DNA from: Nitrosopumilaceae archaeon
GTDB taxonomy: Archaea > Thermoproteota > Nitrososphaeria > Nitrososphaerales > Nitrosopumilaceae
Assembly (NCBI GenBank): GCA_965207375.1
Contig: OZ242274.1
Location: 288,001 to 352,000 of the forward strand
Length of the DNA stretch: 64,000 nt
Direction: 5' to 3'
Shown: positions 1-64,000 of the stretch, piece by piece
Numbering within the stretch: position 1 is the stretch's first letter
Layout: the number at the start of each line of letters is the position of its first letter
Position numbers and translations under genes: made by a program
The notes under the pieces: model-generated
The model's input: the letters and a program-made list of their open reading frames with translations, nothing else
What the model was told of the DNA's origin: nothing
Databases searched by the model: none

Positions 1-1250
1 CTCAAAGACACAACTACATCTGAGATGGAACATCGTCTAAAGGCAGAGCACTCTGGCAAGTCACGTGAGCGACTACAGGCAGCACTGCTGCGTAGACAGG
101 GCCAAGACCTAGAATCTATACGTAAAATCCTAGGACGAGGTAAGGGCAGCATCTCAAGATGGCTCAACAGGATGCAAAAAGAAGGACCCGATGCGATACT
201 TGACGGTAAGAGTACAGGAAGACCCTGCAAGCTCTCAAAGGTGCAGCAGGAGGCAGTCAAGATATCTCTTGCCCAGGATCCAATGTGCAGCGGTTTTGAG
301 CGCTCAAACTGGACTGCCAGACTGCTTGGAGTACACATTGAGAACAATTATGGTACACAATACAGTGCATCAGGAGCTCTTGCACTTGCGTATGGCATGG
401 GCTATTCCATCCGGGTGCCTAGATCTGTACCATACAATACACCTGACAAGGAGACAATTGACAAATATGTAAAAAACACCATACAAGCAATTACGTCACA
501 TGCATCTGCAGATTATGCCATATATTGTTTGGATGCTGCAGGATTTGCAGACTCGCCGTTTTCTGCTCGCGGGATTCGTCCCATAGGTGGACATGAAACT
601 GTAAAGTCTAACTTTAAGACTGCTACCACAAAGGCAATAGGCGCACTCGGTCAAGACGGACTAGTCTTGGATTTTTATGACGACGTTGGATCTGATAGTG
701 TCATAGATTTACTTGAACAGATACGTAAAAAACACGGCAGAGTCTTTGTAATATGTGATAATGCAAGTGGCCACAAATCCAAAAAGATCAAAGAGTATTT
801 GGAAAAGGCATGCGGTGATGTTGTCCTGTGGTATCTTCCCCCGTACACTCCACAGCACAATCCAATAGAGATGATGTGGCGCGAGATCAAGCGGGCCATT
901 GCAGGAAGATACTTTGGCAGCTTTGAAAAGATGCATGATACCATAAAGCAGCTAGTACAAAGCGGTGAGGTGGCAACTGTAAAGCTGTTCAAATACATGC
1001 TTGATGCAATAAATCAGGCCAAAAACGTCCTTCAGACATCTGTAATCTGAAAAACATATCAGGATTTCAAGGGTATTGTCTTTTCAGGGCAACCTAAGCT
1101 CAAAACTGTACCAATATGCCAAAACATGCCACAACATGTTTGATTTTATGGATTTGTCGTATATTCTGTCATGATTTTGTATTTTACTGTGACTGAAATC
1201 CAATAGCACAGGCCACAGTCAGAAAGCGTTCCATTCTTTTTTGCGATTAC
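1..1250 (+). mobile_element. IS630 element (left end probably outside window), apparently inserted at a TA into the neighbouring IS5-like transposase
   Basis: Transposase ORF; the adjacent IS5-like ORF is cut off at ...gattac|TA (1250-1252) before its DDE domain is complete. Confidence 0.6.
25..1050 (+). CDS. IS630-family transposase
   Basis: N-terminal HTH/winged helix (WTARLL), DDE motifs YCLDAAGF, VICDNASGH, YLPPYTPQHNPIEMMW. Confidence 0.93.
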   Translation: MEHRLKAEHSGKSRERLQAALLRRQGQDLESIRKILGRGKGSISRWLNRMQKEGPDAILDGKSTGRPCKLSKVQQEAVKISLAQDPMCSGFERSNWTARLLGVHIENNYGTQYSASGALALAYGMGYSIRVPRSVPYNTPDKETIDKYVKNTIQAITSHASADYAIYCLDAAGFADSPFSARGIRPIGGHETVKSNFKTATTKAIGALGQDGLVLDFYDDVGSDSVIDLLEQIRKKHGRVFVICDNASGHKSKKIKEYLEKACGDVVLWYLPPYTPQHNPIEMMWREIKRAIAGRYFGSFEKMHDTIKQLVQSGEVATVKLFKYMLDAINQAKNVLQTSVI

Positions 1251-1780
1251 TACGTGTTAGTCGTATATTGTACCTTAGAGGTATGTTCTCCTGCCTTGCC
1301 CGAATAGTGAGACTTTTCCATGTCCTTGCGTCCTGGTCTTTGTATTTTCTGTTCTGAGGCATCAACAAGACATCTAAGACCTGGAAGAATCTCTTCTAAT
1401 TCCTCTATGGAGGAAATTCTCTTCATCTGGTCGTGTATCTTGGTAGGTATTGGAATGCATAGTTTTAGGATGGGCTCTATATGTGTAATAGAGCGCGATA
1501 CTGATGCTTGTCCTATTTCAAACATGACTGCTGCTACATCTTGTGTGGTGTATGTACGATAGTAAAACAAAAGTAGCATCACCTGGTCTCGTACATTTAA
1601 TGCGAATCTGCGGCCTGCACCTATTGCGCGCACTCTGTTTTCTCTAGAGAGCCTCTTTTTTTCTGCTCTTGGATACTTTTTTTCCACCTTAGATACCAAC
1701 AAATCAAATTCTTTGGCAGACATGCCTGTTACGGCACGAAATCTTCTGGGATTTTTTACCAGTTTTTCATAGGACATCAT
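1250..1780 (-). pseudogene. Truncated IS5-like (HTH_Tnp_4/DDE_Tnp_4) transposase
   Basis: FRAVTGMS..EF, R.RAIGAGR, LLLFYYRTY.TQ, CLVDASEQ.IQRP, YSGK; ends prematurely at the IS630 junction; terminal motif ctaattacgaatcacatct at about 1851-1869. Confidence 0.85.
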
Positions 1781-2030
1781 GAGTTGTGGTAGATTCGGGC
1801 GATATTTGGATCTTTTTGGTATTGCTAGGCGTGAAATTTAGGGAAATTTGCTAATTACGAATCACATCTCTAGGTGGACCTATTTTTCGTACAATAGAAT
1901 CATTCATCATGACATCTAGTATTCTGTCTCCTATAATATCTCGGATTAGATAGTACTTGATCTCTCTAAAATTTGACTAACCTGCCCCCTAGCATGGTAT
2001 CCATTATGGATTGGTATATTTCATGTAAGA

Positions 2031-2114
2031 ATAATTCCCTGGTAGGGAATTATCATGACACAAAGTATAATATTTATATATTTCATCAAGAATAATTTCC
2101 TAATAAGGAATTAT
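2031..2114. promoter_or_regulatory. Two 23-bp inverted-repeat operators upstream of abiEi
   Basis: ATAATTCCCT-ggt-AGGGAATTAT (2031-2053) and ATAATTTCCT-aat-AAGGAATTAT (2092-2114), each inside a ~54-bp direct repeat, with TATA-like tttatata between them. Confidence 0.75.
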
Positions 2115-2115
2115 C

Positions 2116-2928
2116 ATGACACAAAGTATACACCTAGGGCCTCAAGAAAACAGGCTTCTTCTTGCACTAGCAGAGAAAGAAATTAGCGTATTTAGTTTTG
2201 ATGAGGCAAAAGACATACTTCAAACCTCTAATCAATCGGTAAGGCATGTTCTCATGGATCTGACCAAAAAAGGCAGACTGCAACGAATCCAAAGGGGCAA
2301 GTATCTATTAGTTCCAGAAAAGGCAGGTAGGGAGCTATACTGGGCCGAATCGCCATGGGTTATTGTCCCGCATCTGATTGATGTCTATTATGTTGGATTT
2401 TGGACAGCTATGAATTACTGGGGAATGACAGAACAAATTCCTTACACCGTTTTTGTGGCAACAACAAAAAGGAAAAATAGTTTGAAATTTGGAAATCAAA
2501 AATTTGAATTTGTAACTCTATCAAAGAAAAAATTCTTTGGGTTTGTTGAGCAAAAAGCTAGTAAAACAGCGACCTTCAACATTTCTTCAAAAGAAAAAAC
2601 AATTGTTGATGGTTTAATACATCCCGAGTATTGTGGTGGGATACCTGAGGTTGCAAAGGCAATGTGGAATGCAAGAGATGATGTAAACTGGTCAACAGTA
2701 TTTGAGATGTCAAAGAGAGTTGGAGTAAGTGTAGTTTTGAGAAGGTTAGGATACCTTTTAAATATTTTAGAGATCGAACAAGGAATTGCACATGATCTAA
2801 AAAATATCTTCAAAGGATATCACTTTCTTGATCCTAACGCGACAAAAGAAAGACTGAGTTATTCTAAAGAATATGGGTTGATTATTAATAGGAGAAAGAA
2901 TCGCCTATTGGGTTGGAGGGAATATTGA
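2116..2928 (+). CDS. abiEi: Type IV TA antitoxin, AbiEi family transcriptional regulator
   Basis: wHTH N-terminus (L.KKGRLQRIQRGKYLLVP), YYVGFWTAMNYWGMTEQIP, SSKEKTIVD, RRLGYLL. Confidence 0.88.
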   Translation: MTQSIHLGPQENRLLLALAEKEISVFSFDEAKDILQTSNQSVRHVLMDLTKKGRLQRIQRGKYLLVPEKAGRELYWAESPWVIVPHLIDVYYVGFWTAMNYWGMTEQIPYTVFVATTKRKNSLKFGNQKFEFVTLSKKKFFGFVEQKASKTATFNISSKEKTIVDGLIHPEYCGGIPEVAKAMWNARDDVNWSTVFEMSKRVGVSVVLRRLGYLLNILEIEQGIAHDLKNIFKGYHFLDPNATKERLSYSKEYGLIINRRKNRLLGWREY

Positions 2929-3686
2929 TGGATGATAAGATGATACAAAAATTAGCTGCAAAAGAAAAAGTTCCAATTGGAACAATCGAAAAAGATTATG
3001 CAGTTACAAGTATTCTTTCTGTAATCTCACAATTTCTAAAGATTGACAAAATAGTGTTCAAAGGAGGTACTGCACTAAAAAAAATTCATTTTAATGATTT
3101 CAGATTTTCAGAAGACATCGACTTTACATGTTTAGACGATGTGTCCGAGGAATTGTATTCACTACTAGACCACAAAAAAGACAGTCTTGATTTTACTATA
3201 ACAGATATTAAAAAAGAGACTACGGTAGGAAACAGCAAAAAGTTTACGGTAAAATACAACGGATTTAAGAATTATCCAAACAATGTAAGGGTTGACTTGA
3301 GTCTAAGAGAAAAAGTACAAAATGAATCTCGTAATCTCAATGTCTTGCACAATTACAATGCAATTCCAACTTTCAGTATTCCATCAATGACCATAGAAGA
3401 GATAATGGCAGAAAAGGTTAGAGCGGTAATTTATTCTGGTGCTCCTCGACATCTTTATGATTTGAATTATATTTTTGATAAACAAATATCATTAAATCCT
3501 GACCTAGTCAGAACTAAAATCAGTCTTTATGGTGAAGATTTTGACATTGAGAAGTTCGGCAAAAGCATAGAAGCGATGGAAAAAGAGTGGATTAAAGATT
3601 TGAGTCCATTGCTACCTCAAGATCCGCCTTCATTTAACGCAATCTCTAGTAATGTTTTACAAAAAATATCAGAGATAATGAAATAG
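2928..3686 (+). CDS. abiEii: Type IV TA toxin, AbiEii nucleotidyltransferase
   Basis: IEKDY, VFKGGTALKK, RFSEDIDF, AEKVRA, RHLYDL; ATG overlaps the abiEi stop (TGATG). Confidence 0.9.
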   Translation: MDDKMIQKLAAKEKVPIGTIEKDYAVTSILSVISQFLKIDKIVFKGGTALKKIHFNDFRFSEDIDFTCLDDVSEELYSLLDHKKDSLDFTITDIKKETTVGNSKKFTVKYNGFKNYPNNVRVDLSLREKVQNESRNLNVLHNYNAIPTFSIPSMTIEEIMAEKVRAVIYSGAPRHLYDLNYIFDKQISLNPDLVRTKISLYGEDFDIEKFGKSIEAMEKEWIKDLSPLLPQDPPSFNAISSNVLQKISEIMK

Positions 3687-3707
3687 TATCAAGGTTCTGT
3701 AAAGATT

Positions 3708-4010
3708 GTAAGTGTTAACGTCGTTTTTACGTCTCTAGAGGTATTTTACCATCTGTACCAGATAATTTAGTCTGGCATTTCTCCACGATACCACACATGA
3801 AAACAGATTACCCAATGTCTCCATGCTTTTCTCAGATCTGATTCTGCCACGTACCTTTCTGTGTACAACAATCTCACGCAGTGCACGTTCTGCTGTATTG
3901 TTGGTAGGGAGGTATGGTAGGATCCAGCACAAACCTGAACAGGTTTGGCAGGGCTCGTCCCAGCTTTCCCATGAATCTTTTGAGATTGTACAGTGGAGTG
4001 TATGTATCAA
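3708..4010 (-). pseudogene. IS66-family transposase C-terminal remnant with terminal repeat
   Basis: PTNNTAERALREIVVHRKVRG.IRSEKSM, homologous to the C-terminus of 48671-49936; end motif gtaagtgttaac at 3708. Confidence 0.85.
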
Positions 4011-4199
4011 TAATCCTCTTTACACGACGATACAGATTGCGCCGTATTTTTTTGCGCTGTTTATACGAGATACGTGCAGTTATGGTATAGAGGTGCGCAT
4101 AAATTCCTACACCGTAATTCTACACCAGACTCCCATATCACATGAAAATAATGAGAAATCATGTCTGATTTTTTTAAAACTGTACAAAAAAACACAAGG

Positions 4200-4587
4200 C
4201 AAAAAAATATCTGCAAGAACAGTAAAAGATCTGATCGATTTAATCCAAACATGACTGCTACATCCTGTATTGCATACGTACGGTAATAAAACAAAAACAG
4301 TATCACCTAGTTTCGTACTAGTACGAATCTTCGTCCTGCACCTAGTGCACACACTTTGTCTTTTCTAGAGTTTCTTTTTTTCAACTCTTGGATACTTTTT
4401 CCACCTCAAATACTAACAAATCAAATTCTTTGGTAGACATGCCTGTTACGGCTCGAAATCTTTTGGTGTTTTTTACTAGTTCTTTCTAGGACATCATGAG
4501 TTGTAGTAAAATTTGATGATATTTGGATCTTTTTGGTATTGTTAGGCGTGAAATTTAGGGGAATTGGCTAATTACGAATCAACTCTT
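4200..4587 (-). pseudogene. Degenerate second copy of the IS5-like element at 1250-1870
   Basis: DNA near-identical to 1520-1865 (gacatgcctgttacgg, gatatttggatctttttggtattg.taggcgtgaaatttaggg, ctaattacgaatca) with frameshifts. Confidence 0.85.
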
Positions 4588-4626
4588 TGTTATTCTTTGA
4601 ATCCGTTTCAAGTCACTAAAATGAAA

Positions 4627-4700
4627 TGGACCGGAAGGGATTTGAACCCTTGATCCGATGCATGCCATGCACCTATCCTACCAGGCTAGACGACCGGCCC
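4627..4700 (-). tRNA. tRNA-Ala(GGC)
   Basis: Reverse complement folds to a cloverleaf GGGCCGG...CCGGTCC-A with G3:U70, loop AT-GGC-AT and T-loop TTCAAAT. Confidence 0.95.
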
Positions 4701-4788
4701 AAATCAGAATAAACTGACTGATATATTCTTTCAAGATTGGTTATTAACGTTTAGCGCTTTGATCAAAGATTTGCAAAATAATTAAAAG

Positions 4789-4889
4789 GTATCTGTTAAC
4801 GTTGTTTTGCATTTATGGTAATTTTAGACACAAAATTACTTTGTTATCAAAAAATAGAACAAAAATCTAGACATGATGTTAACATTTAC
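4789..4889 (+). mobile_element. 101-bp IS66-type MITE, copy 1
   Basis: Ends gtatctgttaac...gttaacatttac; near-identical to 31364-31464. Confidence 0.8.
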
Positions 4890-4927
4890 AACATAAGATA
4901 TTTAACCATTCAAAACTTGGTTAACAA

Positions 4928-5773
4928 GTGGTAGTAGACAACAAGGCAACCATTACATACATTCAAACCTTGAAAGAAGATTTGAGCATATTTAGAATAG
5001 TTCCAAAGGAAGGTGGGATTCCAGATTTTCGTGCAGGCCAATTTATCACATTAGGATTGCCAAATCCCGAAGAAGACAATAAAATCGTAAGAAGGGCATA
5101 TTCCATTGCATCTCATCCAGAAAATAAACAATACATAGAATTAGTAATCAGGTGGGTGAGAAAACCGCTTCCGGGCAGATTTACCACCCAATTATTCAAT
5201 GCAAAAGAAGGAGATGAGATTAGCTGGTTAAAACCCTCAGGATTGGCTTTGGACATAAACGAAAAACTTCCGGATGGATCAAAGGATGAAAGAAGAATTG
5301 TCTGCATTGGAGGAGGAACAGGACTGGCTCCATTTGTCAGCTATGCGCAACACCTTCATGATATCGGAGATAAAAGAGAGATTGTCGTACTTCACGGTGC
5401 AAGTTATGTAGATGAATTATCTTACAAGGGATTGTTAAGTGATTTGGAGATAGAAAGTATCGACAAGGGCACAGACAAGTGGAATTTCAAGTACAGGGCA
5501 GCAATCAGTAGACCACAAGAATGGTTCAATAGATCATGGTCAGGACAGGTGGGAAGAGTCGAGACGTTTCTTAGACCACGAGATAACGGCAAATCTCCAT
5601 TAGAAGAGTTGGTGGGAGAACCAATTACCAAAGACAATACGATATTTTACATCTGTGGGTGGCAGGGAACCATTGATGGTGCAATGGACTTTTTAAAGCC
5701 AAAAGGCTTTGTGACACAACGAGACAAACGACAAGACGGAAGCTTTGAAGTCAAATACGAATCATACGGCTAG
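4928..5773 (+). CDS. fpr: Ferredoxin-NADP(+) reductase family oxidoreductase
   Basis: RRAYSIAS, GGGTGLAPF, YICGW, C-terminal ESYG. Confidence 0.88.
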   Translation: MVVDNKATITYIQTLKEDLSIFRIVPKEGGIPDFRAGQFITLGLPNPEEDNKIVRRAYSIASHPENKQYIELVIRWVRKPLPGRFTTQLFNAKEGDEISWLKPSGLALDINEKLPDGSKDERRIVCIGGGTGLAPFVSYAQHLHDIGDKREIVVLHGASYVDELSYKGLLSDLEIESIDKGTDKWNFKYRAAISRPQEWFNRSWSGQVGRVETFLRPRDNGKSPLEELVGEPITKDNTIFYICGWQGTIDGAMDFLKPKGFVTQRDKRQDGSFEVKYESYG

Positions 5774-5837
5774 ACATGTACAACTGCGATGCTGTTGACT
5801 CTATAATTGAAATAGAACCAGAAAAAAGAAAATTTAA

Positions 5838-6434
5838 TTGACAACTGCACTTTATCTAGCTCATCTTAATCCGGTAACAAAGGCACATGTAGAAATAATT
5901 AGAGAACTACAATCTATGGCACAAAAAGTCAAGGTTATGCCTGTAGTCTTCAAAGAGGCAGATAAGGAAATCAACAGTAAAAGCTTTCCATTTACCTATG
6001 AAAACAGAAAAGAAATGATCAAAGCAGAATTTGCCAATGAAATAGAGGTCACAGATGATTATACATTTTTTGCACCGTTTAGAAAATATACGCCTCCACT
6101 AATTGCACCAAAATCTTGGAAGTTACGAAAACAAATACTCTGTGGGGTCAAAGGGGATTATTTTACATATACTGGGGACAGAGCCGAGGGGCTAATGTTA
6201 AAAATTTACAGACTTCGACCAAAAATCGGCACAAGAAAATCATTATCTGCTACATCCGTAAAAGAAAAACTCTACAGGTCCGCCGTTGGCATGGAATCTG
6301 ATTGGCAAAACGATGTTTCAGAAAATGTCGCAAAGGTTATTGTACAACATTGGGATGTGGTGAAAAAATTCTCTAGTATAGAAGACAAAACTACAAGAGT
6401 TTTAGGTATGAAATTTCCCAAAGAGGGCTATTAA
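5838..6434 (+). CDS. Cytidylyltransferase-like (HIGH-superfamily) nucleotidyltransferase
   Basis: HLNPVTKAH, PF.YE.R.EMI, LSATSVKE. Confidence 0.65.
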   Translation: MTTALYLAHLNPVTKAHVEIIRELQSMAQKVKVMPVVFKEADKEINSKSFPFTYENRKEMIKAEFANEIEVTDDYTFFAPFRKYTPPLIAPKSWKLRKQILCGVKGDYFTYTGDRAEGLMLKIYRLRPKIGTRKSLSATSVKEKLYRSAVGMESDWQNDVSENVAKVIVQHWDVVKKFSSIEDKTTRVLGMKFPKEGY

Positions 6435-6471
6435 CACATAGATTAATTATAATTGGATTTACAGTGTTTTT

Positions 6472-7389
6472 ATGAAATTACCGCTATCAAAATATCTGTG
6501 GCTTGATGGAAAGTTTGTCACACAAGACCAGGCCAAGGTCCCAATTACAACACACGCAATACATTATGGAACATCCGTATTTGAGGGAATCAGAGCATAT
6601 GGTAATTCAAAGAACCTGTTTATTTTCAGATTAAAAGACCACATTAGGCGATTCAGAAGGTCAGGAGAGTTTTATGACATGTCATTGAACTATTCTGATG
6701 AACAGATAAAATGTGCCATAATTGACCTATGCAAGAAAAACAAGTTAAAAAAATCCACATACATTAGACCATTTTATTTTGTAGGGCAATACGGAATCAA
6801 TCTGCACGTTACAAAAAAGGCGCCAACACACTTGGGAATTTTTGCATTTCCATTTGGAGACCTGTTTAACAAAAATGGAATAACAGTAGGAGTTTCATCA
6901 TGGAGAAAATTTTCAGACGCCTCTACTCCACCCCAGGCAAAAATGGGAGGAAATTATCTAAATTCCATAATAGCCACACAGGAAGCAAAACGTAATGGAT
7001 ATGATGAGGCGCTTTTGCTAGATCATAACGGCAATGTGTCTGAGGCGCCAGGTGAGAATATTTTCATCGTACGAGACGAGCATCTAATTACTCCTCCCCT
7101 TGGCTCATCTGCACTAGATGGGTTGACACGGAATGCAATAATTGAGATTGCACAAGATTTTGATATTCCAATTGTCGAGCGGGAAATACCTAGAAGCGAA
7201 TTACATACAGCAGACGAGATATTTCTCTCAGGAACAGCTGCTGAAATTACGCCTGTAAAATCCATAGACGGCAAAAAAATTGCAGGTGGCACAGTCGGGA
7301 AAATAACAAAAAAGTTGATGCATCAGTATGATGATATCGTAATGAATAGAAACAATAACTACTCAAAATGGATTACCTTGGTGTACTAG
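6472..7389 (+). CDS. ilvE: Branched-chain amino acid aminotransferase
   Basis: HYGTSVFEGIRAY, AKMGGNYLNS, E..GENIF, LDGLTR, GTAAEITPV. Confidence 0.95.
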   Translation: MKLPLSKYLWLDGKFVTQDQAKVPITTHAIHYGTSVFEGIRAYGNSKNLFIFRLKDHIRRFRRSGEFYDMSLNYSDEQIKCAIIDLCKKNKLKKSTYIRPFYFVGQYGINLHVTKKAPTHLGIFAFPFGDLFNKNGITVGVSSWRKFSDASTPPQAKMGGNYLNSIIATQEAKRNGYDEALLLDHNGNVSEAPGENIFIVRDEHLITPPLGSSALDGLTRNAIIEIAQDFDIPIVEREIPRSELHTADEIFLSGTAAEITPVKSIDGKKIAGGTVGKITKKLMHQYDDIVMNRNNNYSKWITLVY

Positions 7390-8325
7390 ATGAAAATAGC
7401 ACAAATAGGAACCGGAGGATGGGGCAAGAACCACACCAGAATTCTCTCTCAGCTAAATGTGTTGTGTGCAGTCTGTGATACAGATAAGGAAAAAAGCACA
7501 CAATATTCCCAAAAATATTCGGTACACGGGTACAATTCCGTAGATGACTTGTTGGCAAACGAAGAGTTTGACGGTGTTTTTGTATGTACTCCAACATCTA
7601 CCCACGCACAAATTACTGCACAGTTACTTGAAGCAAAAAAACATGTTTTTGTTGAAAAGCCATTGACATATGACTCTGGTGATGGTGAGAAATTACACAA
7701 ATTAGCGATTAAAAACAAGGTACTGCTGACCTCAGGATACATTGAGCGATTCAATCCTGCAGTGGATATTGTAAAGGATTTTGTAGAGTCAAAAAAATAC
7801 GGCGACTTGGTAATGTTGGAATTTCACAGGGAAAACAGAATGCCGTTACACATCAAAGACGTTGGAATAATCTATGACACATCAGTACATGATATTGATA
7901 CTGCAATGTGGCTCTTTGATGAGACGCCAAATGTGGTATTTGCAAGAGCAGGACAAATCAAACACGACCATGAAGATTTTGCCTCAATTATGTTGGGCTT
8001 TGAGAATAACAGGGTAGCAATAATTTCATCAAACTGGATAACTCCTACAAAGGTAAGAAAATTCAATGCCGTATGTACGGATGCTATAATTTCATCGGAT
8101 TTTATCACACAGGAAATCAAGGTTGAAAAAAACGAGGATACAGAAATTCCAAGAAATACAAAAAAGGAACCACTTTTACTGGAAATTCAAAACTTTATTG
8201 ATGCCGTCGGCGGCAATTCTGAATTAAGGGTAAAGCCTGAGCAGGCAGTAAATGTGACCAAAATTGCAGAGGCAGCACTTTTATCAAGTAAGAAAGGTGC
8301 ACCAATTTATCTAGAGTTAAAATGA
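7390..8325 (+). CDS. Gfo/Idh/MocA oxidoreductase (WbpB-like sugar dehydrogenase)
   Basis: IGTGGWG, EKPL, GYIERFNPAV, D.SVHDID. Confidence 0.88.
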   Translation: MKIAQIGTGGWGKNHTRILSQLNVLCAVCDTDKEKSTQYSQKYSVHGYNSVDDLLANEEFDGVFVCTPTSTHAQITAQLLEAKKHVFVEKPLTYDSGDGEKLHKLAIKNKVLLTSGYIERFNPAVDIVKDFVESKKYGDLVMLEFHRENRMPLHIKDVGIIYDTSVHDIDTAMWLFDETPNVVFARAGQIKHDHEDFASIMLGFENNRVAIISSNWITPTKVRKFNAVCTDAIISSDFITQEIKVEKNEDTEIPRNTKKEPLLLEIQNFIDAVGGNSELRVKPEQAVNVTKIAEAALLSSKKGAPIYLELK

Positions 8326-8591
8326 ACAAGAAACTGTTAGACATACTTGCATGTCCACTTGACAAAACTCATCCATTGGAATTGTATCAGTGTAACACAA
8401 AAGGTGATGTTATAGTAGAGGGGGCTCTGTACTGTGTTAAATGCATGCGATTTTTCCCAATTATAGAGGAGATTCCAATCATGTTGCCCGACGATCTCAG
8501 GGATAAAAATCATGAAATAGAATTTCTTGGAAAAAACAAAGAAAAATTACCCGAAAAAATAATTAAACAAGGACAACCATGGCATTTGTGA
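8322..8591 (+). CDS. trm112: Trm112-family protein
   Basis: LLDILACP.DK...GALYC..C.RFFPI.EEIPIMLPD. Confidence 0.88.
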   Translation: MNKKLLDILACPLDKTHPLELYQCNTKGDVIVEGALYCVKCMRFFPIIEEIPIMLPDDLRDKNHEIEFLGKNKEKLPEKIIKQGQPWHL

Positions 8592-8595
8592 TACC

Positions 8596-9072
8596 TTGGT
8601 AACAAACTACATTTCAGAAAAGGCAAAGATAGGCAGCAATGTGAAAATATGGCATTTTAGCTATATTGGAGACAATTCGGAGATAGGAGACAATGTAATG
8701 ATTGGCTCACTAGCACACATAGATCGTGATGTGAAAATTGGAGAAAATTCCAGAATTGAGGCAATGGTTTACCTTCCGCCGTTGACACGCATTGGAAAAA
8801 ACGTCTTTCTGGGTCCAAATGCAACAGTAACAAATGATCCGTATCCTATGTGCAATAAAATGGTAGGAGTTACAATTGAGGATGGTGCAGTAATTGGTGC
8901 AAAGGCTGTACTAAAGGCCGGAATAACTGTTGGCAAAGACAGCGTTGTTGCAATGGGGGCAATAGTCACAAAGGACGTACCAGAGGGCACAGTTGTCAAG
9001 GGAGTTCCTGCAAAGGTGGTCTATACCAGAGCAGAGTATGACAAAAAAAAATTCGCATGGCAGAATTCGTAA
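8596..9072 (+). CDS. Hexapeptide-repeat N-acetyltransferase (WbpD-like)
   Basis: Left-handed beta-helix repeats, KIWHF, TNDPYP, VTKDVP..GVPAK. Confidence 0.85.
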   Translation: MVTNYISEKAKIGSNVKIWHFSYIGDNSEIGDNVMIGSLAHIDRDVKIGENSRIEAMVYLPPLTRIGKNVFLGPNATVTNDPYPMCNKMVGVTIEDGAVIGAKAVLKAGITVGKDSVVAMGAIVTKDVPEGTVVKGVPAKVVYTRAEYDKKKFAWQNS

Positions 9073-9210
9073 TTATATCAGTTTTTCAGGCCGTAATGCT
9101 AGAGTCTATTTGATCCTGTGTGCGAGTCTGATAATTTAGTTTCTGTAAAAAGGACGCAGATAAATGGGATTTGTATGATCTTCATTTTGATTTATTGTCA
9201 AAAATGGTGG

Positions 9211-9656
9211 TCATCTTTTGGGAACAGCCCATACGGCGTTTCCTAAGACAACTAGTTTTTTGCAAAGCTTCAAGTTTTTCCAGCGTTTTGGCAATATTTT
9301 CTCTTGGTAAAAGATCAATGCCGTGCCAAAAAAGATGAAATCAAATTTTTCTAGATTGAATTTTTCTACATCGCGTATGTCTCCGTGAATTATGATATAG
9401 ATGTCAGTATTAGAAAATTTTGTCTTTAGAAATGTTACATTTTCTGAAAATATTTCCAAGATTGTAATGTTTGAAAATTTCTTTTTCTCAAAAATATCAA
9501 AAGTGCTAGGCATCTTTTATTTGCCCCGACATAAAGAACGCTTTTAAAATCTGATGAAAAAAGTTGGGGAATCCATTGGTCTGTCAGTCTTTCACGCTCA
9601 ATCTGAAGATTGTTTTTATCCCTGATAATGATTGATTCTGAGGCGTCTAAAAACAT
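9211..9656 (-). pseudogene. Frameshifted SAM-methyltransferase-like gene
   Basis: Two overlapping ORFs: SVLYVGANKR, then ITILEIF..N / IHGDIRDV..FDFIFF. Confidence 0.55.
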
Positions 9657-9659
9657 ATC

Positions 9660-10427
9660 CTAATTGGTGATGAGGTTTTTTTGGATCATGGTACACATTT
9701 GTTTTCCGGTACAAAACCTTACATCATGAGAATCCAACAGTTTCATAATTTCAGAATACATACGGCCGCCCCTCATTTGCAGGACATTATCATGCCATAT
9801 GAGGGAAATAATTTTATCATTTCTTTGCAATATAGCATCAAAAAAGCTAAGAATATTATCTTCGTTGATGCCCATGCATGCAAAAAGAAATACATCTGCT
9901 ACTGTCACAGGAAATTGAATTATCTCCTTTTGATAAAATCCAAAGTCATCATCTACTAGCTCGGTTTTGGAAAATTTCAAAGATGAATCGTATTTGAATC
10001 CCACCTCTGCCAATTTAGATGGCAGTGCATCATTGTAATTTAGATAGTGAACTCTGTTGCCTATTATCTTGTTTTTAGTAATGCTAGATAGTTGTTCGTA
10101 TTCGTGTTTTATGTCGCTTGTTTGATAAATTGATTGGGGGTCTAAATGCAGTCCTATCTCCCACCCTGACTGCTCAAGCTCGTTTATTTGGTTTTTATAT
10201 TCTAAAAAATCGCCATTTTCGTATTTTGTTCTGAAAAAAAACGTTGAACGACAGCCATATTTTTCCTCTATATTCATGATTTCATTAAAATTGTTATAAG
10301 GATTAACAGAGTCCAAATTGTCTAGAACTGATTTATCAAAACGTTCTTTTCTGTCTAAGATGTGCTGTTTGGGAGGACCTGAAAATCTCCAATCAACATC
10401 GTGTGACAGAAAAACAAATTTTTCCAT
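9660..10427 (-). CDS. Polysaccharide deacetylase family protein
   Basis: LSHDVD, STFFF, WEIGLH, GNRVHYL, FKYDSS, LIWH. Confidence 0.8.
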   Translation of the reverse strand: MEKFVFLSHDVDWRFSGPPKQHILDRKERFDKSVLDNLDSVNPYNNFNEIMNIEEKYGCRSTFFFRTKYENGDFLEYKNQINELEQSGWEIGLHLDPQSIYQTSDIKHEYEQLSSITKNKIIGNRVHYLNYNDALPSKLAEVGFKYDSSLKFSKTELVDDDFGFYQKEIIQFPVTVADVFLFACMGINEDNILSFFDAILQRNDKIISLIWHDNVLQMRGGRMYSEIMKLLDSHDVRFCTGKQMCTMIQKNLITN

Positions 10428-10478
10428 AACACAAAAATCCAGATTACTAGTTTAAGGATTTCCATCAAATCATGAGAA

Positions 10479-11171
10479 TTAGTCCGTGGAGATAATTTTT
10501 GGATCAGGTGCTTCATACACACTATTTTTGGCAGTGTCGGATTTTACAAATACGTTAGCTCCGACAAATGTTTTTTCTGCAATCTTTATGTGCTGTTTGA
10601 TGGTACAGTGCAATCCTAATGTGGCACCAGAATTAATTGTTACTCTGCCTGCCACACAAACACTAGTTGTAATAAAGCAGTGATCATCTATATTTGTATG
10701 ATGACCTACAATATTTGAGGAAAGCATTATGACATTATTTCCCATGCAAACATGGGGTTCAAAGTTGTTGTTTGCAAGAATAATGCAGTTTTCTCCCATT
10801 TTTGTTGTTTTGTGCAATATGCTGGTTGCGTGAATGTAATTTACAAGACAGTACCCTTTGGATTTTACGCGCTCAAATACGTTTTTGCGTTTCTGATTAC
10901 GTTTGGAAAAACCAATCACGATTAGCATTTTGTAGGTATCTGGAGGATATTTGCTCTGAATTTGTGCAAAATCTACAATCGGCAAGCCATTTAATTGATT
11001 CTGTGTAGGGTTGTCTTGAGTATATGCTATGATTTCAAATTGCTGGTCCTCTTCAATATAGTCGTGTAATATTTGAGCCAATTGACCGGTTCCAAAAATA
11101 ATAATTTTTTCCAACGTAAATTTTGGTCTGTTCAAATTATAAAAAGTAATCCATAATCTAGTCATTTGCAT
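10479..11171 (-). CDS. NeuD/PglD-type sugar acetyltransferase
   Basis: IIFGTGQLA Rossmann-like N-terminus, NYIH, VGHH and hexapeptide repeats; true start probably near 11114. Confidence 0.8.
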   Translation of the reverse strand: MQMTRLWITFYNLNRPKFTLEKIIIFGTGQLAQILHDYIEEDQQFEIIAYTQDNPTQNQLNGLPIVDFAQIQSKYPPDTYKMLIVIGFSKRNQKRKNVFERVKSKGYCLVNYIHATSILHKTTKMGENCIILANNNFEPHVCMGNNVIMLSSNIVGHHTNIDDHCFITTSVCVAGRVTINSGATLGLHCTIKQHIKIAEKTFVGANVFVKSDTAKNSVYEAPDPKIISTD

Positions 11172-11191
11172 CTAGATTTTACAATGTGTTT

Positions 11192-11419
11192 TTAATTTTG
11201 AAACATTTTGTTAAAAGCCCATTTTTTCATTTTGGATAATATGACTATCCAAACAACTACTAGTGCGATTGCAATTACTGCCTTGATACCTGAGGATAAA
11301 ACTTGATCAAAATCCCCGAATCCTGAAATTGAGATTGGGGCAAGAACTGTAACCATGATTCCACCACCTAAAATCATCAAGACCCACATGCAAAAAATAA
11401 ATCCATACAGAGACCTCAA
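11192..11419 (-). CDS. Small two-TM membrane protein
   Basis: Two hydrophobic helices; overlaps the end of the upstream gene in the operon. Confidence 0.65.
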   Translation of the reverse strand: MRSLYGFIFCMWVLMILGGGIMVTVLAPISISGFGDFDQVLSSGIKAVIAIALVVVWIVILSKMKKWAFNKMFQN

Positions 11420-12408
11420 ATTCTTACCCCCATCAGATAAGCCGATATCACAGACAGGATTCCAGAAAATACTGTCAATCTGAAAATTACATTTGCAATC
11501 TGCCTGTCAGTAAGGGGAGATTTAGATACAATAATTCTCAATAATGAGATTGGGACCTGTGGATCTTTTACAGCCTTGAGTTTGAAATCCTCGGTGAGAA
11601 CTACAGGCTTTGAGGTGATTTGACGATGTTCGGCAAAACGCTTCACGCTTGCCAAAAACAAAAATGAATTAACTACTGCAGGCAAAAGTGCGATTGCTGC
11701 TACGATTTCAACAGATCCTACAACGGCTAGCGTTCCATACATGGCACCTAGGGTCAGGGTTCCTGAATCTCCTGGAAATATGCGGCTCGGATTCTTGTGA
11801 TACTTGTAAAATGCCAACGAAATAAAAATCAGCGGAAGACTAGCAATTGCAATCTCATAGTTTCCTACTATAACCAAAGATATTGACAGGCAGATACTTG
11901 CAATGCTCATAAATCCACTGGCTACGCCATTTAGAATATCAATAGAGTTTATGGTGTTTCCTGTAATTGGAATTATCAATACTATGATCCCTAGGTACAG
12001 TAGTGGAATTTTGACATCACCAAATAGCGGAAACGTAAGGTTCGTATCGTATGCTCCAAGCAAAATTATGGGAACAGCAGCCACTACAAGGGCTAGTGGT
12101 TTAAACCATCCTCCCATCACTCGTCTGTCATCGATATAGCCTATCACAAACGCCAAAAGACTTGTGACCATAATGGCTAAAATGGCAACATTTTGAATAA
12201 ATCCGTAAAGAACTGCCTCTGATACTAGGATTCCAATTATAATTGTGATCCCTCCGGGTCGCGCTATTTGCGGCTTGGTCTTTTTGTGAACATCAGGAAC
12301 CGTATAATTGTGACGTACCAGATACTTTATCAAACTAGGAGTTAGGGCATACACGACAACAAATGCGGCAGCAGACGCAGCTATGGCACCGGCGATGTAT
12401 TCTATCAA
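11416..12408 (-). CDS. aglH: UDP-GlcNAc:dolichyl-phosphate GlcNAc-1-P transferase (MraY/GPT family)
   Basis: Multi-TM; DVHK, GYIDD, N..DILNG, IFPGDSG. Confidence 0.85.
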   Translation of the reverse strand: MIEYIAGAIAASAAAFVVVYALTPSLIKYLVRHNYTVPDVHKKTKPQIARPGGITIIIGILVSEAVLYGFIQNVAILAIMVTSLLAFVIGYIDDRRVMGGWFKPLALVVAAVPIILLGAYDTNLTFPLFGDVKIPLLYLGIIVLIIPITGNTINSIDILNGVASGFMSIASICLSISLVIVGNYEIAIASLPLIFISLAFYKYHKNPSRIFPGDSGTLTLGAMYGTLAVVGSVEIVAAIALLPAVVNSFLFLASVKRFAEHRQITSKPVVLTEDFKLKAVKDPQVPISLLRIIVSKSPLTDRQIANVIFRLTVFSGILSVISAYLMGVRI

Positions 12409-12409
12409 T

Positions 12410-14539
12410 CTATCTCACCTTTAGCAGCTGAGATTTTATATCCTGTGCAAGCCTTGGGCCTATTTTGTCAATTTTTGCCAATTGTGCAGCAGATGTGCCT
12501 CTAAGATCATCGAGATTTCGGATGCCGTGCCTGAAGAGAATTCTTGAACGTACCCTTGCCACGCCCTTGATTTTAACCAAATCTACTAGTTCCTCTTTTA
12601 TTCCAAAAGACAAGCGTTTTCGTAACACGTCAAATTCCTCAAGCAAATCTGCACGATCAAACTCTTTTGCAATTTCTCTCAAACAGTAGACTAGCCAATC
12701 AGCAGTCTCTGTCATCCTGTACATGTCTCCTGATTCAACGTTTAGAGTATCAGACAAGGACAGCTCAGAAGACTCTGTAATCCAGAAATACATGGCAAGT
12801 AGGCTCCTATTGCAATCATACTCAGAAATAGGCTCTAGTAATTCTGAAGAGTTGTTTTCAACAAGCAGACTAGCCTTTTCATAATCCTTGTTTCTAAGAT
12901 TGAATTTTGGAAAAAACTCCTCACAGCCTGACACTAGGTGTAAAAATCCAAAGGTGTGTTTTCTGCCTTTAGATACATTTCTTAGGGACTTTTTAAAACC
13001 GGCAGCAGTTTTTGGATCGATATAAAGTCTTGATGTTTTTTTACCAAAATCCGTTGCAGCATACCTGTCGCCTTTTTTGACAAGCAACTCTTCATTTAGG
13101 AGAAAGCGCAGTGCCACATTGACTGCAAATTTGAGACTAGCCTTTCCTATCTGCAAGCCTCCAAGTGTATTTAAAAAGAAATCTAAAATTTCTTGCTGTC
13201 TCAGGCCCGGATTGGTAACTATGACGCTGAGAACATGAATACGCAATGACTTGTCGCTGCCAATTTTTGACTCGATGGGCTCAGGCTCTCCCCTGATGTA
13301 GTAATCTATCAATTCATCTGCGATAAAATTGCCTGCCACCATTATTGCCTCTCCAAAATCATCGTATTGCGGTCTGCCCGCACGACCACAAAGCTGTTTG
13401 TATTCTAAAACACTTATTGGCTTGTTTGCACCCTCTTTTACATCATATCTGCTTATGCTGGAAATTATCACGCGTCGTGCAGGCAAATTTACCCCTGCAG
13501 CCAAGGTAGGCGTAGAACAAATCAATTTGATTGCACCTTTGCGAAATTGAGTCTCTACTGTCTCCCTACAGTTCTGATTCAACCCTGCATGGTGAAATGC
13601 AACTCCATATCTTGTTGATTCGGCAAGGCGCTTTACTAGTTTGGTGTGCTCGTTATTTTTTAGAATTTTTTCAGATGTTTGTGCAAGCTCTTCGACTTCA
13701 TCCTTGCTGAGAAACTTGGCAATTGCATTGCATGCTTTAGTTGCCAAGGAGACACAACGAGTGCGGGTTTCTGCAAAGACTAGTGACTGTCCTCCTTCTT
13801 TTACACAATGTACTGCCAAATCAACAGCCGTGCCGCCGATACTAGATTCAATCTCAAAATCCTTACCATCAGGCATAGTTACCATGTCTGTTTCGCACAC
13901 TCCCTCAGAAAGCGGCACCGGCCTCCAGGTATTTTCAACGAGGTTACATCCTAACCATTTTGCAATTTGCCCAGAATTTGTCACAGTTGCACTAAGGCCG
14001 ATAATCTGTGGGCCCGGATCTAATCGTTTCAGTCTAGAGAGAACCATCTCAAGTGTAGGACCTCTGTCCTGATCACCAATAAGATGAACCTCATCTGCAA
14101 TTACTAGCCTAATATCATCAATCCATTCTGCATTGTGTCGAATTATCGAGTCCATCTTTTCGTTTGTCAGTACCAAAACATTGCTTGATTCTAGGCTTTT
14201 TTCCAAATTTTCAAAATCACCGGTTGATATTGCCACCTTGATTTTCCTATCTAGTGGAATTTTTTCCATCTTTTTAAACTCACAATATTTTTCAAAGGCT
14301 AGTGCACGAAGCGGGCTTAGATATACTGCCTTGCCCCCGTTTTTGTCTAGATGACTTAGTATGGCCAAAATGGCGATCAGTGTCTTGCCGCTTGCCGTAG
14401 GGGCAGATACCAGTATGCTGTCTCCATCTAATAATCCAGAGTCGACACTGTCTTTTTGAGGCGGATAAAGTTTTTTGAATCCTTGAGAATCAAGAAATTC
14501 CAATACAGGTCTTGCAAGCTTTAACTGTGAAATCTTCAT
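12410..14539 (-). CDS. hel308: Ski2-like DNA helicase Hel308/Hjm
   Basis: APTASGKT, DEVH, LSAT, FHHAGL, TLAAGVNLPARRV, GRAGRPQYD, C-terminal HhH. Confidence 0.93.
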   Translation of the reverse strand: MKISQLKLARPVLEFLDSQGFKKLYPPQKDSVDSGLLDGDSILVSAPTASGKTLIAILAILSHLDKNGGKAVYLSPLRALAFEKYCEFKKMEKIPLDRKIKVAISTGDFENLEKSLESSNVLVLTNEKMDSIIRHNAEWIDDIRLVIADEVHLIGDQDRGPTLEMVLSRLKRLDPGPQIIGLSATVTNSGQIAKWLGCNLVENTWRPVPLSEGVCETDMVTMPDGKDFEIESSIGGTAVDLAVHCVKEGGQSLVFAETRTRCVSLATKACNAIAKFLSKDEVEELAQTSEKILKNNEHTKLVKRLAESTRYGVAFHHAGLNQNCRETVETQFRKGAIKLICSTPTLAAGVNLPARRVIISSISRYDVKEGANKPISVLEYKQLCGRAGRPQYDDFGEAIMVAGNFIADELIDYYIRGEPEPIESKIGSDKSLRIHVLSVIVTNPGLRQQEILDFFLNTLGGLQIGKASLKFAVNVALRFLLNEELLVKKGDRYAATDFGKKTSRLYIDPKTAAGFKKSLRNVSKGRKHTFGFLHLVSGCEEFFPKFNLRNKDYEKASLLVENNSSELLEPISEYDCNRSLLAMYFWITESSELSLSDTLNVESGDMYRMTETADWLVYCLREIAKEFDRADLLEEFDVLRKRLSFGIKEELVDLVKIKGVARVRSRILFRHGIRNLDDLRGTSAAQLAKIDKIGPRLAQDIKSQLLKVR

Positions 14540-16629
14540 ACTCGGTTATAATGACCTGGTTTTGATTCATAAATAGATGCTTCGCGAAGCATTCTTTGAA
14601 GGAATTTTCTTGCCTCTTCTTCTGTAAACTTTTCTGTTTTTTCCAATTCTTTAACAAAGAGTTTTTCCTCTACTGCGGTTTTAGTCTCGCCCTCTAGTGA
14701 TTTTAAAACATCCATGAACAGCTGCATTTTGGATACCTCGCTTCTAGGCTTTCCTTGCAACACCCCGAGATCGACTTTGCCTGTATTGACGTCTACTCCT
14801 GCATCTTGAAGCATACTTTGAATGAGAAATATTGCCCGCTCTGCATCCTCTTCTTCAACGTGGTTTTTCATCAATAGTCTGGCACGTGCAGTAGACAGAC
14901 GGATTATTCCTTCTAGTTGTCTGGGGGTTACAGTAATCATCTCCTCGCTTTCAACTGTTCTCATTTTGAGATAGTATTGTAGGATTTTCTCCTCTGCCTC
15001 CTTTGTAAGTTCGGGCTGGCTGCGTTTTGCATATGCAAGATATTTTGTAAGAAGATCAACGTCAATTAGTGAGCGGCTATCTGTTCCCTGTGGAGTGTGC
15101 AGTTCAATAATGTGACGTGCAATTCTTTCATCTTTTTCCTTTGTTGGAATATCTCTTACTACAAAAATCAGGTCAAATCTAGTAAGGAGGGGAATTGGAA
15201 GATTTACATTTTCTGTTATATTTTTGAAAGGGTCATACTTTCCATACATGGGATTTGCAGCAGACAAGATAGATGTTCTAGCATTTAGAGTAGCTACAAT
15301 ACCCCCCTTGGCAATACTTGCTGATTGCTGTTCCATGACTTCGTGTAGGGCACTTCGGTCTTCTGGTTTCATTTTATCAAATTCGTCAATACATACAAGA
15401 CCCTGATCACCTAGTACAACTGCACCTGCCTCAAGCATCATGATTCCAGTCTTGTCTCTTACTACTGCAGCAGTAAGACCTGCAGCCGTTGAACCTCTGC
15501 CGGATGTATAAAGCCCCCTCGGTGCAATTCGTGCACAAAACTTTAGCATTTCACTTTTTGCAGTACCTGGGTCACCTACAAGAAATATGTTAATGTCGCC
15601 CCTGATTTTACTTCCATCAGCCAATGTACGCTGGGTAGAGCCTACAATCAACAAAAGAATGGCTTCCTTGATTAATGTTTGACCCTGTATGTGTGGGGCA
15701 AAAGAGTCAATCAATCTCTGATAGATATCCGGACTTTTTGCATGTGATCTGATCATTTTTTCCTCCTCTGGGGAAATTTCCTCCCGATCTGCCTTTCTTT
15801 GTGTCTTTGAGCCCTTGCCGCCAAGAAATTCTATATTGTTTCCGTCAATTCTTAATCTGTATACGCCGCTGTTGACCTTGCTGACGCCTGCAATTGGCTC
15901 TTGTTCTATTCTTACAATGCCTGTTAGAATTATTCTGTCGCCGGGACGTGCATTATCTACCAAATCCTGCTTGATTGTGACATCAATATAGTGGGGCAAT
16001 TGTCCTGGGGGCAGGTCCTCAGGCAATTCTTGTAATCGAAGTATCTGAAAATCTATGAATTTACTGGCATCAGGCTTTACCTCAAGATCCCTGTTGGCAC
16101 ATTTTGGATTTGAGCATTTGGAGGGTGCATTTACACTCATTCCCTTTTCTAAGAAAATTTGCGTTATGTGATTTTCAGCACATACGTAGATAATCTCCTT
16201 TGCAAGTGGCTTTACTTCAGATGAACGTACAACCATTCCTGAAACACTAGTCATTTTACTAATTACTTCTGCATTGATCTGCCTCAAGCTTCGCTGAACC
16301 GGATAATTGACAATGCGGACTCTGGTCTCATCTTTGATTTTTTCTGCATACTGTGGGAATTTTTCCTGTAGAATTTCGTTAACTGCATGTGCAAATGCAT
16401 CTAGAACTATATCGGGCTGTTCATTGAAGATAGATTCAATTTCAGACTCTGTGACTAGATCGTTGTAATCTATTACAATAAACTTTGCCTGTTTTGACAT
16501 CATCTGATCAATTTCTTCTACATAGGAATACAAACGATCTTTGCTCTTGAATTGAATCAGAAATTCTTTGATTTTGTCAGATAATCCTGATTGTGAAAAT
16601 GTCTGGGATTCAGCACTCATCATTATCAC
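14536..16629 (-). CDS. mcm: Replicative helicase MCM
   Basis: Zn finger, GDPGTAKS, IDEFDKM, AANP, LLTRFDL, TPRQLE; no intein. Confidence 0.97.
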   Translation of the reverse strand: MIMMSAESQTFSQSGLSDKIKEFLIQFKSKDRLYSYVEEIDQMMSKQAKFIVIDYNDLVTESEIESIFNEQPDIVLDAFAHAVNEILQEKFPQYAEKIKDETRVRIVNYPVQRSLRQINAEVISKMTSVSGMVVRSSEVKPLAKEIIYVCAENHITQIFLEKGMSVNAPSKCSNPKCANRDLEVKPDASKFIDFQILRLQELPEDLPPGQLPHYIDVTIKQDLVDNARPGDRIILTGIVRIEQEPIAGVSKVNSGVYRLRIDGNNIEFLGGKGSKTQRKADREEISPEEEKMIRSHAKSPDIYQRLIDSFAPHIQGQTLIKEAILLLIVGSTQRTLADGSKIRGDINIFLVGDPGTAKSEMLKFCARIAPRGLYTSGRGSTAAGLTAAVVRDKTGIMMLEAGAVVLGDQGLVCIDEFDKMKPEDRSALHEVMEQQSASIAKGGIVATLNARTSILSAANPMYGKYDPFKNITENVNLPIPLLTRFDLIFVVRDIPTKEKDERIARHIIELHTPQGTDSRSLIDVDLLTKYLAYAKRSQPELTKEAEEKILQYYLKMRTVESEEMITVTPRQLEGIIRLSTARARLLMKNHVEEEDAERAIFLIQSMLQDAGVDVNTGKVDLGVLQGKPRSEVSKMQLFMDVLKSLEGETKTAVEEKLFVKELEKTEKFTEEEARKFLQRMLREASIYESKPGHYNRV

Positions 16630-17149
16630 CTAAAATTTTTTCTTTAAAGTTTTTGCTGTTTTGATATATTGTGTTGTAAAATACCTTCTCTTCTACTGTT
16701 AATTTTTGGGCAATTTCTGCAGTTAACTTTGAGGAATCAGCTATGCGGATGATCTTACCTTGTCTTTTTCTAACAAGAGAGTTTAACATGCTGCCAGCCT
16801 TGTCTTTGTCAGATTCAGAAAATCGTCTCAGATATGCACGAAGCTTTATGTAAAAATAAGGTTCTAGTGTTGCAACCTCAAATTCGCCCTGAACATTTTC
16901 TTTTACCACTGCCTGTTTTAACTCTACTACCATGTCGGTATCTTGTATCTTGCCATGCTTTTCAGATTCAAGCACGTTTGCTACCCATCTAGGAAGATTC
17001 AGGATTTCGCCCTGCTTTGCCTCTACATGAACGCTAGATACGTCAATTTTAATATCGTGATTAAAGGATACCTTGACATCTTCTAGGTTAAATCCTGCCG
17101 TGCTAGCCTTGACGACATCATCTATATCAGTCATATTGGAATTTCTCAC
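16610..17149 (-). CDS. GINS subunit (Gins23/Psf2-like)
   Basis: LPRWVA.VL motif, L.PYFY, immediately upstream of mcm. Confidence 0.8.
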   Translation of the reverse strand: MRNSNMTDIDDVVKASTAGFNLEDVKVSFNHDIKIDVSSVHVEAKQGEILNLPRWVANVLESEKHGKIQDTDMVVELKQAVVKENVQGEFEVATLEPYFYIKLRAYLRRFSESDKDKAGSMLNSLVRKRQGKIIRIADSSKLTAEIAQKLTVEEKVFYNTIYQNSKNFKEKILGDNDEC

Positions 17150-17326
17150 ACCATCTCATGTATGGGATCGATCATTTCTGTTAACACTTTGGTTAGTTCA
17201 ATTGATCCTGTTGTTTGCTCACGCATGAAATACCATGTCAGTTGTGTCTTTTGTATGAGAGTTATTCTGAAATAACCTAGCTAGATTCGTAATGTCATTT
17301 ATTAGTGGAGTTTTGTCAATATCGTC

Positions 17327-18277
17327 ATGTCAGCTGATATGATGTGGGTAGAAAAATACCGACCGCAAAAGCTTTCTGAAATTGTAAATCAAAAAGATGT
17401 TATTGGTAGCATTAGTGCACTAATAAAAAACGCATCAGAAATGCCACATTTGCTATTTTCTGGTTCTGCCGGTGTGGGCAAAACAACTGCGGCACTGTGT
17501 ATTGTAAAGGAGACACTAGGTGATGTTTGGAAGGAATACACCCTAGAACTCAATGCATCTGATGAAAGGGGAATAAACATGGTACGTGAAAAGGTAAAAA
17601 AATTCTCTAGATTTGCAGGAATTTCAGACATCCCGTTTAAATTTATCATATTGGATGAGGCAGACGAAATGACATCTGATGCACAGACTGCATTGCGTCG
17701 TATTATCGAAGACACTGCAAAATTTTGTAGATTTATAATTATTGCAAACAATATATCAAAAATAATAGATCCCATTCAGAGCAGATGTGCGATTTTCAAA
17801 TTCACATCTATTGCTCAAGATGAAATTATAAAGCATCTGGAAACAATTACAAAAAAGGAAAAAATCAAAGCTGACGCAAAGGGATTGAAATCTATTTTTG
17901 AATATTGTGAGGGTGATTTGCGTCATGCAATTAATTTATTGCAGGCAACTGCTAGTTTAGGCAAAGTTTCTGAAGATACTGTAAGATCATCGGCTGGCTT
18001 GACTAAAACAAATGATGTTGATGGTGTTCTCAAACTAGCACTAGATGGAAAATTAACAGCTGCAAGAGACAAAATGATAGAATTGATCAAGGTATACGGA
18101 ATGTCTGAATCAGACTTTTTGAAATATATAAATTCTGCAATATTTAAGACAAAAACTGCCAACCCAAGCTCAATACTGCAAATCATTGCAAAATACGATT
18201 ATAGAATACTTGTAGGCGCAAATCCTGAAATTCAGCTATCTGCAATGCTTGCCGAATTGGGAAATCTCAAAAATTAA
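17327..18277 (+). CDS. rfcS: Replication factor C small subunit
   Basis: WVEKYRP, GSAGVGKTT, ELNASDERGI, LDEADEMT, IQSRC. Confidence 0.96.
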   Translation: MSADMMWVEKYRPQKLSEIVNQKDVIGSISALIKNASEMPHLLFSGSAGVGKTTAALCIVKETLGDVWKEYTLELNASDERGINMVREKVKKFSRFAGISDIPFKFIILDEADEMTSDAQTALRRIIEDTAKFCRFIIIANNISKIIDPIQSRCAIFKFTSIAQDEIIKHLETITKKEKIKADAKGLKSIFEYCEGDLRHAINLLQATASLGKVSEDTVRSSAGLTKTNDVDGVLKLALDGKLTAARDKMIELIKVYGMSESDFLKYINSAIFKTKTANPSSILQIIAKYDYRILVGANPEIQLSAMLAELGNLKN

Positions 18278-18351
18278 AGCGCACTATAGTTAGTGTAATA
18301 ACCCTGACTAAATTCTATTTCAAACATACAAAATTACGCATGAAATTAGAG

Positions 18352-18420
18352 GTACTTGTTCACCTTGTGCCTAAATCATTCCATTATGTCTGAAACATCA
18401 GGCACGAGATAAACAAGTAC
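18352..18420. mobile_element. 69-bp MITE with ends matching the IS66 at 48637-50129
   Basis: gtacttgttcaccttgtgcct ... aggcacgagataaacaagtac. Confidence 0.7.
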
Positions 18421-18434
18421 CTTTTTGATATTTT

Positions 18435-18510
18435 AGATATGATTCGTATTTAGATCTAGGCACGGATTTTTGCTCTTGTTAGGCGTGGTTTTCTAATTAT
18501 GAATCACCTT
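18435..18510. mobile_element. ~75-bp MITE derived from the IS5-like element
   Basis: agatatgattcgtatttag ... taggcgtg ... ctaattatgaatcac; matches the terminal ctaattacgaatcacatct at 1851 and 4569. Confidence 0.6.
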
Positions 18511-18831
18511 TTTGTATAATTGAAGGAATTTCAGGCAGAGCCAATTCAGAGTAATCTATGTGTTGGTTTTTCGTCAACTAGCAAAGAATTTGCGTCTCCA
18601 TATCTTTGAATAATCTTTAGATTTATGGTTAGCTTTAGATAAGCGACATGATTTTCGTACAATAGAACAAGATCATAGAATTTAGAAAATATTCTATTTG
18701 ACACGTAATGATTTTAAAATTACTACACGTTATAGTATAGAGATTACAGTCACACGTTTGATCATTACATGTTTGACCTATTCATAAATTTTCATGCCCA
18801 GCGCTTTGTTCAGTAACAAAATAGTCTGGTT

Positions 18832-18943
18832 TACATTAGATCTTATACATAATCGAATTTTGAATTAAAAATGTTAAATTTTTAGTATTAAATTGAAAAT
18901 TTTATTTTGAATTGTTCAATTATACATGAAATCTATTTTGTTT
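18832..18943 (+). repeat. 112-bp AT-rich repeat, copy A (left of integrase)
   Basis: About 10 mismatches versus 20200-20311 by manual alignment. Confidence 0.9.
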
Positions 18944-19039
18944 AAATGTTTATTTCATAATTTAGGCAGTCGTTGTATTTTACCGTCTAGCTAAAACAAA
19001 TTTGCAAGTTAAGTTTATTAAATTTAAATTCGTAGTTGA

Positions 19040-20146
19040 GTGCCAATGAATATTAAAAAAACCAAAAGTAAGGAACAATTCTATGAAAAGATAAACACAA
19101 AAAGCCAATCTACAATAATTGCCACAAAGAGAACAATTAACTTGTTTGATAATTTTTTGACCTCATTGCCTGATGCAGGCACAAAAAGCAGTACTACATT
19201 ACATGAAGAGGTAATCTCTGAACTACAATCATTAAAACCAAATGAATGTATAGATACCACCTGTGAGCTGTTACAAGATTGGATTAACTATCTTACAAAA
19301 TTTGGTCTAGCCTCATCAAGCATCAGGAGATATTTTTCCACATTCAGGCCTTATTTGTATTACAGGGGAATAAAACTTGACTCGCAAGACGTCACTGCCA
19401 ATATTGTCTTTCCAAGTATCATCAAAGAGGAAAGATATCCGCTGACAATAGATGTGATTAGAAAGATTTTGAATGCTACAACGTGGAAGAAAAAGGGACT
19501 TTACCTGACACTTGTCTCTTCTGGTATGCGAATAGGGGAGGCCATAATGTTGCGCAAGCGTGATTTTGATATGGATCTGTCTAGGATAAGGTGCCGCATA
19601 CCTGCAAGAATAACAAAGACTAAGATCGGCAGGACTACATATGTATCAAGGGAGGCAGCAGAGTTTGTCATGCCACTTTTACAGAAACTAAACGATGATG
19701 ATATGGTGTTTGGGACAAACCAAAACGCGCGGCATTCAACGATTGCCGAGGTTCAAACCTTTGGAAGGTTTGTAGATAAGGTGGGACTAGGCCTAAAGTA
19801 CGACACAGGACGTAAAAAAATCTCACTTCACTCCTTTCGAGCATTCTTTTTTACGCGTGCAGCGCGTGCCCATGATGAAAACTATGCCCACATGATGACT
19901 GGTCACGGCGGTTATTTGATGCAATATGACAGGCTTACAGATGCTGAAAAACTAGACATGTATATTGCCATGGAGTCTGAACTGCTCATATTTGACCAGA
20001 ACAAAAACCAGGAAAAAATAAAGAGTCTCCAAACTGAAAACTCTAGACTCGTAGCACAAAAAGACATAGAGCTAGAGACACAAAGAAAGATAATTCAAAA
20101 ACTAGAACAACGTCTGAGCAAAATCGAAAATCAAATCTCAAACTAG
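19040..20146 (+). CDS. Tyrosine recombinase/integrase with C-terminal coiled coil
   Basis: Catalytic R (SGMRIGE), K (TKTK), HxxR (LHSFR), H (MTGH), Y (QYDR). Confidence 0.92.
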   Translation: MPMNIKKTKSKEQFYEKINTKSQSTIIATKRTINLFDNFLTSLPDAGTKSSTTLHEEVISELQSLKPNECIDTTCELLQDWINYLTKFGLASSSIRRYFSTFRPYLYYRGIKLDSQDVTANIVFPSIIKEERYPLTIDVIRKILNATTWKKKGLYLTLVSSGMRIGEAIMLRKRDFDMDLSRIRCRIPARITKTKIGRTTYVSREAAEFVMPLLQKLNDDDMVFGTNQNARHSTIAEVQTFGRFVDKVGLGLKYDTGRKKISLHSFRAFFFTRAARAHDENYAHMMTGHGGYLMQYDRLTDAEKLDMYIAMESELLIFDQNKNQEKIKSLQTENSRLVAQKDIELETQRKIIQKLEQRLSKIENQISN

Positions 20147-20199
20147 ATTCGGCACAGATGATTTTGACATTGTTATATTTTGAATTATATCTCATGTGG

Positions 20200-20311
20200 T
20201 ACATTAGATCTTATACATAATCAAATTTTGAATTAAAAATGCTTAATTTTTAATCTTAAATTGAAAATTTTATTTTGAATTGTTCAATTACGCATAAAAT
20301 TTATTGTGTTT
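20200..20311 (+). repeat. 112-bp AT-rich repeat, copy B (right of integrase, direct orientation)
   Basis: tacattagatcttatacataatc...ttttattttgaattgttcaatta shared with copy A. Confidence 0.9.
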
Positions 20312-20802
20312 GCAGTATTGCAAGTGCCACTGAACATTTCTATAATGTTAGCATATCTTATCTCATAATTATTGCAGACCAAAGAAATTTTACTCTTGTT
20401 TTTTTGTAACCGTAATAATCGTGTAAAGATCTTTTGCTATATCTGCATTAATTTCTATGGCTAACGCAACAATGAAACACACATCATGCTTTTTATCTGC
20501 TTTTATTCATGATGCAAAAGACGACACAATAAAAAATCGGCTTTAGAAAATATATCATCATGCACAAATCACTACTGGCATTAAAACTCATTTTACAAGT
20601 GCATTATATGCTCTCATGCAGGATATAAAATAGCCAACACAGGTCTATACAAGAAAATAATGGCAGATGCACAGCGTGGTGTATCATGTTGTACATGACC
20701 AGACTTTTGTCACCTACTATAACGGGATCAAATCACAAAAGGCCATTTTATATCGCATTCTATGAATAACTTTATTATACAAAATCTTTACATCAAACAC
20801 AC

Positions 20803-22896
20803 ATGACCGAATCTGTCTTTTTATCGCCCAAATCCATTGCAGTTATAGGGGCATCTGACAAAAAGGGCAGCGTAGGCGCTACCATCACATCTAATATTTT
20901 AGCAGGTTTTAAGGGAACCGTTTTTCCAATCAGCCCCTCAAGGGACAAGGTTTTTTCTAAAAAGGCATACAAAAACGTACTTGACGTACCAAAACCAATT
21001 GATCTTGCAGTCATTGTCATCAAAAACACACTAGTTGCATCCGTGTTAGAAGAATGTGGCAAGAAAAAAATCAAAGGTGTCATAATTATCACTGCCGGAT
21101 TCAAGGAGGTAGATGAACAGGGAGCGCAACGTGAGCAACAAATCAAAGATATTGCCAAAAAATACAAGATTCAGGTAATCGGGCCCAACTGTCTTGGAGT
21201 AATGAATCTTGATCCAAAAACAATGATGAACTCTACCTTTCTCAAGATTACCCCAAAGTCTGGAAAAATCGCCCTTGTATCTCAGAGTGGGGCAATATGT
21301 GCTGCACTAGTGGAGGATGCTAGCGCCCAGGGCATCGGCTTTTCTGCGGTGATAAGTCTTGGAAACAAGGCAGTCATGAGTGAGGTAGATGTTTTGAAGA
21401 TTCTTGCCCAACACACACAAACCAAGGTTATCGTGATGTATCTAGAGGATATGGGCAACGGCCAGGAATTTCTCAAGGTATGCAAAAACATCACCAAAAA
21501 ACTCCAAAAACCCGTCATTGTTTTAAAGTCAGGACGTAGTCCTGAAGGTGCAAAGGCTGCAATGTCTCATACTGGAGCACTAATGGGCTCTGATGAAATT
21601 TATGACTCTTTGTTACAACAGGCAGGTGCAATACGTGTTGATACTATGGAGGAGCTATTTGACTATGCAACTGCATTCTCAAAGCAGCCACTGCCCTCAA
21701 AGGGTGACCTTGTTATAGTTTCAAATGCGGGCGGGCCTGCAATTATTTCAACTGATGCCTGCTCAAAACTAAACATCAATATGGCAAACATTTCAAGCAT
21801 ACGCAAAAACATTGACAAGGTAATTCCACCTTGGGGAAGCTCCCGAAATCCGGTAGATATTGTAGGCGATGCAGATTTTAATAGATTTGAGGATGTATTG
21901 GATCGCGTACTACAACATCCAAAGGTAGGCTCTGTCATTTCAATGTGTACTCCTTCTGGAACACTTGATTATGACAGACTTGCAGACGTAATTGTGGCAA
22001 TGTCAAAGAAATACAAAAAAACAATGCTTGCAAGTCTGATGGGCTTAGATGAAGGCATTACAAACAGGGAAATTTTGGCTAGAGGCAATGTTCCATACTA
22101 TACGTATGCAGAAGGCGCAATCAGAACACTTGCTGCCATGATCCGATTTTCTAACTGGATAAAGTCACCTGTAGGCAAGGTTGCCAAATTCAAAGTCGAC
22201 AAGGCAGGGGTGCAAAAAATACTAGAAGAGGCAAAAAAACAAAACAGAACCAGCCTTCTTGAGGAGCAGGGACAGCAGGTGCTAAAGGCGTATGGACTCT
22301 CACTACCATCTAGTGTCTTGGCCACAGATGAGGTACAGGCAGCAAAGATTGCCAAAAAAATCGGCTATCCCGTCGTCTTAAAAATTGTCTCGCCGCAAAT
22401 TATTCACAAATCCGACGCAGGCGGCGTACAGGTCAACCTTACAAATGACACAGAGGTAAAGACAGCATTTAGAACAATCATTAAAAATGCAAAAAAATAT
22501 GACAAAAAGGCCCAAATCAAGGGTGTTCTAGTAGTCGAAATGGTCAAAGGAGGCAAGGAATTAATCATTGGCTCAAAGCTAGAGCCCGGTTTTGGCCAGG
22601 TTATCATGCTTGGCATGGGCGGAATCTACGTTGAGATTCTCAAAGATGTCACATTCAGACTTGCTCCAATATCTGATACTGAGGCAGATGGCATGATTGC
22701 ATCAATTAAGACGCAAAAACTGTTACGGGGCGTAAGGGGCGAAAAACCGTCTGATATTGCAGCGTTATCTGAATGCATTCAGAGGCTGTCGCAGCTAGTC
22801 TCTGACTTTGATGAGATTGCAGAACTTGATATGAATCCTGTCCTAGTAATGGATAAGGGATGTCGTGTTTTGGACGTACGAATCGGCCTAGGCTAG
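20803..22896 (+). CDS. ADP-forming acyl-CoA synthetase, probably 4-hydroxybutyrate-CoA ligase (3HP/4HB cycle)
   Basis: CoA-binding plus ATP-grasp domains (GPNCLG, SQSGA, SHTGAL, HKSDAGGV, DMNPV); adjacent to hcd. Confidence 0.88.
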   Translation: MTESVFLSPKSIAVIGASDKKGSVGATITSNILAGFKGTVFPISPSRDKVFSKKAYKNVLDVPKPIDLAVIVIKNTLVASVLEECGKKKIKGVIIITAGFKEVDEQGAQREQQIKDIAKKYKIQVIGPNCLGVMNLDPKTMMNSTFLKITPKSGKIALVSQSGAICAALVEDASAQGIGFSAVISLGNKAVMSEVDVLKILAQHTQTKVIVMYLEDMGNGQEFLKVCKNITKKLQKPVIVLKSGRSPEGAKAAMSHTGALMGSDEIYDSLLQQAGAIRVDTMEELFDYATAFSKQPLPSKGDLVIVSNAGGPAIISTDACSKLNINMANISSIRKNIDKVIPPWGSSRNPVDIVGDADFNRFEDVLDRVLQHPKVGSVISMCTPSGTLDYDRLADVIVAMSKKYKKTMLASLMGLDEGITNREILARGNVPYYTYAEGAIRTLAAMIRFSNWIKSPVGKVAKFKVDKAGVQKILEEAKKQNRTSLLEEQGQQVLKAYGLSLPSSVLATDEVQAAKIAKKIGYPVVLKIVSPQIIHKSDAGGVQVNLTNDTEVKTAFRTIIKNAKKYDKKAQIKGVLVVEMVKGGKELIIGSKLEPGFGQVIMLGMGGIYVEILKDVTFRLAPISDTEADGMIASIKTQKLLRGVRGEKPSDIAALSECIQRLSQLVSDFDEIAELDMNPVLVMDKGCRVLDVRIGLG

Positions 22897-22951
22897 TCTT
22901 TCTAGGGCATAATTTAGAATATTTATACGGCATATTACTAACCATATTATC

Positions 22952-24469
22952 ATGGCCAATGTCTTAAAAACAATCAGAACCGGTGATGACTATATAGCAA
23001 GTCTTAGGGGCCGCAATCTCAAGGTCTACCTTTTTGGAGAGCTGGTAAAAGAGCCTGTGGATCATCCCATGATTCGACCCTCAATTAATGCCGTAGCTGA
23101 AACCTATGATCTTGCTGTGAGGCAGTCGGATTTGGCTAGTGCAGAATCCTCAATTACGGGCATACAGGTCAACAGATTTTTGCACATTGCAGAAAGTGCA
23201 CAAGATCTGGTTTTGCAAAACAAAATGCAACGAAGGCTGGGACAAAACACAGGAACCTGCTTCCAAAGATGCGTCGGCATGGACGCACTAAATTCGCTAC
23301 ATTCAGTTACATTTGAAATTGATGAAAAACACGGCACCGATTATCATAAACGATTCTTGGAGTTTGTAAAAATGATTCAAAAAGAGAACCTAGTCATTGG
23401 AGGTGCCATGACTGATCCCAAGGGCGACCGAAGTAAGGGTCCCTCAGAACAAGATGATCCTGATCTGTTTACACGCATAGTAGATACTGATCAAAACGGA
23501 GTCTACGTCTCTGGTGCCAAGGCACATCAGACTGGATGCATTAATTCACACTGGATAATTTTAATGCCAACAATCAGACTTACCCAAAGTGACAGGGACT
23601 GGGCCATAGTGGGTGCCATTCCTGCAGATGCAGACGGCATTACATACATTTACGGCAGACAATCATGTGATACTCGAAGCATGGAGGAAGGCACAATAGA
23701 TGATGGAAATACAAAGTTTGGCGGCCAGGAGGCCCTGATAATTTTAGATCGTGTGTTTATTCCATGGGATAAAATTTTCATGCATGGGGAATACGAGTTT
23801 GCATCTATGTTAGTTGAACGCTTTACCTGTTATCACAGACGCAGCTATGTATGCAAGACGGGACTAGGAGACGTCCTAATAGGTGCTGCAGCAACCATTG
23901 CAGATTACAATGGCGTTCCAAAGGTGTCTCACATCAAGGATAAAATTATTGAAATGACTCATCTTAATGAAACAATATTTGCTGCAGGAATTGCATCTTC
24001 TCATCAGGGCTACAAGTTAAAGTCAGGCGTATATCTAAATGACGACATGCTAGCACAGGTCTGCAAGCACAATGTAACAAGATTCCCATACGAAATTAGC
24101 AGACTTGCCCAAGATATAGCAGGCGGCCTAGTAGTCACGCTTCCATCTGAGAAGGACTTTAGACACCCACAAACAGGTCCGCTTCTTAAAAAATATCTTG
24201 CCGGACGCAGGGGCGTTGATGTGGAAAATAAGATGAGAATTTTGCGTTTAATTGAAAACATGACACTTGGCAGAAACGCAGTTGGTTATCTTACCGAATC
24301 CATGCATGGTGCAGGCTCTCCACAAGCACAAAGAATCCAAATCCAACGACAAATGCAGGTAGGATACAAAAAGAACCTGGCAAAAAATCTTGCAGGTATT
24401 ACAAATGACATCGAAGAAACTACAGAATCATCTGAATACTTTAAACGCGTCTTTAAGACTGGTGACTAG
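22952..24469 (+). CDS. hcd: 4-hydroxybutyryl-CoA dehydratase
   Basis: TCFQRCVGMD, AMTDPKGDRS, GAKAHQTG, YHRRSYVCK, ESMHGAGSPQAQ. Confidence 0.96.
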   Translation: MANVLKTIRTGDDYIASLRGRNLKVYLFGELVKEPVDHPMIRPSINAVAETYDLAVRQSDLASAESSITGIQVNRFLHIAESAQDLVLQNKMQRRLGQNTGTCFQRCVGMDALNSLHSVTFEIDEKHGTDYHKRFLEFVKMIQKENLVIGGAMTDPKGDRSKGPSEQDDPDLFTRIVDTDQNGVYVSGAKAHQTGCINSHWIILMPTIRLTQSDRDWAIVGAIPADADGITYIYGRQSCDTRSMEEGTIDDGNTKFGGQEALIILDRVFIPWDKIFMHGEYEFASMLVERFTCYHRRSYVCKTGLGDVLIGAAATIADYNGVPKVSHIKDKIIEMTHLNETIFAAGIASSHQGYKLKSGVYLNDDMLAQVCKHNVTRFPYEISRLAQDIAGGLVVTLPSEKDFRHPQTGPLLKKYLAGRRGVDVENKMRILRLIENMTLGRNAVGYLTESMHGAGSPQAQRIQIQRQMQVGYKKNLAKNLAGITNDIEETTESSEYFKRVFKTGD

Positions 24470-24499
24470 TCTTTTCTAGTTTCCAAATTCATGGTAACT

Positions 24500-24680
24500 T
24501 TTAGACTGCAAGGGGTCCTGCCTCCAAGATTAGAGTGACACCGCATGAAATTGTAATAAATATCACATGTTGCAAATATTGCCGAATTTTTACTTTGTAT
24601 GTGGGCTATTGCAAATTCTAGTGTTTCGTTGAATCTTTCTTAGACGTTGTTGTTCTTTTTGGCAAGATGTTTAATAGAAT
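24500..24680 (-). pseudogene. IS6-like transposase C-terminal fragment
   Basis: tgcctccaaga.t.gagtgacaccgcatgaaattgtaataaatatcacat... matches 62452-62605. Confidence 0.75.
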
Positions 24681-24703
24681 TCATATGTAATTATAAATTT
24701 CAG

Positions 24704-25573
24704 TCACATATTGGATACTTCATCAAGTATTGTTTTTGCAAATCTTTTCTTTGCATTCAATTCTTTTGCAATTTTTGATAAACAAGAATGAATACGGGTA
24801 TCTGCATATGATAGCTTGAGTGTATTGTAGTATTCTAGTGTTACAGTATCGTCCTCTTCGTCTGAAATTTTTTTCAGAAAATATGATGTCCTTTTTACCC
24901 TACTCTCAAATGGAAGCATGTTAACACTGTGTTGTAAGAACACTTGTAGAATTTGTTGGTGTTTTTGACCAATTTTAACTGTCATTCTTGATTTTGGCAT
25001 CTCTGATAGCTTTTCTAGCATTTTTTTAATTGGAAAATCATATTCTTCATAATATCTTTGCATAAACGGAGACATGTTATCTAAAATACTTTGATCAAAC
25101 TCGTATTCTCTATCTAGGTTTTTTTGTACCTCAATTGCCAGCTCTGTCAGAGCAAAAATTATGCCCATTGGATCATTGATTGCTTGTTTGCTGTAACTTA
25201 TAGAATATTTTGCAAGCATTTGATTTAATTTATTTAATACGTGCGCCGATACAAGACTTTTCTTTTTTCCACTATCCATTGTTTTAATTATTTTTAATGA
25301 CAATGTAAAGAAAAGAGAATAGTTTTTTGCACTGTTATTATTTTGCAGGCATTGTTTTTCAAACGAATCCATAAATTTTTCAAGTATTGTTGGAATGTGT
25401 TCGTTAACTGGTATGTTTCTAAAACTAAATTTTTTTGTTTGTGAATCATCACTTGGGAAAAGTGATTTTGCTTGTCCAAGTGCACTTGTAACAGATGCCA
25501 GTGTTTTTTTATTACCTTTTCCGTATTTGCTTTTTTGTAAATATTTTACTGATTCAACTAGTGATTCATACAT
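24704..25573 (-). CDS. Hypothetical helical protein
   Basis: 289-aa ORF, no recognised motif. Confidence 0.65.
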   Translation of the reverse strand: MYESLVESVKYLQKSKYGKGNKKTLASVTSALGQAKSLFPSDDSQTKKFSFRNIPVNEHIPTILEKFMDSFEKQCLQNNNSAKNYSLFFTLSLKIIKTMDSGKKKSLVSAHVLNKLNQMLAKYSISYSKQAINDPMGIIFALTELAIEVQKNLDREYEFDQSILDNMSPFMQRYYEEYDFPIKKMLEKLSEMPKSRMTVKIGQKHQQILQVFLQHSVNMLPFESRVKRTSYFLKKISDEEDDTVTLEYYNTLKLSYADTRIHSCLSKIAKELNAKKRFAKTILDEVSNM

Positions 25574-25753
25574 TGTTTGAATAGATTTACATTCTTTAAG
25601 ATAAAGATTATGTCAGGTTAACAATTCTGATTTTTATTCCTGAAATAAATTGTTCGTAATTGTTAACTTCATGTCTGGAGTTTGACATATGGTGTGGTAT
25701 GTTTTATGGAAACTTTGTTTTCTTTAGAAATTTATTGACTCTTTTGTTCCTTG

Positions 25754-27811
25754 TTAGCTGGCATTCTCTATTTCCTTCAAAACTTTTGCAATTTTAGGCC
25801 ATAGTGGACTAGAGTATTTTTTAGAGTTTGCCTCAGCTTCTGCTGCAGTAGTTGGATTATCATGTTGTATCACTCCAAATGCTGCTAGTACCTTATTCCA
25901 TCTGTCCACATGAGCAAAACCATGATGGGTTTGACTTGCCATATACTTTACATCTTCAATTAATTCTGGGTCTATTGCAGGTGTTGGTACTGGGTCTTGT
26001 GTTGGTACTGGGTCTTGTGTTGGTACTGGGTCTTGTGTTGGTACTGGGTCTTGTGTTGGTACTGGGTCTTGTGTTGGTACTGGGTCTTGTGTTGGTACTG
26101 GGTCTTGTGTTGGTACTGGGTCTTGTGCCTGTTCTGGTATTGCCTCTAGTATTGTTAATACTTCTGCAATTTTAGGCCATAATGGACTAGAGTATTTCTT
26201 GCTATTTGCTTCAGCTTCTACAGCTGTCATAGGGTTAGAGTGTTCTAGTAATCCAAATCCTGCCAAAACTCTATTCCATCTGTCAACGTGATCATGACCG
26301 TGATGTGTCATAGATGCCAGATACTTTACATCTTCAATTAATTCTGGGTCTATTGCAGGTGTTGGTTCAGGCTCTGGCTCAACCTGTGGTATGTTTTGTG
26401 TCGCATTTTGTTGCTGTTGCTGTTGTTCAATTGCAGCCTCACGCTCTTGTAAGATATTTGCAATCTTGACCCATAATGGACTAGAGTATTTCTTTGTATT
26501 TGCCTGAGCCTCTTCTACAGTCATAGGATTGTCATGCTGTATCACACCAAAGGCTGCTAGCACCCTATTCCATCTGTCAACATGTTGTTCACCGTGATGT
26601 GTCATAGATGCAAGATACTTTACATCCTCAATTAGTTCTGGATCAGCTGTAGGTATTGGTATAGATTCTGGTACAATGTATGGTGTATCTTGAGCAATGG
26701 CTGATGTTTGGTTTTGTTGCTGTTGCTGTGTATTTAGGAATTGAGTTAACAGTGAATCTGGTATAGGCTGCTGTCCTGTTGATTCTCCGTTAAGACCATC
26801 TGGGACGGGAACACCAGGCTCACTATCAAGTATTGGTATTACAAGACTGGTCTCTCCTGCTAGTCTATATGCATCACTGGGAAGCAAACGAACTATGGCA
26901 AAGCCGCCGCCTTGATCCCCTGGTGTGTTGCCAGCGGCGAATAATGTGGTTAAAGAAGTAAAAGGACTGGAGAGTACTTTCGTATGAGAACCTGGATTAT
27001 CAGTATTGAGATAATTTCCGATTTGGCTGACATGGTATTTTACTGGCACCGTGGGATTCGGGGCAGGACTAATCTGGACAGATATGTTAGTACCTATTGT
27101 CAAACCCTCAGTCATGCTTGCAGGGGGAGCACGAAATTGTACTGAATGCGTTGGCTGTACATAATCTGCTGCATCATCATCTGTTATGTGGACCGTAATT
27201 GTATAGTCATTGGTTAACCAGTGATAGTTACCTTTTTGATTTGTATCTAAGTTTCTGAAAGGATGATGGGACTCGAAAGTCACTTTTAGTGTGTGATCAT
27301 CAGCGTCATTATCATGACCGGCTTTTAGGTATAGATATACTGGTATGTCCCAATTGTTACTATTAAATTCAAAATGGTATTTGTTGTTTCCCTCACATCC
27401 AGAATAATGATCGTTTTCATGAAGTGATTGAAATACAACACCATGGTCGTGAGGGGGATTATGAGATGGAAATCCCGACCCTTCACCTACTCCTTCAAAA
27501 CAGGATATTCTGTTTAGATCACCATTGTCTATATGGGGAAAAGTAATACGAGGCGTGTATAGGCCAACACCGTCTTGCTTGTCTGGTGCTCTGTCCAAAT
27601 TAAAGTAAATGCGGACTCCCTGTTCACCTTCTGTAAGATATATGTCAATGTTGTTGTTAGCATCAGGCGTATGAGGTGCCATAAACTCTAGCCCATGAGG
27701 TGCAGCTTCTGCTGCTTGTATGTTACCTAATAATAGTAAAGATGCACTTGCAACAACTGCCAAGAATATGATGGTTAATGGGGAATTTGCTGTAAAGTGT
27801 AAAGTTTTCAT
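25754..27811 (-). CDS. Secreted/surface repeat protein (signal peptide, Calx-beta-like domains, 3 copies of a ~75-aa helical repeat, Pro/Gln linkers)
   Basis: N-terminal hydrophobic signal; VHITDDD and IPILD domain ends; DPELIEDVKY.AS.THHG..HVDRWN.VLA.FG...KKYSSPLW.KIA x3. Confidence 0.8.
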   Translation of the reverse strand: MKTLHFTANSPLTIIFLAVVASASLLLLGNIQAAEAAPHGLEFMAPHTPDANNNIDIYLTEGEQGVRIYFNLDRAPDKQDGVGLYTPRITFPHIDNGDLNRISCFEGVGEGSGFPSHNPPHDHGVVFQSLHENDHYSGCEGNNKYHFEFNSNNWDIPVYLYLKAGHDNDADDHTLKVTFESHHPFRNLDTNQKGNYHWLTNDYTITVHITDDDAADYVQPTHSVQFRAPPASMTEGLTIGTNISVQISPAPNPTVPVKYHVSQIGNYLNTDNPGSHTKVLSSPFTSLTTLFAAGNTPGDQGGGFAIVRLLPSDAYRLAGETSLVIPILDSEPGVPVPDGLNGESTGQQPIPDSLLTQFLNTQQQQQNQTSAIAQDTPYIVPESIPIPTADPELIEDVKYLASMTHHGEQHVDRWNRVLAAFGVIQHDNPMTVEEAQANTKKYSSPLWVKIANILQEREAAIEQQQQQQNATQNIPQVEPEPEPTPAIDPELIEDVKYLASMTHHGHDHVDRWNRVLAGFGLLEHSNPMTAVEAEANSKKYSSPLWPKIAEVLTILEAIPEQAQDPVPTQDPVPTQDPVPTQDPVPTQDPVPTQDPVPTQDPVPTQDPVPTPAIDPELIEDVKYMASQTHHGFAHVDRWNKVLAAFGVIQHDNPTTAAEAEANSKKYSSPLWPKIAKVLKEIENAS
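25981..26124. repeat. 18-bp perfect tandem repeat x8 (encodes QDPVPT)
   Basis: gtgttggtactgggtctt repeated 8 times. Confidence 0.97.
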
Positions 27812-27820
27812 GAAATTAAC

Positions 27821-27830
27821 GGGGGGGGGG
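27821..27830 (-). promoter_or_regulatory. C10 homopolymer between a TATA-like box and the ATG of the surface protein gene
   Basis: Minus strand reads gTTTTTAAAA-CCCCCCCCCC-gttaatttc-ATG. Confidence 0.6.
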
Positions 27831-27867
27831 TTTTAAAAACGTTAGTATTTGAACGGATTACAAGTTC

Positions 27868-27950
27868 GTATTTGTTCACGTAGTGGCAGTTGATTTGTAC
27901 CTAAATGATGACATAGTGATTGAAAAATTAGACACGAGGTAAACAAGTAC
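27868..27950. mobile_element. 83-bp MITE related to 18352-18420 and the IS66 ends
   Basis: gtatttgttcacgt ... gacacgaggtaaacaagtac. Confidence 0.65.
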
Positions 27951-27956
27951 AATTGT

Positions 27957-28041
27957 TCTAGACCTCATGCACAATTGATCAATTCAAAATAAAATTTTCA
28001 ATAAGGCTAAAAATTAAGCATTTTTAATTCAAAATTTGATT
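27957..28041 (-). repeat. Partial copy C of the 112-bp integrase-flanking repeat, inverted
   Basis: Reverse complement aatcaaattttgaattaaaaatgcttaatttttagccttattgaaaattttattttgaattgatcaatt matches copy B. Confidence 0.85.
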
Positions 28042-28163
28042 CTATTGTATTTCAAAACGGTGCAGGTCCATCAAATTAAAAATACTCAAACATAGACAAA
28101 CTTGGTACCAATTCGTTACAGTCACCTAAAGATCTGCTCAAAGTCCAAACTGTACATGTTGTA

Positions 28164-29477
28164 TAGCAGATCTAACTAATAATCAATAGTTTTTCTACAT
28201 ATTTTAAAAAACAAAGTCGTGACCTGACATTGACACTTGCAACAGTTGCGATCAAAGCAACTAAACATGAAATGCACAAAATATTACAGCATATTATCTG
28301 ATAGTTACAAACAAAAGAATCAAAGAACAAAATTACGGTATCAAATAGTCGAACATTTTTACTATTGGAATAGTTTTGTTTTTTATTGATCGAGCTATGA
28401 TACGTTTGAGCTCAGCATTTGTAGCTATAATACCTGCAATACTCTTTTTCATGACCGACCATTCAGGCTCAATCGGATTGAGTTCAGGAGTATATTTTAG
28501 ATAAAACTCAAACTGCATCTGACCACCTGTCTCCCTTGTGATACGTTTTAGCTCATCTTTTTTGTGATAAGCTGCATTGTCCATAAACATCAGAACCTTG
28601 CCGAATTTCTTGTGTACACCCTGCAAAAAGTTTTCCACGTTAACCCAGTTTCCTGTATCGTAAAACCTAAAGTAATATTCTTTCTCTGCGCCAATAGCAC
28701 CTATAATCGTGAGACTCTTGGATTTTTTAGATTTATTTTTTGCGGATTTTTTCTTTGGTTTTTTCTTGCCTGTGATAAATACAGGACGTTTTTCAAAAAA
28801 CCAGCCCTTTTTGGGCACTGATGCCACCAGCTTGTGAGCAGCATCCATGGTCATAATTGTGTGTCCTTTGTCGCTATAGTATTTTACCTTGCGGTGAGCT
28901 TTTTTTTTGAACACTGCGATTTCCTCAGGGGTTGCTGCCTTGTCGTTTCTAGGTCTAGGTGCAACTAGATGAAGATCAAGTCTAGTGATCAATGCCCATA
29001 CCGAACTTACATTGTAATCTGTCTTGAATATTTTTTTGATGTGTCTTTGTATTATGGGTGATGTCCACAAATTAGTATCATAACCACATTTTTGTGGTCC
29101 TTTTTTCAAATCACGTATTAGCTTGTTTATTTGCTTCTTGTCCAGCTTACACTGTGCACCAGGTTGCTTCTTATCGTATCTAGCATCAATGCCTTCCTTG
29201 TTGATTCTGTCTATCCAATTTTGAACCGTGGTGTACGGTATCTTTATGGAATTTGAAATTTCCCACAATGTTTTGCCCTCCTTTTTTAACATGTATGCAG
29301 TAATTCTCTGTACAACCTTTGGATTTTCTTCTTCTTTTTTGAGTTTGTACAATTTCTTCATGTTTGTATCTGGTAGGAATTTATCCATTGTAACCATCTT
29401 GGAACAAGATCGACATATAGATCTTTTAGTTGACTTTAATTGACAAATTTGCTATCGATTATTAGTTAGATCTGCTA
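28164..29477 (-). mobile_element. Complete IS630-family element
   Basis: 26-bp terminal IRs tagcagatctaactaataatc(a/g)atag with 1 mismatch, flanked by duplicated TA. Confidence 0.93.
28333..29397 (-). CDS. IS630-family transposase
   Basis: HTH, WTSP, MTMDAAH, FMDNAAYH, KYTPELNPIEPEW. Confidence 0.93.
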   Translation of the reverse strand: MVTMDKFLPDTNMKKLYKLKKEEENPKVVQRITAYMLKKEGKTLWEISNSIKIPYTTVQNWIDRINKEGIDARYDKKQPGAQCKLDKKQINKLIRDLKKGPQKCGYDTNLWTSPIIQRHIKKIFKTDYNVSSVWALITRLDLHLVAPRPRNDKAATPEEIAVFKKKAHRKVKYYSDKGHTIMTMDAAHKLVASVPKKGWFFEKRPVFITGKKKPKKKSAKNKSKKSKSLTIIGAIGAEKEYYFRFYDTGNWVNVENFLQGVHKKFGKVLMFMDNAAYHKKDELKRITRETGGQMQFEFYLKYTPELNPIEPEWSVMKKSIAGIIATNAELKRIIARSIKNKTIPIVKMFDYLIP

Positions 29478-29786
29478 TAATCCTTGGATTGCAACCAATG
29501 AACTTTTGTATCCTTGTGTATTGCATCCCTCATTGTTTCTGATTTTATCACTGTAACGTTTTACTGTATATTGTTACATCTTACCATCTAGTTAATGCCG
29601 TCAAGCTTGTCTAATTCTTGTGGAATCCAAATTTGCGATTCAAGTGCACTTGTCATTATGACATGTTTGAGATCGTCTCGCTGTACTGCGTATAACTTTT
29701 GCAATTGTTCTTTTTTGATTTCTATTCTCCAATCCACTTGACAGATTTTCATAGTTCACATGTGCCTCGCTATTGCCTTTTGTAAC

Positions 29787-30464
29787 CTACTTGTCCAAAG
29801 TATCCTGATCTAACTTGTTATCTAGTGCAGATTCTGAATGGCTTTTGTGTTCTGATTTTTTTTGAGAATCGTCTGTGGAATTTACATACTCTGAATCCTT
29901 TGGTATGTCTGTGTCCAATTTTACCGCATCTTCAATGTCAGAGTCATTTCTTGACTCTTTTTTATTGATAAACTGTCTTGCTATCAAAAATCCTACAATT
30001 ATTGCAATTATGATATAATTTAATGGAATTCCTCCTATCTGATGGGCAAAAATTCTTGTAATGAATCCTAGTTGTGGAATTACATAGACTACGGTTCCAA
30101 TGTATTCTTTGGCAGTAATTGGAAAGTCTGTTCCAGGAATTGCTGCAGGATTTGCATCTCCCTGGGTTCTTACCGTATATGGATCATCGTCTAGTATTGC
30201 TACCACCCTGTGCACAATCACCCTGTTGTGGTCTGATGGCCTGTCAAATACGATAACGTCTCCTACCTGTACCTGCTCAAATGGATCATTTCCCTGTACA
30301 ACTATAACATCATAAACCATCAGATGTGGCACCATGCTGCCACTTGATACTACATAAAACGGATTTTGAGTTCCAAATATTGCCATCAATACAAGCCATG
30401 CTATGGCAACTATAGCTATCACAATTAAGATCTCTTTGATCACTGCTGTTGATTTGATTCTCAA
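29787..30464 (-). CDS. Signal peptidase I (archaeal S26B/Sec11 type)
   Basis: VVSSGSM.P, GDVIVF, IVHRV, TQGDAN. Confidence 0.92.
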   Translation of the reverse strand: MRIKSTAVIKEILIVIAIVAIAWLVLMAIFGTQNPFYVVSSGSMVPHLMVYDVIVVQGNDPFEQVQVGDVIVFDRPSDHNRVIVHRVVAILDDDPYTVRTQGDANPAAIPGTDFPITAKEYIGTVVYVIPQLGFITRIFAHQIGGIPLNYIIIAIIVGFLIARQFINKKESRNDSDIEDAVKLDTDIPKDSEYVNSTDDSQKKSEHKSHSESALDNKLDQDTLDK

Positions 30465-30480
30465 TTACCGACGGCTCTCC

Positions 30481-31242
30481 TTACTGCAAACTGTTACCGC
30501 ATTGTTCACAAAATTTGGCGTCTGCCTTGTTTACAAATCCACAACTAGAACATTTTCCGGGTTCATTTGCAGGCAACTGATGCGGATCTCCTAGCAATAT
30601 GATGTCGCCTACCGTCTTTACCTTGCTCCACGGTACGACACTCTCACCGCCGTCATCTTTTGTTATGATCAAAACTACCGTCTGTGATGAATCTATGCCT
30701 ACCTGTTTTGCAGTACCAATCTTCTTTGCATTTTCATCAAAGATTGTCATACCTGCAATTGAATTGACAGAATCATCTGTTTGTACAGTTTGCTCTGCTG
30801 CGGGCTCTTGCTCCTGTGTTGGTTGTATCTGTTCTGGTGCAGATACACCTGCATCTTCTGTATGTATCGGCTTTGCCATTCCTACCTCTTGTGCCTCATC
30901 AGTTTTCTTAAATTCTCTATATTCTGCAATTGCCGAGTTGCAGGTGTTGCACGTATATTGCCCGCGCTCCATCAAAACTAAATTGTCAGCTACCTGCTCA
31001 TTTGGATTTTCATAATTAATTTTCGGACTTGCCTCAAACTCTTTTTCGCACGTGTTGCAAAAATGTTTTGTAATGTTTTGTGCATCAATCCTGCCTATTG
31101 GAGCCAAAAACAAGTCAGGCCCTCCAAGGTTTCCCTTCATCTGCTGATCATCTGTGACCTTTGCCATTATATAGCCTCCAGAACCCCTTAATTTCTTTAA
31201 TCTTAATTCTGAGCTCATGAGTAAAACTCTCTTAAAGCTCAT
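30481..31242 (-). CDS. Zinc-ribbon/PRC-barrel protein
   Basis: CNTC x2, PRC-like VGDIILL, C-terminal CSSCG...KFCEQCG. Confidence 0.75.
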   Translation of the reverse strand: MSFKRVLLMSSELRLKKLRGSGGYIMAKVTDDQQMKGNLGGPDLFLAPIGRIDAQNITKHFCNTCEKEFEASPKINYENPNEQVADNLVLMERGQYTCNTCNSAIAEYREFKKTDEAQEVGMAKPIHTEDAGVSAPEQIQPTQEQEPAAEQTVQTDDSVNSIAGMTIFDENAKKIGTAKQVGIDSSQTVVLIITKDDGGESVVPWSKVKTVGDIILLGDPHQLPANEPGKCSSCGFVNKADAKFCEQCGNSLQ

Positions 31243-31363
31243 TTAAGTATATTTCAGATTTGTATTGTACCAAAGGCAGGTCTGCCAGTCATTGACATTT
31301 CTATATGCATTTATGGCCATCTTTTCTGATCGCTTTTTGATATTTCGCTGCATCTGCCATTAT

Positions 31364-31464
31364 GTATTTGTTAACGTTGTTTTGCATTTATGGTAATTTT
31401 AGACACAAAATTACTTTGTTATCAAAAAATAGAACAAAAATCTAGACCTGATGTTAACATTTAC
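31364..31464 (+). mobile_element. 101-bp IS66-type MITE, copy 2
   Basis: Near-identical to 4789-4889; flanked by direct repeat CCATTAT(G). Confidence 0.82.
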
Positions 31465-31621
31465 CCATTATGGTAATGTATCCCATCATGCCAAACCTCA
31501 CATGTATGGATTTTAGGCAATGTGATAGATACTGCAAGGCGTGCGTTTCTGGTATGGCAGAACCTACAGAACCATCACGTACCACTTAACATATTTAGGT
31601 ACGAATCAATCTACTTATACC

Positions 31622-31948
31622 ATGGTAGTATCCGATGTATCAGATGCAAAAACTTGGGAAACTGACGTCATCAATTCTGACATTCCAGTCTTTGTAGACT
31701 TTTGGGCAGAGTGGTGTGGTCCATGTAGGATGGTTTCACCTGTTATAGATGAGCTAGCAAATGATTATGATGGAAAAATAAAATTCGTCAAGGTAAACGT
31801 GGACAAGGCACAGGAACTAGCCTCAAAATACCAAGTGTATAGCATACCTACGCTGATTATTTTCAAAAATGGTGAGCTGGTAGGCCAGCAACTAGGCGCG
31901 GCATCAAAAGAATCCTATCAAGGAATGATTGATAGAGCTCTAGCATAA
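31622..31948 (+). CDS. trxA: Thioredoxin
   Basis: DFWAEWCGPC, SIPTL; start re-assigned to ATG 31622. Confidence 0.95.
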   Translation: MVVSDVSDAKTWETDVINSDIPVFVDFWAEWCGPCRMVSPVIDELANDYDGKIKFVKVNVDKAQELASKYQVYSIPTLIIFKNGELVGQQLGAASKESYQGMIDRALA

Positions 31949-31989
31949 TTTTAACTACTTTTTCTTGTTTTAAATTACAGTTAGACTAT

Positions 31990-33006
31990 ATGTTGTTGTT
32001 GACTCTTGATTTGGAAAAATTTGATCCCTGCAACATGCACAAAATTTATGACACCTGGCCAACCCTTGCTCAAAATGCATATAACTCTGATCTAAAGTCT
32101 GTAGATTTTAAAAACATTGATCATATCGTATTTGCCGGAATGGGAGGTTCAGGAGCCATCGGAGATCTATTTTGTGCAATACTGTCAAAAGACGACATTC
32201 ACGTTTCTGTAGTTAAGGGATATCTCTTGCCAAAAACAGTTGATGCACATACCTTGGTAGTTGTAACTAGTGTATCAGGTAATACCGTTGAGGCATTGAC
32301 CGTATTGAATTCTGCAAAAAAACTTGACTGTAAATTAATTGCGTTTTGTTCTGGAGGCAAAATGGAATCCTATTGCAAATCCAACCAAATAGCGTTTAGA
32401 AAAATTGATCAAATACATTCTCCTAGGGCCTCTTTTGTTACATTTGTATATTCTATGCTTAAGGTGTTAAATTCAATCCTGCCAATTAACAAACAAGACG
32501 TTTTAGAATCCTTGCAGCAGATGAGGTTCCAGTCTGAAAAGATCTCATCTACAAATCTTAATGATTCAAACCCATCCCTTAATCTGGCAAAATTTCTTGA
32601 CGACATTGCGTGCATTTACTATCCATACGGACTGTACTCTGCAGCAACTAGATTCAAAAACTCGTTGCAAGAAAACGCAAAAATGCACGTCTTTACCGAC
32701 GATATAATTGAGGCATGCCATAATGGAATTGTTTCATGGGAGACGTCTTCTCGAGTCCTGCCCGTCTTGATTCGAGGCATTGATGATTATGAAAAAACCA
32801 AACAAAGATGGGAAATCCTAAAACGATTTTTTACAGAAAATCACATAAAATACTTTGAGGTCTTATCCGTACCCGGAAACATTTTGTCAAAAATTATCAA
32901 CCTAATTTACCTGTTAGATTACGCATCAATTTACCGTGCAGTTTTGTCAAAAGTCGATCCCACCCCGGTAAAATCTATTGACTTTATCAAGAACCATCTA
33001 AAATGA
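31990..33006 (+). CDS. Bifunctional phosphoglucose/phosphomannose isomerase (SIS domains)
   Basis: GMGGSG, SVSGNTVE, SPRAS, QENAK, EACHN, DPTPV. Confidence 0.88.
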   Translation: MLLLTLDLEKFDPCNMHKIYDTWPTLAQNAYNSDLKSVDFKNIDHIVFAGMGGSGAIGDLFCAILSKDDIHVSVVKGYLLPKTVDAHTLVVVTSVSGNTVEALTVLNSAKKLDCKLIAFCSGGKMESYCKSNQIAFRKIDQIHSPRASFVTFVYSMLKVLNSILPINKQDVLESLQQMRFQSEKISSTNLNDSNPSLNLAKFLDDIACIYYPYGLYSAATRFKNSLQENAKMHVFTDDIIEACHNGIVSWETSSRVLPVLIRGIDDYEKTKQRWEILKRFFTENHIKYFEVLSVPGNILSKIINLIYLLDYASIYRAVLSKVDPTPVKSIDFIKNHLK

Positions 33007-33115
33007 TCCAAACCGTGCACCGTCTCAATTGTACCATACTATTTCCATCTGTGAATAGCCCAGCCATAACTGCATCAGAAATAATATCTACTAGCAATTT
33101 AAGAGTAAAACTAGA

Positions 33116-34081
33116 TTGAAAATACTGCTTGTACTTTTACCCCTCTTGATTCTCGTACCATACAATGCATATTCGCAGACACTAGACATCTTTACTGACA
33201 ACTCTGTCTACTCTGATAATGATCCCCTATTTGTTTACGGCAAGGCGCTACCAAATGAAAATTTGATTATTCGATTAATTGCACCAGATGAAACAATAGC
33301 AAAATTTGATCAGATAACTGCAGATGATGCAGGCAACTTCTCCCATATGCTGTTGACATGGCCCGGAACCTCAATTGATTTTCCTTATGGCACATATACT
33401 GTTGAGACTATAAGCACATCCCAAAACGGCATATCTGCCAAAATCTTCCTCAAATTTTCTGCATCCACCGATCTAGTCGAGGTTCCAGTTGAAAGACATG
33501 TAAACACGATAATCTTTGCCCCAGAATCTGCAGCAGTTAACAATTCGATCAGAATATTTGTACAAACCACTAGTGATGGGTTGCTGATAGGAGACAACAA
33601 CCCGCAGGAACTATTACAAACATCTCATGTACACCTGCCTGACGGCCAAGTCGACAACCTATCCTCGTCATTTCTTACACTACACAACGGACTGTACTAT
33701 GTTGATTATGTACCAAAATATGAGGGAACATATGTATTTCATGTGGTATCATTTAATCAGGGAACAGTCTCCCATGGCTCAGCTGCTACAAATGTATTGA
33801 GTCAAGATCTTGGCGGCATATCTGATGAAATTACCCGACTAAACTCTATCCTCGATGAAACCTCTGTCAAACTTGATACATTAAAATCAGAGGTAAGCGA
33901 TTTTGGCACAATTTTAGATACTGCAAGCACAAACATTGACTCTAGTGTGGTCTCTATTGCCACATCAGTAGAAAACACCAAAGAGGCATCGGCGCAACTA
34001 AACTCGTTGCTGTTTCCAGTTGTTGCATCAATTGGAATTATTGTAGCCTTGCAAATCGTTATTTTGGCGCGTAGAAGGTAA
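33116..34081 (+). CDS. Conserved secreted, membrane-anchored protein with coiled coil
   Basis: Signal peptide, Ig-like region, coiled coil, C-terminal TM plus RRR. Confidence 0.7.
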   Translation: MKILLVLLPLLILVPYNAYSQTLDIFTDNSVYSDNDPLFVYGKALPNENLIIRLIAPDETIAKFDQITADDAGNFSHMLLTWPGTSIDFPYGTYTVETISTSQNGISAKIFLKFSASTDLVEVPVERHVNTIIFAPESAAVNNSIRIFVQTTSDGLLIGDNNPQELLQTSHVHLPDGQVDNLSSSFLTLHNGLYYVDYVPKYEGTYVFHVVSFNQGTVSHGSAATNVLSQDLGGISDEITRLNSILDETSVKLDTLKSEVSDFGTILDTASTNIDSSVVSIATSVENTKEASAQLNSLLFPVVASIGIIVALQIVILARRR

Positions 34082-34090
34082 TTATAATAC

Positions 34091-37000
34091 ATGTCAAAGA
34101 CGTATTATGACATGCCCACGGCGGCAATAATTCTATCACTTGTACTGATGACTAGTTTGGTAGGAACATCTTATGCGTTAATTGACCATGATCTACAGTT
34201 ACCACAGGCAGACTACATGCCTCCTTCTTCAGGAATCTTTGACATTCCAATACAGGCAACGATGCCTTTTGATGTAAAGCGGTATGTGATATTTGGAGGC
34301 GGAGGCGTGCCTGATTCCATATCTGCTGTATATCGTGCATCCTCCTTTAATGGATTCTTTGCAATAGCGCTCATCTCAGAAAAGGAGGTTCCAAAATTAC
34401 AGTCTGATGGATATTACATTGTAGAGGATTTTGAACTAGACTTTCATGATGCCCCTGACGGCTCGCGAATAGGTGCAATTACAGGCTCTGATTTTGTACA
34501 CGACGAGTTTGGTTATACGGGAGATGGTGTAACTGTTGCAATTGTTGATACGGGAGTTGACTTTTCAAATCTGGATCTACGCAGTTCGCTGTTAAGAGAT
34601 GACCAGAACCATCCTGTAATGCTAGACCCTGACGGCCAAGGCATAATACTTACAAATAATACATTTTATGCAGCAATTGATGATGACGGACTATTACTAG
34701 ACACAAAATCAATACCTGAGGAGGCAATATCGTCAGTATATAAAAATCGCGACGGCATCTTTTTAGACATAGCACAGGGCGGCAACGGAACAGAGATTTC
34801 AATCTATAACTCATTTTTCCCACAGGCAGGCGAGTCTGCCGTGTTTCATGCAAAGCTTACAGAAGACATCAAGATTGGCAACGATTCGCATGACTATATT
34901 GTCTCTAAAAGCGGATATTATCATCTAGGAATGATGTATCAGGGCGCACTACAAGGAAGTTTTGCAAGATTGCAGGTGGTTCCTGTTTTAGTTGTTGATG
35001 CAAATCTGCCCGGCGTATACGATACTGTCATACCTGATCTGTCTACGTCATGGCAGGACTATACCAGATATGATTTGCCAGACGGGCAGCAACCTCAATA
35101 CGACTTTGATTTTACAGATGAAAAGCCAATAGTGCTAGGAAGCGGAAACGAATTTCTAGTTTATGACTCTGATGATGACGGACGCATTGACTATAGCGCA
35201 GGTACAATCGGTGCGCGGGTTTTAGATGTATATGGTGTAATTGAAAACAAGACCTCTGCTGTCGAGCCGCACGTACTTGCAGTCAATGGAACGCTGCTTT
35301 ACCCAATTGATCCTGCCGGAAATTACTTTGGTGTAATGACTGACTTTGAAGGCCACGGTACTGCTAGTGCAGCATCCGTTGTTTCAAAGGGTGTAAACCA
35401 GTACGATATTTACAATGACACAAAAAAATACTCTATAACTGCAGTTGCGCCAGGCGCCAAAATCCTTCCAATAAAATCTCTCTGGTTTGGAGACGTCGTA
35501 TACTCTTGGCTGTGGGCTGCAGGATTTGAAAACGAAAAACAAAATTGGGAGTTTACCGGAGAGCCACGTGCAGATATAATCTCAAACAGCTGGGGTATAT
35601 CCAACTTTCCAAATATACAGTATGCTCCCGGACTAGACGTAATCTCTCTAATTCTTACTGTACTGTCTACCCCCCATTCTTTAGATGATGACTATCCTGG
35701 TGTTGTCATGGTTGTAAGTGCAGGCAACTCTGGACCCGGATACGGAACAATAGGCTATCCAAACTTGGCACCCTTTGCAATATCTGTTGGTGCTACAACA
35801 AACAACGTGTTTGTAGGATACGGTCCGTTTTCTGGGGAGCCAAGATTTGGAAATACGACTGATCACCTCAATCATGTAGTTGACTTTTCAAGCCGAGGAC
35901 CCGGAATAATTGGGGATCCTAAACCTGACATTATGGGTACTGGTGCACACGGATTTGTGCCATCTACAATGCTAAAACTAGAAAAAAATTCTGATGCTGA
36001 ATCCTTTTCATTGTTTGGCGGAACTAGCATGGCAGGACCCATCGTTGCAGCAAGTGCTGCGGTTCTAATGGAGAGCATGCGCGACCATCAGCAAGAGTAT
36101 GATCCATTTTTGATTAAGAATCTGTTAATGTCTACTGCAACTGACATACACAACGATGCATTCACACAGGGCTCTGGACTAGTCAATCTCAAAAATGCCG
36201 TAAAATTTGTAAAGGGAAAGGACGTCTTTTTGGTGTACAACGACGCCTCTTATTCTAACATACAAAACATACTGAATATGCCTATTGAGAACATCAACTC
36301 TACCATTTTGAATCTAGACCGGTTCCAATTATCTCACAAAAATTTTAACATGATGAGTTGGTTTGGAGGCCATCTGTCCTCGGGCCAGCGCAGCACTGCC
36401 ACCTTTACGGTGGAGAATCCAACAAATGACACACTAGAGGTTGCCATATATAGCCAAAAACTTGATCTCATCAAACAGTCAAACTATTCGGGAATCACAA
36501 AGCCAAAGCTGCAAGACAGAAATCTCAACGCAGAAGATACATACCGTCCAAACTATATAGCACTCTCTGATGTGAAAAATTTTACAGACCTGGGATCATT
36601 TTTTGACAAGACAAATCCGATTCCTTCTGACTCTGAATTGATGATTCTAACACTGCATTTTCCCTTTGAGACATTTATGAACAAAACAAACGACATTTAC
36701 GCCGAAGACTTGCAAATATCCTCGCTGTATCTTTATGACTGGCAGGATCACAACGACGATACTAGAGTAACTAGCGATGAACTCTCAATGGTTTCTCGAG
36801 GCGGCTCGTGGGGAACCGTTCAGCAGCTGCGTACAAGTGATCCAAGTACAAAGTTTGAAGGCACGCCGCTAGTTGGAATTTATCCGGTACCGACCAAATT
36901 TTCATTTTGGATTGCAGATTCTGGAATCGATGCAGTACCTATGAACTATACCCTGACTGCAAGCTACTACAAAAAGGACACCTGGGAGCCGGTCTGGATT

Positions 37001-38113
37001 GGTGATGACTCTATTATTGTTCCCCCAAAAAGCTCTGGACAAATTGATGCCACAATTGTCGTACCACATGATTACGAAACAGGTGTATATAATGGATTTT
37101 TGAAATTTTCAAGCACTGCACATGATGTCAACGTACCTGTCAGCTTTGTTGTAACTGAAACTATAACTGATGACTATACAGTACTGTTTAGTGGCAAAGG
37201 CTCTAATGATATTTTGTATCATCCAGGTTTTATCGGGGGGGCATTTGACATGACTAGTCGCTATATGGCCGGAGACTGGCGCCAGTATTACTTTGACATA
37301 CAAAATTCAAATCTAAACACTGCTGCAATAGAGATCTCTTGGGAGCAAGATGACACAAGCCTTGCAGTATTTGCAATTGATCCGGAGGGAAGGATAGTTC
37401 AGAGCAATGTACCCTCGGGGGTTTTTGGACACTTTATGGGATGGCCTTCCATAGACTGGCTTGGAACATCGCCTTTTAGCCAGGGCGGTGGTTTTTTTCC
37501 GGTAACAAACAAGGATGATACCTCAACTGTACTGTATGTGCCACTAAATCAAACAGGGACATACTCGCTGCTAGTTCACTCTACGCTTTTTGGAGGCAAA
37601 TCAATCACTGACCCCATCACACTGTCTGCAAAGTTTACAACAATTACAGACAAGGATCTACCTCCAACAATCAATTTATCTGTGCCAGATTATATTCATG
37701 ATGATACTTTGATATATCCGAATATAACTGACAACAATCTGTCTAGTGTAAAGTTTTTTGCAAACGATATTGAGATTTTTGTAAAGGACGACAGGTTGGA
37801 CTTTGACCCTCTTCCTAATGACAACTATACTATGACTGTAACTGCATTAGATGAGGCAGGAAACTATACAGTTGAACATTTTATGTTTGTAAAAAATTTT
37901 ACAAATCATACCTATGAGAAGATCCAAAATAATACCTCTTTACAAGACGACACAAAGAAAGTCAGCCCAGATTTACAAAATGATTCCAAAGTCACTATAC
38001 CAGACACCTACCAGGACAACTTTGATCCTGCCATAATTATAGTGCCAACTGTGATCGCCTTAGGTATTGTGATTGCAGTTTTGATAAAATTGGGAAATTC
38101 ATCAAAAAAGTGA
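34091..38113 (+). CDS. Membrane-anchored subtilase (peptidase S8)
   Basis: Triad IVDTG / GHGT / GGTSMA, SAGNSG oxyanion motif, signal peptide, C-terminal TM. Confidence 0.92.
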   Translation: MSKTYYDMPTAAIILSLVLMTSLVGTSYALIDHDLQLPQADYMPPSSGIFDIPIQATMPFDVKRYVIFGGGGVPDSISAVYRASSFNGFFAIALISEKEVPKLQSDGYYIVEDFELDFHDAPDGSRIGAITGSDFVHDEFGYTGDGVTVAIVDTGVDFSNLDLRSSLLRDDQNHPVMLDPDGQGIILTNNTFYAAIDDDGLLLDTKSIPEEAISSVYKNRDGIFLDIAQGGNGTEISIYNSFFPQAGESAVFHAKLTEDIKIGNDSHDYIVSKSGYYHLGMMYQGALQGSFARLQVVPVLVVDANLPGVYDTVIPDLSTSWQDYTRYDLPDGQQPQYDFDFTDEKPIVLGSGNEFLVYDSDDDGRIDYSAGTIGARVLDVYGVIENKTSAVEPHVLAVNGTLLYPIDPAGNYFGVMTDFEGHGTASAASVVSKGVNQYDIYNDTKKYSITAVAPGAKILPIKSLWFGDVVYSWLWAAGFENEKQNWEFTGEPRADIISNSWGISNFPNIQYAPGLDVISLILTVLSTPHSLDDDYPGVVMVVSAGNSGPGYGTIGYPNLAPFAISVGATTNNVFVGYGPFSGEPRFGNTTDHLNHVVDFSSRGPGIIGDPKPDIMGTGAHGFVPSTMLKLEKNSDAESFSLFGGTSMAGPIVAASAAVLMESMRDHQQEYDPFLIKNLLMSTATDIHNDAFTQGSGLVNLKNAVKFVKGKDVFLVYNDASYSNIQNILNMPIENINSTILNLDRFQLSHKNFNMMSWFGGHLSSGQRSTATFTVENPTNDTLEVAIYSQKLDLIKQSNYSGITKPKLQDRNLNAEDTYRPNYIALSDVKNFTDLGSFFDKTNPIPSDSELMILTLHFPFETFMNKTNDIYAEDLQISSLYLYDWQDHNDDTRVTSDELSMVSRGGSWGTVQQLRTSDPSTKFEGTPLVGIYPVPTKFSFWIADSGIDAVPMNYTLTASYYKKDTWEPVWIGDDSIIVPPKSSGQIDATIVVPHDYETGVYNGFLKFSSTAHDVNVPVSFVVTETITDDYTVLFSGKGSNDILYHPGFIGGAFDMTSRYMAGDWRQYYFDIQNSNLNTAAIEISWEQDDTSLAVFAIDPEGRIVQSNVPSGVFGHFMGWPSIDWLGTSPFSQGGGFFPVTNKDDTSTVLYVPLNQTGTYSLLVHSTLFGGKSITDPITLSAKFTTITDKDLPPTINLSVPDYIHDDTLIYPNITDNNLSSVKFFANDIEIFVKDDRLDFDPLPNDNYTMTVTALDEAGNYTVEHFMFVKNFTNHTYEKIQNNTSLQDDTKKVSPDLQNDSKVTIPDTYQDNFDPAIIIVPTVIALGIVIAVLIKLGNSSKK

Positions 38114-38152
38114 AACAAGGTTTATAAACAATTTGTCGAGTACGGAGCTTGA

Positions 38153-38761
38153 ATGTCGGAGCAGGGTAGCCAAAAGGCTAGTAATTTATCCAGACGAGAC
38201 TTTCTAAAACTGATGGGCGCAGCAGGAACCGGACTTGCATTTGCACCCTTTGTTCCATGGGGAAACTTTATGCCAAACCCTAGCGGCGCATCTCTAGAAA
38301 AGGTACCAGTTGAGCTTCCTGATGGAACCCAAGCAAACGTTAACACATTTCCAACTAATTATGCTGAGGTAATCACATATCCAAAAACCGGAGACCGAGT
38401 TCTAGATTCAGAGGCATTTAAAAAATGGCAATTTATCAGGCTTCCAGAAGAATTGGGAGGTGCAGCCAAGGATGTATCTGCGTTTAGGGCATACAGCATG
38501 GTGTGTTTGCATCTTTGGTGTCTATGGTCATACTTTCCCGGAGAAAACCGTAAAAGAGGGGAATGCCCGTGTCACGGCACCATGTATGATCCGGTCAATG
38601 GGCAGGCCATACAGGGACCAGCATCGGTACAGGCAGAGCCATCAAACGTACTGCCACAGTTGCTGTTTGAAGTTGATTCTGACGGATATGTGTGGATAAT
38701 GCCGCCAAAGTGGAGCCCTCATGAAAATGGAGTTATAGGATATGGACGCTTCCTTAAATAA
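38153..38761 (+). CDS. Rieske Fe-S protein of complex III, Tat-exported
   Basis: SRRDFLK Tat signal; CLHLWC and CPCHG. Confidence 0.93.
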   Translation: MSEQGSQKASNLSRRDFLKLMGAAGTGLAFAPFVPWGNFMPNPSGASLEKVPVELPDGTQANVNTFPTNYAEVITYPKTGDRVLDSEAFKKWQFIRLPEELGGAAKDVSAFRAYSMVCLHLWCLWSYFPGENRKRGECPCHGTMYDPVNGQAIQGPASVQAEPSNVLPQLLFEVDSDGYVWIMPPKWSPHENGVIGYGRFLK

Positions 38762-40292
38762 ACACACAGGTGCTGTCACCTTTTTTCAATGGGTTTGGGA
38801 CGGCATAGACAGAACCATCTTTACTGCATTAAAATTTTCATTTCCTGCCAGATTCGTAAGTCCTTTTGGATTCTTGGGAATGCTGACCTTTATTGTATTT
38901 GTCATTTTGGGAATATCTGGCGCGCTTTTGATGTTTTATTATCAGCCGATTTTGGACAGGGCATGGGACAGCGTGCAATTTATCAACGACGAGGTACCCT
39001 ACGGCTTTCATATTAGAAACATTCACTATCATGGTTCAAATGCGATGGTTCTTTTGGCTGTACTTCACATGTATTACCAGTATTTTAGCGGAAGATACAA
39101 AATACGAAATGAGATTCTTTGGGTAACTGGTGTCATACTAGGTGTCGTAACAATTTTGGAGGCCTTTACCGGCTATGATGTAATTTTCAGCGAAAGGGCG
39201 CAATTGGCAATCAGTATTGCAGCCTCGCTTACAAACTCGATGCCTGTTGTGGGCCCGCTCATGCGGGATGCGATGTTTGGAAACGGATTCTCTGACTTTG
39301 TTCTCAGGTTTTATGCCCAACATGTGTTCTTGCTACCCCTAGTAATGCTTGGACTTATGGCGGTGCACTTTCCACGATTTTTGGTATTTGATGTGCCAAT
39401 GGTCATGGCAATTGGAGGCGCCATCATGATTACGGGAGGTGTGTTCCCAATAGATATGGGCTTTAAGTTTGACCCTACGATTCCTCCAGGTATCACCGTT
39501 CCAGAATGGTATCTGACAGGCATCTATGCGTTTATGAGGACACAGTATGACAAGTTCGTCACCGGAATGGCCTGGCCGCTGATATTTATTATCGCGCTGA
39601 TTTTGACGCCGTTTTTGGACAGATACAAGAAATTCTCCTGGCGAGACAGGCCAATAGTGACTGCATTTGGCATAACAGGCATCTCTCAGGTCATGGTTAC
39701 CACTTATTGGGGATTCTATATTTCACCTGATTCTACCATTCCATTGGTACAGCGCCTTGTAATTGATCCAGTATTTTTGTATTCTGTAATGTTACTGCTT
39801 GTTCCGGTAGGATTCGGATTCAGCTATATGATGATAAAGCTCTCAAAGGAGGCAGAACGCAAAGCAAAGCTTGCAAAGGATCAGGGCCCAAAGAAGGTTG
39901 CCACAATTGATCTGTCAGAAAAATGGCTAAACTGGGTAATTGTAGCCTTGATTGCATTCCAAGTGTTCTTAAACATTGCAGCGTACAATGCGGCACTGAC
40001 TGGAATGAATAATTTGTCATTGTTCTTTGTTGGACTGATAATGCTAGTCTTTGCATCGCTGTTTCATGTGTACAGATACGCAATGGCAAAATCAAAAGAG
40101 GCTCCACCTCCACCCCCTACGACAGTATCTAATCAAAGACCTTTGGATATTGTAGAGGCCCCAGAAAATGCCGTCCTGCCACCAACTGATCCTCCAAAGC
40201 AGCTTACACAGGAAATTGCGACACCGCAACTCAAGGCTGACATTGACTCTGACATATCTCCTGCAGGATCTGGCGACGTACCAAAACCATGA
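38742..40292 (+). CDS. petB: Cytochrome b of complex III
   Basis: Heme His pairs RNIHYH...LHM and QHV...VH; PEWY. Confidence 0.93.
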   Translation: MDASLNKHTGAVTFFQWVWDGIDRTIFTALKFSFPARFVSPFGFLGMLTFIVFVILGISGALLMFYYQPILDRAWDSVQFINDEVPYGFHIRNIHYHGSNAMVLLAVLHMYYQYFSGRYKIRNEILWVTGVILGVVTILEAFTGYDVIFSERAQLAISIAASLTNSMPVVGPLMRDAMFGNGFSDFVLRFYAQHVFLLPLVMLGLMAVHFPRFLVFDVPMVMAIGGAIMITGGVFPIDMGFKFDPTIPPGITVPEWYLTGIYAFMRTQYDKFVTGMAWPLIFIIALILTPFLDRYKKFSWRDRPIVTAFGITGISQVMVTTYWGFYISPDSTIPLVQRLVIDPVFLYSVMLLLVPVGFGFSYMMIKLSKEAERKAKLAKDQGPKKVATIDLSEKWLNWVIVALIAFQVFLNIAAYNAALTGMNNLSLFFVGLIMLVFASLFHVYRYAMAKSKEAPPPPPTTVSNQRPLDIVEAPENAVLPPTDPPKQLTQEIATPQLKADIDSDISPAGSGDVPKP

Positions 40293-40386
40293 TATTAAAC
40301 AAGGTTAATAATACACAAAACGCGGCTTGGATAATTGACTAGTCATCCCGTATCCTTGGATGAAGAGCACCTCAACTATAACAAAA

Positions 40387-40833
40387 TCAAAGGGATAGCA
40401 ACACTCCAAAAACAATAACACTTTCAATCTCTTTGTGTTGCTCGATTATAGATGCCCTAAACTTTACCTCGTACTTTCTTTTTGCCTCAAATGCAAGCAT
40501 TGCTGTAAACTCTATTCTATTTTCTGGCATGGACTCTTTTGCTACAAACAGTCTGGCAGTATTTTGAGAAATTTTTTTTTTATTGTATGATTTAAACGTG
40601 ATTAGCTCGTTTGAATCAAGAACTTGCGTGTTAATTACCACCCCGTCGTATCTGCCTGGAAAATTTACTGTAACTTCTCCCCCAAACTCTACATTTGGAA
40701 CAAATTGTTCTGTTTCTAGTTTTAGTTCAATATCTTTCATAATTGTGAGAATTTTTATTGAAATAAATAATTTTGTCAAAGGTTTGATCCCTGCCCTGAT
40801 TTTGCAAAAATGACAAATCGTTTGCATGAGCAT
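40387..40833 (-). CDS. Hypothetical protein at the edge of the urease island
   Basis: ORF with beta-rich pattern; true start probably MKDIEL at 40740. Confidence 0.6.
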   Translation of the reverse strand: MLMQTICHFCKIRAGIKPLTKLFISIKILTIMKDIELKLETEQFVPNVEFGGEVTVNFPGRYDGVVINTQVLDSNELITFKSYNKKKISQNTARLFVAKESMPENRIEFTAMLAFEAKRKYEVKFRASIIEQHKEIESVIVFGVLLSL

Positions 40834-41010
40834 TTACCTGTTCCAAATTTACGCGTGATTTTTCAGATACGTGCATCGGTATACTGTACGTAGCATTGCA
40901 AAATCTGTATTATCTGTTGAATCCTGCATTTGATGCCTAGGGCATTTTTTCCAAATCCGGAACTATTCTATAAATCAATAAATATCATAACAGGGTAATA
41001 ATACGCGGGT

Positions 41011-41871
41011 ATGGCAGGCATCGAAGTATATGATAATTCCTTGATTGAACCAATTGAGCTGCGAATGATTAGACCATCACAGTTTCCAGTAAGATACTCT
41101 GCAAGAAAAAATTCACCAGAATTGATAGCCCTCAAATCAAGCATTAAAGATCACGGCTTACTTCAGCCCATAGTTGTTAGGCCTCTAGAACACGGCTTTG
41201 AGATTGTGGCAGGTCATAGGAGATTTGCTGCATGCAAGTCCCTGCGATGGCGATTTATCACCTGTAAAATACGTGAATTCTCAGACAAACAGGCATACGA
41301 GATCCAGCTTACCGAAAACCTACAGCGAAAGTCAATGGATCCTATCGAGGAGGCTGAGGCCTTTGAAAAATACGTGATAGATTTTGGGTGGGGAGGTGTC
41401 AGTGATCTTGCCAAAAAGATTGGAAAAAGCGAGGAATATGTATCACACAGAATGCAACTTTTAAAACTTTCAGAGGAGGTCAAGGACAAAGTGACCAACA
41501 ATGATTTAAGCGTCAGCAAGGCACTAGAGCTCACAAACATGGATGCCTCTCAGGTTCAAATGGCAGATGAAATAGTTGAGAACAAACTGACCGTCAAACA
41601 AATCAGAAAGATGAAAAGCAAGCTAAAGACAAATTCAGATCAAGCTAGCTCAGGCGAACCAAAATCCAAAGAGGCCAACATTGTTAGAAAAAGCACACTG
41701 GCCCTGAAAATCACACTATCACGAATCGATGATCTTATAGAGGATGCACACAAAGTCGGTCCAAAGGAGCGGGTAGATCTAATCAAGTTTCTGATGAGCA
41801 TGCGAAGAAAGACTCATTCCATGATAGATGAGACTCTAAAGTACAAAAAGAATATTCGCAAAAGGCGTTAA
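41011..41871 (+). CDS. ParB/Spo0J-like protein (orphan)
   Basis: GLLQPIVVR, IVAGHRRFAA, ENLQR..MDPIEEA, HTH LAKKIGKS..YVS. Confidence 0.9.
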   Translation: MAGIEVYDNSLIEPIELRMIRPSQFPVRYSARKNSPELIALKSSIKDHGLLQPIVVRPLEHGFEIVAGHRRFAACKSLRWRFITCKIREFSDKQAYEIQLTENLQRKSMDPIEEAEAFEKYVIDFGWGGVSDLAKKIGKSEEYVSHRMQLLKLSEEVKDKVTNNDLSVSKALELTNMDASQVQMADEIVENKLTVKQIRKMKSKLKTNSDQASSGEPKSKEANIVRKSTLALKITLSRIDDLIEDAHKVGPKERVDLIKFLMSMRRKTHSMIDETLKYKKNIRKRR

Positions 41872-41889
41872 CTTACAGCTGATGTCGGC

Positions 41890-42429
41890 TTATTTTCCAA
41901 TAAAGGGTGGAGCCCACTCTTTGAGAAATCTTTTGTATTCTGCCTCCGTATAGGAGAGTGCATAAAGTGAGGCATCTGTCTGCGGTACAAAATCATACAC
42001 CTCATAGGTTTGGATTATGTCTCCAAACAAATTTCTGTAAATGTCATTTTCCTCGTCTCCCATATCTGAAGACAAAAATGACTTTACCGTAATCCAATCG
42101 TATCCGCCCCGAGTCTTTCCTGAAAAAATCACAAACGGTGCATCGTTGAGATATTTTTTGAGTCCCTCTAGTCTGCTTGGAAGGGCCTGCGAGGTTCTAA
42201 ACGTAACTAGGTCAACGCGAACCACTCTGCCAGGAAGTTTTTTTGAATCAACTGATATCGTATATTTTTTAATTACTCCATCTTCCTCTAAGATTTTTTT
42301 GCGTGACTCTATTTCTTCTTCTGAAACATTATGACCAAATCCCTTTAGAAAATCCCAAAGCTCAAAGGTGCCCTGTTTTGAGTTTTGACTGAGTGCAGAT
42401 ATGATTAACTCGTCTATCCTATCAACCAT
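41890..42429 (-). CDS. Lrp/AsnC-family transcriptional regulator
   Basis: DRIDELII..L..NS, LEEDGVIKKYTI, RAM-like GGYDW. Confidence 0.8.
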   Translation of the reverse strand: MVDRIDELIISALSQNSKQGTFELWDFLKGFGHNVSEEEIESRKKILEEDGVIKKYTISVDSKKLPGRVVRVDLVTFRTSQALPSRLEGLKKYLNDAPFVIFSGKTRGGYDWITVKSFLSSDMGDEENDIYRNLFGDIIQTYEVYDFVPQTDASLYALSYTEAEYKRFLKEWAPPFIGK

Positions 42430-42536
42430 TTAATGAGTATGTACCAAACTGATATTTAATAAATTTTAAAACAAAACTCAAATTCATTCGTAAAACTGCA
42501 TACACCACTTTAATACTATATAATTTTTGATCTGCT

Positions 42537-44843
42537 ATGTCGGCCATCCTGCCTGAAAATATAGGATTTTTGGTATTGATCGGTGTCGGCCTGATCATGG
42601 CTATGGCAGTCACCCTGATGGTAAAGGCTGAAACAAAATGGCTTGGAACAAGAAAAACTTCTGAATGGTTTTACACTGCAGGACGTACCATCAAAACAGG
42701 ATTAATTGCCTCCTCCATAGTCTCTGCCTGGACGTGGGCTGCAACACTGTTACAATCCTCTACTGTGACCTTTGAATTTGGCATGGCCGGATCGTTTTGG
42801 TATGCTGCAGGTGCCAGCATTCAGGTGATATTGTTTTCTATTCTTGCAATAGAGCTCAAACGCAAGGCGCCGATGACTCATACGTTTCCTGAAATGCTTT
42901 ACGTCAGATACGGACGGCACTCCCACAAGGTCTTTTTGTTTTTTGGACTGATGACTAATACCATAGTTACAGCAATGCTAGTACTTGGAGGCGCCGCAGT
43001 TGTCAACTCGCTTACCGGAGTCGATATAACACTTGCAGCATTTTTACTGCCTATAGGAATCATTCTTTATACGATTTTTGGTGGACTAAAGGCGACCTTT
43101 TTTGCCGAATACCTTAATGCGGCATTTATCTTTGTGGTGGTTTTGATTTTTGTTACCGTCATCTATTTTCTGAGTCCGCAAATAGGTGGAATCGAGGGAA
43201 TGTATGACAAGCTCAGCAATGCCTCGGTGTTACGTCCTGTGGAGGGAAACGTACAGGGAAGCTTTCTGACTCTGGCATCAATTGGCGCATTAATCTTTGG
43301 TGTCATTAACATCGTAGGTAACTTTGGCACCATATTTGTAGATCAGTCCTACTGGCAACGTGCAATTGCTGCAAGACCAAAGGCTGCAACGGGTGGTTTT
43401 ATCATAGGTGGACTAGCCTGGTTTGCAATTCCATTTGCCTTGGCTACTACGCTGGGATTAGCAGCAATTGCAACCGGTGTTACACTGACTGAGGATCAAA
43501 TAGGTCTTGGTCTTGTAGCTCCTACTGCTGCCTCTCAACTAATGGGTGACTTGGGTGCAATTCTAATCCTTACAATTGTCTTTACTGCAGTAACTGCTGC
43601 AGGCTCGTCCCAACTAGTCAGCGTTTCCTCCCTCATAACATATGATGTCTTTCGAACCTATCTGAAACCCTCCTCAACAGGACGGGAACTTATTCGGGTT
43701 TCTCGATTCACAATCCTGTTTTTTGGAATAGGAATGGGAGTTTTGGCATCTTCTCTGTTCCAATTCGGCGTTAGTTTGCAGTATGTATATTTGCTTATGG
43801 GAATTTTGATTGGCTCTGCTGTAGCACCAATTTCATTTTCAATTTTGTGGAAAAAAACAAACCGATATGCTGCCACCGGTGCTGCAATAGTAGGTCTGGG
43901 GTGCGGCATCATTGCATGGTTGTCTTCTGCCAATCTGGTGGCAGGTGAAATTACTGTTTCATCAACTGGCAGTACAATTCCATTACTTGTGGGAAACATA
44001 ACCTCAATTCTTACTAGTCTTGCAATAACTCTTGGAGGTAGCCTGCTTGTTCCAGAATCATTTGACTTTCGTTCTTTAAAGCAAAAAATTCTACTAGTTG
44101 ATGACAAGGTTCGTTCAATGCTAAAACGCGATACTGATGAAAAGTTACTGGAAAAAGCCTCCAAACTGTGTAAAAGAGTTGGATTTGGCATAACTGTTTT
44201 TCTTGTAATTGTGTGGCCAATGTCGTTTTATCTGACAGGTTATGTCTTTTCATTGGAATCTTTTACAACCTGGGTTATACTGGCAGTAGTCTGGGCCTTT
44301 GCAGCCGCCGGTGCCGTTGTAATTTTGCCCTTTTTAGAGGCAATCCCTAGCATTAGAGAGATAATTTCAAAGACTAGCTATGCCGAAGAACAAAAAAATA
44401 GATTTGATTCACAGCAAGACTCTGATCTAAAACCTGTAATGAAAATTCTTGTTCCAGTAGATGGTTCGGTGCGATCTCTCAAGGCACTCAACAATACAAA
44501 TTATTTGTTCAGGGGCAATGCACGAGTAAAGATTTACCTGTTGCACGTTATAGAATGGTCCGATGAGAACGAGGAAAACATGGATGAGGAACTAAGCGCA
44601 CAGATGCAAGAGGAGGGACGACTGATTCTTAGAAGTGTTCTAGTCCCCAAACAAATCAATGATTATGCAAGAATTGTAAAACTTGGGGATCCGCCAGTCA
44701 AGATAGCAGAAATGGCAGACAAGCTGGGTGTAGATATAATTGCAATGGGAAGAAAGGGTCTTGGAGGCACAAAGGATGACTTTGGCCATGTAACTAAAAA
44801 GGTACTAAAGCTTACATCCAAGCCTGTAATATTGATAAATTAA
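42537..44843 (+). CDS. DUR3-like urea transporter (SSS family) fused to a C-terminal USP domain
   Basis: SAWTWAATLLQSS, GNFGT.FVDQSYWQRAIAA; C-terminal KILVPVDGS...GDP...IAMGRKG...G.V.KKVL....PVIL. Confidence 0.9.
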   Translation: MSAILPENIGFLVLIGVGLIMAMAVTLMVKAETKWLGTRKTSEWFYTAGRTIKTGLIASSIVSAWTWAATLLQSSTVTFEFGMAGSFWYAAGASIQVILFSILAIELKRKAPMTHTFPEMLYVRYGRHSHKVFLFFGLMTNTIVTAMLVLGGAAVVNSLTGVDITLAAFLLPIGIILYTIFGGLKATFFAEYLNAAFIFVVVLIFVTVIYFLSPQIGGIEGMYDKLSNASVLRPVEGNVQGSFLTLASIGALIFGVINIVGNFGTIFVDQSYWQRAIAARPKAATGGFIIGGLAWFAIPFALATTLGLAAIATGVTLTEDQIGLGLVAPTAASQLMGDLGAILILTIVFTAVTAAGSSQLVSVSSLITYDVFRTYLKPSSTGRELIRVSRFTILFFGIGMGVLASSLFQFGVSLQYVYLLMGILIGSAVAPISFSILWKKTNRYAATGAAIVGLGCGIIAWLSSANLVAGEITVSSTGSTIPLLVGNITSILTSLAITLGGSLLVPESFDFRSLKQKILLVDDKVRSMLKRDTDEKLLEKASKLCKRVGFGITVFLVIVWPMSFYLTGYVFSLESFTTWVILAVVWAFAAAGAVVILPFLEAIPSIREIISKTSYAEEQKNRFDSQQDSDLKPVMKILVPVDGSVRSLKALNNTNYLFRGNARVKIYLLHVIEWSDENEENMDEELSAQMQEEGRLILRSVLVPKQINDYARIVKLGDPPVKIAEMADKLGVDIIAMGRKGLGGTKDDFGHVTKKVLKLTSKPVILIN

Positions 44844-45021
44844 ATTGTACATGATAGATGAGGTGTCCTTAGATGACTTTTGAGATTTACTGTATACCTG
44901 AAGCATTGAGACTATCGTTTTATTTTAAAATATTTGTCCATCAAATGCTGTCATGTTAACGTATTTTCATGCAATTTTTGGAATACCTTCAGAATTGATC
45001 CTAATATAGTATTGACAAACT

Positions 45022-45383
45022 ATCTAGTTGTCGTCTTGTTTTTGTATCGTGGCATTCTGTTTTTGTATTAATTTTTCCTGATTTTGTATTATTTGCTTTA
45101 GATTTTATATCATGCCTTTTTGTTCTTGTATCCTACCATCTTGATTTTGTATTAATTTTTCCTGAGTCTGTATTAATTTTTCCTGTTTTTGTATCATACT
45201 ATTCTGATTTTGTATTATTTGCTTTTGAGTCTGTATTATTTTCTCTTGATTTTGTATCACCTCTTCCTGATCTTGCATTCTATAATTTTGTTCTTGTATC
45301 ATATCCTCTTGTATCTCTGTTGTTTGTTTGAGTTTTAGATTCTTATTTCGTTCATCTTTGTAGAGTTTTTTGTAATCTGTCAA
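45022..45383 (-). pseudogene. Gln-rich heptad-repeat (21-bp) coiled-coil ORF with internal stop
   Basis: IQ.Q...-type heptads continue past the TAA at 45105. Confidence 0.5.
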
Positions 45384-45687
45384 TGTATGATTTGACTATT
45401 TGACCTCATTTAGATCCTGTTGATAAAAATTTGATCGTAAATGGTCAAACCTTAATCACTACATTACGACTTTGCAACAATTAAAAGCAGAACTGTTGCA
45501 TTTTGCAGTCATTATTGTATTTTACCGCCCCCTTGGTTATATAAGAAACGATATTAAATTGCGACATATTTTTTTGCACTGGTAATATTTTTAAGATTCC
45601 ACAATTTAACAATAAACTCAAAAGCAATCCCTAACTGCTCAAAAGCAAATTTGTCTAGAAAATAGATACAACTGCTTTAGAAATTTT

Positions 45688-45783
45688 GCAAGTGTTAACG
45701 TTATGTCTAAATTTTTATTCTATCTTTTGACAAAAGTAATTTCATACCTAAAATTACCATAAATTCAAAACAACAACAGATAC
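45688..45783 (-). mobile_element. IS66-type MITE, copy 3 (96 bp, inverted)
   Basis: Reverse complement matches 4789-4889; flanks gaaatttt / gagatttt (7 of 8, target duplication). Confidence 0.78.
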
Positions 45784-45794
45784 GAGATTTTTAT

Positions 45795-46718
45795 CTAGTT
45801 TTTTCTGATTCCAAAAAACGGTGCATCTATTGCTATCTGTCTTACAACACCTACCATCTCCAAAATCATATCTTTGACAAGCTCTGTTTGATTTCCAAGA
45901 ATTCTCACCAATAATCCCGTATCATCTTTCATATAACTGACTCCGCCAGAAATCTCTGAATTTTTAGAAATTATATTGCTGATTATACCGTGTAATTTTA
46001 AGATACTATCTTTTTTTGACAGGACATAGACTGAGCCTATGATTGTATAGTCTCCCAAAATGCCAAATGATAAAAGTTTCTGACTTTTTGGTTCAAGATT
46101 TGCAATGTCTGTAAATCTTGGAATCTTTTTTTGATTACACGATACTGTCTTGAGATAGCACACATCATACTCAAATGACTCTTTCATTGCAACGCGTCCG
46201 GGAGTGATTATCTCCGAATAAATCATAGTGGCCGAATCATGCACATCCAAATTCACTTTTTGATAAAATCTTGAAGTCTTGTACGGAATTATCTGGTCTG
46301 GAATAAACTCCAAATACGAGTCCTCATGTAACGTGATGTTGATCATTTGAGTTGCACTGTTTGAATTCATACTGTAAATTCTAGTTGCACCCTGCGTTGT
46401 AATGTGAGCCTTTGAGTTTTTTTTTAGTGTAACGTCGATTCTATATCGGTCCCCCTGTAATATGCCGCCTGAGGTTGAAACAACGTACAAATTTGCCAGC
46501 TTCGGACATGCATCATCGCGCAATGCCCTTTGCACCTGAAGTGGTACCTCAGAGAACAACTCTTCAATGACGGTCTTGCCGGTTTCATCATTTTGAAAAA
46601 TCAGTCTTAGAGAACCTTTTTTTCCAGCCCTTCCAACTGCAAGCTGCCTTACCTCTGAGTCAAACGCCCTGATATTTTCAGGCACGTCTGAGGGAGTGTA
46701 AAAATTCAAATCGTTCAT
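45795..46718 (-). CDS. ureD: Urease accessory protein UreD
   Basis: [33 protein letters not shown]. Confidence 0.93.
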
Positions 46719-47368
46719 TTTTTTGCAAGCATGACCTTTGGTTCTGCATCAAATAACACGTCATGTATAATGTATCGTGCTATATCGTCTATGCCCTCGT
46801 CTGTTTTGCAGTTTATGAACAAAAATGGCTTTTCGGCCCTAAGATTTTTTGCATCATTTTTCATTGCGTTTAGATCCGCACCCACATGTGGTGCCAGATC
46901 AATTTTATTAATTGCCAAAAGATCACAGCTTTCGATTCCCAATCCTCCCTTTCTGGGATATTTGTCACCGCCTGCAACATCGATAATATATATAAAATAA
47001 TCTGCTAAAATGGGACTAAATGTTGTTGTAATATTGTCTCCTCCGCTTTCTATGATAATCAGATCCAATCCAGAATGATTTTGCTCTAGCTCCTCTATTA
47101 CCGATATGTTCATGGATGGATCTTCTCTGATTGCAGTGTGTGGGCATCCGCCTGTGGCCAAGCCAATTACCATATTCGCAGGTAACAACCCTCCATCTGT
47201 AGCCAAATTCTTTCTCATTCGATCTGCATCTTCTTTTGAAATGACATCGTTAGAAATTATACTGACATTGTAACCCTTCTTTGCTAGTATCGGCACAACC
47301 CTTTCTATGAGCATGCTTTTTCCCGATCCAACAGGACCACCTATACCTATTCTGGGAATTCGCGTCAT
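46715..47368 (-). CDS. ureG: Urease accessory GTPase UreG
   Basis: [34 protein letters not shown]. Confidence 0.97.
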
Positions 47369-47386
47369 CCTAATACGACCTAAACT

Positions 47387-48106
47387 TTACGTAATAAACA
47401 TTTTAGAATCCATTGCCTCGTGTGACATTTGATTAATTTCCATTTGCGGTGCAAACTGCCACATGTCTTTGATGGTCTTGTTACAGTATTTTTTTGCAAC
47501 CTGCTCCATTGTAGGTTTTAACTTGTGAATTACCTTCTGACCTTCAAAATGGTGAATCATTCCCAAACGCAATGCTGCACCAACACTGCTTGTAACAAAA
47601 CCATAAAGCAACACAAGCTGCGCCCTATCTCTTTTAATTTGCAATGCATTGCAACATATTGCAAATGAAACAGGATAACTGCCTGTAACGCCTCCTTTTT
47701 GAATCTCGTCATAGTACCAGTTCAACAGTTTATCATTTGGCCAAAACTCTTTGACGCATCTTGCCATCTGTATTCCTGATCTAAATGATGCCTCTCTAGT
47801 CTCTTTTATCGTTTTCATTGAAGCATACGTTGAATCTATCTCTCTAATTTTTTCATATTGTAATGATTTTGTATAGTCATAGGTATTTGATAATGCAATA
47901 CAGTCACACGGGCCTAGCTGCTGTTCAAGATGTACTCTGTTAAACTCTACTAGCTGCTCTGCTGAGGTCACCTTGTTGTCCAAAAACAGACGCTCCAACC
48001 CATTTGAGGTCGAAAACAGTCCTGTGGGAAAAAACGAATCAGACAGCTGCATCACGTCAAGCTGACTTGCAAGCTCATTCATGGCCCTGTATATCAGCTC
48101 CTGCAT
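47387..48106 (-). CDS. ureF: Urease accessory protein UreF
   Basis: QLSDSFFPTG.F..S.GLE, AALRL, H....SKMFIT; start probably 48082. Confidence 0.93.
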   Translation of the reverse strand: MQELIYRAMNELASQLDVMQLSDSFFPTGLFSTSNGLERLFLDNKVTSAEQLVEFNRVHLEQQLGPCDCIALSNTYDYTKSLQYEKIREIDSTYASMKTIKETREASFRSGIQMARCVKEFWPNDKLLNWYYDEIQKGGVTGSYPVSFAICCNALQIKRDRAQLVLLYGFVTSSVGAALRLGMIHHFEGQKVIHKLKPTMEQVAKKYCNKTIKDMWQFAPQMEINQMSHEAMDSKMFIT

Positions 48107-48584
48107 GTGGACTAAAGATTACCTCCTCAATTGAGAGTTTGACTCTGTCAATCACTTTTGCAAACAGATTCTGAAATACTGTTATCTCAGAGTCTGCCTG
48201 AATCGGAAAGGAGACTGTATCATTTTTTATTGAAATTGGTCTGTGTCTGTTTCCTATAATGTGTCCAAGTATTACAAGATCATCGCTAGATGCTGTGTCT
48301 TTTAATCTGACAGACATTACCTTTTCTGGCAGCTGTTCTATTACTATGGTACATTGCTTATTTGACAACATGTCACCGTGATGCAGGCGCTCACCCGGAT
48401 TTAAAATTATGCCGATATCTGTGCCAGCATCTGTTTTTTTTCGTATGCGTTTTTTTTCAAGCTCCAACCGTGAAACTTTGATGCGTTCAATTGTTTTATT
48501 TTCTATCGATTCATATTTTTTGCCATCAAAAATGTTTCCGTAAACGGACGTAAAAGTCAACACAGTAATTTGTAGATGTGACAA
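48075..48584 (-). CDS. ureE: Urease accessory protein UreE
   Basis: KKRIRKKTD.G, L.HGD.L, GHIIGNRH.P. Confidence 0.9.
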   Translation of the reverse strand: MSHLQITVLTFTSVYGNIFDGKKYESIENKTIERIKVSRLELEKKRIRKKTDAGTDIGIILNPGERLHHGDMLSNKQCTIVIEQLPEKVMSVRLKDTASSDDLVILGHIIGNRHRPISIKNDTVSFPIQADSEITVFQNLFAKVIDRVKLSIEEVIFSPHAGADIQGHE

Positions 48585-48636
48585 GTTATATGTATAAATT
48601 CGTCCCTTGTATCAAGTTATTTTTTGTCAAAAACTG

Positions 48637-50129
48637 GTACTTGTTCACCTATTTTTGAGCATTTTTGGCCCTAAATGTACCGAACCAGCTCTACTAGATA
48701 ATCCTGTCCCAGATTCTTCCAGGTAGTAACACACGTATACAGATTGCCTCTACGCTCCATACTTTTTTCAGATCTGAGACATCCACGTATTCTCCTGCAC
48801 ACGACATACTCACGCAGGCTCTGCTCTGCAAGATTGCTTGTAGATGGTATACGAGGGTCTATGACAAACCGGAACATGTCAGGTATGGCCCGTGACAGTT
48901 TTGCTACAAATTTACCCACAATTTCATCATTGGCATACCTTTTGACAAGGTTACGTGTTCTTTTTTCCAATTGTACAGCATATGATTCTCTGTAATCAGG
49001 TGGTTTGTCTAGGACATGTTTGCCGTCATGGTATATTTTCTGTAGGCATTGTAGTGTATTTTTTGCAATTTTAGAATCTGGATTCTTTTGTGATATTGTT
49101 TTGATTTCACGTATTAGGTGCGCGTTACATCTCTGGATGATATATCTGCGGTATGGAGGCCATCCGTCACAGGTAATGATTATATCTTGTGAGTCACCTA
49201 TTATTTCCTTGAGTACGTTTGCTCCCCTGCTGGGATTAATTATATAGAAATTCTCACTTGTAATTGGATTATGAAACGTCCACAACCATATAGTCTTTCC
49301 ATGCAGTCGCTCTGATGTCTCATCTGCTATCAGAATCTCGGCTTCCTGTATCTTTTCTTTTATCTCATTTGCAGGCACAAATAACGCATCAGAGACTGTA
49401 TCTATGATGTTTTGAATACCTCCTTCAGATATTTCGATTCCACGTCTTTTCATGGCCTCCTTGTTCATACGTACCGGCATGCGATGTATGTGGTTATCCA
49501 TTATCTCCTTTATCACTTCATTTCCAAACTGACCTTTTTTTGGAATGTCAACCTCGGGTGTAATGTCAGTAGCTCCACAGCAGTTGCAATGATACCCATG
49601 AATCTTGTGCTTGCAAGTATGTGGAGGAGGAGTTTTTACAATATCAGTTATTATCCTGATTTTGGTGTCTGTATGGTGTATGTCTTGAGAACCACACTTG
49701 GTACACGTGTCTAATTTGTGCTCTTTTTCTTCATCTACTTTGACCTTGCGGGTTACACCTGTGCGACCAGGTTGTCCTCCCTGTTTTTTTCCAGTAGATT
49801 TTTTGTTCTCTGCACGTATTTTGCGGTCCTGCTTGCGTGTAATGGAATCCTTAGATGGAGGAGTATTGGAATTGTCATGATAGTTGTCACGTTTGGTAAG
49901 CTCTTGAATTTTTATCTTTTTGTAGTAAGAGGTCATCTTTTTGTAATATGATTTTTTGTAAACTTGATACTAGAGATTCAAGAAGAAGGACTTTTCGGTG
50001 TTCCTTTTTGTATGCACTTTTCCAGTTGATGGTACTCATTATACAACTTGTGAGTCAGAATGATTTAGATCTGATGGTGATCAAAATTTGAACAAATGGT
50101 GAAATTGTAGACACCACGTGAACAAGTAC
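48637..50129 (-). mobile_element. Complete IS66-family element
   Basis: 12-bp perfect IR gtacttgttcac/gtgaacaagtac; 8-bp target duplication AAAAACTG (48629-48636, 50130-50137). Confidence 0.95.
48671..49936 (-). CDS. IS66-family transposase (TnpC-like)
   Basis: NSNTPPSKD, GGQPG, C..C zinc finger, ADET, CDGW..Y, QRCNAHLIRE, TSNLAEQSLR. Confidence 0.93.
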   Translation of the reverse strand: MTSYYKKIKIQELTKRDNYHDNSNTPPSKDSITRKQDRKIRAENKKSTGKKQGGQPGRTGVTRKVKVDEEKEHKLDTCTKCGSQDIHHTDTKIRIITDIVKTPPPHTCKHKIHGYHCNCCGATDITPEVDIPKKGQFGNEVIKEIMDNHIHRMPVRMNKEAMKRRGIEISEGGIQNIIDTVSDALFVPANEIKEKIQEAEILIADETSERLHGKTIWLWTFHNPITSENFYIINPSRGANVLKEIIGDSQDIIITCDGWPPYRRYIIQRCNAHLIREIKTISQKNPDSKIAKNTLQCLQKIYHDGKHVLDKPPDYRESYAVQLEKRTRNLVKRYANDEIVGKFVAKLSRAIPDMFRFVIDPRIPSTSNLAEQSLREYVVCRRIRGCLRSEKSMERRGNLYTCVTTWKNLGQDYLVELVRYI

Positions 50130-50297
50130 AAAAACTGCAATTTTTGTACAAGCCTTGACAAATTCTATGTTACGTTATGTTGCCAACTATCATTTTACGT
50201 AGTATAACACAGGACAAAAACTCTTTTCCATAATGCCTTTTGCTTGAGCACTCTATCTTAAATCATCTTAAATACATAAAGTGAACTAGTCTATTCA

Positions 50298-50600
50298 ATG
50301 ATGCTTACACCGCGTGATATTGACAAATTGTATATTTTTTTAGCCGCACAGCTTGCCAGACGCAGAAAGGACAGAGGTCTGAAACTGAATCATCCCGAAG
50401 CTGTGGCATTAATTACCGATCATATTTTAGAAGGAGCACGTGATGGAAAATCCGTCTCTGATTTGATGAGCTCAGGCAGAAAAGTTCTCTCAAAAGATGA
50501 CGTATTACCTGAGGTTCTAGAGCTAATCCATTCAATTCAAGTAGAGGCCACATTTGATGACGGAACAAAGCTAGTTACTGTCCATGACCCAATAGTGTGA
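50298..50600 (+). CDS. ureA: Urease gamma subunit
   Basis: [35 protein letters not shown]. Confidence 0.98.
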
Positions 50601-50977
50601 TGTGTATGAAGCCCGGCGAATACATGATATCTGATCAGGAAATTTCAGCCAATATAGGAAAAGAAACAGTCACTATACGGGTAGTCAATTCAGGTGACAG
50701 ACCTGTACAGGTAGGATCCCACACTCATTTTTTTGAGGTAAATCGGGCCCTTGTGTTTGCACGGGAAAAATCCTACGGATTCCACCTAAACATTGCAGCA
50801 GGAACATCAATAAGATTTGAACCAGGCGACTCCCGACAGGTGGATCTTGTTCAATACGGAGGAAAGAGAATTGTTTTTGGATTTAACGGACTAGTCAACG
50901 GACCATTAGATGAAAAAAAGACGCAAGCTTTTGCCAAAGCAAAACAAAAAGGATTCTGGGACGATACAAAGTCATGA
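50597..50977 (+). CDS. ureB: Urease beta subunit
   Basis: [28 protein letters not shown]; start probably 50600 or 50606. Confidence 0.98.
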
Positions 50978-52686
50978 CACTTTCAATTCCAAGAAAAAGA
51001 TACGTTGAGCTTTTCGGCCCCACCGTGGGTGATAAAATCAGACTCGGAGACACTGATCTGATTGTAGAAATTGAAAAGGATCTGCTCAGGTACGGTGATG
51101 AGGCAGTCTTTGGTGGGGGCAAAAGTGCCCGTGATGGAATGGCACAGGCAAGCGGCGTAACAAGGGAGAATTCGCTAGATCTTGTAATTACCAATGCAGT
51201 TGTCATGGATCCAATTTTGGGCATAGTCAAAGGCGACATTGGAATCAAGGATGGAAAAATAGTCGGCGTCGGAAATGCAGGAAACCCAAATGTTATGGAT
51301 GACATTGACATGATAATATCCTCAAACACAGAAGTAATTGCAGGCGAACACACTATATGTACTCCCGGAACAATTGACTCACACATTCATTTTATTTCGC
51401 CACAGCAGGCAATTGATGCAATTTGTAGTGGCACCACAACAATGATTGGCGGAGGTACGGGTCCTGCTGATGGAACAAATGCTACCACCTGTACGCCGGG
51501 AGCCTGGAACATTCACAGAATGATCCAAGCAGTAGAGGAATTCCCATTAAACTTTGGATTTTTGGCAAAAGGAAATGACTCGCAAGAGCCTGCCCTGATG
51601 GAGCAAATTGAGGCAGGAGCATGCGGTTTGAAACTGCACGAGGATTGGGGCTCTACTCCTGCTGCAATAGACTCTGCATTGCGTGTTGCAGAAAAAACCG
51701 ACACTCAGGTTGCAATCCATACTGACACATTAAACGAATGCGGTTTTGTTGATGATACCATTGAGGCAATTGCGGGAAGGACAATCCATACCTATCATAC
51801 AGAAGGTGCAGGCGGCGGGCATGCACCTGACATTATGAAGATAGCTGGCAATCAAAATGTTTTGCCGTCATCTACTAATCCCACCAGACCGTTTACTGTA
51901 AACACGTTATCAGAACACTTGGACATGATGATGGTCTGTCATCATCTTAATCCATCTGTTCCAGAGGATGTCTCGTTTGCAGAGTCCCGAATCCGAGGCG
52001 AGACTATAGCTGCTGAGGATGTCTTGCATGATATTGGTGCCTTGAGCATGATGTCATCTGACAGCCAGGCCATGGGAAGAGTTGGTGAGGTTACAACAAG
52101 AAACTGGCAGACTGCTGACAAGATGAAAAAAATGACCGGACCGCTTGCAGAAGAAACGGGCCAAAACGACAACATGCGGGTAAAGCGATACCTTGCAAAA
52201 ATCACAATCAACCCTGCAATCACACATGGAATTTCCCACCATGTAGGTTCTTTGGAGCCTGGAAAACTAGCAGACATTATACTGTATAGCCCGCAATTTT
52301 TTGGCATAAGACCAAAGATGATAGTCAAGGGCGGATTTATAGCATATTCGTTGATGGGAGACCCAAATGCATCAATTCCAACAACTGAACCTGTCTACTA
52401 TAGGCCCATGTTTGGCGCTTTAGGAAGTGCAAAACACTCTATATCGCTCATGTTTACCTCAAAACTTGCACTAGAAAAAGGACTAGAGTCAAAACTTGAT
52501 GTTAAAAAGAAACTCGTTGCCGTAAAAAACTGTCGACGTATTGGCAAAAAGGACATGATTCACAACAATCTTACGCCAAACATTGAGATCAATCCTGAAA
52601 CATATGAGGTAAGAGTAGATGGAAAACTTGCAACCGTAAATCCGGCAGACCGGCTGTCTCTGTCTAGACTGTACAGTCTGTACTGA
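50974..52686 (+). CDS. ureC: Urease alpha subunit
   Basis: [45 protein letters not shown] all intact. Confidence 0.99.
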
Positions 52687-52781
52687 TTTCTGCCGACATC
52701 GGCTGATTTTTGGGACCAAATTTTGTATTTAAAGAAAATAGTTTCTTGAATTGCTAAGTAAATCCGTCACTAACTAAACTC

Positions 52782-54779
52782 ATGGGATCTGCAAGTCTTG
52801 CACGAGTCGTTCCATTTTTTGTTCTAGTTGCCATAGTTGTAGGAGGCTCTGCCCAGACTGCTTTTGGAGCAGGCGCCATATCGGAAGGATTTGCAATCGG
52901 CGAGGCTCTGCCTGAATGGATAGGCTGGGCCATAGTAGTCGGCCTAGGTGCAGTATTTGCAGTTATAATTACAGTTGAGGTAAAAATTGAGGAAAAGTAT
53001 CTAGGTGTTAACCAGACATCTGAAATGTTTAACACCGCAGGTCGTACAATCAAAACCGGTCTAACTGCAGCTGCTATAGTTTCTGCATGGACTTGGGCTG
53101 CCACACTGTTACAGTCATCAACTGTGGCATATCAGTATGGTATAAGCGGTCCATTTTGGTATGCGGCAGGTGCATCAATCCAGGTACTCTTGTTTGGAAT
53201 CTTGGCAATAGAGTTAAAACGCAAGGCGCCAAATGCACATACATTCCTAGAAATCATTCGTGCACGTTACGGCAACGGTTCACACAAGGTATTCTTGGTA
53301 TTTGCACTGACAACTAACATGATAGTAACTGCCATGCTTTTACTTGGAGGTTCGGCAGTGGTCAATGGCCTGACCGGAATGGACATCTCTCTTGCAGCAT
53401 TTTTGATTCCAATCGGCGTGATGATTTACACCTTGGTGGGAGGTCTCAAGGCGACCTTTGTTGCTGATTATATGCATACAATTATCATATTTGTTGTAAT
53501 TTTGACATTTGTTGCAGCCGTGTATATCAACAGCGACATTACCGGAGGTATCGAGGGAATGTATGACAAGCTTGTAACTGCTGCAGAATTGAGACCCATT
53601 GAGGGCAATGCTGCAGGCGCATTTTTGACGATGGCATCAATTGGAGGTTTGATGTTTGGTATTATCAATATAGTAGGAAACTTTGGAACAGTCTTCGTTG
53701 ATCAGGCATACTGGCAGAGGGCAATTGCTGCAAAGCCCTCCTCTACAGTAAAGGGCTTTTTGCTTGGAGGTGCCTGCTGGTTTGCAATACCGTTTACTTT
53801 GGCTACTACAATGGGTCTTACAGCGGTGGCGCTTGACGTTGATCTAACTCCGGAACAGGTTCAGCTGGGACTAGTAGTTCCTGCTGCTGCAACTGCCCTT
53901 ATGGGGGAGCTTGGTGCAATTATGGTACTTACAATGTTGTTTATGGCAGTAACGTCTGCAGGATCTGCAGAGCTCATTGCGGTTTCATCGCTGATTACTT
54001 ATGATATTTATCGGACGTACAAGAATCCTAATGCCTCTGGTAAAAAGCTCGTCAAGGTTTCTAGGGCGACAATTGTAGGGTTTGGCCTTGGGATGGGCGG
54101 CCTTGCAGTAATGTTACTGCACATGGGCCTGAGTCTGGGATTTGTATATCTTGCAATGGGAATTATAATTGGCGCAGCAGTAATTCCGATTGCATTGACA
54201 ATTCTCTGGAAGAGAACAAACAGGGTTGCTGCCACCTCTGGTGCAATAATTGGCTTGGGTGTTGCACTGACTACGTGGCTTTCTGTTGCAGCATCACTGC
54301 CAGAGTTTGGCGGCCAAATCAATCTTGCAAGCCTGGGCCACAACTATTCAATGCTGTTTGGAAACATTGCAGGAATCTTGACTGGTGGTGCCATAACTGT
54401 TATTGGAAGCCTTGCAACAAAGTCAACCTTTGACTGGAAGGATCTCAAAGACAAGATTACCCTTGTCGAACTAACCGAGGCCGAATCTGCACAAATAACT
54501 GAAAACGAGGAGACTCTCAAAAAGGCATTCAAATTCAGTCTCAAAGGCGGCGGCATAATGACGCTTGTACTTATAATTGCATGGCCCATGCCTCTTATTG
54601 CATCGGGAATGGTCTTTGATATTTTGGCATACAGTGCCTGGGTAGGAATCTCAGTAGTTTGGGTAAGTGTTGCATCATTTTTCATAATCTTTTTGCCAAT
54701 TATAGAGGCAAGAAAGGGAATTGCACAGGTGCTTGGCAAAAAACCAGAATCTGAAGCAACAGGTGGGAAAGGAGCATGA
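52782..54779 (+). CDS. dur3: DUR3-like active urea transporter (SSS family)
   Basis: SAWTWAATLLQSS, GGLKATF, DQAYWQRAIAA; directly after ureC. Confidence 0.92.
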   Translation: MGSASLARVVPFFVLVAIVVGGSAQTAFGAGAISEGFAIGEALPEWIGWAIVVGLGAVFAVIITVEVKIEEKYLGVNQTSEMFNTAGRTIKTGLTAAAIVSAWTWAATLLQSSTVAYQYGISGPFWYAAGASIQVLLFGILAIELKRKAPNAHTFLEIIRARYGNGSHKVFLVFALTTNMIVTAMLLLGGSAVVNGLTGMDISLAAFLIPIGVMIYTLVGGLKATFVADYMHTIIIFVVILTFVAAVYINSDITGGIEGMYDKLVTAAELRPIEGNAAGAFLTMASIGGLMFGIINIVGNFGTVFVDQAYWQRAIAAKPSSTVKGFLLGGACWFAIPFTLATTMGLTAVALDVDLTPEQVQLGLVVPAAATALMGELGAIMVLTMLFMAVTSAGSAELIAVSSLITYDIYRTYKNPNASGKKLVKVSRATIVGFGLGMGGLAVMLLHMGLSLGFVYLAMGIIIGAAVIPIALTILWKRTNRVAATSGAIIGLGVALTTWLSVAASLPEFGGQINLASLGHNYSMLFGNIAGILTGGAITVIGSLATKSTFDWKDLKDKITLVELTEAESAQITENEETLKKAFKFSLKGGGIMTLVLIIAWPMPLIASGMVFDILAYSAWVGISVVWVSVASFFIIFLPIIEARKGIAQVLGKKPESEATGGKGA

Positions 54780-55294
54780 CCTCGTGTACTGGTTGCAATG
54801 CCACACTTGGCTGGAAAAAATATAATTTCCAAAAACAGTGGAGGGTCCACGGATACTTTTGCAAAGAGTGTATGAAAAAGGTCGGCCAGGACTTTGATGA
54901 TAATGGACGGATTACAATGCCTAAAAGAAAATGTGACTCGTGTCACGGCGAATTTTTCTTTTTGAAAACTAGATTGCAAAACAAAAAACATTATCGTCTG
55001 TGTCAGATATGCAAAGATGTAGATATTGTAGAATCCTCAGGTGAACCTGCTTTGCCACCTGTTCCTTCACGGGTGCCGACCATGATGGCACTCTTTGCAG
55101 GATTTGGCGTGTTGTTGATGATTGCAGGATTTGCATACGTCATGCTTGTTGCACCACAGCAAGATTCCAACATACTGCACATTATAATAGGAAGCTCAAT
55201 GTCTGGCGCGGGATTTATGCTGGCAAGAAAGATGGTCAAGGTTCGCAATCTTGTGCTTGGAAAAAAAACCGAAATTGTAAATGAAATGAGATAA
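54776..55294 (+). CDS. Cys-rich (CxxC x4) protein with two C-terminal TM helices
   Basis: CTGC, CKEC, CDSC, CQIC; overlaps the dur3 stop (ATGA). Confidence 0.7.
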   Translation: MTSCTGCNATLGWKKYNFQKQWRVHGYFCKECMKKVGQDFDDNGRITMPKRKCDSCHGEFFFLKTRLQNKKHYRLCQICKDVDIVESSGEPALPPVPSRVPTMMALFAGFGVLLMIAGFAYVMLVAPQQDSNILHIIIGSSMSGAGFMLARKMVKVRNLVLGKKTEIVNEMR

Positions 55295-56138
55295 ATGACA
55301 GGCAACAAAATTTCAGGAGAGTCAGTTTGTTAAGAACAAGCCATCCAAAGTATCGAAAATTCATGTATGCCTTGATGGGCGTATGTGCTGCCGTCATTTT
55401 ACTAGTAAATATTTAGCAAGATGAATCCTGTAAGGTAGGTTTATTGTTTCTGTATTTGCAATTCTAGCCACGGCTTATGTAAACTCGTCACGCCGGATCT
55501 GCTTATAGCAAAAGTAAATCATCTCAAGATGTAAAATAAAATATTTGCCAACATGTGTCAATTGGTAAGATTTGTGTTTTTGCTATAGTGTAATGGCGAT
55601 TGCAAGAATTTTATCAAAGACAATGGTTTGCGGCACGGTGGTATAGGCAAGGCGCATTAGTTGGCAGACATTATCGCATGGGCAAACAACAAGAACAAAG
55701 AACCTGACGGTGTTATTTCGATCAACATTGCTGACAAAATTATGAATGTAATGAAAAACAAGATAAAATAAGTCCCGTATCCACAACGGCCCAAGATCGC
55801 CGACAACCATGTCGTCCAAGGGATTCGGTTACGGATAATTATAATACGCGATGCTGAAATATAACTATGTCTAAAAGGCTAGATGGTAGCGTAATCTAAA
55901 TTTTAGGTACAAATTCATCACATTTTTACTAGTTTAGGCAGGTTACGTTACTAGTAGATCCAATGGGCATATTGACTCTTCTAAATCAGGACAGCGTGAT
56001 CAATTATCAAATTTGTTGTTTTAAGCAACGGTTGTTTGCATGATCTTGCCTCTCAAATAACACATTTGGTGTTTTTTATGTCTAAAGAGCATGCCGTAAT
56101 CCATTATCATTTCTTATATAACCAAGACCTGTAGAATA

Positions 56139-56243
56139 ATGATTACCAAAACAATTCTGTTCGCTCTGATTGTTGCAATATTGCTTCCATTTGCTGGAAT
56201 GCAAATTGCACAGGCACAAAATACAGCAAACACTGGTACCTGA
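56139..56243 (+). pseudogene. Orphan signal-peptide fragment of a secreted protein
   Basis: MITKTILFALIVAILLPFAGMQIAQAQ then an early stop; TATA-like ttatataa about 20 bp upstream. Confidence 0.45.
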
Positions 56244-56446
56244 TTCAGAAACAAAAATAATCGTAAATTGGAATAATGCTGAAAGTTTCCGACGCTGATT
56301 ATATGATGGCTGGAATTAGTGGGGATTTTGGGCACCAATTTGAGGTATCATCATCTAAGCGAAATGTAACCTAAATTCTTACCCACGCCTCTGTTGCTCT
56401 GTTTGTATTTCAGTGTAGATTTTGTTCTATTTTGCACACATTTTGC

Positions 56447-57565
56447 TTAGCTGATGGGGGGGATTATTTGAACAAGTGTTGATAGGCCTGGTGTATGTGT
56501 TACTTCAGATGTGTCACCTATTCCTTCATATAACATGTCGAGACCATTGAACACTACTTGATGTTCACCTACGCTGTAATGTCTATCTATAGTAAAATTC
56601 CATGATAATACTCCATTGGAATCTTCACTGAAAAAACACTCTGAGTTTGGGTTATTAACATGATGCCATTTACCAAGTGTAACATTATCGTATATGAGCT
56701 GATTCTCTTTCAGATGATTAAGAGAATCTTGTGAAACATACTTGTAGCAATTACCCTCACTCATATATACAATCCACATGTCTGAACCGTCAATTATTGA
56801 TATTGGTGGGTCTGGCAGTATGAGTTTAGCTGTAACAAATACAGTGTCACCTAAAGTGTAAATTTTCTTATCTGTCTTAATCCATGATTCTGCGGTTGGT
56901 TGTTCGTTTTGCGGTGCGATTAAATCGTCAGCACCTTTATTGTCAGGTTTAGTGGCCTTTCTGTCTAGTTTTTCCTGTAATTCCTCAATCTTGCTCTCTA
57001 GACGGTCAATCTTTTTGTTTTTTTGATCAAGTTTGTTCTTGGTCTCAACATACTTTGTTTCCTTTTGAGTATCGGTCATGGCTCTAAAATCTAAAATCCA
57101 TTGTGCGACTGTTTCTTGGATCTTAGTTGTAACATCTGTTATTGGATTTATGCTAGTTGGAATGTTTTGATTTTGACCCGTATTTGCAACCAATACTATG
57201 CCTGTCTTCCAAGGATGGACCATACAAAAGTATGGATAGGTGCCTGATTCAGTGAATTTGTGAGAAAATGTATTGCCTGCCATTACAATACCACTGTCAA
57301 ATCCATTTGGATAATCAACTCCGACCGTGTATGGATCGTTTAGGTCTCCTGCAGTAACAAAGTGCAATCTTGTATCGCTATTTTGCCAAGTCACAGTATC
57401 ACCAACATCAATTGTAACCAAATAGGGAATAAAACATTCTCGAGTGTCGTCACAGCTTGGAGCGTTTAAACCTTCAGGTATATCAACTGTTACTGTATCT
57501 GCAAAAGCAGGCGTTAATACTGAAACTGCTAAAACTGCGATAATTGTAATGTATAAAATTTTCAC
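56447..57565 (-). CDS. Plastocyanin/cupredoxin-domain secreted protein with coiled coil
   Basis: Signal peptide, C....CFIP, VGDTVTW.N.D..H.VT, FDSG, YFCMVHPWKTG. Confidence 0.88.
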   Translation of the reverse strand: MKILYITIIAVLAVSVLTPAFADTVTVDIPEGLNAPSCDDTRECFIPYLVTIDVGDTVTWQNSDTRLHFVTAGDLNDPYTVGVDYPNGFDSGIVMAGNTFSHKFTESGTYPYFCMVHPWKTGIVLVANTGQNQNIPTSINPITDVTTKIQETVAQWILDFRAMTDTQKETKYVETKNKLDQKNKKIDRLESKIEELQEKLDRKATKPDNKGADDLIAPQNEQPTAESWIKTDKKIYTLGDTVFVTAKLILPDPPISIIDGSDMWIVYMSEGNCYKYVSQDSLNHLKENQLIYDNVTLGKWHHVNNPNSECFFSEDSNGVLSWNFTIDRHYSVGEHQVVFNGLDMLYEGIGDTSEVTHTPGLSTLVQIIPPIS

Positions 57566-58268
57566 TGGATTTTAGGCTGAATTGAGAGTAATTAAATCAG
57601 GCGATAATGCACGGGTTCATAATGTTGATTATTTTTAAAATCTACGAGGCCTAAAAGCTCTAAGGAATCTGGTCGCTTTGCATATCTCATCGTCAAGGTA
57701 TTTTCATTATAATATTTTTCCAAAATTAAAACTAGAGTCTTCTTTTGTATCATAAATTCAGAATCTTCCAAATCAATTTTTAAAAACTATATTAAACCAC
57801 ATGGATTATGATGGAAAACAGTCGATTTGACACCAACTGAACCACGATTTGCATTCTAAACCCATCATAGCCTGTATTTGATAGAATCATTTTCAATTGT
57901 TAAATTTGTCGTATTTGACTTGTTACACTAGCATCCGCGTTTACCATTTTTGTGTACCATCTTTGTTCTTTGGTAACAAGTTACTTTTTGTTTTGTGGTT
58001 TTTATTTTTTGCAACATGTATTGTTTTGATGTACTATTTGATAAATTAACACATATGCATCAGCAAAATTTGATTTTTGAAAAATTATTATACTAGTGTG
58101 TTGTAGCATAATCGTGAACAACAAATTACTTTCCAAAACAAAAATAATTAAAGTTTGTAAATTGCATTCTTTTTAAAATCGAATGAAAAATGAGGTAAAC
58201 TTTTCCTGACCAAATAGTTGTGTTAAAAGTTAGTAAGAAAAGTCAAGTAATTTAGGCATATGTGGGCA

Positions 58269-58760
58269 TGAATCTCAAAAATCAGAGACAAGGAAAATTT
58301 TATGAAAAAATAAACATGAAAAGCAAATTTAACATAAATATCACTAAGATCTATCAAATTATTTGATGATTTTTTATTGACCATGCGTGATGCTGGAACA
58401 AAAAGTGCTGATGATATACACGAGGAGGTACTTGCAGAACTAGACAAAATTAATACAAAAGAATGCATAGATACTGTAAGCGATCTTTTACAGGACTGGG
58501 TTCACTATCTAGACAAGAACAACCTGTCCCAAAAACTGTTAGACTTTATTTTTCCGCACTGAACATATATTTGCACTAGAGGAACAAGACTTGCACCTTG
58601 AAATGTGTAGTCAAATACTGTATTTCTAGCAAAAATAAAAAAGAGGAAAAGTATTCTTTGACGGTACAAGAGATCCAAAAAATTTTAAATGTTGTCATGT
58701 GGAAGAAAAAGAGCCTATACCTGACACTTGCCTCATCAGGCATGAGAATAGGGGAGGCCG
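58269..58760 (+). pseudogene. Degraded tyrosine recombinase, paralog of 19040-20146
   Basis: Frameshifted pieces FYEKIN.KS, DAGTKS, ECIDT..LLQDW, WKKK.LYLTL.SSGMRIGEA; truncated after the catalytic Arg. Confidence 0.85.
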
Positions 58761-58942
58761 TACGATATGTCCAGGATCTGGTATCGGCGAAAAAACTCAT
58801 CACCGGTCAGCCATCAAAGAAAAGATGGCGCTGCAAGTGTGGTGCAGGACCCTATGTTTCTGGTGAGGTAGCCTTTGCAGGCCAAGCTCATCGAAGAGTA
58901 TCACAAGGGCGACGGCCACGAGATAATTTTCTAGATCGGCAC

Positions 58943-59233
58943 TTTTGTTCCATGTTCCAGATGAATTATTACTCTCCTATAATGACAGATTTTACACCAA
59001 TTTTCAGAATATATGACTTCAATGATCACCTGGAACATGGAACAAAAATATCAAACTCTTCAAAATGGACTCTATTTGTCTGAAAGGCATCGATCATGTG
59101 GACTTTTTTTGTTCCACTTGTTCCACTTTGATTTTACCGATTTGCGAACTTTAGCCCAAAAATGGCAAAAATGGAACATACGAAATTCGCTAAAATGAAT
59201 TTGATCTGGAACAAGTGGAACAAAGTGGAACAC
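58943..59233. repeat. Array of TGGAAC/GTTCCA repeats arranged as two inverted-repeat pairs
   Basis: ttttgttccatgttccag (58943-58960) is the perfect reverse complement of 59030-59047; gttccacttgttccac (about 59111) faces ctggaacaagtggaacaaagtggaacac (about 59206-59233). Confidence 0.8.
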
Positions 59234-59807
59234 AGGCGTGTCATTTCGCAAATCAGACAAAAATTTTTGATCCCTCTTACGCCTAACCAGATTTGATACT
59301 ATGATTTACAGTGCCAAAATTACCCATATTTTTGATGGAAATCATTTTTTTGCGATCCGAAATAGTGGATATTTAAACCCCCAAAATAACTCAATTTCTG
59401 TGCCTATTTTGATCCCTGTTTGTTAACAAAACGGACAAAAACCCATTTTATGATATCTTTGATTTTTGATGGGAATATTTCAAATTGGCCAGATTGTGCC
59501 TCTGGTACCAATTTTGGGTCAAAATCGGCATTTTTTACGAAATTCGCACTCTCGGTACACTAAAGTGGTCTGCATAAAGAAAATAGATTAGATCGCTACA
59601 TGTTTTTGTCTGATTTGCTCTTTTTTGATCTCTATTTTCAAGGATTACAGATCCCACCTATACCTGACACTTTTCCACTTGCAAAACATCACAGACTCTG
59701 TCCAAAACTAACTTTGTTTCATCTGGAACACGCGATGATACTCTTTGATCCATACATTATACCACACAGGCACGAATTTGGTTTGTGCCAGATATCATTT
59801 CTGATCC

Positions 59808-60110
59808 ATGTCTGATTCGCTACTGCTTTTATCAAACATGATACACAACGGTACTATACTGTTAAAGTTCTATAATGTGACATCACAAAATATCGTCTGT
59901 ATATCAAAACCATACAAGCCATATTCTTTGGTGAATCATCCAAATGGTACCATACAAAAAACCAACAGTATCACCGGCCAAAAGATACGATGTAATAAAA
60001 TACCATACAGGGGCACATCTGAATCAGATTTAGAGTCAGAAATTAACCAAAGATACTCGTATTTGTGGGATGCTGGTTTAACAGTTAACCCACCAGCAGA
60101 TAACAAGTAA
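59808..60110 (+). CDS. Hypothetical protein or fragment
   Basis: 100-aa ORF in a decayed region, no motif. Confidence 0.3.
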   Translation: MSDSLLLLSNMIHNGTILLKFYNVTSQNIVCISKPYKPYSLVNHPNGTIQKTNSITGQKIRCNKIPYRGTSESDLESEINQRYSYLWDAGLTVNPPADNK

Positions 60111-60339
60111 CGATATTCGACAAAAAAAGTAAACCGAAACAGATCAATAAGGCCTGCCTCTGAGGACTTTATGATCAAACAAAACCAAAAGAGGCTGACA
60201 ATATAATGGATAATCCACTCACATATCAAAATATCGCCGCACCTTTGAAGAAGTTCATAGAACTGTGCGGTATCATATCAGACAGTGACACCATAGAACA
60301 TGATGCATCAGATATGACAAATAATGACTGGAACCGCAT

Positions 60340-60830
60340 GTATCACTACATCAGCAGGAGGATATGCAGAAGGCATGAGAAAAACAACAGGTACATCTGG
60401 ATGCAATGGATAAGGCAAAGCAGGCCTACATGACGCCATGTAAAAATACGCATAATGTGGTAGTAGCACTTGATGAGTTTGACGTAAATATTCGTGATGA
60501 AAAATCTGAATGCATACTTGAAAATCATGATGCTGCTGTCAAATATATCATGATGATAGTAAAGGGGACATCACGCAAATGTAAACACGGCACGTCATGA
60601 CAGGATTGCACGCCAGAAAAGCCAAGTGAAAAATATATTGGATTTGCATGTAATTCAAACGAACTAGACGTTGCAGCATACATGAAAAGATGGGGAGTTG
60701 AAACAGGGTACCGCATGATTGAGGATCTTCGAGTCAAAACCGCAGTACTGTATACTGGTGCAAGATTACTGTGTTTTACAGCATCAATCATGGTATCATA
60801 ATCAATGGGTTGTAATTAATGCAGAATCTG
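60340..60830 (+). pseudogene. ISH3/IS4-like transposase remnant
   Basis: YMTPCKNT..VV.AL.EF, EKYIGFACN, Y.KRWGVETGYRMIE..RVKT with internal stops. Confidence 0.7.
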
Positions 60831-61249
60831 GTTTTGGATTGGGTGACTCTAAATGGTGTGGAATTTCATTTGTCACACTTGAGTTTAAAATTACAATTAT
60901 ATCCGAATATCAGATCAATCCCAAGCCTCCGCCGGATATTGCAGCAGATTCTGCGTTGCTGGTGGGTTAACTGCTGATTTAGGCAGTGTTATATGTCTGG
61001 ATTACCTAAATTAATTACCCGTACTCGAATCCTTTGGGCCACGGTTTGTGGTAATACTAGGGGCGTAATGTGGGTACGGACTTATTTTATCATGGGGAAT
61101 CAGGGGCTCATGTGAATGTAGTATCTTATTTTATAACGCGATTTAATTTATTATTAATTCTAGAGATCAAATCCATTGTAATTGTTCCATCCGATTCATA
61201 TTTTCTGTTATTGGACCATGCAACAATATCAGACAGTATGTGCACATAA

Positions 61250-61627
61250 CCAATATCGATAGGCCAGGGAACCTCAGAAATAATCATGATTGAGGACAAC
61301 AAGATACTTGATGGTCAGAGTCTGGATTGGGCCTCTGAATTTATCACACACAAGATAAACCGATTTGCATATCTTGATACAAAGATGTTGTTACAGCACA
61401 AAGATGTTTGTGCAAAATATGCCAAGGCACTAGCTGAGAATATAGCCACAGAGACAGAGGCAATGGCATCTGCATACGGTTATACAAAAGACATCATAGT
61501 ATCTGGCGGAGGAATTCTGATTCCAAGGGTGCGCCAAGAACTCCAATCAAGACTAGGAAAATATAACATCAAGGTTCCAGATGATCCCGTGATGAGCAAC
61601 GCCGAAGGCCTTTACAGGCTGGCATAA
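61250..61627 (+). pseudogene. ParM/StbA-like actin ATPase, C-terminal half only
   Basis: SIGQGTSEII (phosphate-2), IIVSGGG (adenosine), DPVMSNAEGLY; in-frame stop just upstream, no phosphate-1 motif. Confidence 0.72.
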
Positions 61628-61757
61628 TCTCCTTTTTTATTTTCTCAATTTAGTTTTTACACATGCATAAAATTATCAAAACATCTAGGGGATAGGGAAA
61701 GTTTGATTCTCTCTGAAAAGTAATAGAATCCGAATTATTTAATTCTGTTGAAAAACA

Positions 61758-61841
61758 CGCCGAGAGAGGGATTTGAACCCCCGCCACTGGAATGTGAGTG
61801 GATCATAAGTCCACCGTCATACCAAACTAGACCATCTCGGC
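61758..61841 (-). tRNA. Class II tRNA with anticodon TAT (Ile codon AUA) but Ser-like body
   Basis: GCCGAGA/TCTCGGC-G acceptor, GTC/GAC D-stem, GTGGA-CTTATGA-TCCAC anticodon arm, 15-nt variable arm, GGGGG-TTCAAAT-CCCTC T-arm. Confidence 0.88.
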
Positions 61842-62424
61842 ACAAATTTTTACTAGTCAATTAATATAATAAAAATGCCCTGACCATTCCAGTCAAATCA
61901 GGGCTTTTAGTCAAATGTGAGACACATAAGACACGGACAAGTAATCTTGACCATCATTATTAGATAATTGCCTATTAAAAAGAATTGGATGGATTTTTTA
62001 CTACATCAATACGATATGGAACTGTCTTTAATTATACTAGATTGGCATATCTTGCCAATTATGTATCAAGAATTGTATTTTTGAATCTAGTTTCAAAAAT
62101 ATGATGCATATGATCGGGTTATTCTGGGCAGAATTTTGGCTTTAAAAGTAAACCAGATTTGAGAATATGTGAGTGAGATACGATTCTCCAGCGTTAATTG
62201 TTGGTAAAACATCAATATGCAAATTTTCTCTGGATTGCCCGTGCCTAGATTACTGCCTATACCAGCAGATCAATCACACATTATCAAAGCAATCACACAT
62301 TAGCAGAACATAATCTTCTCCGAGTTGTCACTGTTTCATCACACATGTAACTTTGACATTAGAGTTTATTGCACGTACAGTGCAGCGTTTGATATTACTG
62401 TCCTCCACTTTTGTCCGTGTATAG

Positions 62425-63824
62425 TTATACCTGCAGCCTCTGCAGGCGTCTTGCCTCCAAGACTCGAGTGACACCGCATGAAATTGTAATAAATATCACA
62501 TCCTGCAAATATTGGCGAGTTTTTACTTTTAATGCCGCGTCTGGGTCGTTGTATAGCACGTAATGTCCCGTTGAATCTTTCTCAGACATTGTTGTTGTTC
62601 TTTTTGGAAATTCCTGCATTTGATATGTGTGTGCAATGTTGATGTATCGCGTTTGGTGCAGCATACACTGATTCAAATGCTTGTGCATATGAGGGCAGGC
62701 CATCGCTTACAAATTCTGTAGGTTTCTTTCCGGCACGGGCTGCTGCAGCTTTGAGTAGGTTTTCTGCATTGTGTCCGTCCTTGCAGTCTGCAACCTCCCA
62801 TGCTAGTAAAAATCGGGTATCATAATCAGTCTCTGCAAAAAGATAATTTTGTTTACCTCTTATTGAAACGTATTCTTCGTCTGCACAGAATCGATTGCCT
62901 GTATTAATTGAAAGTGACATCAGGTATACATACACCATTGTTACAAATTTGATTATCCATCTGTATATCGTAGATATACACTCCCTTTTGTGCTAGCGTG
63001 TCTTGTATTGCACTAGGTGTATGTCCCTTATAGTAGGCATCAAGTGCATCTGTGATTGCCCATGGTATAGTTTGCATGTGTTCCATGCCTCCCTTGTACC
63101 CAAAGACACGATTGCAATTTTTGCATTGGTATCGTTGCGTAGTGCCATGTCTACGCTGTATGTGACCATATTTTATGATGTGTTCGTCACCGCAATGCAT
63201 ACAGTGTGATGGAATCTCTATTAGAACTATTTCTGTGGTTTTTTTCTCAGTATTGTCATCTGCATCTTTGGGCTGTTTGTCCTGGCAAGGCAGCTTAGCT
63301 GCATCTTTGGATTGTTCATCAATTATTGTCTCTGCATCTCTGTCTACAGTATCTGCAATTACTGCTAGGATATGCTTGCATTGAGCCTGTCTGTATTTGT
63401 GATCTGGACAGTCACAGGACCAAGAATTTTTTTTCTGTATCACGGTATATCTGGTGTTATCCTTAGATTGGGACTGTACTGTGTAATGGTTAGGTTTGAC
63501 TTTTTTTATTGCATTTTGTGTTTCTAGTATTTTCAAGGCACGATTTCCACGCCTCTGTGCACCCTTACTCCAGGATACACGTGTACTCATCCATCTAGTA
63601 ACTCTTGCCATTTTGTCAGTACTGCGCGTAAGCAGTACCGATGTCTTGTTTCGTATAGCCTCAAATTTTTCGTGTAGTTTAAATTTTGATCTTGTATATG
63701 ATTTTTGATATGTTAGTCCCATCATTGCGAAATTCGATGGGACTACATGTCGTGATACATTTGGATCATGTGGGTTAACAAATTTTGAAAAAATGGTTAA
63801 ATTTTTGATCTCTTTTACCTGCAC
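62425..63824 (-). pseudogene. IS6-like DDE transposase with N-terminal SWIM and zinc-ribbon domains, frameshifted in three pieces
   Basis: CDCPDH...CKHI (SWIM); CMHC...QRYQCKNC; ADEEYV, TD..TRFLLA, VSDGLPSY, NNN. Confidence 0.82.
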
Positions 63825-64000
63825 AAGAACAAACTATGTAACAATTGAAGAAATTTTGTAACATTCCCACTTTCTAAAGTTCCTTATATAGTCAGGCAGT
63901 AAAGCATAAGGATCACCACTATCAGCATAAAATATGCTGCCAGGATTTGATCTTGAGGGAATAGATTGGAAGAATCCCGATGTCAACAGGCTTTTCGAGG

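What the first reader, a model, noticed from the sequence alone, without database searches (positions are those of the whole stretch)
61758..61841. Identity-mismatched tRNA: serine-type class II body carrying an Ile (UAU) anticodon
Seen: an intact 7/5 cloverleaf with no unpaired stem positions (G:U allowed), acceptor GCCGAGA...TCTCGGC, discriminator G73, 3-bp D-stem, a 15-nt variable arm (TCAC-ATTCCA-GTGG-C) and loop CT-TAT-GA. It has a TATA-like element about 20-32 nt upstream and a T-run downstream, so it looks expressed rather than decayed. Established: most archaea read AUA with agmatidine-modified tRNA-Ile2(CAU), Ile tRNAs are class I with A73, and SerRS ignores the anticodon and recognises the long variable arm (G73 is the Ser discriminator, whereas archaeal LeuRS needs A73). 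Inference: this tRNA could be serylated and insert Ser at AUA (possibly AUG), giving regulated mistranslation, or act as a non-ribosomal Ser donor or defence tRNA, analogous to described allo-tRNAs but with a canonical fold. ATA still sits at conserved Ile positions here (rfcS ERGI, ureC GIVK), so this is not full codon reassignment.
Basis: partly seen in the sequence, partly recalled or inferred. Interest (0 to 1): 0.85.

Follow-up and report, generated by a model that had tools for sequence, protein, structure and literature searches.

The report
Serine-shaped archaeal tRNA reading isoleucine AUA
An ammonia-oxidising archaeon carries an intact extra tRNA gene built like a serine tRNA but with the anticodon for the isoleucine codon AUA, and similar mismatched tRNAs recur in related archaea, which makes possible deliberate miscoding directly testable.

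Summary
Window 61758-61841 (minus strand) is a canonical 7/5 class II tRNA with anticodon UAU, loop CTTATGA and discriminator G73. It is identical in contigs of three runs from two studies. It is not a private mutation. Class II tRNAs with the same loop but fully different, compensated stems occur in 7 other genomes of 401 searched. A scan of about 185,000 species found 9 more, all in Nitrososphaerota records. One more lies on a viral-labelled contig.

My own serine and leucine covariance models score it 74.5 against 49.1 bits. That margin equals the margin of held-out genuine tRNA-Ser. The same genome holds a sibling with the same acceptor stem but anticodon GAA, and alanine-type (G3:U70) tRNAs with GAA or AAG. 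TiaS, a tRNA-Ile2(CAU) candidate and all canonical Ser and Leu tRNAs are present. ATA makes up 3.1% of codons and still aligns with Ile/Val/Leu, never Ser.

Best reading: an accessory tRNA sitting in an insertion-sequence-rich island, probably charged with serine, the archaeal counterpart of bacterial allo-tRNAs and nematode nev-tRNAs. Charging, expression and use in translation are untested.

The parts
61758..61841 (-). Accessory class II tRNA gene with a serine-type body, G73 and anticodon UAU
   Evidence: ARAGORN. Rfam RF00005, 59.6 bits. 20 of 20 stem pairs standard. Ser model R1 74.5 bits against Leu model R2 49.1 bits. Unique in the genome by blastn.
61805..61807 (-). Anticodon TAT (UAU) within the loop CTTATGA; position 37 is G
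   Evidence: The same loop occurs in 8 of 8 aligned class II UAU tRNAs. No difference in the laid contigs.
61861..61875 (-). A/T-rich TATA-like box, about -34 to -20 from the tRNA 5' end
   Evidence: Read directly from the sequence. A similar CATTTTTAT-type box sits in the same place upstream of the UAU tRNAs of G403 and of the viral-labelled contig L108. That it acts as a promoter is inferred.
61877..61904 (-). 7-bp inverted repeat (GCCCTGA / TCAGGGC) just upstream of the TATA-like box; its loop holds a 9-nt antisense copy of the tRNA's variable-arm loop
   Evidence: For this tRNA alone the 9-mer is weak: I estimate about 0.14 expected by chance. Much stronger self-copies lie upstream of sibling tRNAs. 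Meaning unexplained.
61914..61936 (-). Degenerate collinear partial copy of the anticodon arm and the start of the variable arm, including CTTATG
   Evidence: Seen by eye. It did not reach the score threshold. Weak.
61750..61757 (-). T run (TGTTTTTC) directly after the discriminator; likely transcription stop
   Evidence: Read directly from the sequence. Function inferred.
62177..64000 (-). End of a multi-copy IS element (SWIM zinc finger plus DDE_Tnp_IS240 transposase), 336 nt upstream of the tRNA, running off the window
   Evidence: blastn finds 40 copies of this IS end, all in contig C1. Pfam hits: SWIM and DDE_Tnp_IS240. The sibling Ser-type GAA tRNA lies 123 nt from another copy.

Best explanation
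This is a real, structurally intact and probably transcribable accessory tRNA gene. It belongs to a sporadically distributed family of serine-type class II tRNAs in ammonia-oxidising archaea (Nitrososphaerota). In this family the anticodon has been switched away from serine: UAU here; GAU, GAA, UAA, CAA, UAG, AAG, UUC, UCU and CCU elsewhere.

The gene sits in an island rich in insertion sequences, at a break in gene order. Several of its relatives sit next to transposases or a restriction-modification gene.

[quoted passage not shown] The single SerRS of this genome is therefore predicted to charge this tRNA with serine. On the ribosome it would then read AUA as Ser, in competition with the normal TiaS / tRNA-Ile2(CAU) route. 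AUA is common and is still used as Ile, so its activity must be low, conditional or poor. G37 stands where AUA readers normally carry t6A37.

Shown here: the gene, its fold, its serine-type body, its recurrence with covarying stems and a fixed anticodon loop, and its surroundings. Inferred: serylation, decoding and any benefit.

I rate 'real gene of a recurrent Ser-type family with switched anticodons' at about 0.9, 'charged with serine' at about 0.55, and 'measurably used in translation' at about 0.3. The overall confidence of 0.55 is for the statement as a whole, serylation included.
For: **Gene and fold.** Across 25 class II tRNAs, 97.6% of stem cells pair. 148 cells carry a change on both sides, against a shuffled mean of 36.6 (0 of 500 shuffles reach it). 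Sliding the partners drops pairing to 42-55%.

**Not an error.** Three runs from two studies show no difference.

**Recurrence.** Class II tRNAs with a UAU anticodon loop occur in 8 of 401 class genomes including this one. Six full-length genes were confirmed by ARAGORN. Two are 5'-truncated copies, one of them with loop CTTATAA. A scan of about 185,000 species gave 9 class II UAU genes in 8 records, all titled as Nitrososphaerota lineages. One more lies on a viral-labelled contig. The loop is CTTATGA in 8 of 8 aligned members and G73 is present in 7 of 8, while every stem differs.

**Serine type.** R1 (Ser) scores 74.5 and R2 (Leu) 49.1 bits. Held-out Ser(GCU) tRNAs score 88.5/59.0 and 88.2/62.6. 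Training Leu tRNAs score 56-69.5 under R1 and 104-111.5 under R2. All 23 full-length odd class II tRNAs scored prefer R1, by margins of 0.6 to 31 bits.

**Anticodon switching.** The G405 UAU tRNA is 80% identical to this genome's GAA sibling and has the same anticodon stem.

**Normal AUA decoding is intact.** TiaS scores 109.5 bits. Three CAU tRNAs are present. There is one SerRS. ATA makes up 31.3 per 1000 codons. 0 of 65 aligned ATA positions face Ser.

**Context.**
- This island holds IS240-type, two IS66 and one IS110 transposase genes plus an HNH gene.
- Both Ser-type odd tRNAs of this genome lie within 336 nt of an IS end. Only tRNA-Ile(GAU) at 29 nt, tRNA-Ala(UGC) at 773 nt from that same end, and an Ala-type odd tRNA at 1066 nt come close among the other 51.
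- The flanking genes lie 400 kb and 240 kb apart in two relatives.
- IS240 or IS110 transposases flank the G403 and G360 copies, and a Type ISP restriction enzyme flanks the G405 copy.

**Precedent.** Bacterial allo-tRNAs with serine identity insert Ser at Leu codons in E. coli. UAU is their commonest anticodon, and they lie near toxin-antitoxin and transposon genes (PMC5389517, passages read).
Against: There are no expression data. No RNA run was listed and the promoter is inferred from sequence only. Nothing here shows charging.

My two covariance models are small, with effective sequence numbers of 1.23 and 1.04. They compare only Ser with Leu. No Ile model was built and tRNAscan-SE isotype models were not available.

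G37 and an unmodified-looking UAU anticodon argue for poor AUA decoding.

AUA is 3.1% of codons. An efficient AUA-to-Ser reader should be very harmful, which argues against real use in translation.

The closest precedents point the same way. Six allo-tRNA(UAU) species converted to amber suppressors were inactive in E. coli (PMC5389517). Nematode nev-tRNAs caused no detectable mistranslation (PMC4300185, abstract).

Two relatives (G158b UAU and G158 AAG) carry A73, not G73.

The link to mobile elements is not universal: the G158b and G345 copies lie near a CDC48-type ATPase gene. The one 'viral' contig also carries an IS240-type transposase and only one weak tail-like match, so it may be an island rather than a virus.
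Confidence: 0.55

Rival explanations
1. It is a tRNA-shaped element with a job outside translation, and its anticodon loop is conserved for that job. Candidate roles: an integration target or attachment site of a mobile element, a processing or promoter module for neighbouring genes, a decoy for enzymes that cut anticodon loops, or a regulatory RNA.
For: It lies 336 nt from an IS end and its sibling lies 123 nt from another. Transposases are the only recurrent neighbours in an all-against-all comparison.

5'-truncated copies exist in G404 and G065, as integration into tRNA genes would leave. Thaumarchaeal mobile elements often integrate into tRNA genes, with attachment sites of median length 17 bp (PMC6563490, passages read).

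An upstream sense copy of part of the tRNA itself is found for 12 of 23 odd tRNAs and for 0 of 16 canonical ones. That copy tracks the anticodon between two related members.

The authors of the allo-tRNA paper suggested that allo-tRNA(UAU) species are not used in translation.
Against: An attachment site does not need a complete cloverleaf. Yet all four stems are kept by compensating changes, and the tertiary-contact bases stay invariant (T8, A14, the G19-G20 pair of alignment A1, the T loop). Serine identity marks (G73, variable-arm geometry) are retained.

The self-copies lie only 35-110 nt from their source, not a mobile element's length away. No direct repeat of this tRNA exists elsewhere in the genome.
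Confidence: 0.25
2. It is a genuine isoleucine tRNA. IleRS charges it through the UAU anticodon, and it supplies extra AUA-reading capacity for A/T-rich mobile-element genes, as phage tRNAs do. The serine-like body only records its origin.
For: The anticodons found on this body type read the A/U-rich codons AUA, AUY, UUY, UUA, UUG, CUA, CUU, GAA and AGA. From recall, these are the codons that phage-borne tRNA sets often cover. IleRS relies strongly on the anticodon (established knowledge). tRNA(UAU) does read AUA as Ile in a few archaea and in Mycoplasma mobile (PMC6000648, passages read; PMC3575796, listing only).
Against: It has G73 where Ile tRNAs have A73, and G37 where they carry A37/t6A37. 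This genome's own tRNA-Ile(GAU) and its CAU tRNA both have A37 and A73.

It has a long variable arm and a serine-type score.

The members with Leu anticodons also carry G73, which archaeal LeuRS should reject (recalled). So 'charged according to the anticodon' cannot hold for the family as a whole.

The normal AUA route is present.
Confidence: 0.12
3. It is a dead or dying duplicate of a serine tRNA, a private anticodon mutation, or an assembly error.
For: No full-length orthologue turned up in 60 relatives, including four genomes of the same genus. Its G+C content (about 0.53-0.55) is below that of the canonical Ser tRNAs (0.61-0.65). It lies among broken genes and IS copies.
Against: 20 of 20 stem pairs are intact. 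The sequence is identical in three runs. The same loop sits on different, compensated bodies in other genera and in another family. A sibling shares its exact acceptor stem but has compensated D, anticodon, variable and T stems.
Confidence: 0.03

Closest known systems
Bacterial allo-tRNAs (Mukai et al. 2017, PMC5389517; passages read; review PMC7609411)
   Same: Both have serine identity marks (long variable arm, G73) combined with non-serine anticodons. UAU is the most abundant anticodon among allo-tRNAs, and Leu and Arg AGA/AGG anticodons are also common. Some allo-tRNAs carry G3:U70, the alanine mark; this genome also holds G3:U70 tRNAs with GAA or AAG. Both are often found near transposon-related or defence-type genes and are scattered across genomes.
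   Different: Allo-tRNAs are defined by an 8/4 or 9/3 acceptor/T-stem layout and were reported from bacteria (Clostridia, Proteobacteria, Acidobacteria). This tRNA is archaeal and has the canonical 7/5 layout. It scores like an ordinary local tRNA-Ser.
Nematode nev-tRNAs (Hamashima et al., PMC3333845 in a listing only; PMC4300185 abstract; review PMC4033280 passages)
   Same: These are canonical-fold class II tRNAs carrying class I anticodons. UAU (Ile) is one of their two major types. They are conserved, yet no mistranslation was detected. The codon concerned is AUA.
   Different: nev-tRNAs are eukaryotic and are charged with leucine in vitro. This tRNA has G73 and a serine-type body. The 2014 review lists none in archaea or bacteria.
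Yeast tRNA-Ser(CAG) and tRNA-Ala(CAG), which reassign CUG (recalled; PMC6041473 seen only in a listing)
   Same: Serine or alanine bodies gain a hydrophobic-codon anticodon, because SerRS and AlaRS ignore the anticodon.
   Different: In those yeasts the codon is truly reassigned or dual-coded genome-wide. Here AUA remains Ile and the tRNA is an accessory gene present in few genomes.
Archaeal tRNA-Ile(UAU) of Korarchaeum cryptofilum and Nanoarchaeum equitans (PMC6000648, passages read)
   Same: An archaeal tRNA with anticodon UAU for AUA.
   Different: According to that paper, the Korarchaeum tRNA closely matches that genome's own tRNA-Ile(GAU), so it is an ordinary Ile-type tRNA. This one is class II with G73. 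That survey of 167 archaeal genomes found tRNA(UAU) in only those two. Its single thaumarchaeon was Nitrosopumilus maritimus SCM1.

Membership tests
tRNA (Rfam RF00005) | Cloverleaf covariance model score above the gathering threshold (29 bits) | tested here: met
   59.6 bits, E 2.2e-10, model positions 1-71. ARAGORN also calls it.
Archaeal tRNA-Ser (class II) | Long variable arm with serine-type geometry, and a serine-type D arm | tested here: met
   The variable region is 15 nt with a 3-4 bp stem. The D loop lacks the two extra bases of the local Leu tRNAs. Ser model 74.5 bits against Leu model 49.1 bits, the same margin as held-out Ser tRNAs. The models are small and made here.
Archaeal tRNA-Ser (class II) | Discriminator G73 | tested here: met
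   G follows the 7-bp acceptor stem. The local Leu tRNAs have A73.
Archaeal tRNA-Ser (class II) | Serine anticodon (NGA or GCU) | tested here: not met
   The anticodon is UAU. All four canonical Ser isoacceptors exist elsewhere in contig C1.
Archaeal tRNA-Ser (class II) | Charged with serine by SerRS | not testable with these tools
   One SerRS gene is present. Charging needs a bench assay.
tRNA-Ile | Anticodon reading an Ile codon | tested here: met
   UAU pairs with AUA.
tRNA-Ile | Class I body with A73 and A37 | tested here: not met
   It is class II with G73 and G37. This genome's tRNA-Ile(GAU) and its CAU tRNA with an Ile-like acceptor both have a short variable loop, A37 and A73.
Archaeal tRNA-Leu | A73 and the leucine-type D loop and variable arm | tested here: not met
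   It has G73 and scores 49.1 bits under the Leu model, against 104-111.5 bits for real Leu tRNAs.
allo-tRNA | 8/4 or 9/3 acceptor/T-stem layout | tested here: not met
   7-bp acceptor stem and 5-bp T stem, all paired.
allo-tRNA | Serine identity marks with a non-serine anticodon | tested here: met
   See the rows above. It works like an allo-tRNA on paper but is not a member by structure.
nev-tRNA | Class II fold with a class I anticodon (UAU or CCC) | tested here: met
nev-tRNA | Nematode-specific, leucine-accepting | tested here: not met
   The host is archaeal: the relatives' records are titled Nitrosopumilus, Nitrosopumilaceae and similar. The body is serine-type, not leucine-type. Actual charging was not tested.

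The most novel reading that the evidence does not exclude
Mobile elements of ammonia-oxidising archaea carry a toolkit of deliberately mis-matched tRNAs. Serine-identity and alanine-identity bodies are fitted with anticodons for frequent hydrophobic codons (AUA, AUY, UUY, UUA, UUG, CUN). They would be kept silent by operator-like inverted repeats and self-mimicking leaders. Once switched on, they would flood the proteome with Ser or Ala at Ile, Phe and Leu codons. That would be a tRNA-based toxin, used for host take-over, abortive infection or addiction.
Probability: 0.15. Interest if true: 0.92.

Novelty: new variant of a known kind. Interest (0 to 1): 0.72.

Why it matters
tRNAs whose body and anticodon disagree are the raw material of genetic-code change and of programmed mistranslation. 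They are known from bacteria (allo-tRNAs), nematodes (nev-tRNAs) and yeasts. My four relevant literature searches found no description of them in archaea.

Here the two body types whose synthetases ignore the anticodon, Ser and Ala, both appear with anticodons for hydrophobic codons. They keep a canonical fold that the host machinery should accept, and they occur in ecologically important nitrifiers.

UAU turns up as a preferred anticodon in three unrelated lineages: bacteria, nematodes and now archaea. That hints at a common reason, perhaps that AUA depends on a specially modified tRNA.

The case is directly testable by tRNA sequencing, charging assays and proteomics in cultured Nitrosopumilus relatives that carry such genes.

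Tried and rejected
**No intron hides another anticodon.** The gene is 84 nt with no spare bases. The variable arm is a plain 3-4 bp hairpin like those of the local Ser tRNAs, not a bulge-helix-bulge motif.

**This is not the missing tRNA-Leu(UAA).** ARAGORN listed no UAA tRNA. By eye, C1:902510-902631 is a Leu(UAA) gene with two introns and A73 that ARAGORN labels 'caa'.

**Orthologue search by DNA.** 41 of 61 genomes matched, but the matches were T arms or ordinary Ser(GCU) tRNAs (L002, L008), plus one class II UAA tRNA (L003). None was a full-length orthologue.

**Exact acceptor-stem pattern.** 16 of 201 genomes matched. The only tRNAs were this genome's two and the Ser(CGA) of four genomes of another genus. 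The rest were chance matches in coding DNA.

**Pattern artefacts.**
- Most TTATGA hits are a class I tRNA-Lys(CUU) with an intron. I dropped 28 of the 36 matching genomes.
- In one search, ARAGORN gave 11 'tat' calls among 69 matched stretches. Two of them are this Lys type.
Of the 56 tRNAs ARAGORN called on the stretches I scanned, it labelled 3 'gaa'. I keep two (L217, L234) as class II GAA with G73 and dropped L241, which has a called intron.
- In the viral UAU scan, 1 of 6 stretches was a class II UAU tRNA. Two 86-nt 'His(atg)' calls (L109, L111) were not analysed.

**Anticodons read by eye.** Several anticodons (GAU, CAA, UAG, UUC, UCU) were read from the matched strings, not called by ARAGORN. 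ARAGORN failed on the G005 GAA candidates.

**Failed guesses in the island.** The 161-aa ORF I took for an integrase fragment has no Pfam match. The 'ParM-like' ORF has only a weak BcrAD_BadFG hit below threshold.

**No conserved partner gene.** No second synthetase or other dedicated partner lies next to these tRNAs, and there is no second SerRS.

**Expression.** No RNA holder was listed by the look-up of sequencing runs. This says nothing about expression.

**Closed or unavailable resources.** Supplementary files of papers were not opened; the supplementary tables of PMC5389517, PMC6563490 and PMC6000648 may list further tRNAs that bear on novelty.

**Unpublished genomes.** G352, G102, G418 and G386 were among those searched.
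Full report
**1. The observation**

Window 61758-61841, minus strand, is a tRNA. ARAGORN calls tRNA-Ile(tat). Rfam's tRNA model matches end to end at 59.6 bits, E 2.2e-10.

The cloverleaf is the canonical 7/5 type. The acceptor is GCCGAGA/TCTCGGC and the discriminator is G. The D stem has 3 bp, the anticodon loop is CTTATGA and the variable region is 15 nt. All 20 acceptor, D, anticodon and T stem pairs are standard.

An A/T-rich TATA-like box lies at about -34 to -20, and a T run follows the discriminator.

The sequence, anticodon included, shows no difference in contigs of three public runs from two studies. One of them may be the assembly's source.

**2. The rest of the decoding set**

The window is C1:288001-352000 of a four-contig assembly. 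Contig C1 (2.16 Mb) carries all of the following:
- four canonical Ser isoacceptors (GGA with an intron, UGA, GCU, CGA);
- Leu CAG, UAG, GAG and CAA, plus a two-intron Leu(UAA) that ARAGORN mislabels;
- tRNA-Ile(GAU);
- three CAU tRNAs. By eye these are an initiator (A1:U72), an intron-bearing elongator Met, and one whose acceptor stem resembles tRNA-Ile(GAU), the likely tRNA-Ile2.

TiaS is present (PF08489, 109.5 bits, 438-aa open frame). There is one SerRS.

ATA accounts for 31.3 per 1000 codons and 37% of Ile codons in 897 long ORFs of C1. I aligned two conserved proteins to orthologues of 74-79% identity. The 65 positions opposite ATA codons of this genome hold Ile 43 (18 of them as ATC or ATT), Val 11, Leu 7, Trp 2, Met 2 and Ser 0. 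AUA is therefore still isoleucine, and the UAU tRNA is surplus to the normal system.

**3. It is serine-shaped**

I built covariance models from 18 distinct canonical Ser tRNAs and 17 distinct canonical Leu tRNAs. They came from eight genomes each, this genome and seven relatives.

| tRNA | Ser model (bits) | Leu model (bits) |
|---|---|---|
| UAU tRNA of the window | 74.5 | 49.1 |
| Held-out Ser(GCU), L002 | 88.5 | 59.0 |
| Held-out Ser(GCU), L008 | 88.2 | 62.6 |
| Training Leu tRNAs | 56-69.5 | 104-111.5 |
| Training Ser tRNAs | 91-104 | 46-61 |

The models are small and I made them here. They also give Leu an advantage at the anticodon, because UAG is close to UAU. The serine margin is still that of a real tRNA-Ser. 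G73 and a D loop without the two extra Leu bases agree with this.

**4. It is not alone in its genome**

At C1:1677242-1677325 lies a second class II tRNA with the identical acceptor stem and G73, but anticodon GAA. Its D, anticodon, variable and T stems all differ by compensating changes.

ARAGORN also lists six class I tRNAs with G3:U70 and A73 (alanine-type acceptors) carrying GAA, and one carrying AAG. A further AAG copy is an Rfam hit read by eye. The genuine tRNA-Phe is separate.

Every surplus tRNA I found in C1 thus has either a serine-type or an alanine-type body. These are the two synthetases known not to read the anticodon.

**5. It is not a private mutation**

*DNA similarity.* No orthologue appeared in 60 relatives.

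*Structure-aware pattern for class II tRNAs with a UAU loop, 401 genomes of the class.*
- 36 genomes matched. In 28 of them the match was an intron-bearing tRNA-Lys(CUU), which I dropped.
- The other 8 (this genome included) hold class II UAU sequences: five of the 84 genomes of another genus, one genome of a third genus with two copies, and one genome of another family.
- Six of these are full-length tRNAs by ARAGORN.
- Two are 5'-truncated copies, one of them with loop CTTATAA.

*Scan of one genome per species (about 185,000 species).* It gave 69 matched stretches in 68 loci. Nine are class II UAU tRNAs in eight records, all titled as Nitrosopumilus, Nitrosopumilaceae, Nitrosotenuis, Nitrososphaera or Thaumarchaeota. 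None of the eight non-thaumarchaeal matches is one.

*Viral-labelled contigs.* One 65-kb contig with 32% G+C in the fetched part carries a class II UAU tRNA with G73, and 5 kb away an alanine-type GAA tRNA. That is the same pairing as in this genome. The contig also holds an IS240-type transposase and only one weak tail-like match.

*Shared and variable features.* In the eight aligned UAU members the loop CTTATGA is invariant and G73 is present in seven, while every stem differs. Over 25 class II tRNAs, 97.6% of stem cells pair and 148 cells carry double changes, against 36.6 in shuffles. Pairing drops to 42-55% when the partners are slid.

**6. The family switches anticodons**

Class II GAA tRNAs matched in 15 of 301 family genomes, in five genera. 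ARAGORN confirmed 11 of the 12 loci fetched, all with G73.

A search for A or U at position 35 in 121 well-assembled family genomes added UAA, CAA, UAG, AAG, GAU, UUC and UCU (several read by eye). A same-genus relative has CCU.

The UAU tRNA of G405 is 80% identical to this genome's GAA sibling. It has the same anticodon stem and T arm. So anticodons change within one lineage of the body.

Alanine-type GAA tRNAs matched in 4 of 121 genomes.

**7. Surroundings**

The tRNA lies in about 12 kb of small broken frames and transposase genes: SWIM plus DDE_Tnp_IS240, two IS66, one IS110 and an HNH gene. The conserved genes on either side are 400 kb and 240 kb apart in two relatives.

An IS with 40 copies of its end, all in C1, ends 336 nt upstream of the tRNA. 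The GAA sibling is 123 nt from another copy. Among the other 51 tRNAs only these come close: tRNA-Ile(GAU) at 29 nt, tRNA-Ala(UGC) at 773 nt from that same end, and one alanine-type odd tRNA at 1066 nt.

Related transposases adjoin the odd tRNAs of G403 and G004. IS110 transposases and a DUF4145 protein flank the G360 copy. A Type ISP restriction-modification enzyme flanks the G405 copy. The G158b and G345 copies lie near CDC48-type ATPases.

**8. An unexplained feature**

Within 250 nt upstream, 12 of 23 odd tRNAs carry a sense copy of part of their own sequence.
- In serine-type members this is 13-20 nt of the anticodon-stem and variable-arm region, at about -70 to -50.
- In all five alanine-type members examined it is the anticodon arm, at -56 to -33.
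- None of 16 canonical tRNAs of this genome has such a copy.

The copies sit inside inverted repeats just upstream of the TATA-like box. Between the related G405 UAU and G000 GAA genes, the copy follows the anticodon.

For the window's own tRNA the signal is weak. There is a 7-bp inverted repeat whose loop holds a 9-nt antisense copy of the variable-arm loop. A degenerate partial copy lies further upstream.

I cannot say whether these are recombination scars, operators or leader structures.

**9. Interpretation**

The gene is real, folded, serine-shaped and recurrent, so selection keeps both the cloverleaf and the UAU loop.

By established knowledge, SerRS reads the long arm and G73 and ignores the anticodon. 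Serylation is therefore the most likely charging. If so, the tRNA would put Ser at AUA.

AUA is frequent and remains Ile, so its activity must be low, conditional or poor. G37 stands where AUA readers carry t6A37.

The closest precedents are these:
- Bacterial allo-tRNAs have serine identity, and UAU is their commonest anticodon. Some insert Ser at Leu codons and are toxic in E. coli, the UAU group was inactive there, and they are often found near toxin-antitoxin or transposon genes (PMC5389517, passages read).
- Nematode nev-tRNAs are class II with a UAU or CCC anticodon and are charged with Leu in vitro. No mistranslation was detected in vivo (PMC4300185, abstract).

This tRNA works like them on paper. 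It is not a member of either group, because it has a 7/5 fold, is archaeal and is serine-type.

**10. Novelty**

- A survey of 167 archaeal genomes found tRNA(UAU) only in Korarchaeum and Nanoarchaeum (PMC6000648, passages read).
- A 2014 review lists no nev-type tRNA in archaea (PMC4033280).
- A study of integrated mobile elements in Thaumarchaeota mentions tRNAs only as integration targets in the passages I read (PMC6563490).
- The searches found no description of such tRNAs in archaea. Supplements were closed.

I file it as a new variant of a known kind.

Noticed in passing
G000 contigs C2, C3, C4 (outside the window): These three contigs (0.43-0.93 Mb) may not belong to the archaeon. ORFs of at least 250 aa cover only 5-10% of them, against 57% of C1. 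They hold none of the 40 IS-end copies. From recall, their tRNAs (Arg, Asn, Ser UGA, Thr arrays) look eukaryote-like. They may be host or other eukaryotic DNA binned with the archaeon.
   Followed up: partly
G000 C1:823190-823261, 1341225-1341299, 1355322-1355397, 1407365-1407439, 1444064-1444136, 1974998-1975072, 234286-234361, 1233030-1233096: Class I tRNAs with alanine-type acceptors (G3:U70, A73) carry anticodon GAA (six) or AAG (two). Some have a mismatch at pair 31-39 or in the acceptor stem. The same type occurs in 3 other genomes of 121 and on the viral-labelled contig L108.
   Followed up: partly
G000 C1:1677242-1677325: A sibling serine-type class II tRNA has the identical acceptor stem and G73 but anticodon GAA (loop CTGAAGA). 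It lies 123 nt from an IS end.
   Followed up: yes
Upstream of the odd tRNAs, e.g. L093 (G405) and G000 C1 about 1677150-1677241: Upstream self-copies of the tRNA's variable-arm and anticodon-arm segments sit inside inverted repeats. A GGWACCGTA-like motif is repeated two or three times next to the TATA-like box in two related members. Origin and function are unexplained.
   Followed up: partly
G000 C1:902510-902631 and C1:242223-242312: By eye, tRNA-Leu(UAA) carries two non-canonical introns and ARAGORN mislabels it as 'caa'. The initiator tRNA has a D-loop insertion and lies about 560 nt from the TiaS gene.
   Followed up: no
L101 (G305) 1189-2021: The serine model scores four tandem class II tRNA-like genes about 200-300 nt apart. 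At least two carry GAA-type loops.
   Followed up: no
L314 (G004) 1490-1574 and L343 (G004) 420-516: A same-genus relative has a class II G73 tRNA with anticodon CCU (Arg AGG). It also has a 97-nt class II GAA tRNA with a very long variable arm.
   Followed up: no
G312 C1:557961-558020 and 594947-595006: Two identical class II GAA tRNA sequences lie in inverted orientation 37 kb apart. They may mark the ends of an element.
   Followed up: no
window 62177-64000 and 39 other places in C1: An IS with a SWIM zinc finger and a DDE_Tnp_IS240 transposase is present in about 40 end copies. One end lies 29 nt from the canonical tRNA-Ile(GAU).
   Followed up: partly
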